Source: a virus (lineage: Duplodnaviria > Caudoviricetes). From it: a stretch of DNA of 64,000 bases. Shown piece by piece: positions 1 to 64,000 of this stretch. Below the pieces are notes generated by a model. That model saw only the letters and a program-made list of their open reading frames with translations, was not told the origin of the DNA and did no database searches. Where the stretch lies: the IMG/VR virus record IMGVR_UViG_3300028591_000188, positions 1 to 64,000 of that record, one strand, 5' to 3'. Numbering within the stretch: the first letter of the stretch is position 1; each line of letters opens with the position of its first letter. A program made the position numbers and the translations under genes.

Positions 1-3000
1 GACCATCAAAGAACAGTAGACAGAATATATAGACTTACCTTAAATCCAGATGAATTTGAAGAAGAAATTACTGAAATTGTACTATTATATGAAGGAGATA
101 AACTTGAGTTTGATACTAACCATCTAATAGATGCAATTCCTTATTATGAAACAGAGTTAATTTAGAAAGTATATTGGATTGATGGCATTAACCAACCTAG
201 GGTTATTAATATTGCTAATATGGAAAATTCCAATTTACCAAAACAACATCTTGGTGATATTAATTATGACCCTTATGGTTTTGTATAGGAAATATACAGT
301 GACTATAATTCAATTTAGGTAACTAAAAATTATGTAGGTGGAATGTTTCATGCAGGAGTTATCCAATATGCTTATTCATTCTTTAATGAGAATGCTTAGG
401 AAACTCCTGTGATTGATGTTACTCCATTGTATTATATAGCACATGAAGATAGAGGAGAAAAACCTGATACTAGAGTTGGATGTACTTTTACTTTGACTCT
501 TAATGTTCCTATTGATTTTCATGATAAGTTTGATTATATAAGGTTTTATTCAATATATAGAAGTGCATTAGACACTACTCCATTGGTTAAGGTTATCAAC
601 GAAGTGGAAACTAGTAAACTTACTCCTTGCGATGATAGTGAGCAGACAGTATCTCAAGATGACCCTAATTTAGACCACTACAGTCTATCTTTTATTGATG
701 ATAACACTTAGGGTTATGTATATGATGCTTAGTAGCTACTGATTAGAAACAACAAGATTATCCCATAGACATTCAATTATAAGGATGGTAAACTTTTCTT
801 TGGTAATTTCAAGAATGAGATAAATCTTACTGATATTGAAGATAATACATTTAACAAAGTAGATGTTTCGTGGAAAAGAAGTAAAGTTGTTGAGATTTCT
901 CTAAATGAACCATCTACTATTTCTGATTATGAAGATGAAATAGTTCCAAGTGAATTCAATGTTTATAATTATAAAAGTCAATTACAACATAATTCTCAAG
1001 AGATAAAGACCTTTAAGGGAAATGAATATTATCATTTAGGAGTTTAGTTATAGGATAAATATGGTAATTGGTCTTAGCCTTATTATGTAAAAACAGATAA
1101 GAATGATAAGTTTCCAAAAGGAAGTTTTTATCATTATAATTATGAAGGAGCAATACGTAACTCATTTATATATCCAATATATAATGTAGCATAGGCAGAA
1201 ACTAATGACGATATTAGCACTATTATAAATGATTTAGGTATAGATACTTCAGACTATATAAGAATTAGACCAGTAATATCTTTTCCAACACCTAGTGAAA
1301 GAGCTATACTTTGTCAAGGAATAGTTAATCCTACAGTATTTAATTTAGGTTAGAGAGTTAATGGTACTTGTCATGCTTAGGCATCTTGGTTTTTTAGACC
1401 TTATCCTAATAGTAGAGAACAAAACAATCCTGGTACATATGAAGATAAAAGAGGCATGGCATAGGTACAATGGGAAAATTATGCTCCTCTGTTTAATACA
1501 AAATATTTAAGTGGAGAAGTATAGTGTATGTATTCTTTTACAGACTCTAGTGATGCAAATAGTTTTAAATATTTAGTTTCACACACTGACTTTGATTTAG
1601 ATTCTAACAATAATTCATATGGTGGTGGTAATACATTATTTACTGGAATATCTGAATATGAAGCTAAAGAGTTAAGACTTTTACATTGTGATTCTCCAAT
1701 CTAGTATTTGGGAACACAATATAATTATTATTATAATATTAGTGATGAAGAGAATTTAATAATTTACCCCCGATTTACTTCTGAAGATTATGGTGGTAAT
1801 ATGTGTACATATTATGCAGCAGTATAGAAGACCTCTATAACAAGCAATACTTATACAGGATATAAATATGTAGTGCATTATATAGTAACATGGGAAGAAG
1901 ATGGACAGACATATGTAAGCTATTATGGAGGAGAAATTGAAAAATATGTAACAGAAGGAGAGTCTTTTTATTATGTAGTAAATAATCCACAATCAAGTAA
2001 TACTAGACAAAGACCTTATGCATATAATATAGACGCTGCTCATAAAGAACTTTATGATAGTTATTATTTTGTAGATACTTAGATATGCACTTTAAATTCT
2101 CCAGATATAGAGTTTGATACTAATATACAAAATACAGATACAAACGAATATGGTTTATCTTTAGTTGGTTCTTCGAGATTTGTAAACAATGTAGGCAAAT
2201 ATAATATCATTGCATAGAATCCTAATTTCTTAAACGATGTAAAAAAAGATTCTACTCATAATCATTATATAAGAGGTACAAAATTAGCTACTGGCTTTAG
2301 TACTGAAAGATACTATACACAAACTTATAATAATGTATAGTGGCAATCTTTTGGAGGAACCGTTGTGTCTGCTTTAGATTGTTGGTATGATGATGCTTGT
2401 AATTTATTTACTTGGAATGAACATACTTATACTTGGAATGAAAGGTCTTACCAAAACTCTTATGTTGTGTATCCTTGGTAGAGAAAATATTTGAATAATT
2501 TCAATAATAATCAACCGTTGATAGATAATCCAGATTCTGATTAGGGTATTACAACAGAGTCAGGAGAACCTTCCTTAATAATAAAGAAGATTTTAGGTAA
2601 TTTAAGATTTTGCTATACAGATTATTGTACTGAACAAGTTTATGAATATATTGATTATCTTAAATTATTTAATAGTGAGGAAGCTCAACTTCTTAAAACA
2701 AAGAAAGATAGATTATATTGTGGAAATATAGACTAGTTAATAACTTGTAATAGTTATTATTATGGAAGAGAAGCAAGTACTCAAAATTCTTAGTATACTA
2801 ATTGGAGTGCATGGAAACCTATTAATGGTTATCCTTTGTTGTTAGGACATAATGGTACTATTACTGATGCTACTAGGTTTCAAGGAGACCAATATCACGA
2901 ATTTAAATATTTTGGGGAAGTACCTTCAACAGATTATATACATTCTTATTTTAACGATATATCTCCTAATAATAGAAGTAGTGACCCTATTTGGGTAAGA

Positions 3001-4725
3001 TATAAATCTTCACCTCATTTTATATTTAAATTTTCTTATGGAAATGTTCTTCCTATACTTAGTAATATATAGGAAATCCCAATATCTTCAACTTATAATA
3101 CTTTGTGGGGTGAAGAGACAATAAATAGTCCTGAACATCTTGATATAGAACCTGTTACTACAACAGGTACTAATTAGAGTTATTTGTGGATAGCTGATAT
3201 CTATAATCCAAAACAAGTAGGCAATACTTTATCAGATTTTAATTTACTTAATAGAGTATGGTTACCTTGTGGAGAAAGTAAGCCTTTAAATAGTGATGAA
3301 AAACTAGTTTGGTCAGAAGGAGATACTTTCTTCCAAAGATATGATTGCCTAAAGACTTATCCTTTCAGTACTGATGATTATCAATCAGTGGTTGAGATTG
3401 GTTCATTCATGCTTGAAACAAGAGTCAATCTTGATGGTAGATATGACACTAACAGAGGATTAATGGACAACACAACTGTAACAAAGGAAAACTTTAATCT
3501 AATCAATCCTGTATATAGCCAAATGAATAATTTCTTCTAGTATAAAATACTGGATGAAAGATTCAATAATAAGGAAACTGAATATAAGAATAGAATTACA
3601 TGGACTCTAGATAAATAGAATGGTGATGATGTTGACTAGTGGACCAGAGTAACTGAATTAGGAATTCTTGATTTGGATGGTGATAAAGGTAAAGTTACCA
3701 AGATTGAAAGATTTGATAATAACTTATATATCTTCCAAGACAAAGGTATTGCAAGATTAAACTATAATGACAATATCCAAATTCCAACTGAAGGCAACAT
3801 TCCTATTGAAGTGATTAATTCAGGATTTATCAATGGTAAGAGATATATCAGTGAAAATCAAGGACTTCAAGATAAATGGTGTAGCAAATCAACTCCTTAT
3901 GGAATATTCTTTAAAGATGGGTATTCAAAAGCTTTATATACAGTAAAGTATGATGAGCGTAGAAATCCTATTGTAGCACCATTATCTCAAGGTTCAATGT
4001 AGAAATGGACTGAATAGAATGTAGAGGACATTTATAAGGTTAACTATGATAACCAAGTAAACGAGGTATTGTTTATGATACAAAATAATCAGGACTATTC
4101 TACATTAGCATATTCTCCTTTGTATCAAGCATTTACTGCTTTCTATGATTATAAAGATTGGGTAGGTAATTATAATAATTCTACAATATCATTGTTAAAA
4201 ACTAATAGTTATCCTAATATATAGTATATTTACTTTGTTAGGAGAGCTGCTAATGATAATAAACCTATATTTAACTACTTCTATGACGAAGATGAAACAA
4301 AATCCTATTGGATTAAGTTTACTTCAGTAGTGGATAATTACGATTGCATATTTGATAATATATACTTGAAGAGTAATCTTTATGCTTATGATAAAAATAG
4401 TATGAATGATGAAGACATAGATATTACTTTAAAAGGAGATGATATTTATCAAGGAGATAGTGTTTTCCCATTTGATTCAATAGCAGTAAGCAATGATAAG
4501 CAAGCTTATGAATTAGAAGAAGACTCTTCAGATGTATGGAAAGAGTTCAAACCTATCAAGAAGTTTGGAGTCTGGAGAGGAAGGATTCCTAGGATAAATT
4601 CAATAAATGGAAAGTATTTAGGAAGTAGAATTAGAAATCATTGGACTAGAATAGGACTAAAGAAAAAAAGCCCTTCAACTGAAAAGACAGTAGTTAGGGA
4701 TATAAAAGTGGATGCTTTCTTCTAA
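1..4725 (+). CDS. crAss-like tail stabilisation protein (5' partial, >1574 aa; TAG=Gln)
   Basis: Frame 1 is open from base 1 to TAA 4723-4725 when TAG=Gln; track fragments 409, 1873, 2836, 3184, 3673 and 4330 all lie in it. Motifs YETELIQKVYWIDGINQPRVINI, CQGIVNPTVFN..QASWFFRP, GDTFFQRYDCLKTYP and KFGVWRGRIPR are typical of crAss stabilisation proteins. Confidence 0.9.
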
Positions 4726-4728
4726 ATA

Positions 4729-4754
4729 AAAGGCTGGCAGAAATGTCAGCCTTT
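4729..4754 (+). terminator. Intrinsic terminator-like hairpin
   Basis: AAAGGCTGGCA-GAAA-TGTCAGCCTTT, an 11-bp stem with GAAA loop, 3 nt after the stop codon. Confidence 0.7.
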
Positions 4755-4807
4755 AATATTTTAATTGATTTTCAATTAATATTATACAATTATAAACATA
4801 TTTTATA

Positions 4808-4815
4808 TACTTTTG
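4808..4815 (+). promoter_or_regulatory. Bacteroidota-type -7 promoter box (TAnnTTTG)
   Basis: TACTTTTG followed by CA, with 19 nt between the box and ATG 4835, in an AT-rich intergenic gap. Confidence 0.55.
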
Positions 4816-4834
4816 CAGTTAAAATATTAATGTT

Positions 4835-7800
4835 ATGGCAAAAAACAATAATACTTTGGTTTTTAATGGTTTAATGCAAGGTATGTCTTGGGATTAGATT
4901 AAGGAAGCTAAAGAAGAAATACAAAGACATTAGGGAGAAAAATAGCCTACAAGAAAGGATATTCTCACTGATTGGATTATTGGTAAGGATTATATGCTTC
5001 AATAGCAAGGTAATACTTTTGATTTAGGAGGAAGCTATTCTTCTTGGTTAAGTCAATATAAAGAGGCCCATCCTCAAGATTCTTACTCTTGGGGAGAATT
5101 ATCTAAAGGAAAATTAGAGGATTCTTTTAGCAATGGTAATGGTTTAGGCTCTGCTTTAGGTATTGCAGGAACCGCTATGGATTGGACTAAAGAATTCTTA
5201 GATTCAGTAAATTCAATAGATAATTCAGCTCAACTTAATGATGCAAAATATATTGCTGGTTAGCAAATCAATTTTGGAGATAATGCATCGTTGATGAACA
5301 CTTAGAGTAATTTACAATATGCAGATACTAATACTACAGCTACTGATGTAGGAGGACATTCTTTTGGATAGTCTGCAATGAATGTTGGAAAAGATGCATT
5401 GTCTGGTGCAACTACTGGACTTACTGTTGGAGGTCCTTGGGGAGCACTTATTGGAGGAGTAGCAGGACTTGCTAAAGGTACAGTACAAGAAATAATAAAT
5501 CATAATAAAGCAGAAGAGGCAGCAAGAACAGCTAATTTAATAAGCAGTATAGCTAATGACCAAATAAATCAAAGAATGGGTTATGCTTCTGATAAATCAC
5601 AATAGCTTGCTGTATTAAATCAACTTTAGAATATGGCTAAAAATGGAGGCAAATTAAAGAAATCCCATAGATTTGCTGAAGGAGGATTATTAAATACTTA
5701 TGACTATGGTCTTGAGGAGGTAAATGCAGGTGGTTCCCATGAGGAGAATCCTAATGAAGGTGTTGTCGTAAGTTATGCTCCTGATGGTTTACCTAATAAA
5801 GTTGAAGAAGGTGAAACCATACATAATGATTATGTATATTCAAAGAGACTTGAAGCTAATAAGAAGGTTCTTGAGAATAACCTTCTTGATGAGAAATATG
5901 AAGGTAAGTCATTTGCTGATATATCAAAGAAACTTACAGAAGATAGAAAACAAAGACCTAACGATCCCATTTCAGTAAGAACTAATGAAGAAAACCTTAA
6001 TAGGCTTCAAGATGCTTAGGAAGAACTTAAACTTGATAATAAAACCAGGGAAGTAAAGAGATTCTTAGGTAGCCTTAATAATGAATAGCTTAATGCTCTC
6101 CAATAGGAAATGATGGATGAGTATGAAGCTTATGCTGAACAATAGGCTCAACAATAGGAACAAGAGGATTAGGCTTATCAAGAAGAACAGGCTGCTTAGG
6201 AAGGGATGTTTGGTAGAGGAGGGCATCTTAAGCAAGGAGAAGTAAGTTCTTCAATTTCAAGATTACGTCCAGTACGTGATGCTGAAGGAAACATAGTAGG
6301 ATGGGAGAATCCTGATTATATTTCTAATGAAAATGTATTGAACTTATCAGGCTATAATCCTAATTATGAAGGTGCATAGATTTATGCTGATGATAGAAAT
6401 TGGTTCTAGCGTAATATAGTTTCTCCTTGGAATACTTGGTGGAATAATTTACCTTCTCCAGAATTCTCTTAGGCAGTTAGAAACCTCACTCCTGTTGGTG
6501 CCGTTGATGCAATATTAAACGGAGATACAGAAAGATTGTTGGCAGCAGCTAGTACTGAGGGGCCTGTATAGCGTAATATATTTGATGATGCTAATGAAAC
6601 AAATTTAACTAGAAGCTTACAACAAGATAGAGCTATAGATAAAATGTGGAAGAATGCACCAGATGAAGGATTAGGGTCTTCTAAAGCTTCGTCTAAAACC
6701 ACTACTCCTAAAACTTCAACAAGAAAATCTAAGAAAGCATCTACACAACAGAATTAGGCATCTCAAGAAGTAAATACTGAGACCCCTAATACTACTACGG
6801 AAGAAACTAGAAAAGCTAAATTCTTAAAAGGACTTAAGAATCTAGGAATAACTGCTGGTGTAACTACTGGTATTGGAGCAGCTGTAAAATTAGGAACTAG
6901 AGAGATTGAAAGATAGAAAGCTATAAAGGATATTTATAATAGTGAAATTCCAGTATAGGAGTCTGATTCTGTATAGGTTCCATATTCCAATACTAATAAT
7001 TATATATATGCTCCTGATAGTTCATATTGGTATGACCCTGTAGAAGGTCGTATGTTTTATAAAAAATCAGAAGGAGGTCATTTATTCCAGGGTGGAGGAT
7101 TTGCTCCTTATGAATTTGAAGAAGTAAATGGAGAAGTATTTGCACATAAAAAGGTTAATAAAAATGGTAATGTTGGTGCTTTAAGAGTTCCTGAAGCAGA
7201 GTTTACTCCAGAAATGGTAACTGCTTATGGAATATGGAAGCAGAGAAATAATTCAAACAATTCAAACGTCTCTACTAAAAATACTCCTGCAAAATCTAAA
7301 CCTGCAAGTACTACAAAATCTGCTACTACTTCTCCTAATAATCCAAATTATACAGGATTAGATTATATGCCAGATTCTACACCAATTGATGTAGAATTGC
7401 CATAGGGTTATATTTTAGGTATAAATCCTAATTAGTTTGGAAAATTTAATCCAGATGAAATAATTGATAGTAATTTAGATTTTATTGATTATTCTTCAAG
7501 ACCAAAAGCAAATCCTTTGAATAATGAACTTAATGGTAGAACTACTCCACCATCAAGAAATCCAGAATATAAACCCAACTATTTATCCTATTTAAGATAT
7601 GCTCCTATATTAGGTAGTTTAGGATAGGTATTAGGTGATACTTTAGGTTTAACTAATCAGCCTGACTATTCAAACATTGATATGTATAGAAGAGCTGTTG
7701 ATAGTATTGGTGGAGTTAACTTTGTTCCTATTGGTGGATATTAGTAGTATATTCCTATAGATAAGGAATACATATCAAATCAACAGCTTGCTTAGGCTGC

Positions 7801-8308
7801 TGCGTATAATAGGTCCTTAAATAATGCTAATCCTGTAGGTTCATATATCTTAGGTCTTGTAAATGATGCTAAAGTAAGAGACCAAATTGGAGATATATAC
7901 ATTAATGCTGCTGCACAAGATTAGAAGAATAAACTTGCAGTAGCTGAGTATAATAGAGGAATTGATATTACTAATGCTAAAAATTCCTTAGCAGCACAAT
8001 CAGAGAATGCAAGACTTAGAGCTTAGAGAGCTAATGAATATCAAAAGATAGCAACTATGAGGGATAATGAAAGAAATACCGCTGAAGCAGCTAAAGCAGC
8101 TAATTATTAGGGATTGTTTACTAATATTGGTAACCTTGGTACTGATGAAATGAATAGAACTATGGTTAATAGAAATCCTGCATTGTTCTATAAAGTGAAT
8201 ATGGATGGAAGTATTTATTTCAAAAATGCATTCTGGGGCTTATCAGAAGATACACAAAATGAATTAATAGACATGCTTGAAAAACAAGGATATAAAATAT
8301 CTAAATAA
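4835..8308 (+). CDS. Cargo/ejection protein C1-like (1157 aa; TAG=Gln)
   Basis: Continuous frame 2 from ATG 4835 to TAA 8306-8308, joining fragments 5378, 5633, 7052 and 8114. Motifs AGGSHEENPNEGV..PNKVEEGE, FADISKKL..RPNDPIS and LRYAPILG..GLTNQPDYS; glycine-rich hydrophobic segment GGPWGALIGGVAGLAKG. Confidence 0.8.
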
Positions 8309-8326
8309 TAGAAAGGATAACAACAT

Positions 8327-10225
8327 ATGGCAAGAATATTTTCAGCAACTTTTACCCCATATACATATGAATAGTATGCTACTCCTGTAAGGGAAGCTAC
8401 TGCATATCATTAGAAAATATAGGATTAGTATGATGCTGCTCTTCTTGAAGCATATAAATTAAATAGTATGCTTGATTAGCAGAATGACCCAGAATCTTGG
8501 AAGTTATATAATGATACAGTTAAGACTGTTTATGATATGGCTAATTATCTGAATACAAAAGGTCTTGATGCTAATGCTTAGGCTAACTTAATGAAAGTTA
8601 GGATGCAAAGTCAAAACATTTTTGACATTAATGCTGCAATAAATAGAAAACAAGAGGCTATTAAATCCTTTATGAATTCTGCAAATGGATAGAATCCTAG
8701 ATATATAGGTATTAGACCTGAAGAAACCTCAGTTGATGATTGGAGAGGAGGAAAAACCCCAGATTTGTTTGGAGTCAATGGTGAACAAGTTTCATAGTAT
8801 ATTGAAAATGCTACTAAAAATGTTACAAGTTAGCTTTTTAATGAATATAATTCTAGAGGTTATAGAATTACAGAAATAGGAGTTAATCCTATATATAGAT
8901 AGTAGGTATTTAATGCATTAACTGATGAAAACTATGATGGAAACTATCAATTTACAAAAGATGCTGTATAGAACCAATATATGAATAATGTGGTAAGAGA
9001 ATTAAGACAAACCATGCAAAACGCACAATTTTCTTTTGGTTTTGATTAGTTGAAGTCAGATGAAAACAAACAAAGGTTTGCATCAGAAATGTTTAATGGT
9101 ATATAGAATGGAATTCAATATAGTAAGAAGAGTGAAGTTGACCAATATGCATTGGATTCCTTTAAGACACAAAATGATATTTATGCAGCAATATATAAGG
9201 ATGCAGCAACTAATCCTAAATCTCCAAATATGATAGTAAATGGAAAGGTTGTCCCTAGACCACAACAAGAAGATCCTATGTCAGCTACTTTTGGATAGCA
9301 TTTTAACTATTTAGATAGAAGTGGTGAATATACAAATTTAAAGACTCAGTTTAGTACATTAGGAGGTATAAATATAGATACTGGTTAGATATAGGGAGGC
9401 GTTGTTTGGGATAATAAAGGACAGCTTAAAGAGCAATTTAAAAATCCTGTTGTTTTAAATAAGGATAAAAAATCAGTACATCCTAAAGACAACAATTTCT
9501 TTATTGCCTATGAATAGTATATAAAACCTCTTAATAGCTATATAGAAAGTTTAGAGATTAATGATATTACTGGAGAAGGATATCGCTCTGTTAAACCAAG
9601 TCTTTATTAGAATTATAGTGATGAAGAGCTTATGAGTTTATACAATATGTATAAAGAAATGGGTTACACTAAAGAAACCTACGATGCACTTAAGAAATTT
9701 AATGTTTCCAATTTAAATGATTATAACGAAGGTAAAGGATTTAATGCTTAGGATGCTTTGAATGAAGCTAATAAGTTAGTATAGAAGAGTTATGTTACCT
9801 CTTTCACATTAACAGACAATTCTTAGGCAGGAGATATTATTATGAGAGGTTTAAATACTTCTGAAAGACAAGTAAGAGAAATAGATTATTCTGGTAAAAG
9901 AGGAGATTTATTAAAAAATAGGAATGTTCCTTTCTTAAAAAAAGAGGGTAAAAACTATGTATTTGATAAAGATGTTGTAACAGGTTATGGTTATGATATA
10001 GACCATCCTGATGAGTTTATAATTTATTCTGGAAATAAAGGATATGCTGTACCAATCAACATATTTCCCAATGAGGTATAGACAGTAATTAAAGCAAGTG
10101 CTGTAGAATACCAAACTAGAGGAAACAATGGGATTAGAAATCAAGATGCTTCTGCAAGATTTTTATATGACTTCTTCTTAGAAGGAGCATCTCCTGTTCA
10201 TGGTAATACAATTAATAGAGAATAA
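8327..10225 (+). CDS. Cargo/ejection protein C2-like (632 aa; TAG=Gln)
   Basis: ATG 8327 (MARIFSATFTPYTYEQYATPV) to TAA 10223-10225 in frame 2; includes fragment 9842; lies between C1-like and the giant cargo gene. Confidence 0.7.
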
Positions 10226-10231
10226 TAAGAT

Positions 10232-13200
10232 ATGGAAGAAAATTATTTAGATATAACCGAATTTGGACCATAGGGATTAAGAGGTTTGCCTTCATTAGTT
10301 TCTAATTAGAACTATGGAGCAGATACTACTGAAGATAATAATACCAACAATGAAAGAAGTATTGCTGACATTATTTTATAGTCAGAACATCCTTATCAAC
10401 AGTTAGGTCCTTATTTCAGTCCTACACAAAAAACAGAGGATATAGGATTAGAAGCTATGAGCTTAGGCTATGGAGATAGCAGATTTGATGAAAATGCTAC
10501 ATAGGAATCTGACTTATATAACTTAGATGAAATCAGAGCATAGAATCAAACTGGTATAGAATAGCTTGCTCACGGTGTTGCCAAAGGAATAGGACTTGCT
10601 GCTACTACTTTTGTAGATAACTTTGCAGGTACTGCTGCTGGCTTAGCTAATGTAATTGATAAAACTTCATCTGGAGAAATATCCAAAGATTAGTGGTTTA
10701 CTTAGGGACTTAATGCTTTCGTTGATAATCCTGTAAGTAGGGAATTACAGGAAATCAATGATAAGATGGAAGTATGGTTACCTAACTATTATACTGAAGC
10801 TGAGAAAAATAATTCATGGTGGTAGAATGCTTTTACTGCTAACTTTATAGGAGACCATTTTCTTAAGAATACAGGATTTATGGTTGGTGCCTTATTTAGT
10901 GGTATGGCTACTTCTGGGGTTCTTTCCAAAGTAATGAAACTAGAATAGTCTAGAAATATATTTAAAAACATGGCATCTGCTGCTGGAATGAATGATAAAA
11001 ATGCAATAGAAGTTGCAGCATAGATGGCAAGAAATGGTGCTACTGGAGCAACTGTAGAAAGAGCTTTAGCAAACTCAGCAAAGGAATTGGCAAGAAAAGA
11101 GATAGCTTTAAAAGCAATTGCTGGACTTAGTGCTTCTTGGGGAGAATCTAGAATAGAAGCTTTAGGTGGTTCTGATGAATTTTTCAATAGAGATAAACCG
11201 CTGTTAGATTAGTATAGGTAGCAAAGATTAGACAATGTAGATAATGAATTATTGGAGGAACATCCTGAATTATTCTTAAGACCTATAGCTAATTAGAATG
11301 GATAGATTATTGGTTATGAAAGACTACCTTATTAGGATAATGAAGAATACAAAAGCCTCTACAATCAAAAAATAGATAATATTACAAATGAATATAATGC
11401 AGCTTTAGAAGAATTAAACAACAGAAGAATTGATTTTGCAAACAATTCATTCTTAGTTAATTTTGGCTTAACTTATCTTGAGAACCTTACAATATTCGGA
11501 AATGCCATAACTGGAGGGTATAGTACTGCTAAGAGAGCTAAAAACCTTGTAGATAAAGTAGCTATTGATTAGGCTGCAAAAGAGGGGGCATCAGCCCCAT
11601 TTAAATATACTGCTTCTAAAGAAGCTATAAGGGCTTTAAAAGCAAAGAATATTGCAAAAGGTATTTGGTCTCCTATATTTGAAGGTACTTAGGAAATGTT
11701 ACAAAGAGTTGAATAGGTTACTGAAGATATTTATCAAGGTACTAAATTCAATACTTTTATGGGTTAGGCAATAGACCCTAATGGATTGGATTCAAATCTT
11801 TCCTGGACTAAATCTTTCTCTGAAGCTTTTGGTAAAGTGTATTCTAACCCTGAAGAATGGGAAAATTTTGCTTTAGGATTTATAACTGCATTACTTCCTA
11901 TGGGAGGATATACTACAGTCACTAATGAAAAAGGTGAAATCCAATATGATGAGTTAGGTAGACAAAAAACCAAGAGAACCCTTCTAGGAGGTGAATTTTG
12001 GGATAATGTGTATACTGCAAATAAAGGAATCAACGCTGAGGCTGAAAGTCAAGCTAATGCTTTAAATCAAATATTGGATAATCCAGATAAAAGAAATCTT
12101 GTGTACTCATTAGTTATGAGGGATGCTTTTTCTTAGAGAAAAGATGCAGCTCTTTAGAATAATGATGTATTAGCTTATAAAAATGCTGAATTTGATGAAT
12201 TAGTTAGTGAGGCAATAAGATTCTAGGAATCTGGCAGAGGAGAAGATTATAGGGACCTTATAAATACCTATATGACTATAGAAACTCCTGAACAAATTGA
12301 AGACCTTAAAAAAAATACAGTTATAACTGAAGGAGACACAGAAGTTTCTTTATATGATGGAATGTCAGATGAATAGATTATTCAAAAGTTTGCTAATCAA
12401 AAGAAGCAAGCCTTAGAAGTAATTGATAAGGCATAGGCAATATCAGATTAGTTTGATTAGTTATATGGTACTGAAACTTTAGCAATAGCTAAACCTGAAT
12501 ATATATCTTCTGTATTAAGAATAGATAATAGAGAGCAGAGAATAAAATAGCTTTCAGATGAAATTCTTAGCTATGTAAATGGTCTTACTTCTTTATATAA
12601 TGAAGAAGAAAAGAATGAATTACTTGACAACCTTAGAAGTATAAGTAATCTTACTTCTGTAATGAGTAATGAAGAGTCATTAAAAGTAGTTGTTGATGCA
12701 ATAGATAATAATGAAAATGCAAAGAAAGCTTTGAATGACTTTATTGAAAATAAATATGCAGCAGTAAACTCTGAAAGAGGTCTTTTATAGGTAAGAATAA
12801 ATAGACTTACAAAAAAGCAGGAAGAACAAGGATTGAATAAAACCGAGCAAAAGCAACTTGATTCTCTTAAAAAGAGAAAGAAAAAATTAGATGATTCTAC
12901 TGCTGGAATGAAAGACAAGCTTTAGAAACTTAAACAAAAAGTTTAGGATTCTGGTGGAGAAACTGAATTAAATAGAGCTACTTTTGTATAGAAAATAGAT
13001 GATTTAAATACTTTAATTTAGGATAGAGAATCCTTAGTATCTTTATTTGGAGTATTTTCAAATGTAGATACTAGATTTGTATTAGAAAAAGCCTTATCTA
13101 ATGATATCAATAAAGCAATGGAATTCTATGTAAATAGAAGAATAGATAAGGTTTATTCTAAAGTAAGAAAAAATAGAGATTTAAGTTAGTTAGATGAATC

Positions 13201-16200
13201 CCTTCCTTTAAATTATATAAGAGAAAGGGCTGTTTAGAATGGAGATTAGGATTTAGTTGATTATATAGATGTAAGAGATGATTATCTTAACATTCTCAGT
13301 AAAAACATTAAAAATTTCTCTGAAGAAGACTTGGTAGAAGTATTTGAATCTATAAACGATAATCTTAGAAGAAAAGAAAACGGGCAGTTTATAAATACTA
13401 CCAAGGATACAATGAGGGCTAGTACTGAAGGCTTTTTGCTGAAAAGACTATAGGATTTAAATGAAGAGAAAGATAATTCTAGTTCTCTTCCTTCAAAAAT
13501 AAAACTAGACTAGTAGATATAGATAATAGAGGCAGTATTAGATGCTAAAAAGAATTCTGAAAAAGCAGAAGAGGGTTTTAGTAAAAACGTTGATTCAGAA
13601 GAAGGAGAAGAAGAAATTGAAAATGAGGAAGAAGAAGAACCTGTTGAAGGATTTGTTTTAACTGATAAAAATAGAAATTTTGCTAAAAGGTCACGTGCTG
13701 ATGTAGAAGAAGAATTAAATGGTATTACTTCATTAGAATAGTTTGAGCAGGAAAAGAATAACTTTATTTTAGGCAATGGTATAGAAGACGAGTTTTATGA
13801 AGCATTAAATATAGTTGAAGATTCTTCACTTACTGAATCTTTAGACCCAAACGATTTAAAATGGGTTAAAGACCAAATTCTAAAACTGCATGAACAATTG
13901 GCAAGACAACTTAAAGAAGAAGAAAAAGAAAATAATAGAAAAGGAAGAGTAAGTAATAAAGAAGAAGATGAAGGTAAGCCTGAATTTGATTCACTTAATG
14001 ATGAAGATGACTCTTCTTCAGATGACTCTTCTTCAGAAGATGGAGGACTTGATGACTATGAAAATGAAGACAATGATAGTGATTCTAAAGAACCTTCAAC
14101 TTCAAACCTTGGATTTAGAAGTGGGGTTGTAGGAAAAACACCACAGACATCATAGTCCTCATAGACTGTCTAGGAATAGCCTAAGGAATCTCCAGTAATA
14201 ACTACTGCAACAAAGATAATCAACCCTTAGAAAGAGCATAGAACAATCACTAACTCTGAAGGCAGTAATGCAGAAATAAAAAATAGAGGGAATGAAGATG
14301 CTTGGGCAGTTGGAAGAAAAGGTACAAAATGGGATTGGGAAGAACTTAAAAACTCAAGAAGAAAAGCTGAATTAAGAGAAGATACTTGGGATGAATTTAT
14401 TTGGAAAGGAAAAGGCAGAGAGTTTGTTGAAAACGGCGATTTAAATAGACTTTAGGAATATTGGGCAGAACATCATAATGGTTCTAAATTACCAATACGG
14501 TTTGTAAAGGTAGAATATGGAGGAAGTTTTGAAGGAGAAGGAGCAGAAAAATTTAAAAAAATGTATGGTACTTACTCAAATACTTTATTTGCTGCTGTAG
14601 AAATCCCTAATGGTTTTAAACCTTCAATTAAAATAGAAACTGCGTAGGTTACACCAGAAACAGGAAGTGATATTAATGTATTAATACTTGGAGAAATAAC
14701 TTATTGTAGTGGAAATAAAGGTAATAATATAGACAATTGGAGAGCTTTAAATGCACAAATTAATAAGTCATTTAAAGAACTCAAAGAACGCAAAAGTAAA
14801 CTTCCAAAGCCTTATGAATTAAGAATGTATACTCCAGACATAACAACCAATCTTGAATATATATTCTCTGGAAGAATGGTAAAAGAGATTGATGCTGTTG
14901 ATAGAGAGAAAGCAGTAAGTTATGGAATTCATAATCTTGGCGATATTCTTACAGATGCAGAACAAAAACAACTAGACTAGGACTCAAAATATACTCCTTT
15001 TGAAATAGTTGTAAAAGCTGGTACATAGGAACTTGTTTTTGGTAATATAAAGGTTGAAAACCCAAAGATTAGAAACAAACAAAGTAGAATAGTACAACTG
15101 AATACATTTTCATCTGAACATAGAAGAGAAATGGGCAGTACTAAAGTAGGTAATGTTGGTACTGTATGGTTGAGAGTAATGGAAGCAGATGGAAATATCT
15201 ATTACAAAGGAGTTAAGATTAATAGATTTGATGAAAATACAGATGATAATTCTCCTGTTGCTAAAAAGATACGCCAAATTATCCATGATTTAGTAGAAAA
15301 TAAAGATACAACTAAAGAAGACTGGAAGATTTATCTTGGAAGATTATCAAGATTCCTTTATACTTCTGCTGCAAAAAGTAATAGAATGTTCCTACACTTA
15401 GAAGGAGAAAAGTTCTTCTAGATAGGTACTGATGAAGGTCCTGCAAGGAAAATAGCTATTCCTAATAAAGATGATGAAAACTATGAAGAATTAGCAGAAG
15501 AGGCAGAAAATGCTATATACCAAGCAATAAAGAATGAAGGATATAGATTTAATCTTGTTGCTGATAACTCAAGCACAAATGCTGTTGAAAATCTTTCATT
15601 ATAGGATATAGTTGCTTCAAATATGATTTCAACTGATTTGGCTAGAGTACATAATGTTGGAGCATCTTTCTTAATAAGTCAATATGTAACTGAGGAAGGA
15701 AAATTAGGCAAGGTTGTAGATTCTAAGATTGCAGAATAGTTAAGAACAAGAAAATTAATCCATACTGGAAGAAAGGATATTTACAATGCTGAAGTAATTA
15801 CTATGCCAATCCAATTAGATTATGGAGGCATGAAAGGTTACTACTTTAAAGGAATATTGGATGACGATAAAAAATATCATTTTTATTAGTTAGAAAATGA
15901 AAACGACCCTATAGGAAAAGGTAAAGAAGTGGAAGACATGTTAACAGTAAAGCTTCTTACTACTAAGCTTTAGCTTGACTATTTAATGAAGAATGAAAAA
16001 CTTACATTAGAAGATTTAGCTAGAGGTATAGGAGAGAAAATAGGAGGAATAAAATATACATTTACTTATAAAGGTAAAAAGTTAATATATACTCATATAT
16101 ATATTCCTATATCTGTTTCTAATAGAACAAGACCTGTATATATGGATGAAAATGGTAAAGTTATATATCCTGAAAGAAATAGAGATGAGTATAATGCAGT

Positions 16201-17452
16201 GGTTGCTTTAGGATAGAGAAATGAAGCTGGAAAGAAAGCAAATGAGTTCCTTAATAAAGCTGGAAGAAACGCTAATCTTGTATTAAATACTTTTGAAGAA
16301 GCAGAAGATAAAACAATAACAGTAACTGTTATTAATTCTGCAAAGAAAGAAAAAGCAAAAGAAGGTGCTCTTTCTTATCTTTATATTGGTCGTGATGATA
16401 TCCCACTTTCTCAAGAAGCTTTTAATTATTTAGATTCTGATACTTAGTTTAAGGTAAAGGAGTTAGTGTTTAAGCTTAATGCAAAAACAGGAGCTTATGA
16501 ATTATCAGCAGATGTTTATTTATCAGATGGTACTGAAACTAGAAAAGACAGCAAAGGTGAACCTATCATATTTAAAAAGGTGTAGCTTAAACTTAATGGT
16601 CCTTCTAACTTGGGTTTAGTAATTGATAAGAGAGAAAAATGGAATCCGAGCTTAATAGGAAATCCTATTTAGGAGGTAATATCTGCACCTATTGATGAAT
16701 TATCTAGAAAAGGTAAGAAAAAGGCAACTACCAAGAAAGGAAAAACTACTAGTTCTAATAATAATTCAGTATTAACTATTCCTACAACAGGTAGTTCTTA
16801 GGGAAAAGAAGTTAAAGGATAGTATTCAGTAATTTAGAATGAAGATAATTCTTTAACTGTTACTTATGAAGGTGACCCGAAGGCAAGAATTCGTATTAAT
16901 GGTAATTTGGTTCCAGATTTTGCTAATAAGCCTAAAGCTTTGGGTATAAATTAGATTACTGTATTACCTGATGGTGAAATACAAATACAATCAGATTTGT
17001 CTTCTAGTTTGAATCAACCTGAGTTGTAGAATTAGGATATCTTGAGGCAGATTATAAAGGAATAGCTTCCTGATTTAAGTGAGTATTTAGAACAGAACAC
17101 TAAATAGCCTACAGTATCAGTACAAGATATTGCTAAACAGATGGATAAAGATAAACCAGTTACTAAAAAACCATCATCAAATTTAAGAAGAAGACCTACA
17201 GTTAAATCTTCTACTACTAAAAAACAAGATAAAACAATGAGAACAAGAGAGCAACTGATAGAAAATTTATTTTAGAAATTAAAAGGAAGATATGATTCGT
17301 TTAGTTTACAAGATTCTCCTAAGAATGTTTCTTTAAAAGATGTTCTTAATTCTCTTTAGCTATCTACCTTGGAGCAATTAGAAAATGTTTCTGTAGAAGA
17401 TGCTGAAAAGATATTTACAGACAACAAATACTGTTGGACCCCATTCTACTAA
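10232..17452 (+). CDS. Giant virion cargo / RNAP-associated protein (2406 aa; TAG=Gln)
   Basis: ATG 10232 (MEENYLDITEFGPQGLRGL, YGDSRFDE) to TAA 17450-17452; fragments 11024, 11786, 13898, 15131 and 15986 are all frame 2; acidic low-complexity linker at ~13560-14100. Confidence 0.8.
14006..14035 (+). repeat. 15-bp tandem duplication (DDSSS x2)
   Basis: GATGACTCTTCTTCA twice in tandem within the acidic linker. Confidence 0.85.
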
Positions 17453-17471
17453 TTTAGGTTAAAATAAAAAA

Positions 17472-17505
17472 AAATAAAGGGAGCCTGTAAAGACTCCCTT
17501 TATTT
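17472..17505. terminator. Bidirectional intrinsic terminator between convergent operons
   Basis: AAATAAAGGGAG..CTCCCTTTATTT inverted repeat flanked by A and T runs, between stops at 17452 (+) and 17523 (-). Confidence 0.85.
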
Positions 17506-17522
17506 ATTTAATTAAGTTGTTA

Positions 17523-20500
17523 TTAAGCAGCATTCTTAATATAAGGATTAAACATCTATACATCTCCTTCAAATAATAAATCAATAGCTCTATCGACATT
17601 CCTTATGTAAGGAGTATTGAAATATAAAGTTTTTACATATCTGTTCCATCCAGCATATTTTCCAGATTTTATTGTTTCTCCCATATCAGAGAAATTAAGT
17701 AAATCCATAGCATTATTGATTACATTAAGACAAGGCACTGGAGTATTTATAAGAGTAGCTACATTCTCTGCAAATGCTATAGAAGGTACAGCAGAACCTA
17801 ATTCCAATCTTAATCTATAAAGATTATAAAGAAGCATATTAGTCAATCCAGGGTCATCTTTATCTGGACCATTTGCAAATCCCCATTTTAAAGTAGCCCA
17901 TATTGAGGTATATACCGCAATTTCTTCAGATGCTTTTTTAACCTCAGCTTTTTGTCTGTCTGAAAGTTCTCCCCATCTTGTAGCTACCTGGAATTTCCAA
18001 TGTATCAAATCCTCCATTAAATGAGTACTGAATTTTAAAAATGTCCTGTAAAATCCAGCTTCCATATCTCCTTCAATCACATTGTATCTTTCTTTTCTAT
18101 ATCTAGCCATATAGAATGCAGGCATCCACTGTCTATATTGCATTATAAGTCTTCCTAATGCAAATCTATGTATATCTCCTTTATCCACTTCACTAAAAGC
18201 ACCATGCATTCTGTTATTTACCTAATCTACTTTAAGCTTTATCTAGAACAAATCTTTGTCTTTAAATTCCGTCTGCTTATCTTCTTTGAAAATATTATCT
18301 GCAACTACAAGCTTCTTATAAACAACATCGCCTTGTTTTACATCCTAAACTTCCAAAGCATCATATAGTGATATCTGTTTAAAGCTTCCGTCTTCTTGTT
18401 TTTGGTATACCTTAGTATGATTCAATACTCCAAGTAAAGATATAGAATGTAAATAATGTTCACCTAAAGAGTTAAATAAAAGAGGATTCATCTTCTTAAT
18501 TCCTTTTTTAATTAATCCACTCACATAAGCTACATTATCTGCATCGTAGAAATAATCTCCTTCAGGGTCAAATCTTTGTAATATTAGTCCTAATTTTGTA
18601 GTTTTGACATCTTCATATGTTTCAAGAATTGTAGGACCAATCTAAGCCATATATTGCTCATGGGCTTTAAGAATTTCCTTTAAAGTAAAAGACTGGCCTC
18701 CACAACATTCAAGTAATGTCTAAGCAACTCCCATACTGACATTAGTCATACCACTAAACAAGTTTACACCTAATCCTATCTATTGGCTATAACCTTTTGT
18801 TAAGTCCATTCCTTTTCCATAGTATACATTCACTGTCTTATCATTTAATTTGAAACTGAAGTGTTCATCTTGTTTTCTATCTGCATACAAAGATTTATCT
18901 ATATAATTTCTTAGTTTCTTATACATATTAGTTTCAGAACCTTTCATTTCCAAATCTTCCTTAAATGAATCTTTTTCAGTTTTATTTGTTTTCATTGTGA
19001 ATCTACTGAAAAGTTTCTATCCAGTATCAGAAGTTTGTCTTATAGGTCTATCAGCATAAAAAGAAGCAAGTACTTCCATTTCATCTGAAATACTATTCAT
19101 TGAATCATAGTTTAATGCCATTGCACAATACTGCAACATTGTTTCTGTTGCATTAGTATCTAATTGATTCATTTCATCTCCTAACCATGCTGTATAATAA
19201 ACAGGAACAGTTTTTACTATATTTCCCTGGAAGTCTTTCAACACATATTGTTCCTTTTCATCAAGACCTGTGGAATTTACTCCATCTTCATCAGTAGCAA
19301 TCTGTCCATCATCTGGATTTCCAATAACTTTTATTGTAGAAAGTTTCTACTATTGGTCTGACTAGTCGGCATCAATACTAAAGATATTTAATTTATCTTT
19401 CAACGCTTTAGCTGCTGCCCTTCCTCTTCCTTGCAAAAGTGCTTCCTAAGAATCTACCTTTTTCTAAGGTGCTCTGTATAAAGAACCTACGGCACTAACA
19501 TTTCTTTTTGGTAGAAGAATATCCATTTGCTTCTTTATTTCTATAAGTTCATTATAGCACTTTTTCTAAGCTTCAGACATATTTTCCAAATCATTGGAAT
19601 AATACTTTTCTTCTATTGGTATTCTTATTGTTCTTTCTATATTTCCTACAGTATAGGTATATTGTTCTGTATTTTCTCTAACCCAATTATCAGTGTCTTT
19701 TTTCATTTGAGTATAATATTTTTCTGGGTCAGACTCTTTAATGCTTTTATATTTTTCTCTAAGTTCAGCCTCATAATCTCTCTTGTCTTTAAAGAATTTT
19801 GTGTAGTCTCTGTCACTTTTGAACATACCAGTAGGCTTTCCGTCTTTAAACACATACATCCATCTCATGTCTCTGCTGCCAGTAGCTTTTGTATATTCTT
19901 CCTATATCTTTCCAATTTTTTGCTACATAGCGAACACCTTATTGTTTCTTTGGTATAAAGTGTCCTTCATTATTATGTCTGTAAGCTGAAGTAATGGGTC
20001 AGGCATATCAGCAAGACTATTTACTAGTCTTGAAAAACCATTTATATCTCCTGTAAATGACTCTAATATAGATTGAAGTTCGATTCTTACCTCTTTTCCA
20101 TCGTTGGTTTTTACTGTCCTGTCTCCACTCCAATATTTCTACACAAGCTAAAGAACACAGCTTAATCTCATTTCCTTGTAGGTTTTGTTAAGTCTGTTTA
20201 GAAGCCTGTCAACATCAGTAGCTAGATTTATTATTTCATTCATCTAATCTTCTGTAAGTAAATCTTCAGAACCTTCTTGTGCATCCATTATTTTCATCTG
20301 ACTTACTACATCTTTATAAGCAGCAATAATAGTTTCAATATCTCTTAGACTCTTAAAGGCTTTCTTAAGATTATCAAGAGAAAGTTCTTTCTTATTGTCA
20401 AATACTTGTTTAAGTTTCAGAAGTTTTTCAGATGTTTTCTTACAATCTAACTAAGCATAATTAAGGAAGTTAGTACAACTCAAAGCATACTTATCTTGAT

Positions 20501-21695
20501 TTATGGCTTTATTTAACTTTTCAAAATAAGTTCTATCCTCCTTTGAGAGTTTTCCGCCTTTTGATTTTACCTGTTTTAGTCTTATTCTTTTTGAAAGTAC
20601 TTGATATCCTTGATATACAACATCCTAAAACTATGATATACCTTTTTCTATTTTATAGAAATCTTTGGCCTTTAGAATGTTGTCTACATCAAATAATTCT
20701 ATATTTAATCTATCTTGATAAAAATCACTTACTATGCTACTTACTTCATCCTGGAGTTCTTTTAGCATTAAATCTACATCGTCTGCTTCTCCATATGAAA
20801 AATTGTTCAAGATAACATTTAAAGTTCTTTCAGATACATATCTAATAGAGTCATCTATTCCCTCTCTATTCACTAGGTTTTGAGCAATTATTTTACCAAT
20901 AGCCTCTTTAACTAGCATCTCATCATCTCCTTTATATAGTCTATTATACTTTTCATACTCTTCACCTAAGATGACCTAAGCTAAATCGTTCTCTTCAACA
21001 ACATTCATAAGCCTCTACATTAAAGGATGGTTCTGGAAGCCTTCGACAATAAAATGACTGAATTCCTCAGGTAAAGCTCTCTATCCTATTTTTCCCTATG
21101 AAAGTAATATGGCAGTTTTTAATCCGTCTGCATTTTGTCTTGCCTATCTTGGAGAAAATAAACCTTCGTATCCTAAATCTCTTCTTTCTTCAATATCAAA
21201 GCCTAAAGAGTTCATATAGTCAGCAATCTTAGTATTCAAAGAATGAAGAGCAGTATCTTCCGCATATTTCTTAATAGAATCTTCTGTTCTTTCTACCATC
21301 CTTATTTTATAATTACCGTCTTCATAGTATACTTGAGGCACTAATTTATCGTATTTATAAATTAACCCATCAGTATAATCCATAGCTTCTGAATAAGTAT
21401 CAAACAGGTCTTCATCTAATCCTTCTTTTATGGTAATATAATTACCCATATTTTCTTCTGTAAATAATGAAGAGGCTTTTTCTCCTAAAGCTTTTATTAA
21501 CTAGGAAGCTGTAATATTATTACTTTGTTTTAACCCAATGGATTGCATAAACATACTATCCTAGGCTAATCCCCATAAGGTTTTAGTAAGTTCCCTGTTT
21601 TTTGTTATTTCCTATAATTCCTTAAATAATGTACTTTGTTCTTCAGAACCAATGTCTGAAGGTATCCATGTACAAATTCCACTTCTTTTACTCAT
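17523..21695 (-). CDS. Large virion RNAP-associated/cargo protein (1390 aa; TAG=Gln) with degenerate zincin-like motif
   Basis: ATG 21695 (MSKRSGICTWIPS..STLFKEL) to TAA 17523; fragments ending 21449, 20918, 19868, 19244 and 18209 share the frame. Motifs LPEEFSHF..EAIGK, VPVYYT, MQYRQWMPA and a C-terminal MFNPY. Confidence 0.8.
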
Positions 21696-21696
21696 A

Positions 21697-24600
21697 TCAA
21701 CAGATATTTAATTTCTATAATAAATCCTATACTTTCTGATGTAAATCTTTTCTTTGGTCACTACTTGTATATGCAGGTTTATCCTTTATAATTTCATCTA
21801 TTTTAGAAAGGCAACCTTTTACGGTGTTTAATGTTTCTTTATTTATATTTCTTGTTTTTCTTAAGTCACTAAATACTCTTTTCAGTTTTCTGTCTTTTTC
21901 ATTTTGATATTCATCTTCAAGTGCTTTTAAAAGAGTGTCATCCCAATCATCACCATATAAGTCATAATTGACACTATTCATTAATTCCTCTTCATCAACT
22001 TCTTCAGTATCATCACTCGAAGACTCTTCATCTTCTAATTCATTATTGTCATAATTAAGATTTTCTATAGCCTATAACTGCTGATCAGTTAATTCATGAT
22101 CTTTTGCTGACTACATAAAAGCTGCATTCTCCTCAGCATTATATTCAAGGAAGTTATTAGCTATTCCTAATTCATTAGCTTTTATATATACAACATCGTC
22201 TCCTGTTTTTTCGTAGAAAATATATGGAGAGCCATTGTATAATATACCGAAATATTGTTTGAAGTTACTCTCATATACACTACTTGAAATCTCAATTGCT
22301 TTTACTTTTGTGCCTTTTGGATAAGTTGCAAGCTGTATATCTTTTTCTTTTATTCCACTATCTTCAACGTCTTCGTTTTTATTTTTCTTATCCTTCTTAT
22401 TTACCTTTACCCAGAAAGACCTTTCTTTTATGTTGTTTAAAGCAAATTGTGCAATGAAGTTATCTACTGTTTCCTCAAGCCATACATCTTTCTAAGTGAA
22501 TAAGTCTGAATATCCAAATATATCCATCTTTGCTCTATTTGGAGTTACACTCATAGCAGACCTTGGCATCCAAGAAAAACCAAATCTTGAAATCATATAT
22601 TCTATAAGTTTGGAGGAGAATGTTTTTCCTTCATTTGATGTTAATATAGATTCCCAGTCAGCAGCCATATCATCCCTATTTTCTCTACTTAATCCCTCAG
22701 AAAGTCTTACTGCCTGTATACGATTCTTTCTATTCATTGCATCTACATACATTCCCTAAGTTACGATATTATCTTTTAGCTATCCTTGTTTTGCTCTTAA
22801 GAACTATACTGGGAAGCCATAAAGTCTCTATATTCTTGATTGTAAATCAGCTTCCATTATAGGATATTCATATCCTTCCCTAGTTCTAGTCATTTCAAAT
22901 ACACAGAAAGCATTGTATAATTTTTTAATGAAGTCAGCATTTAAACGAATATTCTTTTCACTTAGCTTATCTAATACTTTTCTAAAATTAATTTGATATA
23001 ATGGTGAGAATCTACAAGCCTATTCACATAATCCAGGATTTCCATCAACTTCTGTATATACATTAGCAAGAGTCTTTAGGAAAGGAACTTGTTTTGCAAG
23101 CTAAAGAATATCTGTATCAAATAAAGAATCCTCTGTTTCCTACAAGAACTGTTTTATCTTATATTCCATTTCTATTGTATCATATACTGTAGGACCAACA
23201 GCATTCTTTGTTGAGTTAAGTGAAGTAAGACTATTTATATCAGAAATTGCTTTACAATAATCAGATATATTCAATAGGAATGTAAGTACAGCCAAATCTA
23301 AATCATCATCTGTAGTTCTTCCTTTTATTACATCTAACATATCTGATTCTCTAATAGTACTTTCTTGAAGTATTCTGCTAGCTTTTTCAGAGTCTGTATT
23401 TTCTGTGATTTCATTATAAATCAAACCTAAGGCTCTTTCAAATCTTATTCCATACACTTGTGACATCTTCATTGCTCTCTGTGCAGAAGGCATAGATAAC
23501 ATATAAGCAATTGTTCTTGGAGAAAAACCTATTCTCATCATACCCATTGCTATTGTACCAGTAGTAGGATTAATGTTGATTGAACCTAAAACTGCCTCTT
23601 TAGCATTATCAGCAGATGCTCCCACAAACATACCAATTGTTCTTGAAAGTCTTTCTCCGTCAACAGGTGAATATTCTGGGTCAATTCTTACTTTTCCTTT
23701 ACTATTTTCATTTATGGTTGTTTTATCTATAAACGTTTCATTAGTAATTTTGTTTCCGTTTGAATCTTCTATAGTAAAGTCAAAATCAAATCCTCTGTTA
23801 TCTCCACCAGGTTCTCTAAAATGAATATTAGCAAAAGCTGTAACTGAGTGAGACACATTGTTAAGAGCAGCAATACCCACAAACTCCTTACCAGCCGCAT
23901 TAGCTTTATGTAGTTTTACTTGTGTCTGTACATACATAAGACTTTCATTACCTTCTTTATAATGGTCATCCAGTTCTTTAGCTATATCAACCAAAGGTCC
24001 GAAACTTCCAGGGTGCAACTGTTTCTCAATACAAGACGGGTCTCCAAGAGCTTCCCACATCATATCAAATATTTCATTCTTAATTGTCATTCTATCAGCT
24101 CTTGCATTTTCTTGCTTCTTCCTTAGTTTCATAGCAGCATCAGTAGAATACCTGAACATACAATACATTTTATCAATATCATAGTCAGTACCACTAAGTA
24201 AAGTAATTTCCTTAGGCATTATAATCTATTCTCCTGCTTCTCTAGGTAAGAATCCCTTAATCTTCATTCTATATGAAGAATATTTATCCTCAGTAGGAAT
24301 TCTATATCCGATCATTTCCAAATCTTTATCAGTTAAAATGCCAAGAGCTTTAATATCTTCAATATCAAGAATTTCTCCTTCTGCATATTTTCTTGATAAT
24401 TTCTTTCTTCCCATCTTTCCATGATTATACATTATTGCTCTTTGAATTTCTCTTGTAGGAGCAGTAATATATACTTCCATAGTCATACCACTTACTATTT
24501 TATCTCCTTTTACTAAGGTACCAACATCTATTATCTTTCCTTCATTATTTATGAGATGTAACTCTTCAGACATTCCATAAGGAGCGACTTGAACAACAGG

Positions 24601-27600
24601 ACCTCCAGGTAATACCTCATTATTAACTCTTTTCTTTATTAAAGAGAATATTACACTAAAAGCTTTGTCAGAAACTGATGGGTCTCCGATTGAATATGCA
24701 AATCTCTTTATTGGAAGTCCTTCTTTCTAGTCTTCTACTAAAGTAAAAGCTTTATATAGCTCATAGCTATATTTTGTATCTCTTGCTATTGCATCCTATA
24801 CAAGTTGTGCAAGCTTTTCATCAGAAGAAATCCACCTTTGTTTTCCTGTTGCTTTATCAGTGACTTTTTCATCCTCATAGTCACCGAGACCCAATTGCTA
24901 TTTAACATCTTCAATTCCTCTTCTAAAGTCCTCATTAAGAAGCTCAAAGTAATGTTTCAAGAATATCTATTTATCAGATAATCCTTTATAACTACCCCAT
25001 TTTCTCATTCCCTACATACTCCTTGGAAGTTGGAAGTTTTCAGGAAGGTCTGACACTGAAAGTATTCTTACTTGAGAACCAATTCCAGACTCATTGTCCT
25101 GCATGTGTGCTGGGTTATTCTATTGTTTACCCCAATCCCTGAAATCAAATTCTTGTACATATACAGGATTATATTTGCCATTATTATCAAGAACTTTGTT
25201 AAATACTTCGGTTCTTATCTACTCATTATCTTTACCATTTAAATCCAATACTCCAGAAGCCCCATTCTTTACTGCGGACTTAAATACTATGGTATCTATA
25301 CCTTTTCCAGTATATTTATCCATAGTGCAATGGCTAATATCAAAATTACCATCAATATATTCCTATGTAAGACCATAAGCCGAAGCTTCCATAAGATTGA
25401 AAAGTTCTACAATAGGATTGTTCTCAATGATACCTGCCTTTTCTGCTCCAATCATAATAGCTCCTGCTAACATAATCATAGCTTCACTATCCTTAATTTG
25501 CATAGGAACAAGTTGTTTTCCAAAATCCTTAGTTCCTGCTTTTTCTATTTGTGTGAACACAAAAGGTTTAAATTCTTGTATTACAACATCAATATTATCT
25601 GAAGTAACATTTCCTGCTTTTATATCCTATAAGGCATTATCAAATCCTATAGGACATTCTCCTAACATATGCATTTTCTTCCAGAATGCTGTAGGAGAAC
25701 TGAATCCCTAACCATCAGTTACTTCTATACCACCCTCAATCATACTAGGAATAGAAATACTATAAGTATGATACATATTGGCTTTCTTACCATCGCCAGC
25801 ATCTCTTGCTTGCTATTCCAATACTTTGAATACTTTATTTACTTCTTTAGCTAGTCCCTTATTATAGTCCTTTTGGTCTTCTATTATAATAGCTCTAAAT
25901 ATTCCATCAGAATATAATCCTTTAGAATTATTAAGCATTCCTTCTCTCATTTTTGCCTTAATATCTGCCTTTGTTGTAGTAGCATGATATTCTGCACTTC
26001 TCTTCTAAAGGTCAATAGTATCTTTCTTATATGCTATATCTCCCATAAGAAGATTATATAGATTCATAGTCATTAAGGAATCATTATAGAAAAATTCCTA
26101 TAATAACCTATCATCATTACTAGTTATGGCTTTTATTGATTTTTGAATAGTTTTAAGTAATTTAGATTCTTCTACTCCTAAATCTTCTGAAAGTTGGGCT
26201 TTAAAGTCTCTATATTGTTCATCCATTCCCTCAATGTATAAATTTCTAAACTATTCATAAATATTATTCTTCTCAAAGTTTGAGAGAGAATTTAAGTCTT
26301 TTGAATTATATAGTAAAGAAATTATTGTTTTTCCAAAAGAAGTATTCTATTCCAGCTCCTAATTAAACATTGGAAGGAATCTAAAAGACAATCCACTTTT
26401 CTTAATAAAACCATAAAGCTATTTAGTATTCGGGTCTACTAAATCTGAAATCTATATTTTTTCTCCTTTTTTTACTTTCGCTAATATTGATTTTGCTTTA
26501 CCTCTATCTAAGTTAAAAGCAGCTATATCAGTAGCAGAAGGATTCTTTAATTGGTCAAGAACAGCCTTCATTCTTTCTATTTCATATGCAAAATACATAT
26601 AAGCTTTATCTGCTATAGCTTCTTTAAACTACTATAAAGCTTTTTCTTTATTTCCAGATTCTGCTACTCTTGCAGGTTTAAACCATTGTATAAATTCACT
26701 TGCTGGTTTATCAGACATTGTTCCTACTCTAAACAGAGCTATATCCTATCCAAGATTTTTGTTATCCTCATAATAAAAAGTAGCGTTTTCTCCTGTTATC
26801 ATAGGTGCAAAATAAGCAGTAAGTATAGAATACCATACATCAGCTTGGGATTGCTTAAAGAATTGTTTTGAATCCATAGCTGTAAGAGTATAATGTTTAA
26901 GATACTTTCTCTTTTCAAAGAAAGATTCTCCTGCCTCTTGGGATTCAAGATTCTCTTTCCAATCGTTATATATTTCCTAAAGCACAGAATTCGTGAAAAT
27001 CATTTCTCCATTCTTATTCTTTCCTACATAATAAGTACGGTATTTTGTATATATTGAATCCTCACTAAAGAGACTTTCGTTTGTATATAAAGGATTTTCA
27101 CCTGAAAGCTTAGCTATCATTCTTTCTATATGGCTTATTTGGGTATAAGTCATATAAGATTTTCCTCCAGAGTAAGAAGACAATTCATATCTATCTGCCA
27201 TACCTTTAGCTACTATTCTTGCAATAGCAGAGTATTCTTTTGCTATTGCTTCATATGTAACATTGTTTGAATGGTCATTTAATGCTCCCATAAGACCTAC
27301 AAACAATCCATCACTATCAAAGCTGCCCCATAATAACTTTTCAGTATGACTATCTATCAAGTTTTCTGGATACTCAATTCCTGAAACATCAAATCCAAAT
27401 AAGGCAAGTGCTGCCTTTAAATTATTCACTTTTACATCATAAGTGTCAGCATTATTATAAGTGTCTTTAAGTTTTTGATACTCCTTGCTAGCCTTATCGT
27501 GGTTATATACAAAACGGTATTTACCATCTTTTCCTTCTCTTGTGATTGCTTCAGAGATGTCTTGTTCTCCCAGGAATCTTTCATTAATTCCAGCTCTTAA

Positions 27601-30600
27601 TTCATCTAGCTTAACTTTCTCATTCAAAGGAGCTAATGTCCATCTGTCAACCTGCCAAGTTTTTAATTTCTTATTGAATGACCTATCTTCTGGGGCAACC
27701 TTTCCTTCCATATATAATGACTTGTTTCTATTGAAAGAAACAAACATCTATGTGGCAAATTCAGGATTATCCTCCATTTTTCTAACTATCACTGAAAGCC
27801 AAGGAGTATTCTTCATTTCATCCTTCATAGCTTGTTTAAGCTCCTCAGAATCTTGGCAAGTATGGAATCTTTCAAATATAAAGTTTATCGCCTTATGTTT
27901 GTCAATATATAATGGGAATCCATATCCATAAGGATCTTCCTCATAGTCGTCTTCTGTGCTTACTTCATCATATTGATTTATTGTTTCTACCTTTTTTGTA
28001 ATAGGATAACCCTATTCATCTAATATATAGGCATTATTTTCGTCTTTTTGATATTTATAAAGTGTTATTCTAGAGAATTCCTTTTTGACTTCTTGAGTCA
28101 TCGTTTTCTCATAAGACTTTTCTTTTGAATCTATTGAGTAGGGCTCTCTACCGTCCTCAGCAAGTCTATCCTGTTCAAACATATCATCTACATCAGGATT
28201 CTCTTCATTCTATACCAATACTCTTAAATTTGATTTCAAAGGAAGTCCTGTAGCTTCAGCAAAATCAGCTTGAACACTATTCATTATAGCACTGAAGTTT
28301 CTTTCATCTGACAAGAATTCTTTCTTATATTTTACTTCATCAGAATCTTCTTCAAAAACCTAGAGGTAGTTGTCCCTAAACCACTTATATAAGGGCTTCT
28401 ATAAATCATTAAAATATCTTCTAAGAATCTATTGGCTACTTAATCCTTCAATATTAGGCACAATTCCTTCTATTTCCAAGTCATCAAGACTGGAATTATC
28501 AGCACTTATTTCATCTATTTTATCAAGGATAACCTTTATTGCAGTTCTTCCAACAAACAATTGTTCCTTTGCAGATACAGGCTGTGTTATACTATTTACT
28601 GTTTCAGTGAATAAATCAGAAGTATCAAAGTCAAATTGTTCCTCCTCTTCTTCCTATTGGGCATTTTCTATATCTTTTTGATTTATTTGTTTTACGGTGC
28701 TCTATACTTCTGTTTTATACACTTCTCCCTAAGGCATATCAGTTAATGTGTCTTTCTGGTTCTATGAAAGTAAGGCACTCTATACATACCTACTATCTGG
28801 AGTACCAGTCATTAATCCATTTGCCTATACAATGAAATAACCTGAAGAATCGAGTCTGTCCCATCTTCCAACATTAAACTCAGGATTTTCATATAATTCC
28901 TAACCGTTATAGTATATAGAATCACCTTTAAGGTTATAATTGCTTTCTTCTTTAGGCCAAGCAACCCTAGTAACGAGGAAGCCTACATTTCTATCTTTTA
29001 TTTCTATTCTAGAATTTGACTAAAGCATTTGTCTATAGACTCCTACTTGTAGATTATACTTTGGAAGCATATTCTTTTTCCAAGTAGAATAATCTTTACC
29101 TGTAGTCTTCATATCGTATAAATAGTAATCACCTTTGCTATCTACTACAATCATATCTATAGTACCTGCTACATATTTAGGTTTACCACCTACATTCATT
29201 ATCTGGCATACAGTGAACTCATCGTTACCATCTACTAAATCAAATTTAGTAAATACTTTATAATCCCTTCCTAAAGCTTCAAATTTTGCTTTTAATACAT
29301 TATTAAAATCTTTACAGAACTAATTAAGTTGCTGATATATTCTACTATTTTTATCTCCAATATTAGGATAAAAATCTTTTAATTTTTTACCTTCTTTTCC
29401 TTTTTCTCCAGCAAAATAATCTCTTATAAAAGCATCGTTTGCATTTCCGAAGGTTGTGTATCTTGATTGACCAGAATCTGTTTTAGCTTCTCTTCCTTCT
29501 ATAAGCTAAGTTACAGACATATCAGCGTCTCTCCATTCTTTATTTACCAATACTTCATAAACATGGCTTGTTTTAAAGTCTTTTCTCTTCTTTACAACCT
29601 TGGTAAAATCCTCTCTAAGTTGTAAAAGTTGTTTAGTATAATAATCTAAATTTTTTACACCTTCCTAAGCTTGGTTTTGTATCTATTGCTAATTTGTTTT
29701 GTTTACAGCAGACAATAGTCTATTCCATTCACTTTGAAGGAACTTATAGAGTTTAGGAGTTCTCTCCTGTGTTATTTCAGAAATTGCACCATTGAATATA
29801 GCATCTCCAGTACCTATTTTTAAGGTAGTGTATTTACCAGTATTCCATTCTGCTATAATATCATTAATTTCTTGAGTAATTAATTTCTTAAATTCTTTCA
29901 AGTCTTCATCTCTCCATTGTCCTGGAGAAGGATTACTCCTAGAAGGTTTACCTCTGCCGTGGTCAAATATCCATCTCTGCGTAGAAATAGGCATAGCGTT
30001 TGGAAGACCTCTCAAAACTGCTTGAGTCTAAGTAGGATATTTAAGTCCTTTACCATACTTCTTAGCATAAGGAGAATCATCAGGTATAGAAAGTCTTCCA
30101 CTAGTTCTATCAGTATTATCTGTGAAAACATAAAGGGATGTAGTATCTCTTTCTGCCTCACTTCTTACAAAATTAGTTTGCTATACATTCTATTGCTCTG
30201 GTTTTGTAATTTGTTCATAGAATATTCCTTTTCCATTAGTTGAAACATTTTCATCTAATAGATTTAAAACTAAGTCAGAAGCCTCTTCAAAAAGAGTAAG
30301 ATTTCCTTTAAACAAGTTGTTGAATATCTTGCTTAATATTTCCTTTACTCTATCTAAAAGAGTTTTTTCTTCTGTTGCTGGTATGCTAATTAATTCTTTA
30401 GCAAGCTCAGGAGAAGACCATAAGTCTGCAACAAACTCTTCAATAGCATGGTCTCCTGTATATTTATAGGAATTTTCTGAAGACTCTTTGTTATACTTGT
30501 CTATTATATTCTATATCTAGGTTCTAAATTCTTTATTGCTTTGTATTCTAGCTACAGTTATACTATGCAATATTTCATGCATTATTATAGCATTAGCTAC

Positions 30601-31956
30601 TCCTTCTTTTGTAAAATCAGCTAAAGCATTTATATGGATAGTGTTTGTTTCTGCTTCGTAATAAGCCCTTCTTCCTTGATATTTTTTGTCTTCCCTAATA
30701 TTTATTCCACTAGCTAAACCATTTTCTAATGAAATATTTAAGTCTTTTAATAATCCTTTTTCTTCAAGATATTTGAAAACTTTTGAATATCTTGTGTTTG
30801 ACATTCTGTCTTTTATAGCTGACAACACATCAATCTGCTAATTATTCTTATCATAATTATTAGCAAATATTGACTCAAGCTATTTATCTCTAAACTCTTT
30901 TAAATTCTTGTTTTGTTCAAAATGTTCGTGATAGATGTTATTATCCTAATCACTAAATTCACCATTATTATCAGTAGCTGATTTAATTTGGCTAGGATTA
31001 TATAACATTACCTCAAATCCTTCAGAAGGAATAAATTCATCTGTCGTTAAATCTCCACCTATAATTCCATCATATTTTTCTACTGAATCTTTGCCTTTAC
31101 TTCTAAGTATAGAATGTATGGTACTATGATGTAATGGAATATCTTTACTAATTATTGGATTTTTGACATTTAAAAATACTTCAAATACATTAGTACCATA
31201 TTGTTTTGCATAGTTCTTATCTGATGAAAAGAAAAATCCACTCTCCGTATCGTTTTCATCTATATAATGCCAATCAAAAGTATTAAATTGTTTAGGGCTT
31301 CCATGATATACTACCAAAGGCTCACCATTCTCATCTACTACTTTAGAAGCATTAACAGGATCATTAATCCAATCACCAAACCAATTAATAAAATTCTTGG
31401 TTCTAACTTGCAACCATTGTCTTTCAGTAAGATTGGTAGGATTGCCGTTAGGAGCTTTCATGAAAGTACCATCAGCAATAGCTTTTGACTTTATCTGTTG
31501 TAGTTCCTGCTCATTATTAACACCATATACTTTTTCTACAGGCTTATCAATGTTTATAATATAAGAACCATCATTTAGTTTAAAATATGTAGCATGGTTT
31601 TCAGTAGCTTCATCTAACATCTGCTTTATACTTATAACAGATTCTTCAGAAGCTTCTATAGGTTCTCCTAATCCTTCTATTGTATCAATAAACTATTGAG
31701 CCTCCTAATACAAAGGAGTTTCGTAGAAAGTGTTTATCTTATATACACCTCTTAAATAGTCAAGAAGATTTTCTCTATATTTAGGTTTAATTGCTTCTTC
31801 CTAATCTAGTGAGTTTAATGAAGCAAACAGTTGAATCTTTTCAACTAAATCTTTTGTATAAATACTTTGGTTTTCTAATCCTAATTCTTTTGAAATAGAG
31901 TCATTTATTTCCTTTATTTCAGGTCTTGTAGGACTTAAACATCTATCTTTACGCAT
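21697..31956 (-). CDS. Virion-packaged double-psi-barrel RNA polymerase polyprotein (3419 aa; TAG=Gln)
   Basis: ATG 31956 to TGA 21697; all eight track fragments (31620 down to 21981) are in one frame. Catalytic LLSGTDYDIDK (DYDID at 24172-24186); also YRIPTEDKYS, PGGPVVQV, KQLHPGSF and GKEFVGIAA. Confidence 0.9.
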
Positions 31957-31975
31957 AGCAAACTAAAATTTTTTG

Positions 31976-31983
31976 CAAAAATA
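31976..31983 (-). promoter_or_regulatory. Bacteroidota-type -7 promoter box (TAnnTTTG)
   Basis: Minus strand TATTTTTG followed by CA, with 19 nt between the box and ATG 31956; same spacing as the 4808 box. Confidence 0.55.
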
Positions 31984-32051
31984 ATACTTATATTTTAAAT
32001 ATTACAACTATATAATTAAAAATTAAACAATCAATTACATTTAAGTAAAAA

Positions 32052-32087
32052 AATAAGGGGAAGTACCAAATGGCACCTCCCCTTATT
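32052..32087 (-). terminator. Intrinsic terminator ending the early/middle operon
   Basis: Minus strand AATAAGGGGAGGTGCC-ATTT-GGTACTTCCCCTTATT followed by a T run. Confidence 0.85.
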
Positions 32088-32093
32088 ATTTAA

Positions 32094-32216
32094 TTACAAA
32101 TCTTGTTCTTCAGGATAATACTCCTTCATATAGCATCTATAACACAAACTACCAGTATCATTGGTATCTTCTATTTCTTTACCACAATACTCACAATACT
32201 TTACAATTTTTTCCAT
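32094..32216 (-). CDS. Small Cys-rich (Zn-ribbon-like) protein, 40 aa (not in track)
   Basis: MEKIVKYCEYCGKEIEDTNDTGSLCYRCYMKEYYPEEQDL*; two CxxC pairs; fills the gap before the terminator. Confidence 0.65.
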   Translation of the reverse strand: MEKIVKYCEYCGKEIEDTNDTGSLCYRCYMKEYYPEEQDL

Positions 32217-32228
32217 ATCCTTATAAAT

Positions 32229-32648
32229 TTATTCTGGACAAAACTCAATTTCATCTTGTTCCCAATCACTGCATTGTTTTATAAGGTCTTTTACAACTCT
32301 TAATTCCTTTCGTTCTGATTCTGTTAGATTTCTACAATTGGAAAGGTCTGTTAATTGTTGTAATCTTACCTCTTCTAAATAAGTCTTTACTGCAATAATA
32401 GTTTCAATTGCAGTACATCCTTGTGTCTTATACTCATCTTTCCAAGGAGTATCAGACGTATCACAATTTCTATAACAACCATCTTCATCACAATCTATTT
32501 CAAGATTATAATTGGTAGTGACTATTGTTACATCTTTACTTAATGTTTCCACTATGGTAACATTAAATTCCTCTTCAGGGTTTTCTACTTGGTTCCAGGG
32601 TGCATTAGGAGTATCTGAGCCTGGTGGATAGTGGTAATTATTATACAT
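32229..32648 (-). CDS. Hypothetical phage protein (NYHYPPG..APWNQ family)
   Basis: Track ORF 32229-32705; likely start ATG 32648 (MYNNYHYPPG), just after the upstream stop at 32650. Confidence 0.7.
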   Translation of the reverse strand: MYNNYHYPPGSDTPNAPWNQVENPEEEFNVTIVETLSKDVTIVTTNYNLEIDCDEDGCYRNCDTSDTPWKDEYKTQGCTAIETIIAVKTYLEEVRLQQLTDLSNCRNLTESERKELRVVKDLIKQCSDWEQDEIEFCPE

Positions 32649-32649
32649 A

Positions 32650-32859
32650 TTAAAATCCAAATTTAGTAAATTCATAATTCTCTGAAACCATCCATTGACA
32701 ATCATTCAGATTGAAGTTATATTTCTCTTCCAAACAATCAACAATAAATGTTTCAAAGTTATCATAATCATTCATTAACTCTTTATCTTCTTTAGTTAAT
32801 TTGATTACAATACATTCTGCTGTATTGTAATTTAATAGCCATAAATAATTATATTCCAT
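32650..32859 (-). CDS. Hypothetical protein
   Basis: Track ORF 32650-32892; likely start MEYNY at 32859; fits operon packing. Confidence 0.65.
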   Translation of the reverse strand: MEYNYLWLLNYNTAECIVIKLTKEDKELMNDYDNFETFIVDCLEEKYNFNLNDCQWMVSENYEFTKFGF

Positions 32860-33244
32860 TTGTTTCTTCCTTATTATCAAGATATTGGTCAAACATCTGA
32901 CTAAATAATTGTTTGTGCATATATACTATTGGAGAAGCTATATTCCATCTTTCCTTTGCTTCTTTAGAAATTCCTACTAACTTACCTGTTCTATAAGGAT
33001 TCTTTTCATCTTCTTTAGTATCATCTGTAACCTCTAAAATAAAAGCTCCTTTTTGTTTGTCTATTAACTCCTTGCATTTATCACACAATTCTCCAGTTAT
33101 ACATTCCCTAGGAGCTTCTACATCATTTTTTAATCTTCCCAGCAAAGCAATGCTATTAGTTAACTCTCCACATACAAAGCATTTGACAAGAGAAGGATTT
33201 AATCCATGTTTTTCACTTAATGTTATTGAATCTTCTTTACTCAT
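32849..33244 (-). CDS. Conserved phage protein with CxxC pairs (HGLNPS..CFVCG..CDKC)
   Basis: Track ORF; putative Zn-binding cysteines. Confidence 0.7.
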   Translation of the reverse strand: MSKEDSITLSEKHGLNPSLVKCFVCGELTNSIALLGRLKNDVEAPRECITGELCDKCKELIDKQKGAFILEVTDDTKEDEKNPYRTGKLVGISKEAKERWNIASPIVYMHKQLFSQMFDQYLDNKEETNGI

Positions 33245-33543
33245 AACTCAATATAAGAACATTTTACTACATATAATTCATTTTCTTCTCCAAAATCAAG
33301 TTCTTCATCAGTAACTATTGTTCCCCAAAAGTTTACTGTAAGTCCCTTATTTTTCTTTATTCCGCATATTTCAGTCCAATCTTCATCTGAATGTCTGGCA
33401 TAATAATCATACTTTCCTTCAGGTAATTCATCAGTGAAATATGAGGATTCATATCCGTCAGCGTTAATAATTAAACCATCATCTAAAACTAATTCAAGCT
33501 TCCAATCAGGCTTGCTTTCATTAAATTTGATTTTCTGTGCCAT
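33241..33543 (-). CDS. LPD28-like (large polyvalent protein-associated domain) protein
   Basis: ELPEGKYDYYARHSD..VNFWGTIVTDEELDF resembles the LPD28 pattern LPxGxYxYxxRH..VNxxGTIxT. Confidence 0.6.
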   Translation of the reverse strand: MAQKIKFNESKPDWKLELVLDDGLIINADGYESSYFTDELPEGKYDYYARHSDEDWTEICGIKKNKGLTVNFWGTIVTDEELDFGEENELYVVKCSYIEL

Positions 33544-33754
33544 TGCTAATTAATTCTAAAGTGTTTTCATCAATGAAATGTCTACTTGTTATATATAACA
33601 TTCCACCATGAATATTATGTGCAACTATCATAGGTTTAATAGTTCTTACCCTACACCCATCACTTTTTCTAAAAGACATTGATTTTGCATAAGCTAAATC
33701 TCCAGTAACCCATTCTCCAGTCTTTAAATCCTTTGCTTTAAATTGATATTTCAT
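33521..33754 (-). CDS. YopX-like protein
   Basis: MKYQFKAKDLKTGEWVTGDL matches the YopX N-terminal pattern (FRxK..GEWVxGxL); likely start 33754. Confidence 0.55.
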   Translation of the reverse strand: MKYQFKAKDLKTGEWVTGDLAYAKSMSFRKSDGCRVRTIKPMIVAHNIHGGMLYITSRHFIDENTLELISNGTENQI

Positions 33755-33755
33755 A

Positions 33756-34106
33756 TTAATCAATATTACTAGATTCACGGTTTTCTAACTTCGATAATCT
33801 TTCTTGAAGAGGAATCAAAAGGTCATTCTGAATCTTTTCAATTCTTTTCTCCAAAGCAAATTTTTCGTCATATCCAATATAGTATTCAATATCTTTACTT
33901 TTAAGGTCATTCTCTCCTAAAATAAAACACTTCTTTGGTCCATAGATAGTAGCAAAATAACCACTTTTACTTTTATGTTCTTTGTTATCTATCATTGGAT
34001 TTCTTCCAATAAATTGAATAACCACATCTTCAAAGTTAGGAGTAATTATTGTAAAGATGTCTCCTACTTTAATGTCTTTAAGACTTGTTAATCTTTGTAA
34101 TTCCAT
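33756..34106 (-). CDS. Hypothetical protein
   Basis: Track ORF in a tightly packed operon. Confidence 0.7.
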   Translation of the reverse strand: MELQRLTSLKDIKVGDIFTIITPNFEDVVIQFIGRNPMIDNKEHKSKSGYFATIYGPKKCFILGENDLKSKDIEYYIGYDEKFALEKRIEKIQNDLLIPLQERLSKLENRESSNID

Positions 34107-34109
34107 AAT

Positions 34110-34340
34110 TTAAAAATTTGGTGGTAAAAATGATATAGTTCTAGTTGGGTCTATTATTGTATGAAATTGTAGTAGTTGTCTATTTAAATCCATTTGGTTT
34201 TTTAATTGTGCTAAACGTTCTTCTATAGCAACTATTTCTAAGTTATTATCATAGACTTCTCTACCACAATAAGCACATACTTTCTTACCTTCTTTATATT
34301 CAAATTTAACAGACCCGCAAGATTTACATTGTGTATTCAT
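34110..34340 (-). CDS. Zn-ribbon protein (CKSCG..CAYCG) with coiled-coil tail
   Basis: Track ORF; two CxxC motifs. Confidence 0.7.
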   Translation of the reverse strand: MNTQCKSCGSVKFEYKEGKKVCAYCGREVYDNNLEIVAIEERLAQLKNQMDLNRQLLQFHTIIDPTRTISFLPPNF

Positions 34341-34462
34341 TATTCTCCATCTATTAATTCACAAGGTACTGCAACACCTTCACCATCACAAACAGGATAA
34401 CAATCCTCAATATCCATATATTTTTGGCTTTCTGGCCAAAAGAAAATATAATACTTTTGCAT
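34340..34462 (-). CDS. Small protein, 40 aa (not in track)
   Basis: MQKYYIFFWPESQKYMDIEDCYPVCDGEGVAVPCELIDGE*; its TAA overlaps the next ATG (TAATG). Confidence 0.6.
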   Translation of the reverse strand: MQKYYIFFWPESQKYMDIEDCYPVCDGEGVAVPCELIDGE

Positions 34463-34464
34463 AA

Positions 34465-34635
34465 TTATTTTAATTGGTTATCAATATAAGTAATTACTTC
34501 ACTTATTTTATATTGAATAGTTTCTCTTTCTTTTGGTGTTAGTTGGCAATCTTCAATAGCAGCATAACTATCACATTCCATAGCAAGGGAGCTGAGTTTA
34601 TTTCTCAGCCCCACTATCCATTTGTGTCTAATCAT
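34465..34635 (-). CDS. Small protein, 56 aa (not in track)
   Basis: MIRHKWIVGLRNKLSS..ITYIDNQLK*; fills the gap with 2-nt spacers on both sides. Confidence 0.6.
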   Translation of the reverse strand: MIRHKWIVGLRNKLSSLAMECDSYAAIEDCQLTPKERETIQYKISEVITYIDNQLK

Positions 34636-34637
34636 AA

Positions 34638-35108
34638 TTACTTCTTTTCAGATTTAATAGACTTTCCAAAATTTTTTAAGTTCTCAATAAATTTATTCCT
34701 TGGACCAATGAAGTAGTAATCACCTTCACAATTAATACCCATAAGAAGAAGGTCTTTCTTTTCAAAAGCTTCATTTATATAAGACCTATATTGTTCCAAA
34801 TATTCCTTGTATCTTTCACTATCGTTTAATAAATGAGGATTAAGGAGCAGATACAGTTGAAGTACAGTGTCTTTATCTTCCTCTTTGGTAAGCTTTAATC
34901 CAATTACATCATTATCTTCATATCCTCTCATTAAATCCCAAGCATTTTGTTTATCAACAATTAAATTTTGGAATTTAAGTTTAAGCACTCCTTCAGCACT
35001 CTTTTCATACTTTTCACATTCCTCTTTAGTATCCCATAAATTACCATCAAAGGATTCATATTGATAAGTATAGTCTTTTCTGATTATTTCTTTCTTGATT
35101 TCTTTCAT
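34638..35108 (-). CDS. Hypothetical protein
   Basis: Track ORF; YESFDG..FDTKEECEKYE-type N-terminus common in Bacteroidota phages. Confidence 0.75.
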   Translation of the reverse strand: MKEIKKEIIRKDYTYQYESFDGNLWDTKEECEKYEKSAEGVLKLKFQNLIVDKQNAWDLMRGYEDNDVIGLKLTKEEDKDTVLQLYLLLNPHLLNDSERYKEYLEQYRSYINEAFEKKDLLLMGINCEGDYYFIGPRNKFIENLKNFGKSIKSEKK

Positions 35109-35146
35109 TTTATTAAGGTTTTAATATAATTCTTCTTTAATCATAT

Positions 35147-35383
35147 TTATTTCTACATTTTTATGTATTTAAGATACTTTGTATACAGCCATGTGTTAGC
35201 TTGAAAACAAGTATATTCATCACATTTTAAAGTAACTGGATTATTGTTTCTTCTTGCATTCAATACTTGATATACATCCCCCAAATAAATTCTCTTACCA
35301 TAAATATCAACCATTCCAGACCAATAAGATTCAGGTTTGTAATTTACCCACTTTTGGGTGGCTTTATCAAAATAAGTTTTCAT
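35147..35383 (-). CDS. Hypothetical protein (YopX-like GMVDIYGKRIYLGD segment)
   Basis: Track ORF ends at TAG 35153; TAG-AAA-TAA gives the end at 35147 under TAG=Gln. Confidence 0.6.
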
Positions 35384-35385
35384 AT

Positions 35386-35700
35386 TTATTTGGATATTTC
35401 ATTATCTGCTGCCAATTTAAACAAATCCATAAGTTTTGTAAGATATTCATTTGGAAGAATAAAAACCACTTCATGCCTTAATGGATACATTTTAGGTTTT
35501 GTTTTTATATCAAATTCATCTCCTTTTTCTATAGCTATAGTATATCTATTATAATCGTTTTTAAAACACTCTTCTACATGTTTAATCCTATCTAAGAAAC
35601 TTAAGATATTTAACTTTCTTGATATTTTTTCTTCCTGTTCTGTAAGCTTATCAAGTTGCTTCTCAAGCTTAGCTTTCTCTTTGATTTGTTCTTCAGTCAT
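35386..35700 (-). CDS. Hypothetical coiled-coil protein
   Basis: Track ORF. Confidence 0.7.
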   Translation of the reverse strand: MTEEQIKEKAKLEKQLDKLTEQEEKISRKLNILSFLDRIKHVEECFKNDYNRYTIAIEKGDEFDIKTKPKMYPLRHEVVFILPNEYLTKLMDLFKLAADNEISK

Positions 35701-36799
35701 ATTTAGATGGATATTTCATTATTCCTTCCCATACACCAGCTTTCTCAAATTCTTGCTTGATAAGATTAGCTAACACAAGCATATCAGGATGAGGTTCTCC
35801 TGTCTTTCCAAACAACCTTTTATCAAACCAATCTCTCCAATCAGATTCAAAAGCTGTATATGCTATTTCAGATTTAGTTCCTAATGGTAATACTTTTCTT
35901 GCTTGTTGAGGAGTCCAGCCTTTATCCAAAAGCATCATATAACTTTTTTCACAAGCAAGATTTGCAAAGAACCACCAATCTAAAGCATCCCATCTGTCAG
36001 TTCTATCATTGGAAATATCATCAGCAAAACCAACTAAGCCTTTATAGGTAGGAATTTCTTCTTCATTAACCCAAGATGGAATACCAACACTAATAGAATT
36101 ATCATATTTTCCTTTTGAATAGTTACAATATCTTGTAGATTCTTCAGTAGGACTTAATACTCTATTTCTATTGCTCTCTCTCGTAATATCAATACTTGTA
36201 GTAAGCTTTACAGTTAACCTCTTCTCATGGAATTCTGTTGGTTCACAAAGATATTTCAAATCATCAAGCCAACTATTCTCTTGAAGCACACGTAGATTTG
36301 TCGTAATATATGCTATATGTTCAAAATAAATTCCATCATCATCATATTTGTAATCATCACTTTCATCATATGATAATGATTTATTTTCATCAACATATGT
36401 TCTTTTTGTTGTTATTGGAGAACATCTTTTGTAAGTTGATTCAATATGGCACTTAGAATATTTATTATGATAATATTTAGACGCTTTTATTGAAGATTCA
36501 TTTATTATATTAAACTCTTGGAATGGAGATGGAAGCTTATCATGGTCTACAATTTTACGCCACCAAGATTTACCATACGAATCTGATATAAATGGAATTT
36601 TTAGATATATAGTCCCATGCTCGAGTACTGACCAGTGTTTGCTTTTGATAAGCATATCCACAAACTTCTTTGCAGAGTCATCAGTCATCTTATCCCAACT
36701 GAGATATGATGTTCTCCCAGCCAATTCTATTTGCTTATAAATACCGTCAATACCTGCTTGTTGAGGCAGGTATTGAGCAGATTGATTAATTAGTTTCAT
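35693..36799 (-). CDS. thyX: Flavin-dependent thymidylate synthase (variant motif)
   Basis: IELAGRTSY, HWSVLEH, RNRVLSPTEESTRYCNYS, PQQARKVLP and HPDM. Confidence 0.88.
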   Translation of the reverse strand: MKLINQSAQYLPQQAGIDGIYKQIELAGRTSYLSWDKMTDDSAKKFVDMLIKSKHWSVLEHGTIYLKIPFISDSYGKSWWRKIVDHDKLPSPFQEFNIINESSIKASKYYHNKYSKCHIESTYKRCSPITTKRTYVDENKSLSYDESDDYKYDDDGIYFEHIAYITTNLRVLQENSWLDDLKYLCEPTEFHEKRLTVKLTTSIDITRESNRNRVLSPTEESTRYCNYSKGKYDNSISVGIPSWVNEEEIPTYKGLVGFADDISNDRTDRWDALDWWFFANLACEKSYMMLLDKGWTPQQARKVLPLGTKSEIAYTAFESDWRDWFDKRLFGKTGEPHPDMLVLANLIKQEFEKAGVWEGIMKYPSKYD

Positions 36800-37085
36800 C
36801 TTTTTTATTATTTATATGTTCTATAAATTTCCAGTAAGTAGGAGTATTATACCTCCAACGCCAAGGAAATATATCCACTTTATCAGAATCAAGGTGAGTT
36901 GCACATCCATGATATCTGCTACCAATCCAATATTGTAATCCTATTTTATCATTTTGGTTATAGCATAGAATATTTCCTATATATCCACTATACTCCTCTT
37001 TTAACCCTCTATGAATTATCATTTCAGGAGAAGCAATATCCTCTGGCATTTCTCCTTGCCTACATTTATGCCATTTATAGTCCAT
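36786..37085 (-). CDS. Hypothetical protein
   Basis: Track ORF. Confidence 0.65.
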   Translation of the reverse strand: MDYKWHKCRQGEMPEDIASPEMIIHRGLKEEYSGYIGNILCYNQNDKIGLQYWIGSRYHGCATHLDSDKVDIFPWRWRYNTPTYWKFIEHINNKKDETN

Positions 37086-37841
37086 TTAACTTAATTTAAA
37101 TAATTCCTTAAACAGATTATGAGTATTAATATGGTCACCAATATACTCTGTAGGATGAGAAGTCTTTAATGCTTCAGTAATATTGTTATACAAATCAAAG
37201 GCAGTAAAGTCTTTATCAAACAGGTGTTTAAAGTTCTTACTAAATTGTAACTCTCTCTTAATTATGGACATTTGAGTTATGGTAAGTACTTCTTTCTTAA
37301 AGAATAATTCACCAAGAATATTGTAAGTATCTTGAGGACTAACCTCAAAGTGCTTTAATTCATTCATTTGTCTTACAATATTTTCAAACGCTGTTTGTAA
37401 TACTGATATACCACCATTAATATTAGTTACAATATCTTCTTTTGTAGTACTAGTTTCACCTAAGATAACTCCTTTATGAATTCTCTTATATTGATAATCT
37501 CCTGATATACAGCCATTTGTACAAATCATACATACAGTTCCTGCCACTACAACAAAACTCATAGTCTTATCATAAGAGTTTCTAAACATAAGTCTTTGTC
37601 CAAATTCTCCATCATCTGTACTAATATCATAAGAACCAATTACTCCTTTAACTAAACCAGTATTGGTATTAGTTGTTTTATAGCTCTCATTCTTTATAAT
37701 TAATCCAAGACTTCTAAGTTTATCTTCTATTGTATCCATAATAAACTTATTGGATACTGGAGTGTAAGTATCACTATCCCAAGGAATAGTAGGAGCATTA
37801 TACACACTATCCCTATTACTTAAATTAAATTTGTTTCTCAT
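37086..37841 (-). CDS. DUF932-like protein
   Basis: YTPVSN..FRNSYDKTMSF..GTVCMICTNG..RIHKG..FDLYNNITEALK; likely start MRNKF at 37841. Confidence 0.6.
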   Translation of the reverse strand: MRNKFNLSNRDSVYNAPTIPWDSDTYTPVSNKFIMDTIEDKLRSLGLIIKNESYKTTNTNTGLVKGVIGSYDISTDDGEFGQRLMFRNSYDKTMSFVVVAGTVCMICTNGCISGDYQYKRIHKGVILGETSTTKEDIVTNINGGISVLQTAFENIVRQMNELKHFEVSPQDTYNILGELFFKKEVLTITQMSIIKRELQFSKNFKHLFDKDFTAFDLYNNITEALKTSHPTEYIGDHINTHNLFKELFKLS

Positions 37842-37845
37842 AGTT

Positions 37846-38049
37846 TCATTCTTCTGGATATGGGTTATGGTCATCTGTTTTTGAATAACCATTGTCATCA
37901 AACATATTTTCTTCTTTAATATTTACTATATGCCAACTTGGAAATTGTCCTTTTATAATTAATTCAGCATCTTCTATACAAGATGCTTCGATTCTTTTTG
38001 TTTTCTTCAAACCTTCTTCGAGTTCTTCAATAATCATTAAGTAAGTCAT
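37846..38049 (-). CDS. Hypothetical protein
   Basis: Track ORF. Confidence 0.6.
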   Translation of the reverse strand: MTYLMIIEELEEGLKKTKRIEASCIEDAELIIKGQFPSWHIVNIKEENMFDDNGYSKTDDHNPYPEE

Positions 38050-38054
38050 AATGC

Positions 38055-38657
38055 TTATATCTCTTTATAATATAATAGTGTAGGATTATTTTTATGTATA
38101 TCAACATTAGGATGTAATTTACTAAAAGTCCCTAAATCAAAAGGTTTTGTTATTATATGATAACCATGCAATGTAGGAACTGTCAAAATTACCTTATTTG
38201 TATTGTCAAGAGGTTGGCATTCATTATTTATATACTTTATACATTCATCGACAAATTCCTTTTCTTTTGTATCAATATCTACAAGAAAAGTCTTATCACT
38301 ACTTTTACATCTTCCAACTGATGTTGAATATAAATGTTTTACACCATGATAATTTTCTTGACTTAAGTATTCAGCAAGAGTATTTAATACTTGAAATCCT
38401 ACATCTTTATAGGTTTTCTTTGATATATGAATATATGCTCTCGCATTGAAAAGTTGACATAATATACTTATTTCATTTTTATGTTTTTCCAAATATTCAG
38501 AGTTTTCAACCATATATTCTCTTATTACATGGTTGTTACTTCCTAAGTATGGATTTTCCTTATTTCTTTGTATAATTTGAAGAAAATGGAACTCTCCTTC
38601 CTTACAAGGATGAGAGTTCATATATTCTTCAATTAATTGAAAGTTATTTACTACCAT
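38055..38657 (-). CDS. Conserved phage protein, possible AEP/Prim-Pol-like fold
   Basis: FLQIIQRNKEN, FNARAY, LVDIDT (hhDhD) and PTLHGYH motifs. Confidence 0.5.
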   Translation of the reverse strand: MVVNNFQLIEEYMNSHPCKEGEFHFLQIIQRNKENPYLGSNNHVIREYMVENSEYLEKHKNEISILCQLFNARAYIHISKKTYKDVGFQVLNTLAEYLSQENYHGVKHLYSTSVGRCKSSDKTFLVDIDTKEKEFVDECIKYINNECQPLDNTNKVILTVPTLHGYHIITKPFDLGTFSKLHPNVDIHKNNPTLLYYKEI

Positions 38658-38662
38658 TCTAC

Positions 38663-38890
38663 TTATTTGTGTTTTTTTACTTTATATACTAAAAAGCAAT
38701 CATCCTTTGTATTTCCATTACTGTATACAATGTATTCATAATCAGGATCTTCTGGAACATTAAACACTGTTGCAAAACAATAACATTCTTTATTGTTACG
38801 ACCTTTGCTTATACGTCCCTGTTGCACTACTTTTAGTATTAGTTGTAATGCTAATTCATCGTTTATACCATCATCTATTCTTATTTTCAT
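38663..38890 (-). CDS. Hypothetical protein
   Basis: Track ORF (VVQQGRISKGRNNKECYC). Confidence 0.65.
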   Translation of the reverse strand: MKIRIDDGINDELALQLILKVVQQGRISKGRNNKECYCFATVFNVPEDPDYEYIVYSNGNTKDDCFLVYKVKKHK

Positions 38891-39082
38891 TTATGATTTA
38901 TCGTCTGTGTTTATTTCAAATGTTATTTTACAACCGTTTCCTAGATTACATTCTAAAGATTCATATTTACAACTCTTTGCCGCACAATCTAATAATAGTT
39001 TGTGTAATCCAGAAATATAAACAATGCTTAAAATATCATTCTCTATATCATTCATTATCAAAATCTTTTCCTGTGCATTCAT
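38891..39082 (-). CDS. Hypothetical protein
   Basis: Track ORF abutting its neighbours. Confidence 0.55.
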   Translation of the reverse strand: MNAQEKILIMNDIENDILSIVYISGLHKLLLDCAAKSCKYESLECNLGNGCKITFEINTDDKS

Positions 39083-39420
39083 ATAATAGTCTATTTAGGT
39101 TCTTTATAATACATCCAATAAGCAACACCTGGAATGTTCCATCCATCATAGTCAACACATATATTCTTATCAACTATATGTCCAAAACATATTCTTATTG
39201 GTGTGCTAAGCTCTTTTCCATTAAGGGTATTGGTTAGAACAATTACTTCTTCATCCATAGGTGGTTGTTCTTTCTTTGCATCATGCCATCCTAATTGCTC
39301 ATCTTTCCATTGAGCCATGTCAAGTGCTGACATATAGCAGCAATAGTTTATATCACCAATCTCGCCAAATTCAGATTCTCTGTTATTTGCAACTTCTTGG
39401 GCTTTCTCTTTGTTTGTCAT
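39079..39420 (-). CDS. DUF551-like protein
   Basis: WHDAKKEQPPMDEEVIV..VAYWMY. The track ends it at TAG 39091; read-through ends at TGA 39079, overlapping the next ATG (ATGA). Confidence 0.6.
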
Positions 39421-39421
39421 G

Positions 39422-39820
39422 TCAAATCAAGTTTTCAAGTGTGTATTTAAGTGCTGCTTCAACAGCTTCTTCATAAGATTTTGGTGTTTCGTTTGTGTAT
39501 ACATCATTGCCAAGATGAGCGAATGCTCTATATACTGTACAGCACCAGTGACTTGCTTTTTCTTCATTATCTGCTTGCCAAGGATATACTATAATATGTA
39601 AATCATGCACTTCCCTTAACCATTTGAGAGTCATTTGATGTGTTGGAGCTTGACAGCATCTTTTCTCCCAAGTTGAATTTGTTTCTCCACAAAACGAGTA
39701 GTTTACCTCTTTGGGTTTATCTTCACAATAGTAGGTAACGCAATCAATAAAGTCAACTCCTTTCTCTTTCAAGAGTTTTGCAATTTCAAAGCTACAATAA
39801 TCTTCGGTAATTTGTTTCAT
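39422..39820 (-). CDS. Hypothetical protein (EDYCSFEIAKLLKEKG..APTHQM..WLRE family)
   Basis: Track ORF; family common in Bacteroidota phages. Confidence 0.75.
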   Translation of the reverse strand: MKQITEDYCSFEIAKLLKEKGVDFIDCVTYYCEDKPKEVNYSFCGETNSTWEKRCCQAPTHQMTLKWLREVHDLHIIVYPWQADNEEKASHWCCTVYRAFAHLGNDVYTNETPKSYEEAVEAALKYTLENLI

Positions 39821-40071
39821 TTCTCCTCCTTTTCTTTGAGTTGTTTGATCAATTCATTGGCATATCCAACAGCCAATTCTGACTGATGAACAGTTATATC
39901 CTCCCCATAGTATCCATCTTGAATCATCGCACATAGAATATCCTTCGCTGCTTCTGCTCGGAAGGATTGCCAGTCAAATTGTTTTACATTCCATCGTTCA
40001 TAGTAGCAGTCTTTCTCTGCATCAGTTGTTCTGTATTGACAACCGAAAACTTTACAATCTTTACATTTCAT
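39817..40071 (-). CDS. Hypothetical protein (DWQSFRAEAAKDILC family)
   Basis: Track ORF with ATGA overlap. Confidence 0.7.
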   Translation of the reverse strand: MKCKDCKVFGCQYRTTDAEKDCYYERWNVKQFDWQSFRAEAAKDILCAMIQDGYYGEDITVHQSELAVGYANELIKQLKEKEEK

Positions 40072-40276
40072 CTTGCATATATTTTATAAACCCTTTTGTA
40101 AGAGATGGACTCATTATATCAAACCATTCTTCAGCCTTCTCCAAGAAATCTTGCATGGCTTGGTCGTAACATTCAACAGCGGCTTCAAACACATCGTTTG
40201 CCGAATATTCATTACGGTATAATGGGTCTTTACCATATCCAAGTTCCCTAACTTTCTTTTCTGCAATCTTGCTCAT
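40061..40276 (-). CDS. Hypothetical protein
   Basis: Track ORF. Confidence 0.65.
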   Translation of the reverse strand: MSKIAEKKVRELGYGKDPLYRNEYSANDVFEAAVECYDQAMQDFLEKAEEWFDIMSPSLTKGFIKYMQDEM

Positions 40277-40890
40277 TGTTGTTCAGTTTTAACGATGATA
40301 ATTCTCACTTTGTCACCGACATTAAACCCATCAATTCTTTGATGAATTGCTGGAATGACAGCATGGTCTGGGTCTTTGCCATACTGCCAATCGTTGACTA
40401 TGATGGTTTCCACAGCATCTTTCATCATTTCCTCTTTCATCTTGTTCATCCCAGCAAGCATTGCATGGTCTTCAGCAAGTTCAATGGTTTCTTGGTCTTT
40501 CTGTTTCTGCCATTCAGCGAAATGATGAGCGATATATCTGATGTCAGACTTTATTTGCTCCTTGTCTGTTGTTGGGAACTTAATAGCAAGACTATCCTTG
40601 ATATAGTTTTCAATTTCTTCCTCCAAATCCTCACTTGCAGGTTCCTCTTTACCAAGAGATTTACCACAGTAAGATTCTTTGAATTGTTCTGTTTGAGCAA
40701 TTCTCTTATATCGTTCATTGTAGTTTGCCTTTGATGTTTCATCTGAAGGTTCTTCTGGAAGAGAGTTGATGAATCGAAGAATGCCTTTATAAGCATCAAT
40801 AGAACCATTGTTATATTCACATTCCAACGGTTCAAGAAGCTCAATTCTTCTTTCAATCTCTTCCTTGATTAGTTGTACTTTGTCTGACAT
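40273..40890 (-). CDS. Hypothetical modular protein (LIKEEIERR..EEPASEDLEEE..FAEWQK)
   Basis: Track ORF. Confidence 0.75.
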   Translation of the reverse strand: MSDKVQLIKEEIERRIELLEPLECEYNNGSIDAYKGILRFINSLPEEPSDETSKANYNERYKRIAQTEQFKESYCGKSLGKEEPASEDLEEEIENYIKDSLAIKFPTTDKEQIKSDIRYIAHHFAEWQKQKDQETIELAEDHAMLAGMNKMKEEMMKDAVETIIVNDWQYGKDPDHAVIPAIHQRIDGFNVGDKVRIIIVKTEQQ

Positions 40891-40893
40891 GGT

Positions 40894-40983
40894 TTACAAT
40901 TTAATTTTAATTACAAATATTGAATTAAAGAATTGCCATAGCAAATCGTTTAAACTTTTACGATAGTAACCTGAATCATACAT
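40894..40983 (-). CDS. Possible 29-aa peptide (not in track)
   Basis: MYDSGYYRKSLNDLLWQFFNSIFVIKIKL*; preceded by TAAACC like the next gene; fills the gap. Confidence 0.4.
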   Translation of the reverse strand: MYDSGYYRKSLNDLLWQFFNSIFVIKIKL

Positions 40984-40986
40984 GGT

Positions 40987-41142
40987 TTAGTACTCCTTTT
41001 CATCATTATAATTGGCGTCTTTATATTTTCTATTTCTTCTTTCTTCTAAAGAGTTCCATGAGGCTGCAAAAATTATAAGCAATATTATAATTGCTAAAAT
41101 TCCAATCAAGATTATGAATATTCTCCCAAAAATTCCAATCAT
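40987..41142 (-). CDS. Small single-pass membrane protein, 51 aa (not in track)
   Basis: MIGIFGRIFIILIGILAIIILLIIFAASW followed by a charged tail. Confidence 0.65.
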   Translation of the reverse strand: MIGIFGRIFIILIGILAIIILLIIFAASWNSLEERRNRKYKDANYNDEKEY

Positions 41143-41145
41143 AGT

Positions 41146-41403
41146 TTATTCCTCCATTGCTTTGTGCAAATCTTCAATAAAATCTTGTACTGTTTGATAA
41201 GGGAGCTGCCAATTATTGATAATTGATTTATCTGTTAAGTGCGATGCTATGAAATCACATACTTTCTCGGCATCCCAAAGTCCTTCCTTTGGATGTTGGT
41301 CAGCCCATTCTGCACCTTTGATAAAACCTTGATTTAATCTTTTTTGGTCTTCAATATCAAATATGTCATTTGCAGCTTGTTTGATTTCTTCTTCTCTTGT
41401 CAT
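41146..41403 (-). CDS. Hypothetical protein (MTREEEI..FIKGAEWADQHP family)
   Basis: Track ORF. Confidence 0.75.
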   Translation of the reverse strand: MTREEEIKQAANDIFDIEDQKRLNQGFIKGAEWADQHPKEGLWDAEKVCDFIASHLTDKSIINNWQLPYQTVQDFIEDLHKAMEE

Positions 41404-41415
41404 TGTTCTTTGATT

Positions 41416-41652
41416 TTATACTGTTTCGTATGTAAAAACTATTCTTTTACATGGTTCTTCTGTGATGAAAACTTCTTGGCTATAAGGATACTCTATTTTT
41501 CCTGTATTTAAATTCTTCATGGCCCATTTATACGAATGTAGGTTTGGATTTTCTATAGCTTGTCCAACACATAAATTTCCATGCGATTCGTAAGCGTAAT
41601 ATTTTCCAATTTCAACAATTGGATTATACTCTACCTCTCTTATTGTTCTCAT
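41416..41652 (-). CDS. Hypothetical protein
   Basis: Track ORF. Confidence 0.65.
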   Translation of the reverse strand: MRTIREVEYNPIVEIGKYYAYESHGNLCVGQAIENPNLHSYKWAMKNLNTGKIEYPYSQEVFITEEPCKRIVFTYETV

Positions 41653-41879
41653 TATTTCTTGATTTTACGGATTAGTTCTTCTTGTTCTTTCTTACGTCTT
41701 TCAGCACAATACTTGCAGTTGCCTTTGTGAGCTAATCTATGGTGCATAGTAATATATTCACAAGAATCTATTACTACTTCCTTTATTTCTCTTCCAATTT
41801 TATAAGAGCCATCTGCGTTTTGCTCAAGACACCCACACATTACAAATGCGAGTGCTAATAATAAGATTAGTTTTTTCAT
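41652..41879 (-). CDS. Putative lipoprotein
   Basis: MKKLILLLALAFVMCGC signal/lipobox; IDSCEYI..HKGNCKYC. Confidence 0.65.
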   Translation of the reverse strand: MKKLILLLALAFVMCGCLEQNADGSYKIGREIKEVVIDSCEYITMHHRLAHKGNCKYCAERRKKEQEELIRKIKK

Positions 41880-41882
41880 TGT

Positions 41883-42479
41883 TTATTCTTCTTTTGGTAA
41901 GGTTTTCAATACATCAAGAGTAATATAATACTCATCTTTTTGTACAAAATCAGAAAGTACAACCCTGCCATCTTGCTGAATGGCTACATGACAATCAAGC
42001 TCTTCATCTTTTTCAGCTTTCTTCCACTTAGGCAAGTCTTCCATTATTTCATATTGACCTTGTTTATATCCATTATTATAAACAATAGTATCTATATTTT
42101 TATATGCTTTATCAATCTCTTTGTCAATCTCTGGTTTAAGTTCCTTTCTTGCCAAGTCGAGGAGTGATTCAGCTTCACTTTTAATTGTTTCTGGAAAACA
42201 GTCAATATTTGAGATATATCTAGCTAGAATATTTCTTACGGCTTTCTCAAACTCGGTAGATTCCTCTTCTGCAAAGAAAAGGTCATATTCCCTATGACTT
42301 TCATTTTTTCCATCATGGTAGAATATTTGTACTCCATCTAATGTCTCAAATTCAACGAGAGCGACAATTGGCATGTTCCCTCTTTGGTTTGTGCAAAGAA
42401 TACGAACATTATGTCCACTTCTTGTCACTACTTTGCGGCTTGGATTTTTAAGATATTTTTCTAATGAGAATTGTTCCAT
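41883..42479 (-). CDS. Hypothetical protein (FSLEKYLKNPSRKVVTR.G..VRILCT family)
   Basis: Track ORF. Confidence 0.75.
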   Translation of the reverse strand: MEQFSLEKYLKNPSRKVVTRSGHNVRILCTNQRGNMPIVALVEFETLDGVQIFYHDGKNESHREYDLFFAEEESTEFEKAVRNILARYISNIDCFPETIKSEAESLLDLARKELKPEIDKEIDKAYKNIDTIVYNNGYKQGQYEIMEDLPKWKKAEKDEELDCHVAIQQDGRVVLSDFVQKDEYYITLDVLKTLPKEE

Positions 42480-42482
42480 AAT

Positions 42483-43775
42483 TTAAAGTTTTTCTTGTAG
42501 GTCAAAAATTAAACTTTCAAGCACTTTTCTGGTTTCTGAATTTGTATGAAGTCCTTTTGTTCTCTTTATCAATGCTTTCATCTGTTCCTCACTTGGCTTC
42601 CAATGGTTAGGCTTAATGGATTTGAGCCAGGTTTGATATTTTGTTATATCATCTTGTAAACACCCAGCAAATTGCCTGTATCTCTTTGCTCCAGCACAAA
42701 TAGCAATTAGGTGGTTAATTACATCTTCATCCTCTTCACTCCATTCTTGCTTTGATTTAGGCTGAACACGGTCTTTGAGGGATTTGAGCCAATCTATGAA
42801 ATATTTCTTGATATAGTCAGGACTATCAATCGTCTCAAATATTTTATTGAGATTATCTGAATTTTCAATTATCCACTTTACACTATTCAAGTTCTTGCTA
42901 TCCTCTTTGCTCCAAGAAGGTTTCTGCTCTACAAGTTCGTAGTAATCTTGAAACTCTATGTTTACAAACGAATGGCTGTTATTGCATACATAATATCCAT
43001 CTTCTATCTTTTCAATGGTCATCGGAAATACGGTGTTCTCTCCTATTTTATGGATGGTATCGCCAATTTTAAACTTAGGAGTAGGTTTCTGCTCACCTTG
43101 CTTTTCAATCTTATTCAACTCTTTCTTCTCAACATTCCACTCATAACCTGATTCTTTAATCTTTTGGAATAAGAGGTCACGCTGTTCTTTGGTTGCTGGA
43201 GTAACATCATTTGGAATACAAATAGAACTATTAACAACTACACAATTTTCGTTATAATTTAAATTATTGCCAATATAACACGAATTACCATCTTTGTAAA
43301 TCCACAATAATTTACAGCAATGAGAATAAAGAACATCTCCATCCTTTGCATCTTGGATAGTCCAAAGATGCGCATTTTCATCCACAGTTACATATTCTAA
43401 TGATGTACTCAAACCATTTTGGTCAATTAGTTCGTAGCCACATCCGTTATAGTTGACCTTATAGCATTTGTTTTGCCAAACTATCCACTGCCCATTTTTA
43501 AACTTTGGTTCAACTTTATTAGCAAGTTTATTCTCACCTTGCTTTTCAAGCCAAGCAAGACATTTTTCTTTGTGTATTACACACATGTTGTCTTTAATAG
43601 ACTGAATAATTTCTTTCCTTATCCTCTCGTCCTCGGACTCCTTGAGTTCGGGGAAGATGTTTTCTAAATCCCAAACATGATAAAGTCTATCATTTCTGCC
43701 GTTGGGTAAATCGGTAGCAAGTTTTCTTGCTCTTTCAAGAGCTTCTTCATATAATTTTTTGTAATCTTTACTCAT
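42483..43775 (-). CDS. Modular repeat protein (430 aa)
   Basis: KQGE x2, PKFKxG x2, WSxED x2 and WKPSEEQM modules; WTIQDAKDGDVL. Confidence 0.8.
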   Translation of the reverse strand: MSKDYKKLYEEALERARKLATDLPNGRNDRLYHVWDLENIFPELKESEDERIRKEIIQSIKDNMCVIHKEKCLAWLEKQGENKLANKVEPKFKNGQWIVWQNKCYKVNYNGCGYELIDQNGLSTSLEYVTVDENAHLWTIQDAKDGDVLYSHCCKLLWIYKDGNSCYIGNNLNYNENCVVVNSSICIPNDVTPATKEQRDLLFQKIKESGYEWNVEKKELNKIEKQGEQKPTPKFKIGDTIHKIGENTVFPMTIEKIEDGYYVCNNSHSFVNIEFQDYYELVEQKPSWSKEDSKNLNSVKWIIENSDNLNKIFETIDSPDYIKKYFIDWLKSLKDRVQPKSKQEWSEEDEDVINHLIAICAGAKRYRQFAGCLQDDITKYQTWLKSIKPNHWKPSEEQMKALIKRTKGLHTNSETRKVLESLIFDLQEKL

Positions 43776-43776
43776 A

Positions 43777-43920
43777 TTAAAATGGTGTTTTTAGTCCTTT
43801 TGAATATGCTTCAAAATATAGTTTTTGTGTTTCTGTTAGATTATTGAACCATTCATCAAAATACCTAATATATTTAGGATGGACAGTTTTTCTCCATTCA
43901 TTATATAAATATTCCTTCAT
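43777..43920 (-). CDS. Small protein, 47 aa (not in track)
   Basis: MKEYLYNEWRKTVHPKYIRYFDEWFNNLTETQKLYFEAYSKGLKTPF*; ends 1 nt before the next ATG. Confidence 0.7.
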   Translation of the reverse strand: MKEYLYNEWRKTVHPKYIRYFDEWFNNLTETQKLYFEAYSKGLKTPF

Positions 43921-43939
43921 ACTTCTTATAAAATTAATA

Positions 43940-44112
43940 AACACAAGTATCCTAACTCTTCTCCATACATTTCTATATGGTTAAATAAATGGTTACACAC
44001 TAAGCTCGCCATCCAGTAACTCAAAGTTTGCTGTAGCCGACCCGTCACACATATTTTTTGAGTGGCCAATCTCAATAAGGTTCGTTGCTCTCGGCATAGT
44101 AATACTTGTGTT
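43940..44112 (-). ncRNA. Candidate structured ncRNA (~173 nt), family unrecognised
   Basis: Terminal stem AACACAAGUAUU/GAUACUUGUGUU; inner stems GCCGA/UCGGC, UUGAG/CUCAA, CAG..AACU-UUG-AGUU..CUG, GAUGG/CCAUU and CCAUAUA-GAAA-UGUAUGG. The G-U wobbles only work on the minus strand. Confidence 0.6.
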
Positions 44113-44129
44113 ATAATAGACTTTTATTA

Positions 44130-45032
44130 TTAAAAGTCACCATAATAAACTTGACAACATAAGATACCTAAATCTCTCCACATCTTCACTACTTTATCTC
44201 TGTCATCAAATACACACACTACATTGTATTTAGGTTGTATGTATTCAAAATACATCTCCTTCTTTACAATATCATCAGACCTATAGTCATTATGTTTCCT
44301 CATATAAAGCTGATGTTCTCCAAAACCATTGTCTTCCAACCATTTCTGAGTAACATCACGAGAATCTTCGCTTCTTCCTGAGAAGAAGATTATCTTATAG
44401 CATTGTGAAAGACTATTAAGAAAAATTTTCATTCTAGGGTCAAAAGTATCTTCTGATGCTTTATCATAATCAAAAGGACTTCTACCATTATGTAATGCTA
44501 TAGTACCATCTATATCACATAAGATAATACTTTCCTTATCTGAACTTGGCAATGTTATAATTCTATCATCTGTATAATTATATAGAAGTTCTGGAAAATA
44601 AGCTCTAAAGAATTTCCTCATTACCTTTTCTCCAACCTTATCTTCCCTATTGTTATCTCTTTCAAGAGCCTCTTTATAAGAGATTTTAAACAGTTTAAAT
44701 TCTATATCAGCAGCATACATACCAGCAATTCTATTCCATTCTTCTATGGCTTTTGGATTAAGATTAGTTGCATCTATAATAACATTTAGGTCATAATCTA
44801 ATGCAGACATAACAGCATATGCTTCTAATCTATCTATATACTTTTCTTGGCTTGGTAGCCAATAGATACCCCTAGCTTTACGCATAGAGTCTCTATTGAC
44901 TATCACCCAATTAGTATGTTCAGTAGCCAACTTTCTAGCAAAAGTGCTTTTACCAGATGCTGGCACACCTTGTAAGACAAGAATTTGTCTCTTGCCATTA
45001 ATATCTAACTTTCCTATATCAATGTTTTCCAT
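44130..45032 (-). CDS. pseT: Polynucleotide 5'-kinase/3'-phosphatase (T4 PseT-like)
   Basis: N-terminal P-loop GVPASGKST and IIDATN; C-terminal HAD motif CDIDGTIA and FDDR. Confidence 0.88.
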   Translation of the reverse strand: MENIDIGKLDINGKRQILVLQGVPASGKSTFARKLATEHTNWVIVNRDSMRKARGIYWLPSQEKYIDRLEAYAVMSALDYDLNVIIDATNLNPKAIEEWNRIAGMYAADIEFKLFKISYKEALERDNNREDKVGEKVMRKFFRAYFPELLYNYTDDRIITLPSSDKESIILCDIDGTIALHNGRSPFDYDKASEDTFDPRMKIFLNSLSQCYKIIFFSGRSEDSRDVTQKWLEDNGFGEHQLYMRKHNDYRSDDIVKKEMYFEYIQPKYNVVCVFDDRDKVVKMWRDLGILCCQVYYGDF

Positions 45033-46438
45033 TAGTTATTGTCTTCAATGTTTGCAATTCCTTTATCAAGCTCTTCACTTTCTTTTCCAAGAAATCTAAA
45101 GCTCTTAAGTTTAACTGCATTAGGTGTCATATTATCTACTTTAATTACTATGCCTTCATGAGGTACTTTATTCTTGCAATCAGGAGAGTCAAGTTCCATA
45201 TAGAAGTTCTTGTCATCTGCTAATTTGTCTATGAATGCATCATTCCAATTATTAGAATCTTTAATTTCTGGATAAAGGTCTGATGCTTTTCCATAATACA
45301 GTTCAACAACAGGCTCTAAACCATTGTTTTTACACCAATATTGCACTTCTTTTGGAGATAATTCAAATACTTTACCATCAGCGTTAGTAATAGTAATTCT
45401 GTATACAATTATCCTAAAGTGTTTGTTTATGGTATATTTCTCTCCTTCTTCAGGCGGTAAACACCCATAATCATAATCTTTTTGTATATAACCTCCAGTA
45501 GGAAGGAATCCTACTATTTCATAATATAAGGTATAACCTTTTGGAATTAATGAAGAAAGAACTTTATTAGCTTCTCCCCATACATCACATTTGTAATATC
45601 CAAGGCCTACAGACTTATTATAATATTTATTCTTTACAACAGTTCTTGAAGCATAGACATTATCATACCTATAGTTATTGTCTACATCCACAATCTTATT
45701 TTCTTTATTAAACAAATTGTGAATTCTGCATACAATCTTATCTATCCAAGATTTAGGAAACTTACATATCACATTTGCAGAAATTGCAGATGTACCATGA
45801 AACTTACTACTAATATGAATAATATCATCCTTTTGGATTGCATAAGGATTCTTTCTTAGTTGGGCTGTATCATAATGGAATCTAAATTGTCCTTCAACAA
45901 GTTTATCATATTTCTTTACATTGGCTCTTTCTTTAGGTTCATTTGGACCGTGAGTTCTTTGCTCAATTATGATATACTTCTTGTTAATCCAAATCTCTTT
46001 ACCATTATGCTCTACAGCATCAAACTCTTTGTTTATACAAGACTCTTCATCATCTATTTTCTTATTTACAGAATCCATTAACCAGTTCTGAAGAACTTCA
46101 AAAGGCAATAAGAAACCTTCAGAAACCATTCCTTTAAGTTTTATTGCCTTTACTCTTCCATTGTCTTCAAAGAAACCTGTTTTCTCAGGATTTGAGTTTA
46201 GGTTACTGTGTCTATATAAATTTGCATAAGACAGTAGATTGGAATTAATCTGGCTGAGAGCAGGAAAATATATATAAACACCTTCCTTTTCACCAATACC
46301 TATAATCATATTGTAGCCATCTACCTTACATACCTTAAGCTTGGTTACTTCTGGATTAGGATGTGGAAAAAAGTCTTTTATTTCAACAACCTTCGCCAAA
46401 TAATTCACACTGGCATTCTTTGTTTGGATTAATTTCAT
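45032..46438 (-). CDS. ATP-dependent RNA ligase (N-terminal OB-like domain + nucleotidyltransferase)
   Basis: LAKVVEIKDFFPHPN N-terminus; motif I-like KFHGTS; YEIVG; HEGIVIK; KLKSFRFL. Confidence 0.8.
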   Translation of the reverse strand: MKLIQTKNASVNYLAKVVEIKDFFPHPNPEVTKLKVCKVDGYNMIIGIGEKEGVYIYFPALSQINSNLLSYANLYRHSNLNSNPEKTGFFEDNGRVKAIKLKGMVSEGFLLPFEVLQNWLMDSVNKKIDDEESCINKEFDAVEHNGKEIWINKKYIIIEQRTHGPNEPKERANVKKYDKLVEGQFRFHYDTAQLRKNPYAIQKDDIIHISSKFHGTSAISANVICKFPKSWIDKIVCRIHNLFNKENKIVDVDNNYRYDNVYASRTVVKNKYYNKSVGLGYYKCDVWGEANKVLSSLIPKGYTLYYEIVGFLPTGGYIQKDYDYGCLPPEEGEKYTINKHFRIIVYRITITNADGKVFELSPKEVQYWCKNNGLEPVVELYYGKASDLYPEIKDSNNWNDAFIDKLADDKNFYMELDSPDCKNKVPHEGIVIKVDNMTPNAVKLKSFRFLGKESEELDKGIANIEDNN

Positions 46439-46742
46439 TTTTATAAATGTTTATTTCTTTGACAAAATCTTCTACTGAATTACATATAATAACTTTCTCT
46501 CCTTGTTTAGCTACACTAATAATTTCTTCCTTTAATCTTTTTATAGGAAGTGGGTTAGATTCTGCATTATGACCTACTCCAGCTCCATGAATATCAGTTG
46601 ACATTCCATTAAAGTATAACCAAGGATTATCTTCAAATTCAGTACAAATACAAAGAGAGAAACCCAAATTCTTGAGTTTCTCCCTGATTTCTTCATTATT
46701 ATTGCTTAAATAAATAGTCTTTGTTGGTTTAAAATAACTCAT
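46383..46742 (-). CDS. Hypothetical protein
   Basis: Track ORF; 3' end overlaps the ligase start. Confidence 0.65.
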   Translation of the reverse strand: MSYFKPTKTIYLSNNNEEIREKLKNLGFSLCICTEFEDNPWLYFNGMSTDIHGAGVGHNAESNPLPIKRLKEEIISVAKQGEKVIICNSVEDFVKEINIYKNEINPNKECQCELFGEGC

Positions 46743-47035
46743 TGTTCTTTGAATTTAATTTTGAAACCTTCTCCTTTAATACATTCAATACTTTCTACAA
46801 CATATCCTTTAATGATTTCTGACCCCACTGAAATATAAGGGCCTCCTGAGGGGTCTACAGCTGTTATATTATCAGGATTGCCATCAAAAGTCACTCCTAC
46901 TGCCATTAAGGCATCTTCATCTCCTCTTAAATAATAGATATTGTTTTCTTTATGTTCTAAAAACACTTTACTTCTATATCTATTAAACAAAGGAATTTCA
47001 TTCTCCCATTGTTTCATCGTAGTCTTTTGTTTCAT
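46739..47035 (-). CDS. Hypothetical protein (AVDPSGGPYISVG family)
   Basis: Track ORF. Confidence 0.7.
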   Translation of the reverse strand: MKQKTTMKQWENEIPLFNRYRSKVFLEHKENNIYYLRGDEDALMAVGVTFDGNPDNITAVDPSGGPYISVGSEIIKGYVVESIECIKGEGFKIKFKEQ

Positions 47036-47579
47036 TAATCCAAGAAATTGTTTGTATAGAGATTTTAGAAATATTCAACAGACAAGTTTTTAGGTTTTCG
47101 TAATATTGATCATCAGCCATATCTGAATAGCAAGCATTCTTGAAATTCTCAAAACTCTTTGTCAGTTCTATTAAAGGATAATTCAATCCAAAGTCTCTTA
47201 GTAATAAATCAAAAGTATTTAAATCCTCTTTAGACAACTCTTCAACTTTAGATAAAACCTCTTTTATTTTGTTATCTTCTTCTTTGTTATCTATTGGTTC
47301 TTCTGCTTTTTTATCCTGTCTATATACTCCAAATCCTTTAATTACTGGAGAAGTAGAAGGGCTGAATTCAAAGTAATCCATGCATATTGATATATCAAGA
47401 GGATATGTTTCATCTTTATGTCCTACTTCACAAATGATAACTCTTCCATCATTAACATTAACTACTTCATATTCAGTATCTACCTTAAAAGGTAATAATT
47501 CATATTCTCTGACACATTTAAGTTTGTGTCCAACTCTAAGTTCACTAAAATCCATATTAATAAAATTTAATGTATCCAA
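46998..47579 (-). CDS. Hypothetical protein
   Basis: Track ORF. Confidence 0.7.
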   Translation of the reverse strand: MDTLNFINMDFSELRVGHKLKCVREYELLPFKVDTEYEVVNVNDGRVIICEVGHKDETYPLDISICMDYFEFSPSTSPVIKGFGVYRQDKKAEEPIDNKEEDNKIKEVLSKVEELSKEDLNTFDLLLRDFGLNYPLIELTKSFENFKNACYSDMADDQYYENLKTCLLNISKISIQTISWINETKDYDETMGE

Positions 47580-49606
47580 TGGTCTCCGACAGATGCTTCT
47601 GCTGGAATAGGCAATTTATGATAAAATTTAGCTGCTGCGTCTTGCATTATTTTTGACACTATATTTGGATAAGTATCTTTTAATTCTTTAGGAAATTCAG
47701 TATTGATTTCATCATGAGTAAAATTACAAAATAATATCTTATTAAAATAATTATTATCTATAACCCAATTAAAAAGATTTACTATAGCTGTTTTAAGAAC
47801 TATGGCTCCACCACCTTGTGTAGGACTGTTCAAAGCAGCTCTATCCCAAGTAGAAGCTGCTTCAAAATGCTTTTTAACTGTCATAGCAACATCATCACCA
47901 GTTCCTTTATGCTTTAGTTTATAGTCTTCCCAAAATTCAGGAGTAAATGAAGCTTGCCTTTTTTTCCATTCTTTCCAATCCCACCAATATTGTTTATGCC
48001 CAGTATCTTTCATTATAAGGACATATCCTTTATTTCTCACTTCCTTGCTTCCTCTTATTTTAAAAGAAGCTAAACCCGTCATTCCACTAAGCAAATTTGT
48101 AACTAATGTTCTTGCTTCTTCAACAGGTATACCTAATTGAGGGGCTACAGCAGTACCATCACTACCAAATTGAACAGCAAATTCAATACTCTTTACTTTA
48201 TTTCTTAAATCAGGTCTTTTACTCTTTACATCTTTAGTATCAATATCTTTCAGTTCTTCAGAAAACACAGCTTTGGCATAAGCAGCGTGAGAATCACCTG
48301 AGCCATATAAGAATTCGTCAAGTAATTTCTTTTCATTATATACTTCGGCACCTATTCTTGCTTCCATAGCACTGTAATCACAAGAGCAAAATAGGTTATC
48401 TTTTTCTGAAACAAAACATGCTCTAGTTTCTACATCATGTGGAAGCTGTTGCATATTAACCATCTTAACCTTACTTAACTTCTTATACTTTGCTAAATCA
48501 GCATCTTCACCTGAACCTGATGACATTCTTCCAGTTGAAGTACCTATTTGCCAATAGTTAGTATGAAGCCTTCCTGTAACAGGGTTAATTAGATTCAAAT
48601 GACCTTGACCAAAAGAAGTAGTGAGTTTATAATATCCTTGATAATCAAAGTATAGACTTAAGAATTTATCATCTATTCCTTTTTGGGTTTTAAGATTCTT
48701 TTCTTGCACAGAATCAGCTTCTTTGTTTGTGACTTTACTAACTGCAACTAAATTAAATCCAAGGGCTTTAAACACTTGCTTTGCTTCATCTTTTTGCCAA
48801 TCTATCCTAAACTTTGGTGTTGGGTCAAATTCAGCAAATAAGTCAAGTTGATTATCCACATATACCCACTTTTGTAGCTTAGGATTAGATATACAATAGT
48901 CATTCAAAGCTTTTAAAGACTTATCAAGATTCTCTTTGTCTTTTTGCATCTTGGCTTTCCATTTTGTTTCGTCCAACTTTATTCCACACCATTCCAGGTA
49001 AGCCATTGCAGGTACTACATCACACTCTAGTTTAGCTCCAACTAAACATTCTTTTTCTTTGCATTCTTTTATTTGAGATTGCATTATATCATAAAGAAGG
49101 ACTACATCATATGCTGCATAGTTGATTACACTCTCATCCAATCCTCTCCATATAATTTGACCTCTTATAGATTTATCTACATTTTTATTTAGTCTTCTTA
49201 AAGCTACTGCTTGGAGACTATAAGATATTTGTCCAGAAGGAAAGCCTAAATATAATAGCTGTTCTACAATCATAGTATCATATACCTTTCTTGGTATAAT
49301 ACCATAATTATATAAAAACTGCAAATCAAACTTAAGATTATGTCCTATTATATATTTATTCTCTAACAACTCTTTATACTTTAAAGGAGAGACAGTGGTA
49401 GTATCAACTACCACTTGGTCTCTACCTTCAGTATCTCCAAATTGAGTGCAAAGCAAATTGCAAAGATGAGGATTCTTTCCATCAGTTTCAGAATCATATT
49501 GGACCATAGGCCATTTACTTATTTTATCAATAGACTCTTCCACTGAGATATTTTTTATCCCATCTAATTCAAAAAGACTCTGTTGTCCAGATACCAAATA
49601 AATCAT
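47567..49606 (-). CDS. polA: Family A DNA polymerase with 3'-5' exonuclease
   Basis: Exonuclease YDSET, GHNLKFD and YAAYDV; TSTGRMSS; motif A CDYSAME; motif B RNKVKSIEFAVQFG; NSPTQG; motif C HDEI. Confidence 0.95.
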   Translation of the reverse strand: MIYLVSGQQSLFELDGIKNISVEESIDKISKWPMVQYDSETDGKNPHLCNLLCTQFGDTEGRDQVVVDTTTVSPLKYKELLENKYIIGHNLKFDLQFLYNYGIIPRKVYDTMIVEQLLYLGFPSGQISYSLQAVALRRLNKNVDKSIRGQIIWRGLDESVINYAAYDVVLLYDIMQSQIKECKEKECLVGAKLECDVVPAMAYLEWCGIKLDETKWKAKMQKDKENLDKSLKALNDYCISNPKLQKWVYVDNQLDLFAEFDPTPKFRIDWQKDEAKQVFKALGFNLVAVSKVTNKEADSVQEKNLKTQKGIDDKFLSLYFDYQGYYKLTTSFGQGHLNLINPVTGRLHTNYWQIGTSTGRMSSGSGEDADLAKYKKLSKVKMVNMQQLPHDVETRACFVSEKDNLFCSCDYSAMEARIGAEVYNEKKLLDEFLYGSGDSHAAYAKAVFSEELKDIDTKDVKSKRPDLRNKVKSIEFAVQFGSDGTAVAPQLGIPVEEARTLVTNLLSGMTGLASFKIRGSKEVRNKGYVLIMKDTGHKQYWWDWKEWKKRQASFTPEFWEDYKLKHKGTGDDVAMTVKKHFEAASTWDRAALNSPTQGGGAIVLKTAIVNLFNWVIDNNYFNKILFCNFTHDEINTEFPKELKDTYPNIVSKIMQDAAAKFYHKLPIPAEASVGDHWIH

Positions 49607-50118
49607 TTATTCTTATGTTTTGGTTTAAATACCATCATTTTATCGTAATCAATAACATACTTACTTGCTAGAAGAAAGTTATTTCCAAGCAATCCATGTA
49701 TTTCAATACCACTCTCTTCCTCTACCTGAGAAAAAGCATGTTTGAAGTTAGCCAAAGGAAGTTCTATTTCAGTTACAGTTGTAGGAGTTTCAAGCTTTAT
49801 TTCACAATACTCTGTTATTTCTTGGTTTCCTCCTAAACCAGTGACAACTTCACTACATCTTTTGAATTTACATCCCAACTCAATAGCTGTTTGTGTATCT
49901 ATATAAGAAATAGTACTTCCTGTATCCAATAAAAAATTAAGTTCTTTTCCATTACAAGTGAAAGGCACATATATAAGTCCAGTTTTACTAATTTTTGTCT
50001 TAAATTCAGTTATATCGTGATAATTGTTTGTTTCTTTAAATCTTAGCTTTCTATAATAAAATATTGTAGCTAATTCACAAGTAATTAATAGAAGACATGC
50101 TATTAATAAAACTATCAT
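49603..50118 (-). CDS. Retropepsin-like aspartyl protease with N-terminal membrane anchor
   Basis: FLLDTGST and GLLGNNFL; hydrophobic N-terminus. Confidence 0.85.
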   Translation of the reverse strand: MIVLLIACLLLITCELATIFYYRKLRFKETNNYHDITEFKTKISKTGLIYVPFTCNGKELNFLLDTGSTISYIDTQTAIELGCKFKRCSEVVTGLGGNQEITEYCEIKLETPTTVTEIELPLANFKHAFSQVEEESGIEIHGLLGNNFLLASKYVIDYDKMMVFKPKHKNK

Positions 50119-50567
50119 TTAACCCCTGTGTGTCCAAATCCCCCATCACCTCTATCAGTTGACTGTAATTCACCTACTTCTTCAAACTCAGCTTTCTCCA
50201 CCTTTGCAAACACCATTTGTGCAATTCTATCTCCATGATGCACAGTATAAGGCATATTAGAGGTGTTCAATAAACAAACTTTTACTTCTCCACGATAGTC
50301 TGCATCTATTGTACCTGGAGTATTAAGAACAGTTATTCCATGTTTAGCTGCTAGCCCACTTCTTGGTCTTACTTGTCCTTCATATCCTACTGGAATTTCC
50401 ATACATATTCCTGTAGGAAATAGCCAAGATTCACCAGGATTTAAAGTATAGTGGGGATAACTATCCAAATAAGCACATAAATCTACTCCAGAACTTCCTT
50501 CTGTAGCATATTGAGGCACTTTACTGTCCTCATATAATTTCTTTATTTTAACTTTGATATCTTTCAT
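50115..50567 (-). CDS. dut: Trimeric dUTPase
   Basis: SSGVDL, PRSGLA, GTIDADYRGE, RIAQ and RGDGGFGHTG. Confidence 0.97.
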   Translation of the reverse strand: MKDIKVKIKKLYEDSKVPQYATEGSSGVDLCAYLDSYPHYTLNPGESWLFPTGICMEIPVGYEGQVRPRSGLAAKHGITVLNTPGTIDADYRGEVKVCLLNTSNMPYTVHHGDRIAQMVFAKVEKAEFEEVGELQSTDRGDGGFGHTGVK

Positions 50568-50922
50568 AAAAATCTTCTAATCCTTTCTTATTTAAAATGT
50601 ATAATTCAGCTTTGATTGTTTCCGTATTATCTGATATATCATACCAACTTGTAATATTAACATTTTGTATAAAAGCTTTTTCTTCAACAAATTTATGTAA
50701 AATTTGTCTATAGGCATAACCCCTTATTTTTTCAGCATATTCACTCCTGTATTCGTTTTCTGGAATTTTTATCACACAAGATAACCTTATAAAATTTTCT
50801 AAAGTAAGATATTTTGGAATAATATATACTGTATCAGGCATTGGAAGTAAAGGGCTATAACCAAATTTACAAGCTAACTTAAACAACCATTTGCTAAATT
50901 TATTGTTTGTTTTTAATTTCAT
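50548..50922 (-). CDS. Hypothetical protein
   Basis: Track ORF. Confidence 0.65.
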   Translation of the reverse strand: MKLKTNNKFSKWLFKLACKFGYSPLLPMPDTVYIIPKYLTLENFIRLSCVIKIPENEYRSEYAEKIRGYAYRQILHKFVEEKAFIQNVNITSWYDISDNTETIKAELYILNKKGLEDFYERYQS

Positions 50923-51409
50923 TTTCTAGCATTTCTATTTTATCATTAATATAGAATATTGCTTTTTTCAAATCTTCTATTGTTTTTTCATTATCAGTCA
51001 TTGAACTATCTTTCTTATGTCCTGCTCTTAAGATATATTTCAATGCATTCCCCAAATCAAAGTCAAGATGTTTGCAAATGTCAATTGGTTCTACACCACA
51101 TAAATCTTTTAACCAAGTATAATGTGAAGGATGGTTTACATTATCACTAATATTAGAGGAAGCACAAGCAGAAGTACCAGCATTTGAAAAATAAGTTATT
51201 TCATTTGGAACATCTTTATCTGTAAAATACTTTTGGACATCTTCTTCATTAAAATAGTGTATTAATCCTGCATCATCAACTATTCCATAAATATGTCCTT
51301 CAGCATGTTCAAAATCTTTACTTATTATCCTATATAGATTTCCTTCGGTAAAACTTATTTTATTTAACCCTTTTGCAATACATCGTATTATAGACATTTC
51401 ATCAAACAT
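50900..51409 (-). CDS. DUF3310-domain protein
   Basis: VNHPSHY..EPIDI..FDLGNALKYILRAGHK..EDLKKAIFYI. Confidence 0.85.
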   Translation of the reverse strand: MFDEMSIIRCIAKGLNKISFTEGNLYRIISKDFEHAEGHIYGIVDDAGLIHYFNEEDVQKYFTDKDVPNEITYFSNAGTSACASSNISDNVNHPSHYTWLKDLCGVEPIDICKHLDFDLGNALKYILRAGHKKDSSMTDNEKTIEDLKKAIFYINDKIEMLENEIKNKQ

Positions 51410-51896
51410 TATTTTCTCCTTTCCAAAATTTATAAGTTATATCTTCAAATTTAACTGGCTTATCAGAAACCTTCTTATACATCCTTTGATTTGTTGTCTT
51501 CTCATTTAATGGCCCTAAAGATTCAATATAAGGACCAGTTTTAACATAATCAAACTCTTGAAATAATGGTTCATATATCAGGTGATTAGATAAGTTGTAA
51601 TCAAGTCCTGTATACCAAGCTGTTTTAAGATTATGTTTTAAATGTATCAGACTTGAAAGATAAGCAATATCAAATAACCTACCTCCTTCACCCATAAAGC
51701 ATACACAAGTAATACCTTTATTATCCTCAATAAGTTTATCAAGAACTTCTGGAGTTAACCTTTCTCCCACATCTTCCTGCAAATATGGAGAATGGCAATT
51801 GCTACACCTATGAGGGCAATTAGATATATTTATACATAGACTTATCTCATCAGGCACTTCACTGAAAGCTACTAATGTTTCTGTATATTTAATCAT
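51402..51896 (-). CDS. nrdG: Anaerobic RNR activase (radical SAM)
   Basis: CPHRCSNCHS (CxxxCxxC), CVCFMGEG and TTNQR. Confidence 0.92.
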   Translation of the reverse strand: MIKYTETLVAFSEVPDEISLCINISNCPHRCSNCHSPYLQEDVGERLTPEVLDKLIEDNKGITCVCFMGEGGRLFDIAYLSSLIHLKHNLKTAWYTGLDYNLSNHLIYEPLFQEFDYVKTGPYIESLGPLNEKTTNQRMYKKVSDKPVKFEDITYKFWKGENNV

Positions 51897-51905
51897 GTAT
51901 AATAA

Positions 51906-51931
51906 AAGCAGGAGTATTTCTACCCCTGCTT
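51906..51931 (-). terminator. Intrinsic terminator between nrdD and nrdG
   Basis: Minus strand AAGCAGGGGTA-GAAA-TACTCCTGCTT followed by TTATT. Confidence 0.7.
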
Positions 51932-51955
51932 GTTTGTTCCTTTTCTATATTTGAA

Positions 51956-54193
51956 TTAGAGTTTAATATCTTCTTCTTTGGTGTAGACTCTAGTCTTTTG
52001 TTCTATCTGTCTACCTTTTGACCAATTGTCTACAGCAGTAAGATATCCAATTATTCGTGTCCAATATCTTATGTTATTAGAACCACATATAGGACACTTA
52101 TCTATTGGCGAATTCACTGTATGGCCACAATCCTTACATTCACTCATTGGGATATTGAAAGTAAAATAATTTGTACCATTTGCTAATGCAAAATCCAGTA
52201 TCTTAAGATACTGCTCTTTAGTCAAATGAGCATCCAAATTTACATGACAAGCTTGTCCTCCATCACTAAATTTGTTTATATCTTTCCCATGAAGAGCTAA
52301 CTTATCTAATACTGATGTGTTATCCCAAGGATTATAAAAATAACAATTGTATAGATTTTGGTCTTCTGGAACATAATAACCATCCTTCTTATCTTTATCA
52401 TAGAAACGAATGGCTGTTTGTTCCCCTGGAATACATTCACTATTGAATAAGAAGGGTCTTTTCTTATCTTTAATTGAATGTATTTTATTTTGTTCTTTGA
52501 TAGTACCTAAAACAAGAGACAGAAACTTTTTATATTCTTCATTGTTAGAAGTTTCAATCCCTAAAAACTTTGCTGCTTCAAAATATCCAATTACTCCTAT
52601 GGTACTATATAGTTTTTTCATATAGATATATCCTGCATTTGAAGCAGTAAACATTCCTTTATCTTCATAATCATAAAGCATCGTTTTAAATGCAATATGA
52701 TATTTATAGACTCGTTCAAGAATTTCAATTAAATCATTTTTCAAATAATCTAAAAACCTTCCATAAGTAGATATATATTGTGGTTGGTTATATTCTGACA
52801 TACAATAATTATGCTTTCTAGCACAATCTTGAACAATTCTATTAATATTAAGAGTAATAACATTACAACTACCAGTCATAATACCAGTCATTCCTGTAGT
52901 TGAACTGAAAGTATTATCACTTATTTCATTCAAGACTCTACAACAACTAGCCAAAGATGAAGGATTATCACTATTATAGCAGAAGAAACTTCCTCCTTTA
53001 GCCCATTCTTCAGCACACAAATCTTTATATTCCTTGTCAAGGAATTCTTTATTGTTGTGTACTAAAGCAGTTGTTGACACAGGAAAAGTTAATGGTTTTA
53101 TAAGTCTTAGTTCCCTATGTAATTCCATAAACATTCTTTGAAGAGTATCAATGGCTTTCCATTCAGGTTGAGTACCATCAGGATAATAAAAGTCTCCAAA
53201 TAAGGCATTGAAGTAGACAGAATCATAATAACTTACATTTGTAAATGGTGAATTATAACTCCTATTACCAGCTGGCTGATTTACTCCATATATAAACTGC
53301 TTCATTCCTTTACGAATGAAATATTTTATGTTATGGTCTTTCTTTAAGTTTTTGGTTACTATTTCATCCAATCTTTCATACCATTTTTCACCAAATTCAG
53401 AAACCACATAATAATTAAGGGCAACAAAGTAATCTCCAAGAGCTACAGCACCTTTACATTGGGAACTTAATAAAAATACAGCATTGGTAACTTGCCCACT
53501 AAAAGATTCAATATCATTAGGAGCAGAAGGAGTAACTTTATCAAGATTGCCTACACCTTCAGTCATTAATGGATATAATGTAACTGCCTCACAATAATAC
53601 TTAAGTACTGGAGAAGAAGCTTCATCATGCACATAAATAATTCCATCTTTTAAATCTTGAGCATATTGAGAAGCTACTTCAGGAAACATCTTATTAAGTT
53701 GTTCCTTCATTCTATACCTTTGAATGGCCCTATTTGTTTGTTTATAGACTTCTCCTTCAAGATTGGCAACATTCTTTGTAGTTACATTGGAATTTGCGTC
53801 TGTTTCACTTGCAGAAGCTGCATTGGTGTCAGAATTACTATATTCATTCATATAGTCAATTCTTTCTTTTAAGAATCTGACATTTTTATGCTCTGACCTA
53901 TATAAGATATAGGCTTTTGCAGTCTTCTTAAGATTGAAATCCATTAATACATCTTCAACACAATCTTGAATAAACTCAATTCCAACAGTATCTATATCAG
54001 TTGTAGGTTGCAACTTGTTTGCTCTCTCTTCAATTTCACATTGAATTTCCTTAACAAGGTCGTCAATGTCGAAGCATTGTGTTTTCCATTTAGGTTCGTT
54101 AACTTCGTTAAGGGCTTTTAAAAGTGCTGTTTTAATCTTCTCAACTTGATACTCTTGAATAGTACCATCTCTTTTCTTTACTTTCTTAATCAT
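51956..54193 (-). CDS. nrdD: Class III anaerobic ribonucleotide reductase with ATP cone
   Basis: VKKRDG ATP cone; SCCR; C-terminal CKDCG..CPICG and glycyl-radical motif TRIIGYL. Confidence 0.95.
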   Translation of the reverse strand: MIKKVKKRDGTIQEYQVEKIKTALLKALNEVNEPKWKTQCFDIDDLVKEIQCEIEERANKLQPTTDIDTVGIEFIQDCVEDVLMDFNLKKTAKAYILYRSEHKNVRFLKERIDYMNEYSNSDTNAASASETDANSNVTTKNVANLEGEVYKQTNRAIQRYRMKEQLNKMFPEVASQYAQDLKDGIIYVHDEASSPVLKYYCEAVTLYPLMTEGVGNLDKVTPSAPNDIESFSGQVTNAVFLLSSQCKGAVALGDYFVALNYYVVSEFGEKWYERLDEIVTKNLKKDHNIKYFIRKGMKQFIYGVNQPAGNRSYNSPFTNVSYYDSVYFNALFGDFYYPDGTQPEWKAIDTLQRMFMELHRELRLIKPLTFPVSTTALVHNNKEFLDKEYKDLCAEEWAKGGSFFCYNSDNPSSLASCCRVLNEISDNTFSSTTGMTGIMTGSCNVITLNINRIVQDCARKHNYCMSEYNQPQYISTYGRFLDYLKNDLIEILERVYKYHIAFKTMLYDYEDKGMFTASNAGYIYMKKLYSTIGVIGYFEAAKFLGIETSNNEEYKKFLSLVLGTIKEQNKIHSIKDKKRPFLFNSECIPGEQTAIRFYDKDKKDGYYVPEDQNLYNCYFYNPWDNTSVLDKLALHGKDINKFSDGGQACHVNLDAHLTKEQYLKILDFALANGTNYFTFNIPMSECKDCGHTVNSPIDKCPICGSNNIRYWTRIIGYLTAVDNWSKGRQIEQKTRVYTKEEDIKL

Positions 54194-54196
54194 ATG

Positions 54197-55219
54197 TTAT
54201 TTATTTAACCATTCTATAATATCATTAGGCTCATCTACTTTTATTCCTACAGGCACTCTTGGCTTTTCATTAAGATAATACCAAAGTTCAGTTGCAAGTT
54301 TTCTCCAATTTGGTAATTTATATTCTCCATATTCACAATCTGTAATAGATTTGGTTCCCTTAAATTCCCAAACGAGAGGAGTTCTTGTACTATTACAAAT
54401 CACTATAAACTGATAATCTGCAATCTTGAAATCCTTAAAATAATCATCTTTTTCAATATTTTGCTTGATTAGTTCATAATAGAGCTGAGCCTGCACAGCA
54501 TAATTCCAAGCAATAAAACTCTTATAAAACTGATGTTCAGGATGTCCTGATGTTTTAAGGTCATAAGGATATATTACCTTATTCTCATAATCTACAATTA
54601 TCAAATCAGCCATACATCTTAAAGGAATGTCCTCATATTCTCCTTTAAACTTCAATTGATAATAATGTTTGAGAGTGTCAGTATCTTCTCCAAATAATGA
54701 TTCGGTATTAGGAGAAGTCTTTAAGATTCTTACACAATCAAAGGCATCATTATACTGCAACTGAGTAACAGGAGTCTTTCCATCTATTCTCTTTAATTCA
54801 TCATAATAAGGAGAACACTCTTTTATCTTCTTAACTCTTACATTATAATATTTTGCATCAGTATAATATCCACAGTTTACTGCCACATCTGAAAGTATCT
54901 GGTCAGGAATGTCTTCTAAGGTATTATAATATCCTTTATATGTGTCATATAAAGTCTTTGTAATTTGCCTTAATGTATCACTTAATCCAAAATCTTGAAC
55001 TAATACAAATCTTTCATTGAATTCTTCAACACTTCCAGTAAGTAAAGTATCTACCATACTTCCAAAAATCAAAGAAGGAGTTTCTATCTTTTCAAATAGT
55101 TTGCTTAATCCATCAAATCCTTCCCTTTCAAACCTGGATAATGTAGAATAAGATAGAGCAGAATCTGCCCTATATTCTTCTTCTGTAATATTTAATGCTA
55201 TATCTTTTAATTCCTTCAT
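54197..55219 (-). CDS. PD-(D/E)XK exonuclease (RecE/ExoVIII-like, DUF3799-like)
   Basis: LSYSTL, FGSMVD, RCMADL..YDLKT and YAVQAQLY. Confidence 0.75.
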   Translation of the reverse strand: MKELKDIALNITEEEYRADSALSYSTLSRFEREGFDGLSKLFEKIETPSLIFGSMVDTLLTGSVEEFNERFVLVQDFGLSDTLRQITKTLYDTYKGYYNTLEDIPDQILSDVAVNCGYYTDAKYYNVRVKKIKECSPYYDELKRIDGKTPVTQLQYNDAFDCVRILKTSPNTESLFGEDTDTLKHYYQLKFKGEYEDIPLRCMADLIIVDYENKVIYPYDLKTSGHPEHQFYKSFIAWNYAVQAQLYYELIKQNIEKDDYFKDFKIADYQFIVICNSTRTPLVWEFKGTKSITDCEYGEYKLPNWRKLATELWYYLNEKPRVPVGIKVDEPNDIIEWLNK

Positions 55220-55470
55220 ATATTAAATTCTTCGTCACAAAAATCACTGATATAACCATATCCGATAGGTTGTTCCTCTTCTTCAATATCAGGTAAGGAA
55301 TTAGCATTTGCATACTTTGCAACCATATCAGATAGTTCTCTAACCTTGAGTTCAAAAGACTCTACAATTTCCAATAGTCTTTCAAAATCTCTTTGTTCTA
55401 TACACGTTTGACAAATCTTTCTGTCTTTTTCGGGCAGCAGTTTAAGCTGCTTCTAAATCTATTCCAACAT
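55216..55470 (-). CDS. 84-aa protein requiring TAG=Gln at codons 4 and 6 (not in track)
   Basis: ATG TTG GAA TAG ATT TAG AAG.. gives MLEQIQKQLKLLPEKDRKIC..RDFERLLEIV..DFCDEEFNI*. It starts 2 nt after the upstream TGA, and its TGA overlaps the downstream ATG. Confidence 0.75.
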
Positions 55471-55472
55471 TT

Positions 55473-55955
55473 TCATTCTGTATAATTTTTAATAATGTTA
55501 ATAGCTTCAAGTGTTTCTTTCTTTGTTCTTACTACAAAATAGAAAGTTTTGGACATTTTCTCCAACAAGCTTATAAACAATTTCTTCTTATATGGAAAAA
55601 CTTCATTTTGTTTTCCTTTGGCTTCTATTATGACAGTAAGACCCTTATAATCAAAGATAAAATCTGGAGTATATTTTATATCTATGATTTTATCAGTCTC
55701 TTGATGAAAAGAACCTGACTCTGTTTTGTTCTTTCTGTCATAAACTTTAGCTGTAGGTTTAAAGCCTTTCCACAATACAAAAGTTGTAGGTTCATATTTA
55801 GGATTCATTCCATTTTTTACTAAGGTTTCATATACCATAACTTCAAGCTTTGATTTGAAATGTATCCCATACTTTACTATCTTTGTAGCATTTTTTACCT
55901 TTTTGTTTTCTTCCTTCTCCTGCTTTTTCTTTCTATTGTTTCTTCTAATTACCAT
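55473..55955 (-). CDS. PD-(D/E)XK endonuclease (T7 endonuclease I/DUF1064-like)
   Basis: FKSKLE, YTPDF and IIEAKG. Confidence 0.75.
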   Translation of the reverse strand: MVIRRNNRKKKQEKEENKKVKNATKIVKYGIHFKSKLEVMVYETLVKNGMNPKYEPTTFVLWKGFKPTAKVYDRKNKTESGSFHQETDKIIDIKYTPDFIFDYKGLTVIIEAKGKQNEVFPYKKKLFISLLEKMSKTFYFVVRTKKETLEAINIIKNYTE

Positions 55956-56587
55956 ATTAATTTAAAATTTCTATAGTCTTTAAGAATTGTTTCAGTCTCC
56001 CTAAACACTTTATCAGGCATATCAACATTATTTCTTGCATACCAAGAAGGATGCTTTTCTTTTAATATGAAGTTTCCTTCTTTATAAATTGTATTTTCAA
56101 AGGATTGGGCATCATTACCTAAGAGAATGAAAACCAATGCTCTGTCACTGATGGAGACCTTATGCAAGAGTGAACTTACAAAAGGTCTCCATATCCAGCT
56201 ATGAACTCCAGTCTTTCCTACCATAGTAGTTAAACTGGCATTTAATGGTAATATACCTTGATTACACCAATCAACCAAATCATAAGGGGCTTTTTCTTCT
56301 CCTCTGGCACTCTTTAATAATACCTTAAGTGATGGAGATATACATTTTACATCATTATTGTTTGCAAACGCTACTCCTGTAGAAACCCCTCTTTGTGGGT
56401 AAGGATCCTGTCCAAGTAGAATGACCTTCAAATTATTATAATCACATAAATTAAATGCTTTGAAGATATTCTTATAGGAAGGACACAAATCCTTAATATT
56501 CAGTCTCTTGATTTCATCAAGTGCTTTATGCAAGAGATTGAAGTCAATTACCTTAGACCAGTTGCAAAAATACTCAATCTCTGTCAT
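55949..56587 (-). CDS. ung: Family 1 uracil-DNA glycosylase
   Basis: LLGQDPYP, SPSL, QGILPLN and HPS. Confidence 0.92.
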   Translation of the reverse strand: MTEIEYFCNWSKVIDFNLLHKALDEIKRLNIKDLCPSYKNIFKAFNLCDYNNLKVILLGQDPYPQRGVSTGVAFANNNDVKCISPSLKVLLKSARGEEKAPYDLVDWCNQGILPLNASLTTMVGKTGVHSWIWRPFVSSLLHKVSISDRALVFILLGNDAQSFENTIYKEGNFILKEKHPSWYARNNVDMPDKVFRETETILKDYRNFKLIW

Positions 56588-56599
56588 TGGAAATTCAAA

Positions 56600-57688
56600 T
56601 TAATTGTTATTTAATGTTTCCAATCTCTTAAGAATACTGTCATATGTTTGTTCCCTAGTAAGATGTGTTTCAATAATTGTATATTTATCAACATCTTCAT
56701 TATTAATTTCTCCTTCATAAGTTAATTGCTTAAGATAAGCAACATCATTATATAAAGGACATTCAGGTTCAATAACATCCCCATTTTCATCAAAATCAAC
56801 TAATGCTATAGGGAAGTATTCACAAGTTCTCATCTTTCCGTAATTATCCTCTGGAGGAACAGAACAAATATTTGCTGGATTTACAAGAACCTGTAACCCT
56901 ACATCTCCAAAATAGTTTCTCTTAAGCCAACCTGCTGAAGCACAGTGCAATCCAAAAGAGCACGTTACATTTTGGTCACAGTCAACTTCACTTCTAGGCA
57001 TACTTACAGGTTGTCCTAACTTAATTATAGTGGAATGACTATGTTGGTCAGTATATGTAGGAGAGTTTGCTCCTTTATTAACAATGTCATCATATATTTC
57101 TCCCAAAGACATTTCGTTAATTCCTCCATCTATTTCATAGGGATTCTTACCTTCTACATACTTTGCTTGATAATAGGAATTAATTATATTCTTAACCTCT
57201 TTAGTACTATACCCTGATTCTTCCTTAATGTCTGCATTTCTATATGCAACAACAAGACCAGCTTCAGTAATCTTCATATTCCACTTTCTGATAAACCAGA
57301 ATAAATTATTCCTTACCCTAGAGTCAGGATTCAATGAAACTAAAGTCCAGAAATTCTTAAACTTCTTAATTTCAGCTTCATTATCTTCTTCTTCTGCTTC
57401 AAGAATCTTCTCAACAAAGTCACTTGGAATGCTTTGTTCAGAAATATCCAACATATACACAGAGTTTCCTCTTAATGTAAGGATGTTTGAATGTTGTACC
57501 CTATCAGCTATAAGCTTTCCTTCTACTTCTTCCTTAGGAAGGAATTTTCTTTTTACAATTTCCTCATTGTCCTGATTAACAATAAGGAAATCCCATAATT
57601 CACCATCACAATCTGTAATTATTTGGGTACCATCTGAGAACACTAATTGTAGTGTCCCATCTTTACAAAATGCTTTAAAATTACTCAT
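56600..57688 (-). CDS. rIIB: rIIB-like protein
   Basis: VAYRN, GQPVSMPRSEVDCD..CSFGLH and VLVNPANICSVP..GKMRTCEY; adjacent to rIIA. Confidence 0.85.
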   Translation of the reverse strand: MSNFKAFCKDGTLQLVFSDGTQIITDCDGELWDFLIVNQDNEEIVKRKFLPKEEVEGKLIADRVQHSNILTLRGNSVYMLDISEQSIPSDFVEKILEAEEEDNEAEIKKFKNFWTLVSLNPDSRVRNNLFWFIRKWNMKITEAGLVVAYRNADIKEESGYSTKEVKNIINSYYQAKYVEGKNPYEIDGGINEMSLGEIYDDIVNKGANSPTYTDQHSHSTIIKLGQPVSMPRSEVDCDQNVTCSFGLHCASAGWLKRNYFGDVGLQVLVNPANICSVPPEDNYGKMRTCEYFPIALVDFDENGDVIEPECPLYNDVAYLKQLTYEGEINNEDVDKYTIIETHLTREQTYDSILKRLETLNNN

Positions 57689-59453
57689 TGTTTTCTCTAT
57701 TTAAGTTTGGTAATTGTTTTAAATCTAATCCTATTCTTGGGTGTCTACCCATCTTTTTATACACAAACCTTTGTGTATATTCCTTACAATGTTTCTTGGC
57801 GGAATTCCAGAAATTATAAACCTTAAGTTCGTCTTCAGTTAATTTGAAATACTCGATATCTTGAGTGTTAACAAGTCCTTTACTTTCAAAGTCTTTTACT
57901 AATCCTTTAAACCAAGAAGATGCATTAGCTATTACAGTGAGACAGCCTTTGTATTTGTTTTTAAACTCCTGAACTAAAGGAATAAAACCATCATTATCAT
58001 AATAGTAGTTTAGGTTAAGGCCTTGTCCTATCATATTTGTATAGATAATATAAGCAGTAGCTAATTTCTTTAGAATGCTTCTCTTCATAAAATCTTCCAA
58101 CTTGACAAACTTCTTATTTCCTTCAAGAAATACAGCTTCTTCTTTCTTCACTGTAATTAAAGCTTGTATACAAGGAATATATTCAGTAATTCCAGAGAGA
58201 TTCCTAAGCATATCATCTTCCTTAGTGTTATAGGTATATACTACTATTCCTCTTTCTTTTAGATAAGGTGATAAATCTTTATTATTGAAATAACTGTTAT
58301 ACCTATATACCCTATAAGACATCTTTTTTATACTATCTGCCGATACTCTTTTCTTCTTTTTATCTCCCTTAAAATAATCTATATAGGAATCTGGAACATC
58401 ATCATTACCTATGCTTGTTATGTTTAAGTTATCTATCAAGAAATTTATACAATCGGAATAATCATAGTTCGCATTTTTACAATAATTACTTATTGCATGC
58501 TTTAATGCATCAGCTCCACAAAAGTTCAAAATTACTGCTTTACCATTTGTTGTTCCTGCAATATAAGATTTTGTTATGTTTTTAAATGTCTTATCTGCTT
58601 TTTCATACAACTTTATTTCTCCTGCTATAAAGTTCTTTAAATATAGTCTCCTTACTTCATATGAACTTAAGTTTTTATTCATATATATGTCTGTTCTAGG
58701 AATAGACATATAATATATTTCACGTAAAAATCTTGCAAACCTGATAGGAATTGTATTACCGTTTATTCTTATCCGTGTATAATCCAATGAAACATCAGAA
58801 TAATTAATATTTAAATCATTATCTATTCTACAACTTGAATCATCCACAAGTTTTAAATAGAAATCTTTTAATGTAAAATCCTCAGATAAAGCAGAAGTAA
58901 CAATTTCTTGTAATTCATCTTTAACTAAACCAAGTCTTTCATTGACTACTTTTTTAGTTCTGTCATTAAACTGGAGAGCTTCTCTATTTGGAATAATATC
59001 TACACTTCCTATTGGTAAATCAATAATTAATCCATGAGTCTGAAATTTAGATGTAATTAATCGTTCATTATCAGTATATAATACTTTTCCTAAACTAAAA
59101 TAACAATAATAATTGTGAAGATTACAAGTTTTAAAGTTTTTATATTCCGTTACTTTTCTTTCATTAAACTCTTTTACTCTATTTATTATAGAGTAGTTTC
59201 TACCAAAATACTCCACATATAACTTATCAAATAAGCATAGTGTTTTTATTGCATCTGTGAGTTCACTGTCACTATATATCCTCATTTTTATGGAAACTTC
59301 CAAACCATTCTTGAAGTCTCCTTCTGTAACAGATAACCTATCTATGTTTATACCATTTCCATTTTTATACATTACATAGGAATATTTCTTTCCTTCATAA
59401 TAAGAAGTTATGTTTGCTACATTAGTGCAAGCTAAGCAACTAAATCGACCAAT
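57681..59453 (-). CDS. rIIA: rIIA-like protein, exon 2
   Basis: Starts IGRFS, completing the GHKL motif GMFG|IGRFS; GSVDIIPNREALQF. Confidence 0.85.
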   Translation of the reverse strand: MGRFSCLACTNVANITSYYEGKKYSYVMYKNGNGINIDRLSVTEGDFKNGLEVSIKMRIYSDSELTDAIKTLCLFDKLYVEYFGRNYSIINRVKEFNERKVTEYKNFKTCNLHNYYCYFSLGKVLYTDNERLITSKFQTHGLIIDLPIGSVDIIPNREALQFNDRTKKVVNERLGLVKDELQEIVTSALSEDFTLKDFYLKLVDDSSCRIDNDLNINYSDVSLDYTRIRINGNTIPIRFARFLREIYYMSIPRTDIYMNKNLSSYEVRRLYLKNFIAGEIKLYEKADKTFKNITKSYIAGTTNGKAVILNFCGADALKHAISNYCKNANYDYSDCINFLIDNLNITSIGNDDVPDSYIDYFKGDKKKKRVSADSIKKMSYRVYRYNSYFNNKDLSPYLKERGIVVYTYNTKEDDMLRNLSGITEYIPCIQALITVKKEEAVFLEGNKKFVKLEDFMKRSILKKLATAYIIYTNMIGQGLNLNYYYDNDGFIPLVQEFKNKYKGCLTVIANASSWFKGLVKDFESKGLVNTQDIEYFKLTEDELKVYNFWNSAKKHCKEYTQRFVYKKMGRHPRIGLDLKQLPNLNRENNE

Positions 59454-59692
59454 CATTTGTTATCTTAAAGGCTTTTTATCCTTTAATTCTTGTAGTTTCC
59501 TACAAGTTCAGCATATCTTTTCATTGTTTATACAATGTCCCTGCCTCTTGTGGAGATTATATCTTTTCACTCCATATGCGTTGCGGCTGGTTTATCTTAG
59601 ATAAACCTTCACCTCTGATTACCATATCTTTCGACTTAGGCTTCCAGATTTTTTCAGGGATTTTAGTTCGGCAATGGTCATAATTTTTATTT
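59454..59692 (-). mobile_element. ORF-less group I intron (239 nt) in rIIA
   Basis: 5' exon GUUCGGU pairs with IGS GCCGAAC, with U-G at the splice site. P3 UCCCUG/CAGGGA; P4 UCUG/CAGA; P7 GCAUA/UAUGC; S-like AAGAUAUGC; terminal G at 59454. Splicing restores the frame and GxFGIG. Confidence 0.9.
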
Positions 59693-60055
59693 ACCGAACA
59701 TTCCTATGAAGTCATTACTATCTCTTTTAGTTGAGCTTCCTATGTTTTTATATATCCTCTCAAATCTTTCAGGACTTATTCCTGTACCATAATCCCTAAT
59801 TGATATTCTATAGTTATAAATCTCATCAGCGTCTTCAATCAACAATAATATAGGCTCTTCTGTACCAGCTTCTATATGGGAATCATAAGCATTTGATACG
59901 GTTTCCCTAAGGAAGGATTCCAATGGCTTGGAATATAAGTTTGAAGTCAACAGTGTAGCAAGAAAGTTAATATTCTCCTTATCTATACCTACCCTATTTT
60001 CCTCAATATTTCCTATATAAGAAGCTTCGTGACTTTCTTCTGTATTTACTATCAT
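59693..60055 (-). CDS. rIIA: rIIA-like protein, exon 1 (GHKL ATPase N-terminus)
   Basis: LYSKPLESFLRETVSNAYDS, IRDYGTG and SSTKRDSNDFIGMFG; likely start MIVNT at 60055; spliced product 711 aa. Confidence 0.88.
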
Positions 60056-60074
60056 TGTTTTATATTTACAGTTA

Positions 60075-60122
60075 AATAAAAAATAAGGGGGAAGCAAAGC
60101 AATATAGCCTTACCTCCCCCCT
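60075..60122 (-). terminator. Intrinsic terminator
   Basis: Minus strand GGGGGAGGTAAGGC-TATATT-GCTTTGCTTCCCCC followed by TTATTTTTT (14-bp stem with G-U pairs). Confidence 0.8.
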
Positions 60123-60136
60123 ATGAAAAGAATTGA

Positions 60137-60370
60137 TTAATGTTTCAGATAATCAGCAAGTTGGTCTGCCTCAGCTCTAGTAATGACTTTCTTAGAGAGA
60201 AGCAAGCTTGACAAATAGAACAATGCAGCTTCTGCATTAGTTTTCTTACTGTTAATCAAAGCTTCAAGCTTGTCACTTGGAACTCTGGTGTAATTGTCAC
60301 CAAATTGTTTCTTTACTTCTTCAGAGAGATTAAGTTCCTTAATCTTTGCATAAATTTCTTTTCTTGTCAT
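60137..60370 (-). CDS. Hypothetical protein
   Basis: Track ORF (MTRKEIYAKIKELNL..FGDNYTRV). Confidence 0.7.
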   Translation of the reverse strand: MTRKEIYAKIKELNLSEEVKKQFGDNYTRVPSDKLEALINSKKTNAEAALFYLSSLLLSKKVITRAEADQLADYLKH

Positions 60371-60382
60371 TGTAATAAATTG

Positions 60383-61366
60383 TTAATTGTTAAATAATGG
60401 GGTTATAGTTTCAATAAATTTCTCCTTGCCTACTATTTTATAAAAATCTGAAATATCCTTACCTCCTTCAAATTGTGGGAGTATTATATTCTTAAATCCA
60501 GTTTCTTCTGAAGTCTTTTGTGCATAAGCTAAACCTGCCTTGTCATTATCATATAGGATATAGATATTCTTGAATCTTGATTTAAGGTTTTTCTGTGCAG
60601 TAGTGCTCATTACATATCCTTCTCCTTGCAATGCTATAGCAGGAATTCCAGTATTGCAAGTAAGGCACAATGCATCTTTTACACTAGAACATAAACAAAC
60701 TTTATCTCCTTTCTCAGGTAAAGTACTCCATAATGATACAACATCCCCTCTATGGGTACCTAACCATTTATATCCTTTTATATTATAAGGCTGATATAGT
60801 TTTATAGTGACTTTCTTATCTTTTCTTTCAACATATGCATAAGCTAGTTTATCCATAGGAATAGCCATTGTTTTACCATCCTTCTCTATAATCCTATGTG
60901 ATACTGGATATACATCTGCTTTCTTTAAGGCTTCGATTGTAACTCCATAAGACTCCCAATATTCTTTGTCATAAGGTTTCCAGTTTCTTACTTTCACTTC
61001 TATATTCTTGCTGGAATCTAAGGTGTGATTTACAGTTACCGCTTTTTTTGCTTTCTTGTTGCTGTTATCTTTAGTTTCAATAAGGTTTTTATTTAACTTT
61101 TCAACAGCTTCTGGTATACTCACACCCCAATATAAAGAGAAGAACTTTAACATTCCTCCATGCTCTCCTGTGGAGAAATCCTTAAAATAAAGATTTACAC
61201 CATCAGGAGAGTATATTTTAAATGAAGGATGTTTGTCGTCTCTTAAAGGAGATTTTATTAGGCAAGGTATCTTTGTAATTCCAAAGAATTCATTGAGTAG
61301 AACAGAAAAGTCTACCTCTTTTGACAGGATATGATAATCTACTGTCTCCTTACCTAATGCAATCAT
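60383..61366 (-). CDS. DnaG-like primase (degenerate Zn finger + TOPRIM)
   Basis: SPLRDDKHPSF, FKDFSTG, SSVKDA and YDNDKAG..KDISD. Confidence 0.8.
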   Translation of the reverse strand: MIALGKETVDYHILSKEVDFSVLLNEFFGITKIPCLIKSPLRDDKHPSFKIYSPDGVNLYFKDFSTGEHGGMLKFFSLYWGVSIPEAVEKLNKNLIETKDNSNKKAKKAVTVNHTLDSSKNIEVKVRNWKPYDKEYWESYGVTIEALKKADVYPVSHRIIEKDGKTMAIPMDKLAYAYVERKDKKVTIKLYQPYNIKGYKWLGTHRGDVVSLWSTLPEKGDKVCLCSSVKDALCLTCNTGIPAIALQGEGYVMSTTAQKNLKSRFKNIYILYDNDKAGLAYAQKTSEETGFKNIILPQFEGGKDISDFYKIVGKEKFIETITPLFNN

Positions 61367-61368
61367 AA

Positions 61369-62241
61369 TTAATCCCAGGGATTATCTGTGGTAGAAGTTT
61401 CTTCTGCCTCAAAGTTAGTGGCAGCAGGAGAATATTCTTTCAGAGGACCAAAAGTAAATTCAGTATTTGCATACCTTCCACTAGTTGCAGGGTTGGTATT
61501 AATCTTATCTAATTCCTTAGCAAAACCTTCAGACTGATACTTTCCACTAGTGGTTTTAAATCCTTTATAGAATTTATCACTAAAGAAGGTTTGATATTCT
61601 CTATTTTGGTCATCAGTTCCTATGCCAAACATTACTTGGGCAGTATTGATAGGTCTACCTGCAAAAGTATCCTTAATTTCTTTGACATCACCATTGAACC
61701 AACGGTCAATATGGTCAAACCTGACTTCACAATCAGCAGGAGTGGCTTTTGGATTAGGCACCCATTGACCATCAATATAAGCTGTCAAATTAGGAATACC
61801 CATGTAAGCTTTTACAAATTGAGTAAAATTGTCTTCTCCAATAAACGAAGGACGATAATCCTTTGCAACATTGATAGCACTGCCTGTAGATGATACAGGA
61901 ATTTCATGAGTTTTAAGTTGGTCTTCAGTTACCCAAGCAGTTCTTCCATAAGAATCAATAACTTGGAAAGTTCCTTTGGTAGGACTAGCAAATCTTTGAT
62001 TCTTAATAGAAAATTTCATAATAAGGATTTCGTCAATTTCAATAGGTTTCACATAGAGAGTAACCTTAATTTTCTTTACTCCATCCTTTTCAGTTACATA
62101 AACAGGCTCTTCTTCAACTTCTCTACCAAGCTTTGCCAATTCTGCCTTGGTAGGATTGACAGCCAAAACATTCACATTACCAATTCCAGTGTATCTCTTG
62201 AATGATACTTCTTTTGTTTCATTACCTTTTGCAATTGCCAT
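61369..62241 (-). CDS. Conserved replication protein, probable ssDNA-binding protein
   Basis: RYTGIGNVNVLAVNPT and QVIDSYGRTAW; acidic/aromatic C-terminus (TDNPWD); position beside the primase. Confidence 0.5.
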   Translation of the reverse strand: MAIAKGNETKEVSFKRYTGIGNVNVLAVNPTKAELAKLGREVEEEPVYVTEKDGVKKIKVTLYVKPIEIDEILIMKFSIKNQRFASPTKGTFQVIDSYGRTAWVTEDQLKTHEIPVSSTGSAINVAKDYRPSFIGEDNFTQFVKAYMGIPNLTAYIDGQWVPNPKATPADCEVRFDHIDRWFNGDVKEIKDTFAGRPINTAQVMFGIGTDDQNREYQTFFSDKFYKGFKTTSGKYQSEGFAKELDKINTNPATSGRYANTEFTFGPLKEYSPAATNFEAEETSTTDNPWD

Positions 62242-62266
62242 AGTAATATTACTTTTAAATTATTAA

Positions 62267-62644
62267 TTATTGATTTACTTCTTCTGTTGTCTCAACAGGC
62301 TTCGGAGCAATATAATACACATTTGCCTGAGCATCAAACTCAACTACATCAGTATTAGGGACATACTTTGTAATCTTCAAAGCACGACCATTCTTGTCAG
62401 TCTTAACTGAACCTGTGGTAGGATCAACATAGTCACTAACAACTCTCTTGACAATTTCTTCACTGGTATAACCGCCAGTAAGAATCTTAGTGCCATATTC
62501 CATACCTTCAATCTGTGCATTGATAGCTTCAAGTTCTGCTACATACTTTTCTAACTTTGCTCTCTTCTCAATAAGAGGTAAAACATTCTGGGCAGTTCTC
62601 TTAATGGTAGCCCACTGTCTTGTTGACAATTCTTTCTTTTCCAT
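62267..62644 (-). CDS. Hypothetical protein
   Basis: Track ORF. Confidence 0.7.
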   Translation of the reverse strand: MEKKELSTRQWATIKRTAQNVLPLIEKRAKLEKYVAELEAINAQIEGMEYGTKILTGGYTSEEIVKRVVSDYVDPTTGSVKTDKNGRALKITKYVPNTDVVEFDAQANVYYIAPKPVETTEEVNQ

Positions 62645-62690
62645 AATTAATTAATTAATTTGATTGATTGATTTGTTATTTTTTTCACCA

Positions 62691-63032
62691 TTAAATGGCA
62701 TAATATTTTCTGATTGTATCATCTACAAGTTTAAGACTATTAGGAATTTCAAACTTATCGAACATTCCAATAGGAGTCTTTGCAGATGAATGGTTTGCTT
62801 TTGTTTGGAAATAATATCTATTATCTCCTTCATCACCATAATCCACTCTAGTCATAAAGACTATCGGATAGAATCCTTCTGGCTGTACTTTGGTTAGCTT
62901 TTTTCCAATAACACTGAAAACCATTTTTTCAGTGCCGTCTGATTGGGTTTGAAGCATTGTGTGACCCATAACATATACTATTTGGTCATTTCTTAGATTG
63001 TTACAAATTGAATTAAGTTCAATTACATCATT
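62691..63032 (-). CDS. AAA_24/Sak4-like P-loop ATPase, 3' exon (5' exon outside window)
   Basis: NDVIELNSIC..VYVMGHT..GKKL..PEGFYPIVF..FQTKANHSSAKTPIGMF..IPNSL; lacks a Walker A motif, so it is incomplete; begins right after the intron terminal G. Confidence 0.75.
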   Translation of the reverse strand, partial: NDVIELNSICNNLRNDQIVYVMGHTMLQTQSDGTEKMVFSVIGKKLTKVQPEGFYPIVFMTRVDYGDEGDNRYYFQTKANHSSAKTPIGMFDKFEIPNSLKLVDDTIRKYYAI

Positions 63033-64000
63033 CGTTTTGTTACATACAAGCTCTTTATCTTGTACTCTCCTTCTTTCAAAGGAGTATCGGACTATATCAT
63101 CACTTTGTATCTCTACAAAGGCAGGGCACTCTTGTCTGATTTATTGTTTAAGCTACTCATCAGTTAGTCTCTGAACCTTCTACATACTTTTATGCTTTTC
63201 TGTAGCTTGGCTGCTGATTGGCATAGATAGCAAATCCTTAGCTTTCCAGCAATTCACCCTGTTTATTGTGGCCAATGATTTTATAATTCATTTCAGGACA
63301 TACAAATTCTTTTATAATATCTACAAACTTGTTATAGTCTTTTTGTATTAAATACAATATTTCTTTATCTTTATTTTTATGTATATGTACAGTAAGACCA
63401 AAATTCTTAATCATCATATCTTGTAATTTAAGTTGACTATTATGATTAAAACCGTTTGTACTAAAGTAAGCTCCTGTTGGATGATGTATTGCTCCATCAT
63501 CCATATACCATATAGCTAATCCTATAGGACCTAATTCATATATAGTATCTGGAACTTCTTTCTTGGGATTATACCAATCTTCTCTATATTTATTAAAAGA
63601 TTGGTTTACTTTGGTAACTATTTGACAATATCCATTGTCTTTAATAATTCTTCCATTTATTATTCCGTTTCTGTAAGAATTTGTACGTTCACTATACTTA
63701 ACGTGAAGTCCACTTTGTTCAAACAGTTTATACTTATGTAATACATATTGTTTTTGAACTAGACTGTGCCTTACTACCAAAATACAATTTGTTCTCTTTC
63801 TTATTATAGAACCATCTCCTAACATTGAACCTAAAATAAGTTGATTTGCCATAGGAGATATTTCTATAGGAGGTTGAGTACATAATATTTTGTTTCTTAA
63901 GGCAAGTTTCTCTGAAAAAGAGAAAGTTTTAATATTTTCTCTTTCAATAAAATCTCTCATATCTTTGAGAGGTTCATTAAACATTGTAGATAAATTACAA
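63033..64000 (-). mobile_element. Group I (IA-like) intron with homing endonuclease, 5' end outside window
   Basis: P AATTGCTGGAAA (63243-54), Q AATCAGCAG (63211-19), R GTTCAGAGACTA (63165-76), S GATATAGTCC (63089-98), P3 CAGGGT/GCCCTG, and 3' end ..TAACAAAACG. Confidence 0.92.
63238..63984 (-). CDS. LAGLIDADG homing endonuclease (two-motif type)
   Basis: ILGSMLGDGSI and LAIWYMDDG; the frame stays open to the window edge, so the true start may be upstream. Confidence 0.92.
   Translation of the reverse strand: MFNEPLKDMRDFIERENIKTFSFSEKLALRNKILCTQPPIEISPMANQLILGSMLGDGSIIRKRTNCILVVRHSLVQKQYVLHKYKLFEQSGLHVKYSERTNSYRNGIINGRIIKDNGYCQIVTKVNQSFNKYREDWYNPKKEVPDTIYELGPIGLAIWYMDDGAIHHPTGAYFSTNGFNHNSQLKLQDMMIKNFGLTVHIHKNKDKEILYLIQKDYNKFVDIIKEFVCPEMNYKIIGHNKQGELLES

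Follow-up and report, generated by a model that had tools for sequence, protein, structure and literature searches.

The gap that follows the polynucleotide kinase/phosphatase (Pnk) gene of a crAss-like phage carries, as comparison with its relatives indicates, a real, strand-specific structured non-coding RNA of about 185-195 nt with a narrow distribution. Twelve distinct copies, with scores of 211-231 bits under the covariance model R1, were recovered from metagenomic relatives; they are at least ~90% identical to one another and belong to one narrow clade. These copies keep the structure on a single strand, do not keep a reading frame, constrain their unpaired bases, occur once per genome and behave as an optional cassette. 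The preliminary description of this DNA had proposed both an unrecognised strand-specific structured RNA and a dedicated trio of this RNA with the RNA ligase and Pnk encoded beside it. The former stands, whereas the latter was not borne out, and the element is of interest as an orphan structured RNA of crAss-like phages.

Locus and proposed fold

The window analysed here covers the initial 64 kb of an IMG/VR viral contig of 72,385 nt. Its family A DNA polymerase is closest to those of Crassvirales (Kolpuevirus, cr116_1, IAS virus and crAss001; 36-42% identity), and the source is a rumen-type crAss-like phage in which the element is co-oriented with the replication-module genes, all genes from ~18 kb onward lying on the minus strand. 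From the Pnk stop codon to the next ATG at 43920 there are 209 nt, and the core of this gap has a G+C content of 41-47% vs ~23-30% in the immediate flanks, as the preliminary description had noticed. A replication origin at the element was considered and rejected, as no change in GC skew occurs near 44 kb.

The genes on both sides of the gap are listed with the parts of the element in Table 1. The PF09414 match of the RNA ligase is confined to residues 294-440, with a long N-terminal half bearing no assignment, and the 468-aa protein retrieved no sequence match in the PDB. The downstream 47-aa ORF is also found 3' of the element in L003, L043, L049 and L053, and is not found there in L025, L044, L023, L051 and L052. 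Beyond it, the 430-aa downstream protein (window 42483-43775, minus strand) belongs to a family with a common N-terminal module and variable C-termini, with further members in L025 (6458-7672), L029 (6317-7180), L053 (4989-6089) and L057 (4446-5411). The module reads M-x-Y-x-x-x-Y-K/E-E-A-L-E-R-A, then FPEL-x-ESEDERIRK, then WLEKQGE, and the family has no match in Pfam, PHROG, the PDB or named phages.

Table 1. Parts of the RNA element and its neighbouring genes in the window.
Feature	Coordinates	Strand	Remarks
Whole RNA element	43930..44124	-	includes the optional outer helix P0 and a UAU/UAUU internal loop
P0, 5' strand	44119..44124	-	AAAGUC; partner 43930-43935, 5/6 pairs in the window
P1, 5' strand	44101..44112	-	12 nt; partner 43940-43951
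P1, 3' strand	43940..43951	-	
P1b, 5' strand	44097..44099	-	CUA; partner UAG 43952-43954; invariant in all copies
P2 domain	44036..44095	-	GCCGA 44091-44095 with UCGGC 44036-44040, enclosing P2a
P2a hairpin	44058-44075	-	UUGAG/CUCAA; 8-nt loop holding the palindrome UGGCCA
P3 hairpin	44014..44033	-	CAG...CUG, inner AACU/AGUU; essentially invariant
P4 hairpin	43988..44013	-	GAUGG/CCAUU plus two inner pairs
P5 hairpin	43963..43980	-	7 bp, GAAA tetraloop
Pnk (polynucleotide kinase/phosphatase, T4-type)	44130..45032	-	300 aa; upstream neighbour in the window; PF25109 7.9e-45; PF13671; phrog_505 4.8e-84
RNA ligase, divergent	45032..46438	-	468 aa; phrog_968 2.8e-41; PF09414 27.3 bits, just at cut-off
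Downstream ORF (MKEYLYNEW...)	43777..43920	-	47 aa; start 19 nt after P1

All the helices named in the preliminary description were located by inspection on the minus strand, where it had placed them, and model R1 matches 43934-44118 at 229 bits. P1 comprises 12 bp including one U.G pair and, together with P0, the internal loop and P1b, makes up a terminal rod of ~21 bp in total, which recurs in most contexts. We propose that P2, P3, P4 and P5 would be arranged around P1b as a five-way junction. The 9-mer ACAGCAAAC (44026-44034) lies mostly within P3. A pseudoknot between GCCA and UGGC, suggested earlier, found no support, its bases being already paired in P4. A K-turn-like fit was also seen between GCAACGAACC (44081-44090) and GGCGAGC (44004-44010) on the minus strand, with the C-stem, the 3-nt bulge, the tandem G.A and two G-C pairs of the consensus. 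This K-turn was rejected, as it competes with P4 and has an A at the essential G in L003, and the fit is read as chance or as an alternative conformer.

The comparison of folding energy with shuffled sequences, set beforehand as a possible refutation, went against the single-sequence fold. The minus strand has a minimum free energy (MFE) of -42.0 kcal/mol (z = -1.17), 21 of 200 shuffles folding equally well, and the plus strand does better than the minus strand (z = -2.73). Perfect 11-bp inverted repeats spaced by at most 250 nt number 11 in the window vs a mean of 13.6 in Markov simulations. The MFE fold retains P1, P1b, P4 and P5 and differs in its core from the earlier one, which evaluates at -34.5 kcal/mol, or -38.4 kcal/mol with extra pairs: in the MFE core, GCCGA pairs with UUGGC of the P2a loop and CUCAAAA with UUUGAG. 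The core fold (the P2 domain) has therefore two alternatives. Since the fold of the single sequence is not above chance, the case for structure rests on the comparison with relatives, which does support it.

Conservation among relatives

The copies were gathered by several routes. A search with the Pnk protein gave two IMG/VR loci and seven metagenome loci, further contigs were found by searching with the spurious ORF that gene callers put on the element, and one additional copy was reached via a Pnk homologue. When the element and its surroundings were compared by blastn with 50,697 named phage genomes, only a 79-nt match in Pnk-coding sequence was returned. IMG/VR was also scanned with three exact patterns and a gapped one; once checked with nhmmer and the covariance model, the matches comprised only one relative and chance matches. 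In 185,579 prokaryote genomes, an exact 21-mer search gave no match. Neither the genome of the phage nor the relatives retrieved had a second copy.

In alignment A5, whose 11 distinct rows (the 12th copy, L053, being left out) were fitted to the model and are so biased toward its structure, 98.6% of the 505 pair cells are standard pairs, a share that falls to 30-42% when the partners are slid by 1-3 columns. Five pairs show changes on both sides, and the observed covariation score was reached by 2 of 500 column shuffles. Pair 16/170 of P1 occurs as A-U (4), G.U (2) and G-C (5), and pairs 142/153 and 144/151 of P5 as U-A, U.G and C-G each, so that these three pairs span the A-U, G.U and G-C states. 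Changes at pairs 8, 9, 10, 17 and 18 of P1 are one-sided, with pairing retained. The inner pairs of P4 change from C-G to U.G and from G.U to A-U, its outer five pairs being invariant. In P2a, pair 45/60 is U-A in five rows, A-U in three and mismatched in three, which supports this helix weakly. The seven mismatched cells comprise these three, two C.A at pair 11/175 of P1, one in P5 and one in P3, the latter from a contig at 2.7x coverage.

P2, P3 and the outer part of P4 are invariant, and the informative helices are only P1, P5, inner P4 and, weakly, P2a. Because the rows are 11 distinct close sequences from one narrow clade, the power to detect covariation is low. Nevertheless, pair-preserving and compensatory changes exceed the controls, as would be looked for in any conserved structured RNA, and the covariation check suggested in the preliminary description came out in its favour for P1, P5 and inner P4. 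About ten pair types are G.U, that is, C.A on the opposite strand; therefore, the RNA is in the sense orientation of the operon (minus strand), which confirms the orientation earlier deduced from G-U pairs.

The constraint on the element could be compared with that on the adjacent gene in five genomes having both the element and Pnk. Only 6 of the 81 unpaired element columns vary (7%), as do 16 of the 92 paired columns (17%) and 22 of the 71 four-fold synonymous sites of Pnk (31%). The unpaired columns are thus about four times less variable than the four-fold sites (Fisher p = 2.6e-4). Drifting, compensated stems with frozen loops and junctions are the signature expected of a specific tertiary fold or of binding surfaces.

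An internal 34-aa ORF was checked for conserved coding, and none was found: neither its frame nor its sequence is kept among the relatives. A 1-nt deletion in an A-run shifts the frame in L003, and a 1-nt deletion near P4 does so in L025, L023 and most others. Across contigs, the ORFs called on the element have lengths of 34, 55, 56, 59, 65, 66, 73 and 123 aa.

Genomic setting and possible functions

The neighbours of the element vary among relatives. Pnk is the upstream neighbour only in the window and in L043, in which the element starts ~17-18 nt after it; the spacing of 18 nt given in the preliminary description holds for these two and fails in all other contexts. The upstream neighbour is a 59-aa ORF in L025, L023 and L053, a terminator with a 55-aa membrane ORF in L003, a 110-aa ORF in L044-L047 (the flank of L048 matching it), other ORFs in L050-L052, and tRNA-like hairpins preceded by an HNH endonuclease gene in L049. 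On the downstream side, three unrelated kinds of neighbour are found. The element is always in sense orientation, intergenic and 19-35 nt before the next start codon, and wherever the longer context is known it lies at most ~1.3 kb from the RNA ligase (Rnl)-Pnk pair. There is no element within 3-5 kb in L024, L028 and L054-L057, which have the same polymerase/Rnl/Pnk arrangement and a Pnk 87-94% identical, nor in the contig set P0025 from a distant clade (Pnk ~60% identical), in which Pnk is followed by ThyX. From these varied neighbours and the close relatives devoid of it, the element can be regarded as an optional cassette in a gene-shuffling region, near the repair genes as a rule and not bound to them. 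The three-part RNA repair system put forward earlier is not supported by these observations, six of the relatives having the Rnl-Pnk pair without the element, though a looser functional link may exist.

The P0 strands, AAAG(C/U)C and G(G/A)CUUU, are able to pair in ~10 of 12 contexts with little covariation, P0 being missing in L023 and L049. They are also the base of a plain terminator hairpin after Pnk in L003, L024 and L028. As these strands are common to terminator hairpins, the element looks like an RNA gene mounted on a cassette-ending hairpin. As a side observation, a gene-end module, in which a triple stop precedes AAAGCC and a terminator hairpin, occurs at L003 4900-4935, L024 2075-2105 and L028 5900-5935, and window 44119-44132 is comparable to it. 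This module marks cassette boundaries 3' of Pnk, where small ORFs are swapped between near-identical phages, and these boundaries are reminiscent of those at which the hyperplastic regions of T4-like phages recombine.

The element belongs to no Rfam family, and its family is new with respect to Rfam and to the literature searched, in which no such RNA was described in crAss-like phages. The Rfam 15 models, covering riboswitches, ribozymes, sRNAs, Y RNA, ROOL/GOLLD, HEARO and the group I intron, gave no match to the element at gathering level; the sole match in the window is a group I intron at 63067-63326 on the minus strand (RF00028, 80.8 bits, full model). At E <= 10 on 43700-44400, no match went beyond the outermost bases of the element, the matches being snoRNA-like noise (13-18 bits) located either in the flanks or on the other strand, and no known class of self-cleaving ribozyme matched. 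Rfam gave no match in L043 or L049-L052 either. ARAGORN called no tRNA or tmRNA at the element, in the window or in the short contigs, and no T-loop motif was seen by inspection. The preliminary description, which had recognised no riboswitch, ribozyme, tRNA or tmRNA, is in agreement with these covariance models and with ARAGORN.

Several specific candidates were also tried and rejected. Read as a permuted or split tRNA, the element itself lacks D- and T-loop signatures. A Y RNA or YrlA lacks an Rfam Y-type match, a tRNA-like domain and a Ro gene: Ro/TROVE (PF05731) had no match in the 72-kb phage record, which is 56% complete, the control being positive in Deinococcus radiodurans and Bacteroides thetaiotaomicron. 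A retron msr-msd or other reverse transcriptase (RT)-linked RNA was rejected, as PF00078 is absent from the phage record (control positive); the flanking ORFs have no Pfam RT domain. For a riboswitch, there are three unrelated downstream gene kinds, no terminator-like site on the minus strand and no conserved masking of the start codon, the pairing of the 3' arm of P1 with the start codon being seen in the window and absent in L003.

The reading we prefer, quite possible if still short of probable, is that the operon transcript is cut at the long terminal rod, so that a stable RNA acting in trans is set free. We infer transcription, excision, stability, action in trans and the existence of a partner from the features described above. 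The terminal rod would act as a stalk for processing and protection, and host RNases, either double-strand-specific or of the tRNA type, would free the stable RNA from the polycistronic transcript. Once freed, the RNA would work in trans by contacting a protein or a second RNA with its invariant single-stranded loops and junctions, and two RNA copies could pair by way of the palindromic UGGCCA loop. An accessory for host takeover or counter-defence would fit the optional presence of this cassette among shuffled genes better than a core function would. Nevertheless, some findings run against a trans-acting RNA: the MFE fold disagrees with the proposed core, the single-sequence fold is no better than shuffles, P0 is absent in L023 and L049, and the strings in common with the tRNA region (see below) are short (E ~0.01-0.2). 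If it were a stable trans-acting RNA, it would add an RNA player to crAss-like phage biology, tractable for structure work and pull-downs.

A cis-acting mRNA element, either a structured 3' end or intercistronic module that would terminate, process or stabilise the upstream message, or a riboswitch-like or protein-binding leader controlling the downstream genes, is in our opinion somewhat unlikely. The constant sense, intergenic position 19-35 nt ahead of the next start codon suits it, as do the P0 strands AAAGCC/GGCUUU, which are those of the terminator hairpin after Pnk in element-less relatives, the two invariant candidate partners of GCCGA, which could act as a switch, and the protein family YKEALERAK...FPEL-ESEDERIRK, usually encoded shortly downstream. 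However, neither neighbour is constant, with three unrelated kinds of gene downstream and a variety upstream, the downstream protein family is also present without the element (L028, L057), only 2-4 U follow P0 with no terminator-like site called on the minus strand, and the start-codon-masking pairing of the window is absent in L003. Moreover, the ~80 invariant unpaired bases would not be needed by a simple stability hairpin. If the element were only an mRNA end-structure, it would be a minor annotation point. We hold it highly improbable that there is no RNA function at all, the element being a selfish or neutral inverted-repeat DNA cassette or a young sequence that mimics conservation. The presence/absence polymorphism and variable insertion context, the identity of at least ~90% among all copies and the frequency by chance of inverted repeats of such size could all be explained in this way. 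In contrast, substitutions are concentrated in the stems, and pairing is kept via G.U on one strand only, which argues against DNA-level repeats. The unpaired bases are also four times more conserved than adjacent Pnk synonymous sites in the same genomes, and the element is single-copy in the genome.

Quite unlikely, too, is a dedicated partner of Pnk and the RNA ligase, whether substrate, tRNA-nuclease decoy, scaffold or circularised product. The element directly follows Pnk (~17-18 nt) in the window and L043 and, in every case with a longer known context, has the Rnl-Pnk pair within ~1.3 kb, and P3 can be given a 7-nt loop, CUUUGAG, similar to a UUG anticodon loop. The Salmonella rsr-yrlBA-rtcBA operon, moreover, is a precedent for non-coding RNAs inside an RNA-repair operon. 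Nevertheless, other genes, even a terminator, stand between the element and Pnk in most relatives, six relatives with the same pair and the distant contig set have no element, and the element of L049 has tRNA-like sequence and an HNH gene in front of it. Instead of the 5 bp of an anticodon stem, P3 has an irregular stem, and neither a tRNA or Y RNA match nor a Ro gene in the phage record was found. A new class of self-cleaving ribozyme or ligand-binding aptamer, with the conserved junction as active site or pocket, has in our estimate a low probability. Invariant junctions and loops combined with variable, compensated stems are found in ribozymes and aptamers, the multi-helix junction has a GAAA tetraloop, and self-cleavage ends could be healed and sealed by Pnk and the ligase. 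However, even at E <= 10 there is no match to a known ribozyme or riboswitch model, no hammerhead core was seen by inspection, an HDV-like topology does not fit, and there is neither a consistent gene association nor a mark of a cleavage site. A new functional RNA class working with the phage healing-and-sealing enzymes, as a self-processing RNA circularised by Pnk and the ligase or as an anticodon-nuclease decoy, is very unlikely. In the decoy version, host anticodon nucleases would be drawn off the Gln-type suppressor tRNA needed by a recoded phage; if such a class were real, kinship of the element with the tRNA-like units at the genome end and in L049 would point to an RNA-processing pathway needing its own ligase.

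Resemblance to phage stable RNAs and tRNA-like units

Few phage-encoded structured RNAs of obscure function are known, and each has opened questions on phage-host RNA conflict. For such questions, the useful traits of the element are its compactness (~185 nt), its sharply conserved junctions, its position in a cassette region beside tRNA-repair genes and the motifs of tRNA-like units that it contains. The T4 species 1 and 2 RNAs (rnaC, rnaD), within the T4 tRNA cluster, are ~120-140 nt long and highly structured, with paired 5'/3' ends, and are cut from longer transcripts; they are dispensable and their function is still obscure. The element resembles them, by description only, in being phage-encoded, structured, with paired ends and near tRNA-type sequence. 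Unlike them, it is larger, would have a five-way junction and is mostly found in the replication module instead of the tRNA cluster. ROOL and GOLLD, large orphan RNAs of phages and prophages, are often located near phage tRNAs and have been reported to self-assemble. Like these, the element is phage-borne and optional, with a complex conserved fold of obscure function and a tRNA vicinity, but it is three to four times smaller and has no Rfam match. Self-pairing through the palindromic UGGCCA loop would be possible by analogy with their self-assembly, which is pure speculation.

The YrlA Y RNAs of rsr/rtcB operons are also comparable, as non-coding RNAs beside RNA-repair genes with an end-to-end stem and a multi-helix domain above it. 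In contrast to YrlA, the element has no Y RNA match, no T-loop or tRNA-like domain and no Ro/TROVE gene, and the repair enzymes here are Pnk and an ATP-dependent ligase instead of RtcB. Finally, theta ribozymes, which are HDV-like and have a link to tRNA processing in recoded gut phages, are minimal nested double pseudoknots of ~50-60 nt located at most 5 nt from a tRNA end (PMC10879173). The element is likewise a small structured RNA in a stop-codon-recoded gut phage. However, it is three times larger, has another topology and does not match the HDV family.

The element has two exact 12-mers around ACAGCAAAC in common with two small units in the tRNA region of its own genome (E ~0.01 each), and shorter colinear end strings are common to the element and the stem wrapping a split tRNA-like gene (E ~0.2 and above). 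These short strings are not proof of homology. Together with L049, they may tie the element loosely to phage stable-RNA genes, which would suit the preferred reading, as clusters of such genes occur in phages, for example those of the T4 and ROOL/GOLLD RNAs with tRNAs.

Some observations on the tRNA-like sequences themselves can be added. In L049, a 1-kb contig, the stretch at 540-760 upstream of the element holds an HNH_3 ORF, a T-arm with a 3' acceptor-like strand and a unit with a 7-bp stem, with no ARAGORN or Rfam call. In this unit, a T-loop-like hairpin comes before a D-loop-like hairpin, a swapped order that might indicate a permuted tRNA-like gene. Beside tRNA-Met (L022 11645-11823, minus strand), a tRNA-like gene is interrupted after the D arm by ~49 nt, and its 3' half lies inside a 9-bp stem whose strands (AAGUAUUACU and GAUACUU-N-UGUU) resemble the ends of P1. 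Beyond the window, four tandem units of 56-74 nt are found at L022 12033-12345 on the minus strand (genome 72032-72344). In each, the 7-bp terminal stem begins with G.U, A-N-ACAGCAA(A)(C/U) comes next, and the unit ends in U-G-(U/A)-U. One of them (L022 12179-12251), for which ARAGORN makes no call, folds into a cloverleaf that includes a T-arm-like hairpin.

Follow-up and report, generated by a model that had tools for sequence, protein, structure and literature searches.

The introns of the phage T4 genes td, nrdB and nrdD (IA2) are of the IA type, interrupt conserved enzyme codons and vary in their presence among relatives. An intron sharing these traits is described here, located in a rIIA-like gene on the minus strand of a 64,000-nt stretch of viral DNA (IMG/VR record IMGVR_UViG_3300028591_000188, positions 1 to 64,000), which was analysed as a whole and is referred to below as the window. 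The T4 introns differ from it by possessing P2, a canonical P7 and, mostly, endonuclease genes. We know of no intron in rIIA of T4 itself. [quoted passage not shown] 2021, PMC7886860). As these were found via endonuclease protein domains, ORF-less introns such as the present one would escape that survey, and rIIA is absent from the main text of the study. A split rIIA gene is found in crAssphage cr116_1 (NC_055882.1, L027; Steigviridae, Pamirivirus faecium), for which RefSeq gives the order 126-aa "RIIA lysis inhibitor", "intron-encoded endonuclease", rest of rIIA and rIIB, the split region extending over approximately positions 483-1490.

With regard to the ribozyme itself, the system to compare is the terL intron of Lactobacillus delbrueckii phage JCL1032, which is annotated as a joined CDS. 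The JCL1032 introns were proven to self-splice (Riipinen and Alatossava 2004, as related in PMC6669764). Look-alikes of the terL intron were found in phages of Staphylococcus, Clostridium, Clostridioides and Arcanobacterium, where the interrupted genes include those for the tape measure and the terminase. This type shares with the window intron a P1, the absence of P2, helices P3-P6, a P7 followed directly by P7.1, P8, a P9 with GNRA loop, a P9.1 whose loop reads AUAAAAAG, and a GAUAACA..UG tail. The JCL1032 and window introns have the identical P7 GCAUA/UAUGC, both are compact and ORF-less (226 nt in JCL1032, 239 nt in the window), and neither is detected by the Rfam model RF00028; the 3' modules of the JCL1032 type are 79-90% identical to that of the window intron. 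Differences concern the host phage (Firmicutes phages for the JCL1032 type, a crAss-like phage of Bacteroidota-type hosts for the window), the host gene (terL or tape-measure gene versus rIIA) and the P4-P6 sequence: P5 of the window intron contains an 11-nt GAAA receptor matched by a GAAA loop L9, whereas JCL1032 has a GCGA loop and no receptor.

The window intron separates codons G121 and I122 of a 711-aa rIIA-like GHKL ATPase (Table 1). Exon 1 ends with ...AUG UUC GGU at position 59693, exon 2 starts with AUU GGU CGA at 59453, and the 3' terminal base of the intron is G59454. The two exon ORFs align with successive portions of a single RIIA profile (positions 1-116 for exon 1), and the intact allele gives a single RIIA match over positions 1-640 of PHROG 612 (E 7.6e-49) as well as a HATPase_c_3 match at residues 46-147 (E 2e-9) which spans the 121/122 junction. 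The start codon of exon 1 is the one used in intact 711-aa alleles. An earlier note, made from the letters of this DNA, had claimed that the ATP-lid motif of the GHKL domain is interrupted; indeed the split lies inside GxxGxG (the G2 box), and GMFG/IG is rebuilt by removal of the intron. The rIIB orthologue in relatives matches Pfam Phage_T4_rIIB. The adjacent primase is 49% identical to the primases of the Bacteroides phages Kehishuvirus and PhiCrAssBcn, which assigns the window to the crAss-like phages, the source being a gut or rumen phage. The full record comprises 72 kb and is estimated to be 56% complete. None of the papers searched describes an intron in rIIA.

Table 1. Coordinates of the split rIIA gene, its intron and the ribozyme elements in the window.
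Feature	Positions	Strand	Remarks
rIIA exon 1, 121 codons, MIVNTEE...IGMFG	59693..60055	(-)	GHKL N box and G1 box; PHROG 612, Pfam HATPase_c
Group I intron without ORF	59454..59692	(-)	239 nt; absent from L004, L022, L023
P1, exon GUUCGGU (59699-59693) / guide GCCGAAC (59672-59666)	59666..59699	(-)	7 bp; U.G at 5' splice site
P3 5' strand UCCCUG, partner CAGGGA (59543-59538)	59655..59660	(-)	Pseudoknot with P7
P4 (UCUGG/UCAGA) around P5	59614..59648	(-)	P5 tip GAAA-capped; pairs located in the sequence
P6 (GG/CC) and P6a (GGUUUAUC/GAUAAACC)	59585..59613	(-)	Two P6a pairs change on both sides in the lineage
P7 5' strand GCAUA, partner UAUGC (59515-59511)	59575..59579	(-)	Covariation and R1
P7.1 hairpin UGGAG/CUCCA, between P7 and P3'	59551..59574	(-)	5/5 pairs covary in the lineage
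P8 hairpin CAUUGU/ACAAUG	59522..59537	(-)	One pair changed on both sides, in L026
P9 hairpin CUUGUAG/CUACAAG, GAAA tetraloop (59499-59496)	59489..59506	(-)	Class alignment, R1
P9.1 hairpin UUAAAGG/CCUUUAA, loop AUAAAAAG	59465..59486	(-)	Loop conserved in the class; 6/7 pairs covary across the class
3' tail GAUAACAAAUG with terminal G (59454)	59454..59464	(-)	Conserved; R1 match and lineage alignment
P10 exon-2 strand UGGUC, partner GACCA in L1	59447..59451	(-)	29/30 cells paired across relatives
rIIA exon 2, 590 codons plus stop, IGRFSCLAC...	57681..59453	(-)	PHROG 612 positions 121-631
rIIB-like gene	56600..57688	(-)	PHROG 609 and other RIIB families; overlaps rIIA stop by 8 nt

Four relatives of exon 2 were found in IMG/VR; three contain the intron, while precisely these 239 nt are missing from L004 (IMGVR_UViG_3300037455_000435; 87% identical), where the sequence is ...ATG TTT GGA ATT GGT..., that is MFGIG. 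The same precise absence was observed in L023 (92% identical; protein IGMFGIGRFS) and in contig L022. The search for intron-less alleles that the earlier note had suggested was thus successful, and its prediction that removal of the 239 nt joins IGMFG to IGRFS in frame is seen realised in nature. Among approximately 38 close rIIA protein clusters (69-100% identical), 8 are intact (681-714 aa) and about 30 are split; the latter begin either with MIGRFS (591 aa) or with the following methionine (563 aa), i.e. at or just after the junction. The approximately 80 distant homologues (37-41% identical) are all intact.

Contig L022 (JGI 3300024345, Ga0255062_10000697, 8469 nt) is 100.000% identical to the window from 63032 to 59693 and continues without a mismatch from 59453 to 55561. 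Only positions 59454-59692 are missing, which leaves the junction TTCGGT/ATTGGT, and the identity around the site amounts to about 7.2 kb in total. This contig is either a spliced transcript from a metatranscriptome or a DNA variant from a mixed population that is almost identical but intron-less, and under either reading it confirms the boundaries of the intron. Position 1 of L022 corresponds to window position 63032, where the exon resumes directly past the terminal G (63033) of a second intron described below. Such a start is consistent with an assembly that broke off at a splice junction, owing either to spliced versus unspliced RNA or by intron-plus versus intron-minus DNA. If L022 were indeed a spliced transcript, it would provide direct evidence of in vivo splicing in an uncultured phage.

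The secondary structure was derived from the sequence and compared among relatives. P1, P10, P3, P4 and the terminal G, all named by the earlier note, are found on the minus strand at the positions listed in Table 1. The U.G pair at the 5' splice site is formed by U59693 and G59672, and L1 (59692-59673) contains the P10 strand GACCA (59679-59675). P1 is identical in 5/5 relatives having it; in L024, an endonuclease-bearing copy, there is one mismatch between guide and exon. RNAfold recovered most helices unaided, with z = -4.97 relative to 200 shuffled sequences. In an alignment of the rIIA lineage, consisting of the window intron, L005, L006, L025, L026 and the core of L024 and scored for the full structure including pseudoknot and P10, 99.7% of 399 cells pair; pairing falls to 32-41% when the partners are slid. 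Nine pairs change on both sides, namely five in P7.1, two in P6a, one in P8 and the second pair of P7, which is C-G in the window intron and U-A in L025 and L026. As P1, P3, P4, P5, P9 and P9.1 are invariant in this shallow set of six sequences, they gain no covariation support from it. Outside the lineage, P3 has different yet complementary sequences in JCL1032, L015, L017, L012 and L002, and the same holds for P4 of class members, both according to comparison by eye. P5 reads as a canonical 11-nt GAAA-tetraloop receptor, CCUAAG (59640-59635) ... UAUGG (59626-59622). Together with the GAAA loop of P9, this suggests a tertiary contact in which L9 probably docks into P5.

BLASTN of the intron against phage genomes returned 234 records at E <= 1, which mostly match the 3' module (P7'-P9-P9.1-tail). 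Among the best matches are sequences of Staphylococcus, Clostridium, Clostridioides, Arcanobacterium and Lactobacillus phages, with an identity of 80-90% over the 3' 67 nt. Most of the matched records that were opened have no intron annotated at this place, and some show spurious small ORFs across the site. From the 3' cores (J6/7 to terminal G) of ten other phage introns, including JCL1032 terL and none from the window lineage, we constructed a covariance model, designated R1. Over P7, P7.1, P9 and P9.1 of its alignment, 100% of 238 cells pair and 15/24 pairs change on both sides, as compared to pairing of 24-51% with slid partners; each of these four helices gains covariation support across the class, and for P7.1, 4/5 pairs covary. 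R1 matched the window intron over its full length (1-144) with 115 bits (E 6.4e-24) and no non-standard pair, which places the intron in this class. No relative or class member has lost the terminal G. In a scan of the window with R1, two introns were detected, all other matches (<= 13.4 bits, E >= 0.37) being taken as noise; the whole 72-kb record likewise contains only these two. Among these, the weak match at 22041-22167 (-), with 13.4 bits, E 0.37 and several unpaired positions, is probably noise.

The earlier note had regarded P7 as a non-canonical variant, GCAUA/UAUGC in place of GACUA/UAGUC, which keeps the G-C pair for guanosine binding. Both this helix and the pair are present, G59579-C59511 being the proposed guanosine-binding pair, but the helix is not an oddity of the window intron; it is the norm of the class, which is widespread in phages. 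In 10/10 sampled members P7 consists of G-C, C-G, A-U or G-C, U-A and A-U; the first pair is an invariant G-C, found also in 6/6 lineage members, the second is C-G, and the third is either A-U or G-C. The rIIA intron is an ordinary addition to an intron class already known from phages.

The note had further proposed a search with group I covariance models. This search gave a divided answer: Rfam RF00028 reported nothing in the intron region even at E <= 10, whereas R1 yielded the score given above. Rfam also returned no group I match for the region together with three related loci, RF00028 missed the JCL1032 intron at E <= 1, and every tested copy of the class with P7 = GCAUA escaped RF00028. 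The silence of RF00028 was rejected as evidence against the intron, since the related JCL1032 intron is missed too. This failure, together with published accounts that the single Rfam group I model does not capture the diversity of these introns and may fail on phage introns (PMC6125680, PMC11878797), indicates a limit of the model rather than a defining feature of the intron.

Two further introns of the class were observed in L002 (MT835481.1, an unannotated human-gut phage), apparently in its large terminase gene at approximately 2440-2698 and 3460-4590, the second with an inserted ORF that follows P3'. Among outside relatives, the 5' half of the window intron comes nearest to the P3-P6 half of these two. 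In the first of them no convincing P1 was recognised, and its 5' splice site was left out.

The proposal of a compact ORF-less group I intron interrupting rIIA is borne out by an independent model and by its precise absence in relatives. Extra hairpins between P7 and P3', such as P7.1, are a mark of IA-type introns. Segment 59454-59692 (-) is very probably an intact IA-type group I ribozyme, with P7.1 and without P2, whose catalytic activity is presumed from its fold.

The 239 nt of the window copy, in which L1 measures 20 nt, contain no endonuclease gene or other ORF. L024 shows a different state: its ribozyme core, scoring 118 bits with R1, is the same, and a 269-aa LAGLIDADG_3 ORF is inserted in L1, flanked on one side by the conserved AAAUAAAAAU with which L1 begins at its 5' end and on the other by the P10-forming GACCAUU. 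A TATCTTTGCA motif resembling a Bacteroidota-type promoter element is located just upstream of this ORF and within L1 (L024:330-390). Together with the intron-less alleles, the locus is thus found in three allelic states. Judged by their sequences, the empty site, the ORF-less intron and the endonuclease-bearing intron represent the classical states of a homing cycle within one clade, of which the window intron would be one. The alignment around the site revealed no clear pattern of co-conversion tracts.

The intron would be transcribed as part of the rIIA pre-mRNA and fold into P1 and P3-P9.1. Guanosine would be bound at the P7 G-C pair and cleavage would occur after the U of the P1 U.G pair; P10 would then align exon 2 for ligation of the exons. 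The product would be the continuous 711-aa rIIA-like GHKL ATPase with its GxxGxG lid rebuilt across the junction. A UAA two codons into the intron would halt ribosomes ahead of the ribozyme core. We infer these steps from the established chemistry of the group I family, the structural prerequisites of which are present here.

The early stop codon also gives circumstantial ground for the idea, raised in the earlier note, that splicing might act as a regulatory gate, so that rIIA and a putative counter-defence activity are made only when splicing is permitted. The reading frame of exon 1 runs through the 5' splice site into AAA UAA, giving ...NDFIGMFG-K-stop, so that unspliced RNA would yield a 123-aa fragment, and with the intron located in the ATP-lid motif no activity is expected without splicing. 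However, targeting of conserved motifs and early in-frame stops are generic to phage group I introns. Moreover, close relatives live without the intron, hence no obligatory regulatory role is evident, and the intron has no riboswitch-like or protein-binding add-on. A gating function is speculative and, in our judgement, improbable, and we prefer to consider the intron as a self-splicing element in a state of the homing cycle.

Still less probable, to a degree that makes it a very unlikely explanation, is that the intron is a decayed, splicing-dead remnant, leaving rIIA either a pseudogene or a pair of polypeptides of which the second is translated from an AUG at the intron end. Gene callers do report two ORFs and start exon 2 as M-IGRFSCLAC from 59456 onward, the AUG being the last three bases of the intron; the 591-aa MIGRFS form recurs in databases, and a copy without an endonuclease gene agrees with the degenerating stage of homing. 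However, all core helices are intact and kept by compensatory changes, and the division cuts a single domain midway through its GxxGxG motif. Both exons are open and 69-100% identical across the approximately 30 split alleles. Since the tail reads ...AAUUG in L024, L025 and L026 as compared to ...AAAUG in the window intron, the AUG is an accident of the window copy and not a conserved start. The reading of the segment as a spacer that separates two independent genes and is structured by chance, for which the silent Rfam model speaks, is already refuted by the E value of the independent R1 model, by the restoration of one RIIA protein where relatives precisely lack the segment, and by the covariation of the fold.

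With the self-splicing intron as the preferred reading, the comparison with cr116_1 concerns the insertion site. In both phages an intron interrupts the same rIIA GxxGxG motif, with rIIB as the next gene. According to our reading of the sequence, the cr116_1 insertion lies 5 nt upstream, after GGG U inside a Phe codon, as compared to after UUC GGU in the window. The ribozyme of cr116_1 is different, with the canonical P7 GACUA/UAGUC, no match to P9.1, and a score of 80.8 bits with RF00028 but only 28.6 bits with R1; it also carries an ORF, which the window copy does not. The LAGLIDADG protein of cr116_1 is homologous to the endonuclease of L024 (30% identity, E 3e-13). Homologous LAGLIDADG genes thus sit in L1 of two unrelated ribozyme scaffolds whose insertions are 5 nt apart, and these GxxGxG codons in rIIA of crAss-like phages may serve repeatedly as a landing site. 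That such a landing site exists and that L022 is a natural spliced transcript is a joint proposition which we offer tentatively and hold with rather more reserve than confidence.

Like the crAss-like phages with group I introns in core genes, the window has a further one, in the ATPase gene neighbouring rIIA. This second intron (63033-64000 (-)) extends past the window (L028), encodes a LAGLIDADG_2 endonuclease (63241-63984) and scores 80.8 bits with Rfam over 63067-63326, its P7 being the canonical GACUA/UAGUC. R1 detected it with 65 bits and the same architecture as the rIIA intron, including P9.1, the UAACAAAACG tail and the terminal G at 63033. The protein encoded by 63241-63984 has no significant similarity to the L024 endonuclease, and therefore there is no indication that it acts in trans to mobilise the rIIA intron. 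In L004, where rIIA is intron-less, rIIB contains a 1230-nt intron of the same class (L004:5114-6343; R1 131.7 bits; P7 GCGUA/UACGC). An ORF of this intron resembles a GIY-YIG endonuclease by its motifs, and the rIIB exons join as ...AVP/TIDEYGKMRTCEYFP, in frame with rIIB of the window.

The rIIA gene had been considered an unusual intron host in the earlier note. This view does not hold, because rIIA is split in cr116_1 too and the L004 relative has an intron in rIIB; the rII genes are repeated intron targets in this phage group. The finding discloses neither a new mechanism nor a connection of splicing with anti-defence, and its main value lies in annotation and in better detection of introns. 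As to annotation, the two rIIA ORFs of the window and the approximately 30 database clusters of N-terminally truncated rIIA represent halves of one 711-aa protein. As to detection, there is a gap, in that the one group I model of Rfam misses the tested GCAUA copies which the small R1 model finds cleanly. For the biology of these introns, one site in one phage clade provides a compact example of the homing cycle, and the rIIA landing site, if real, would exemplify in nature the transfer of an endonuclease from one intron scaffold to another.
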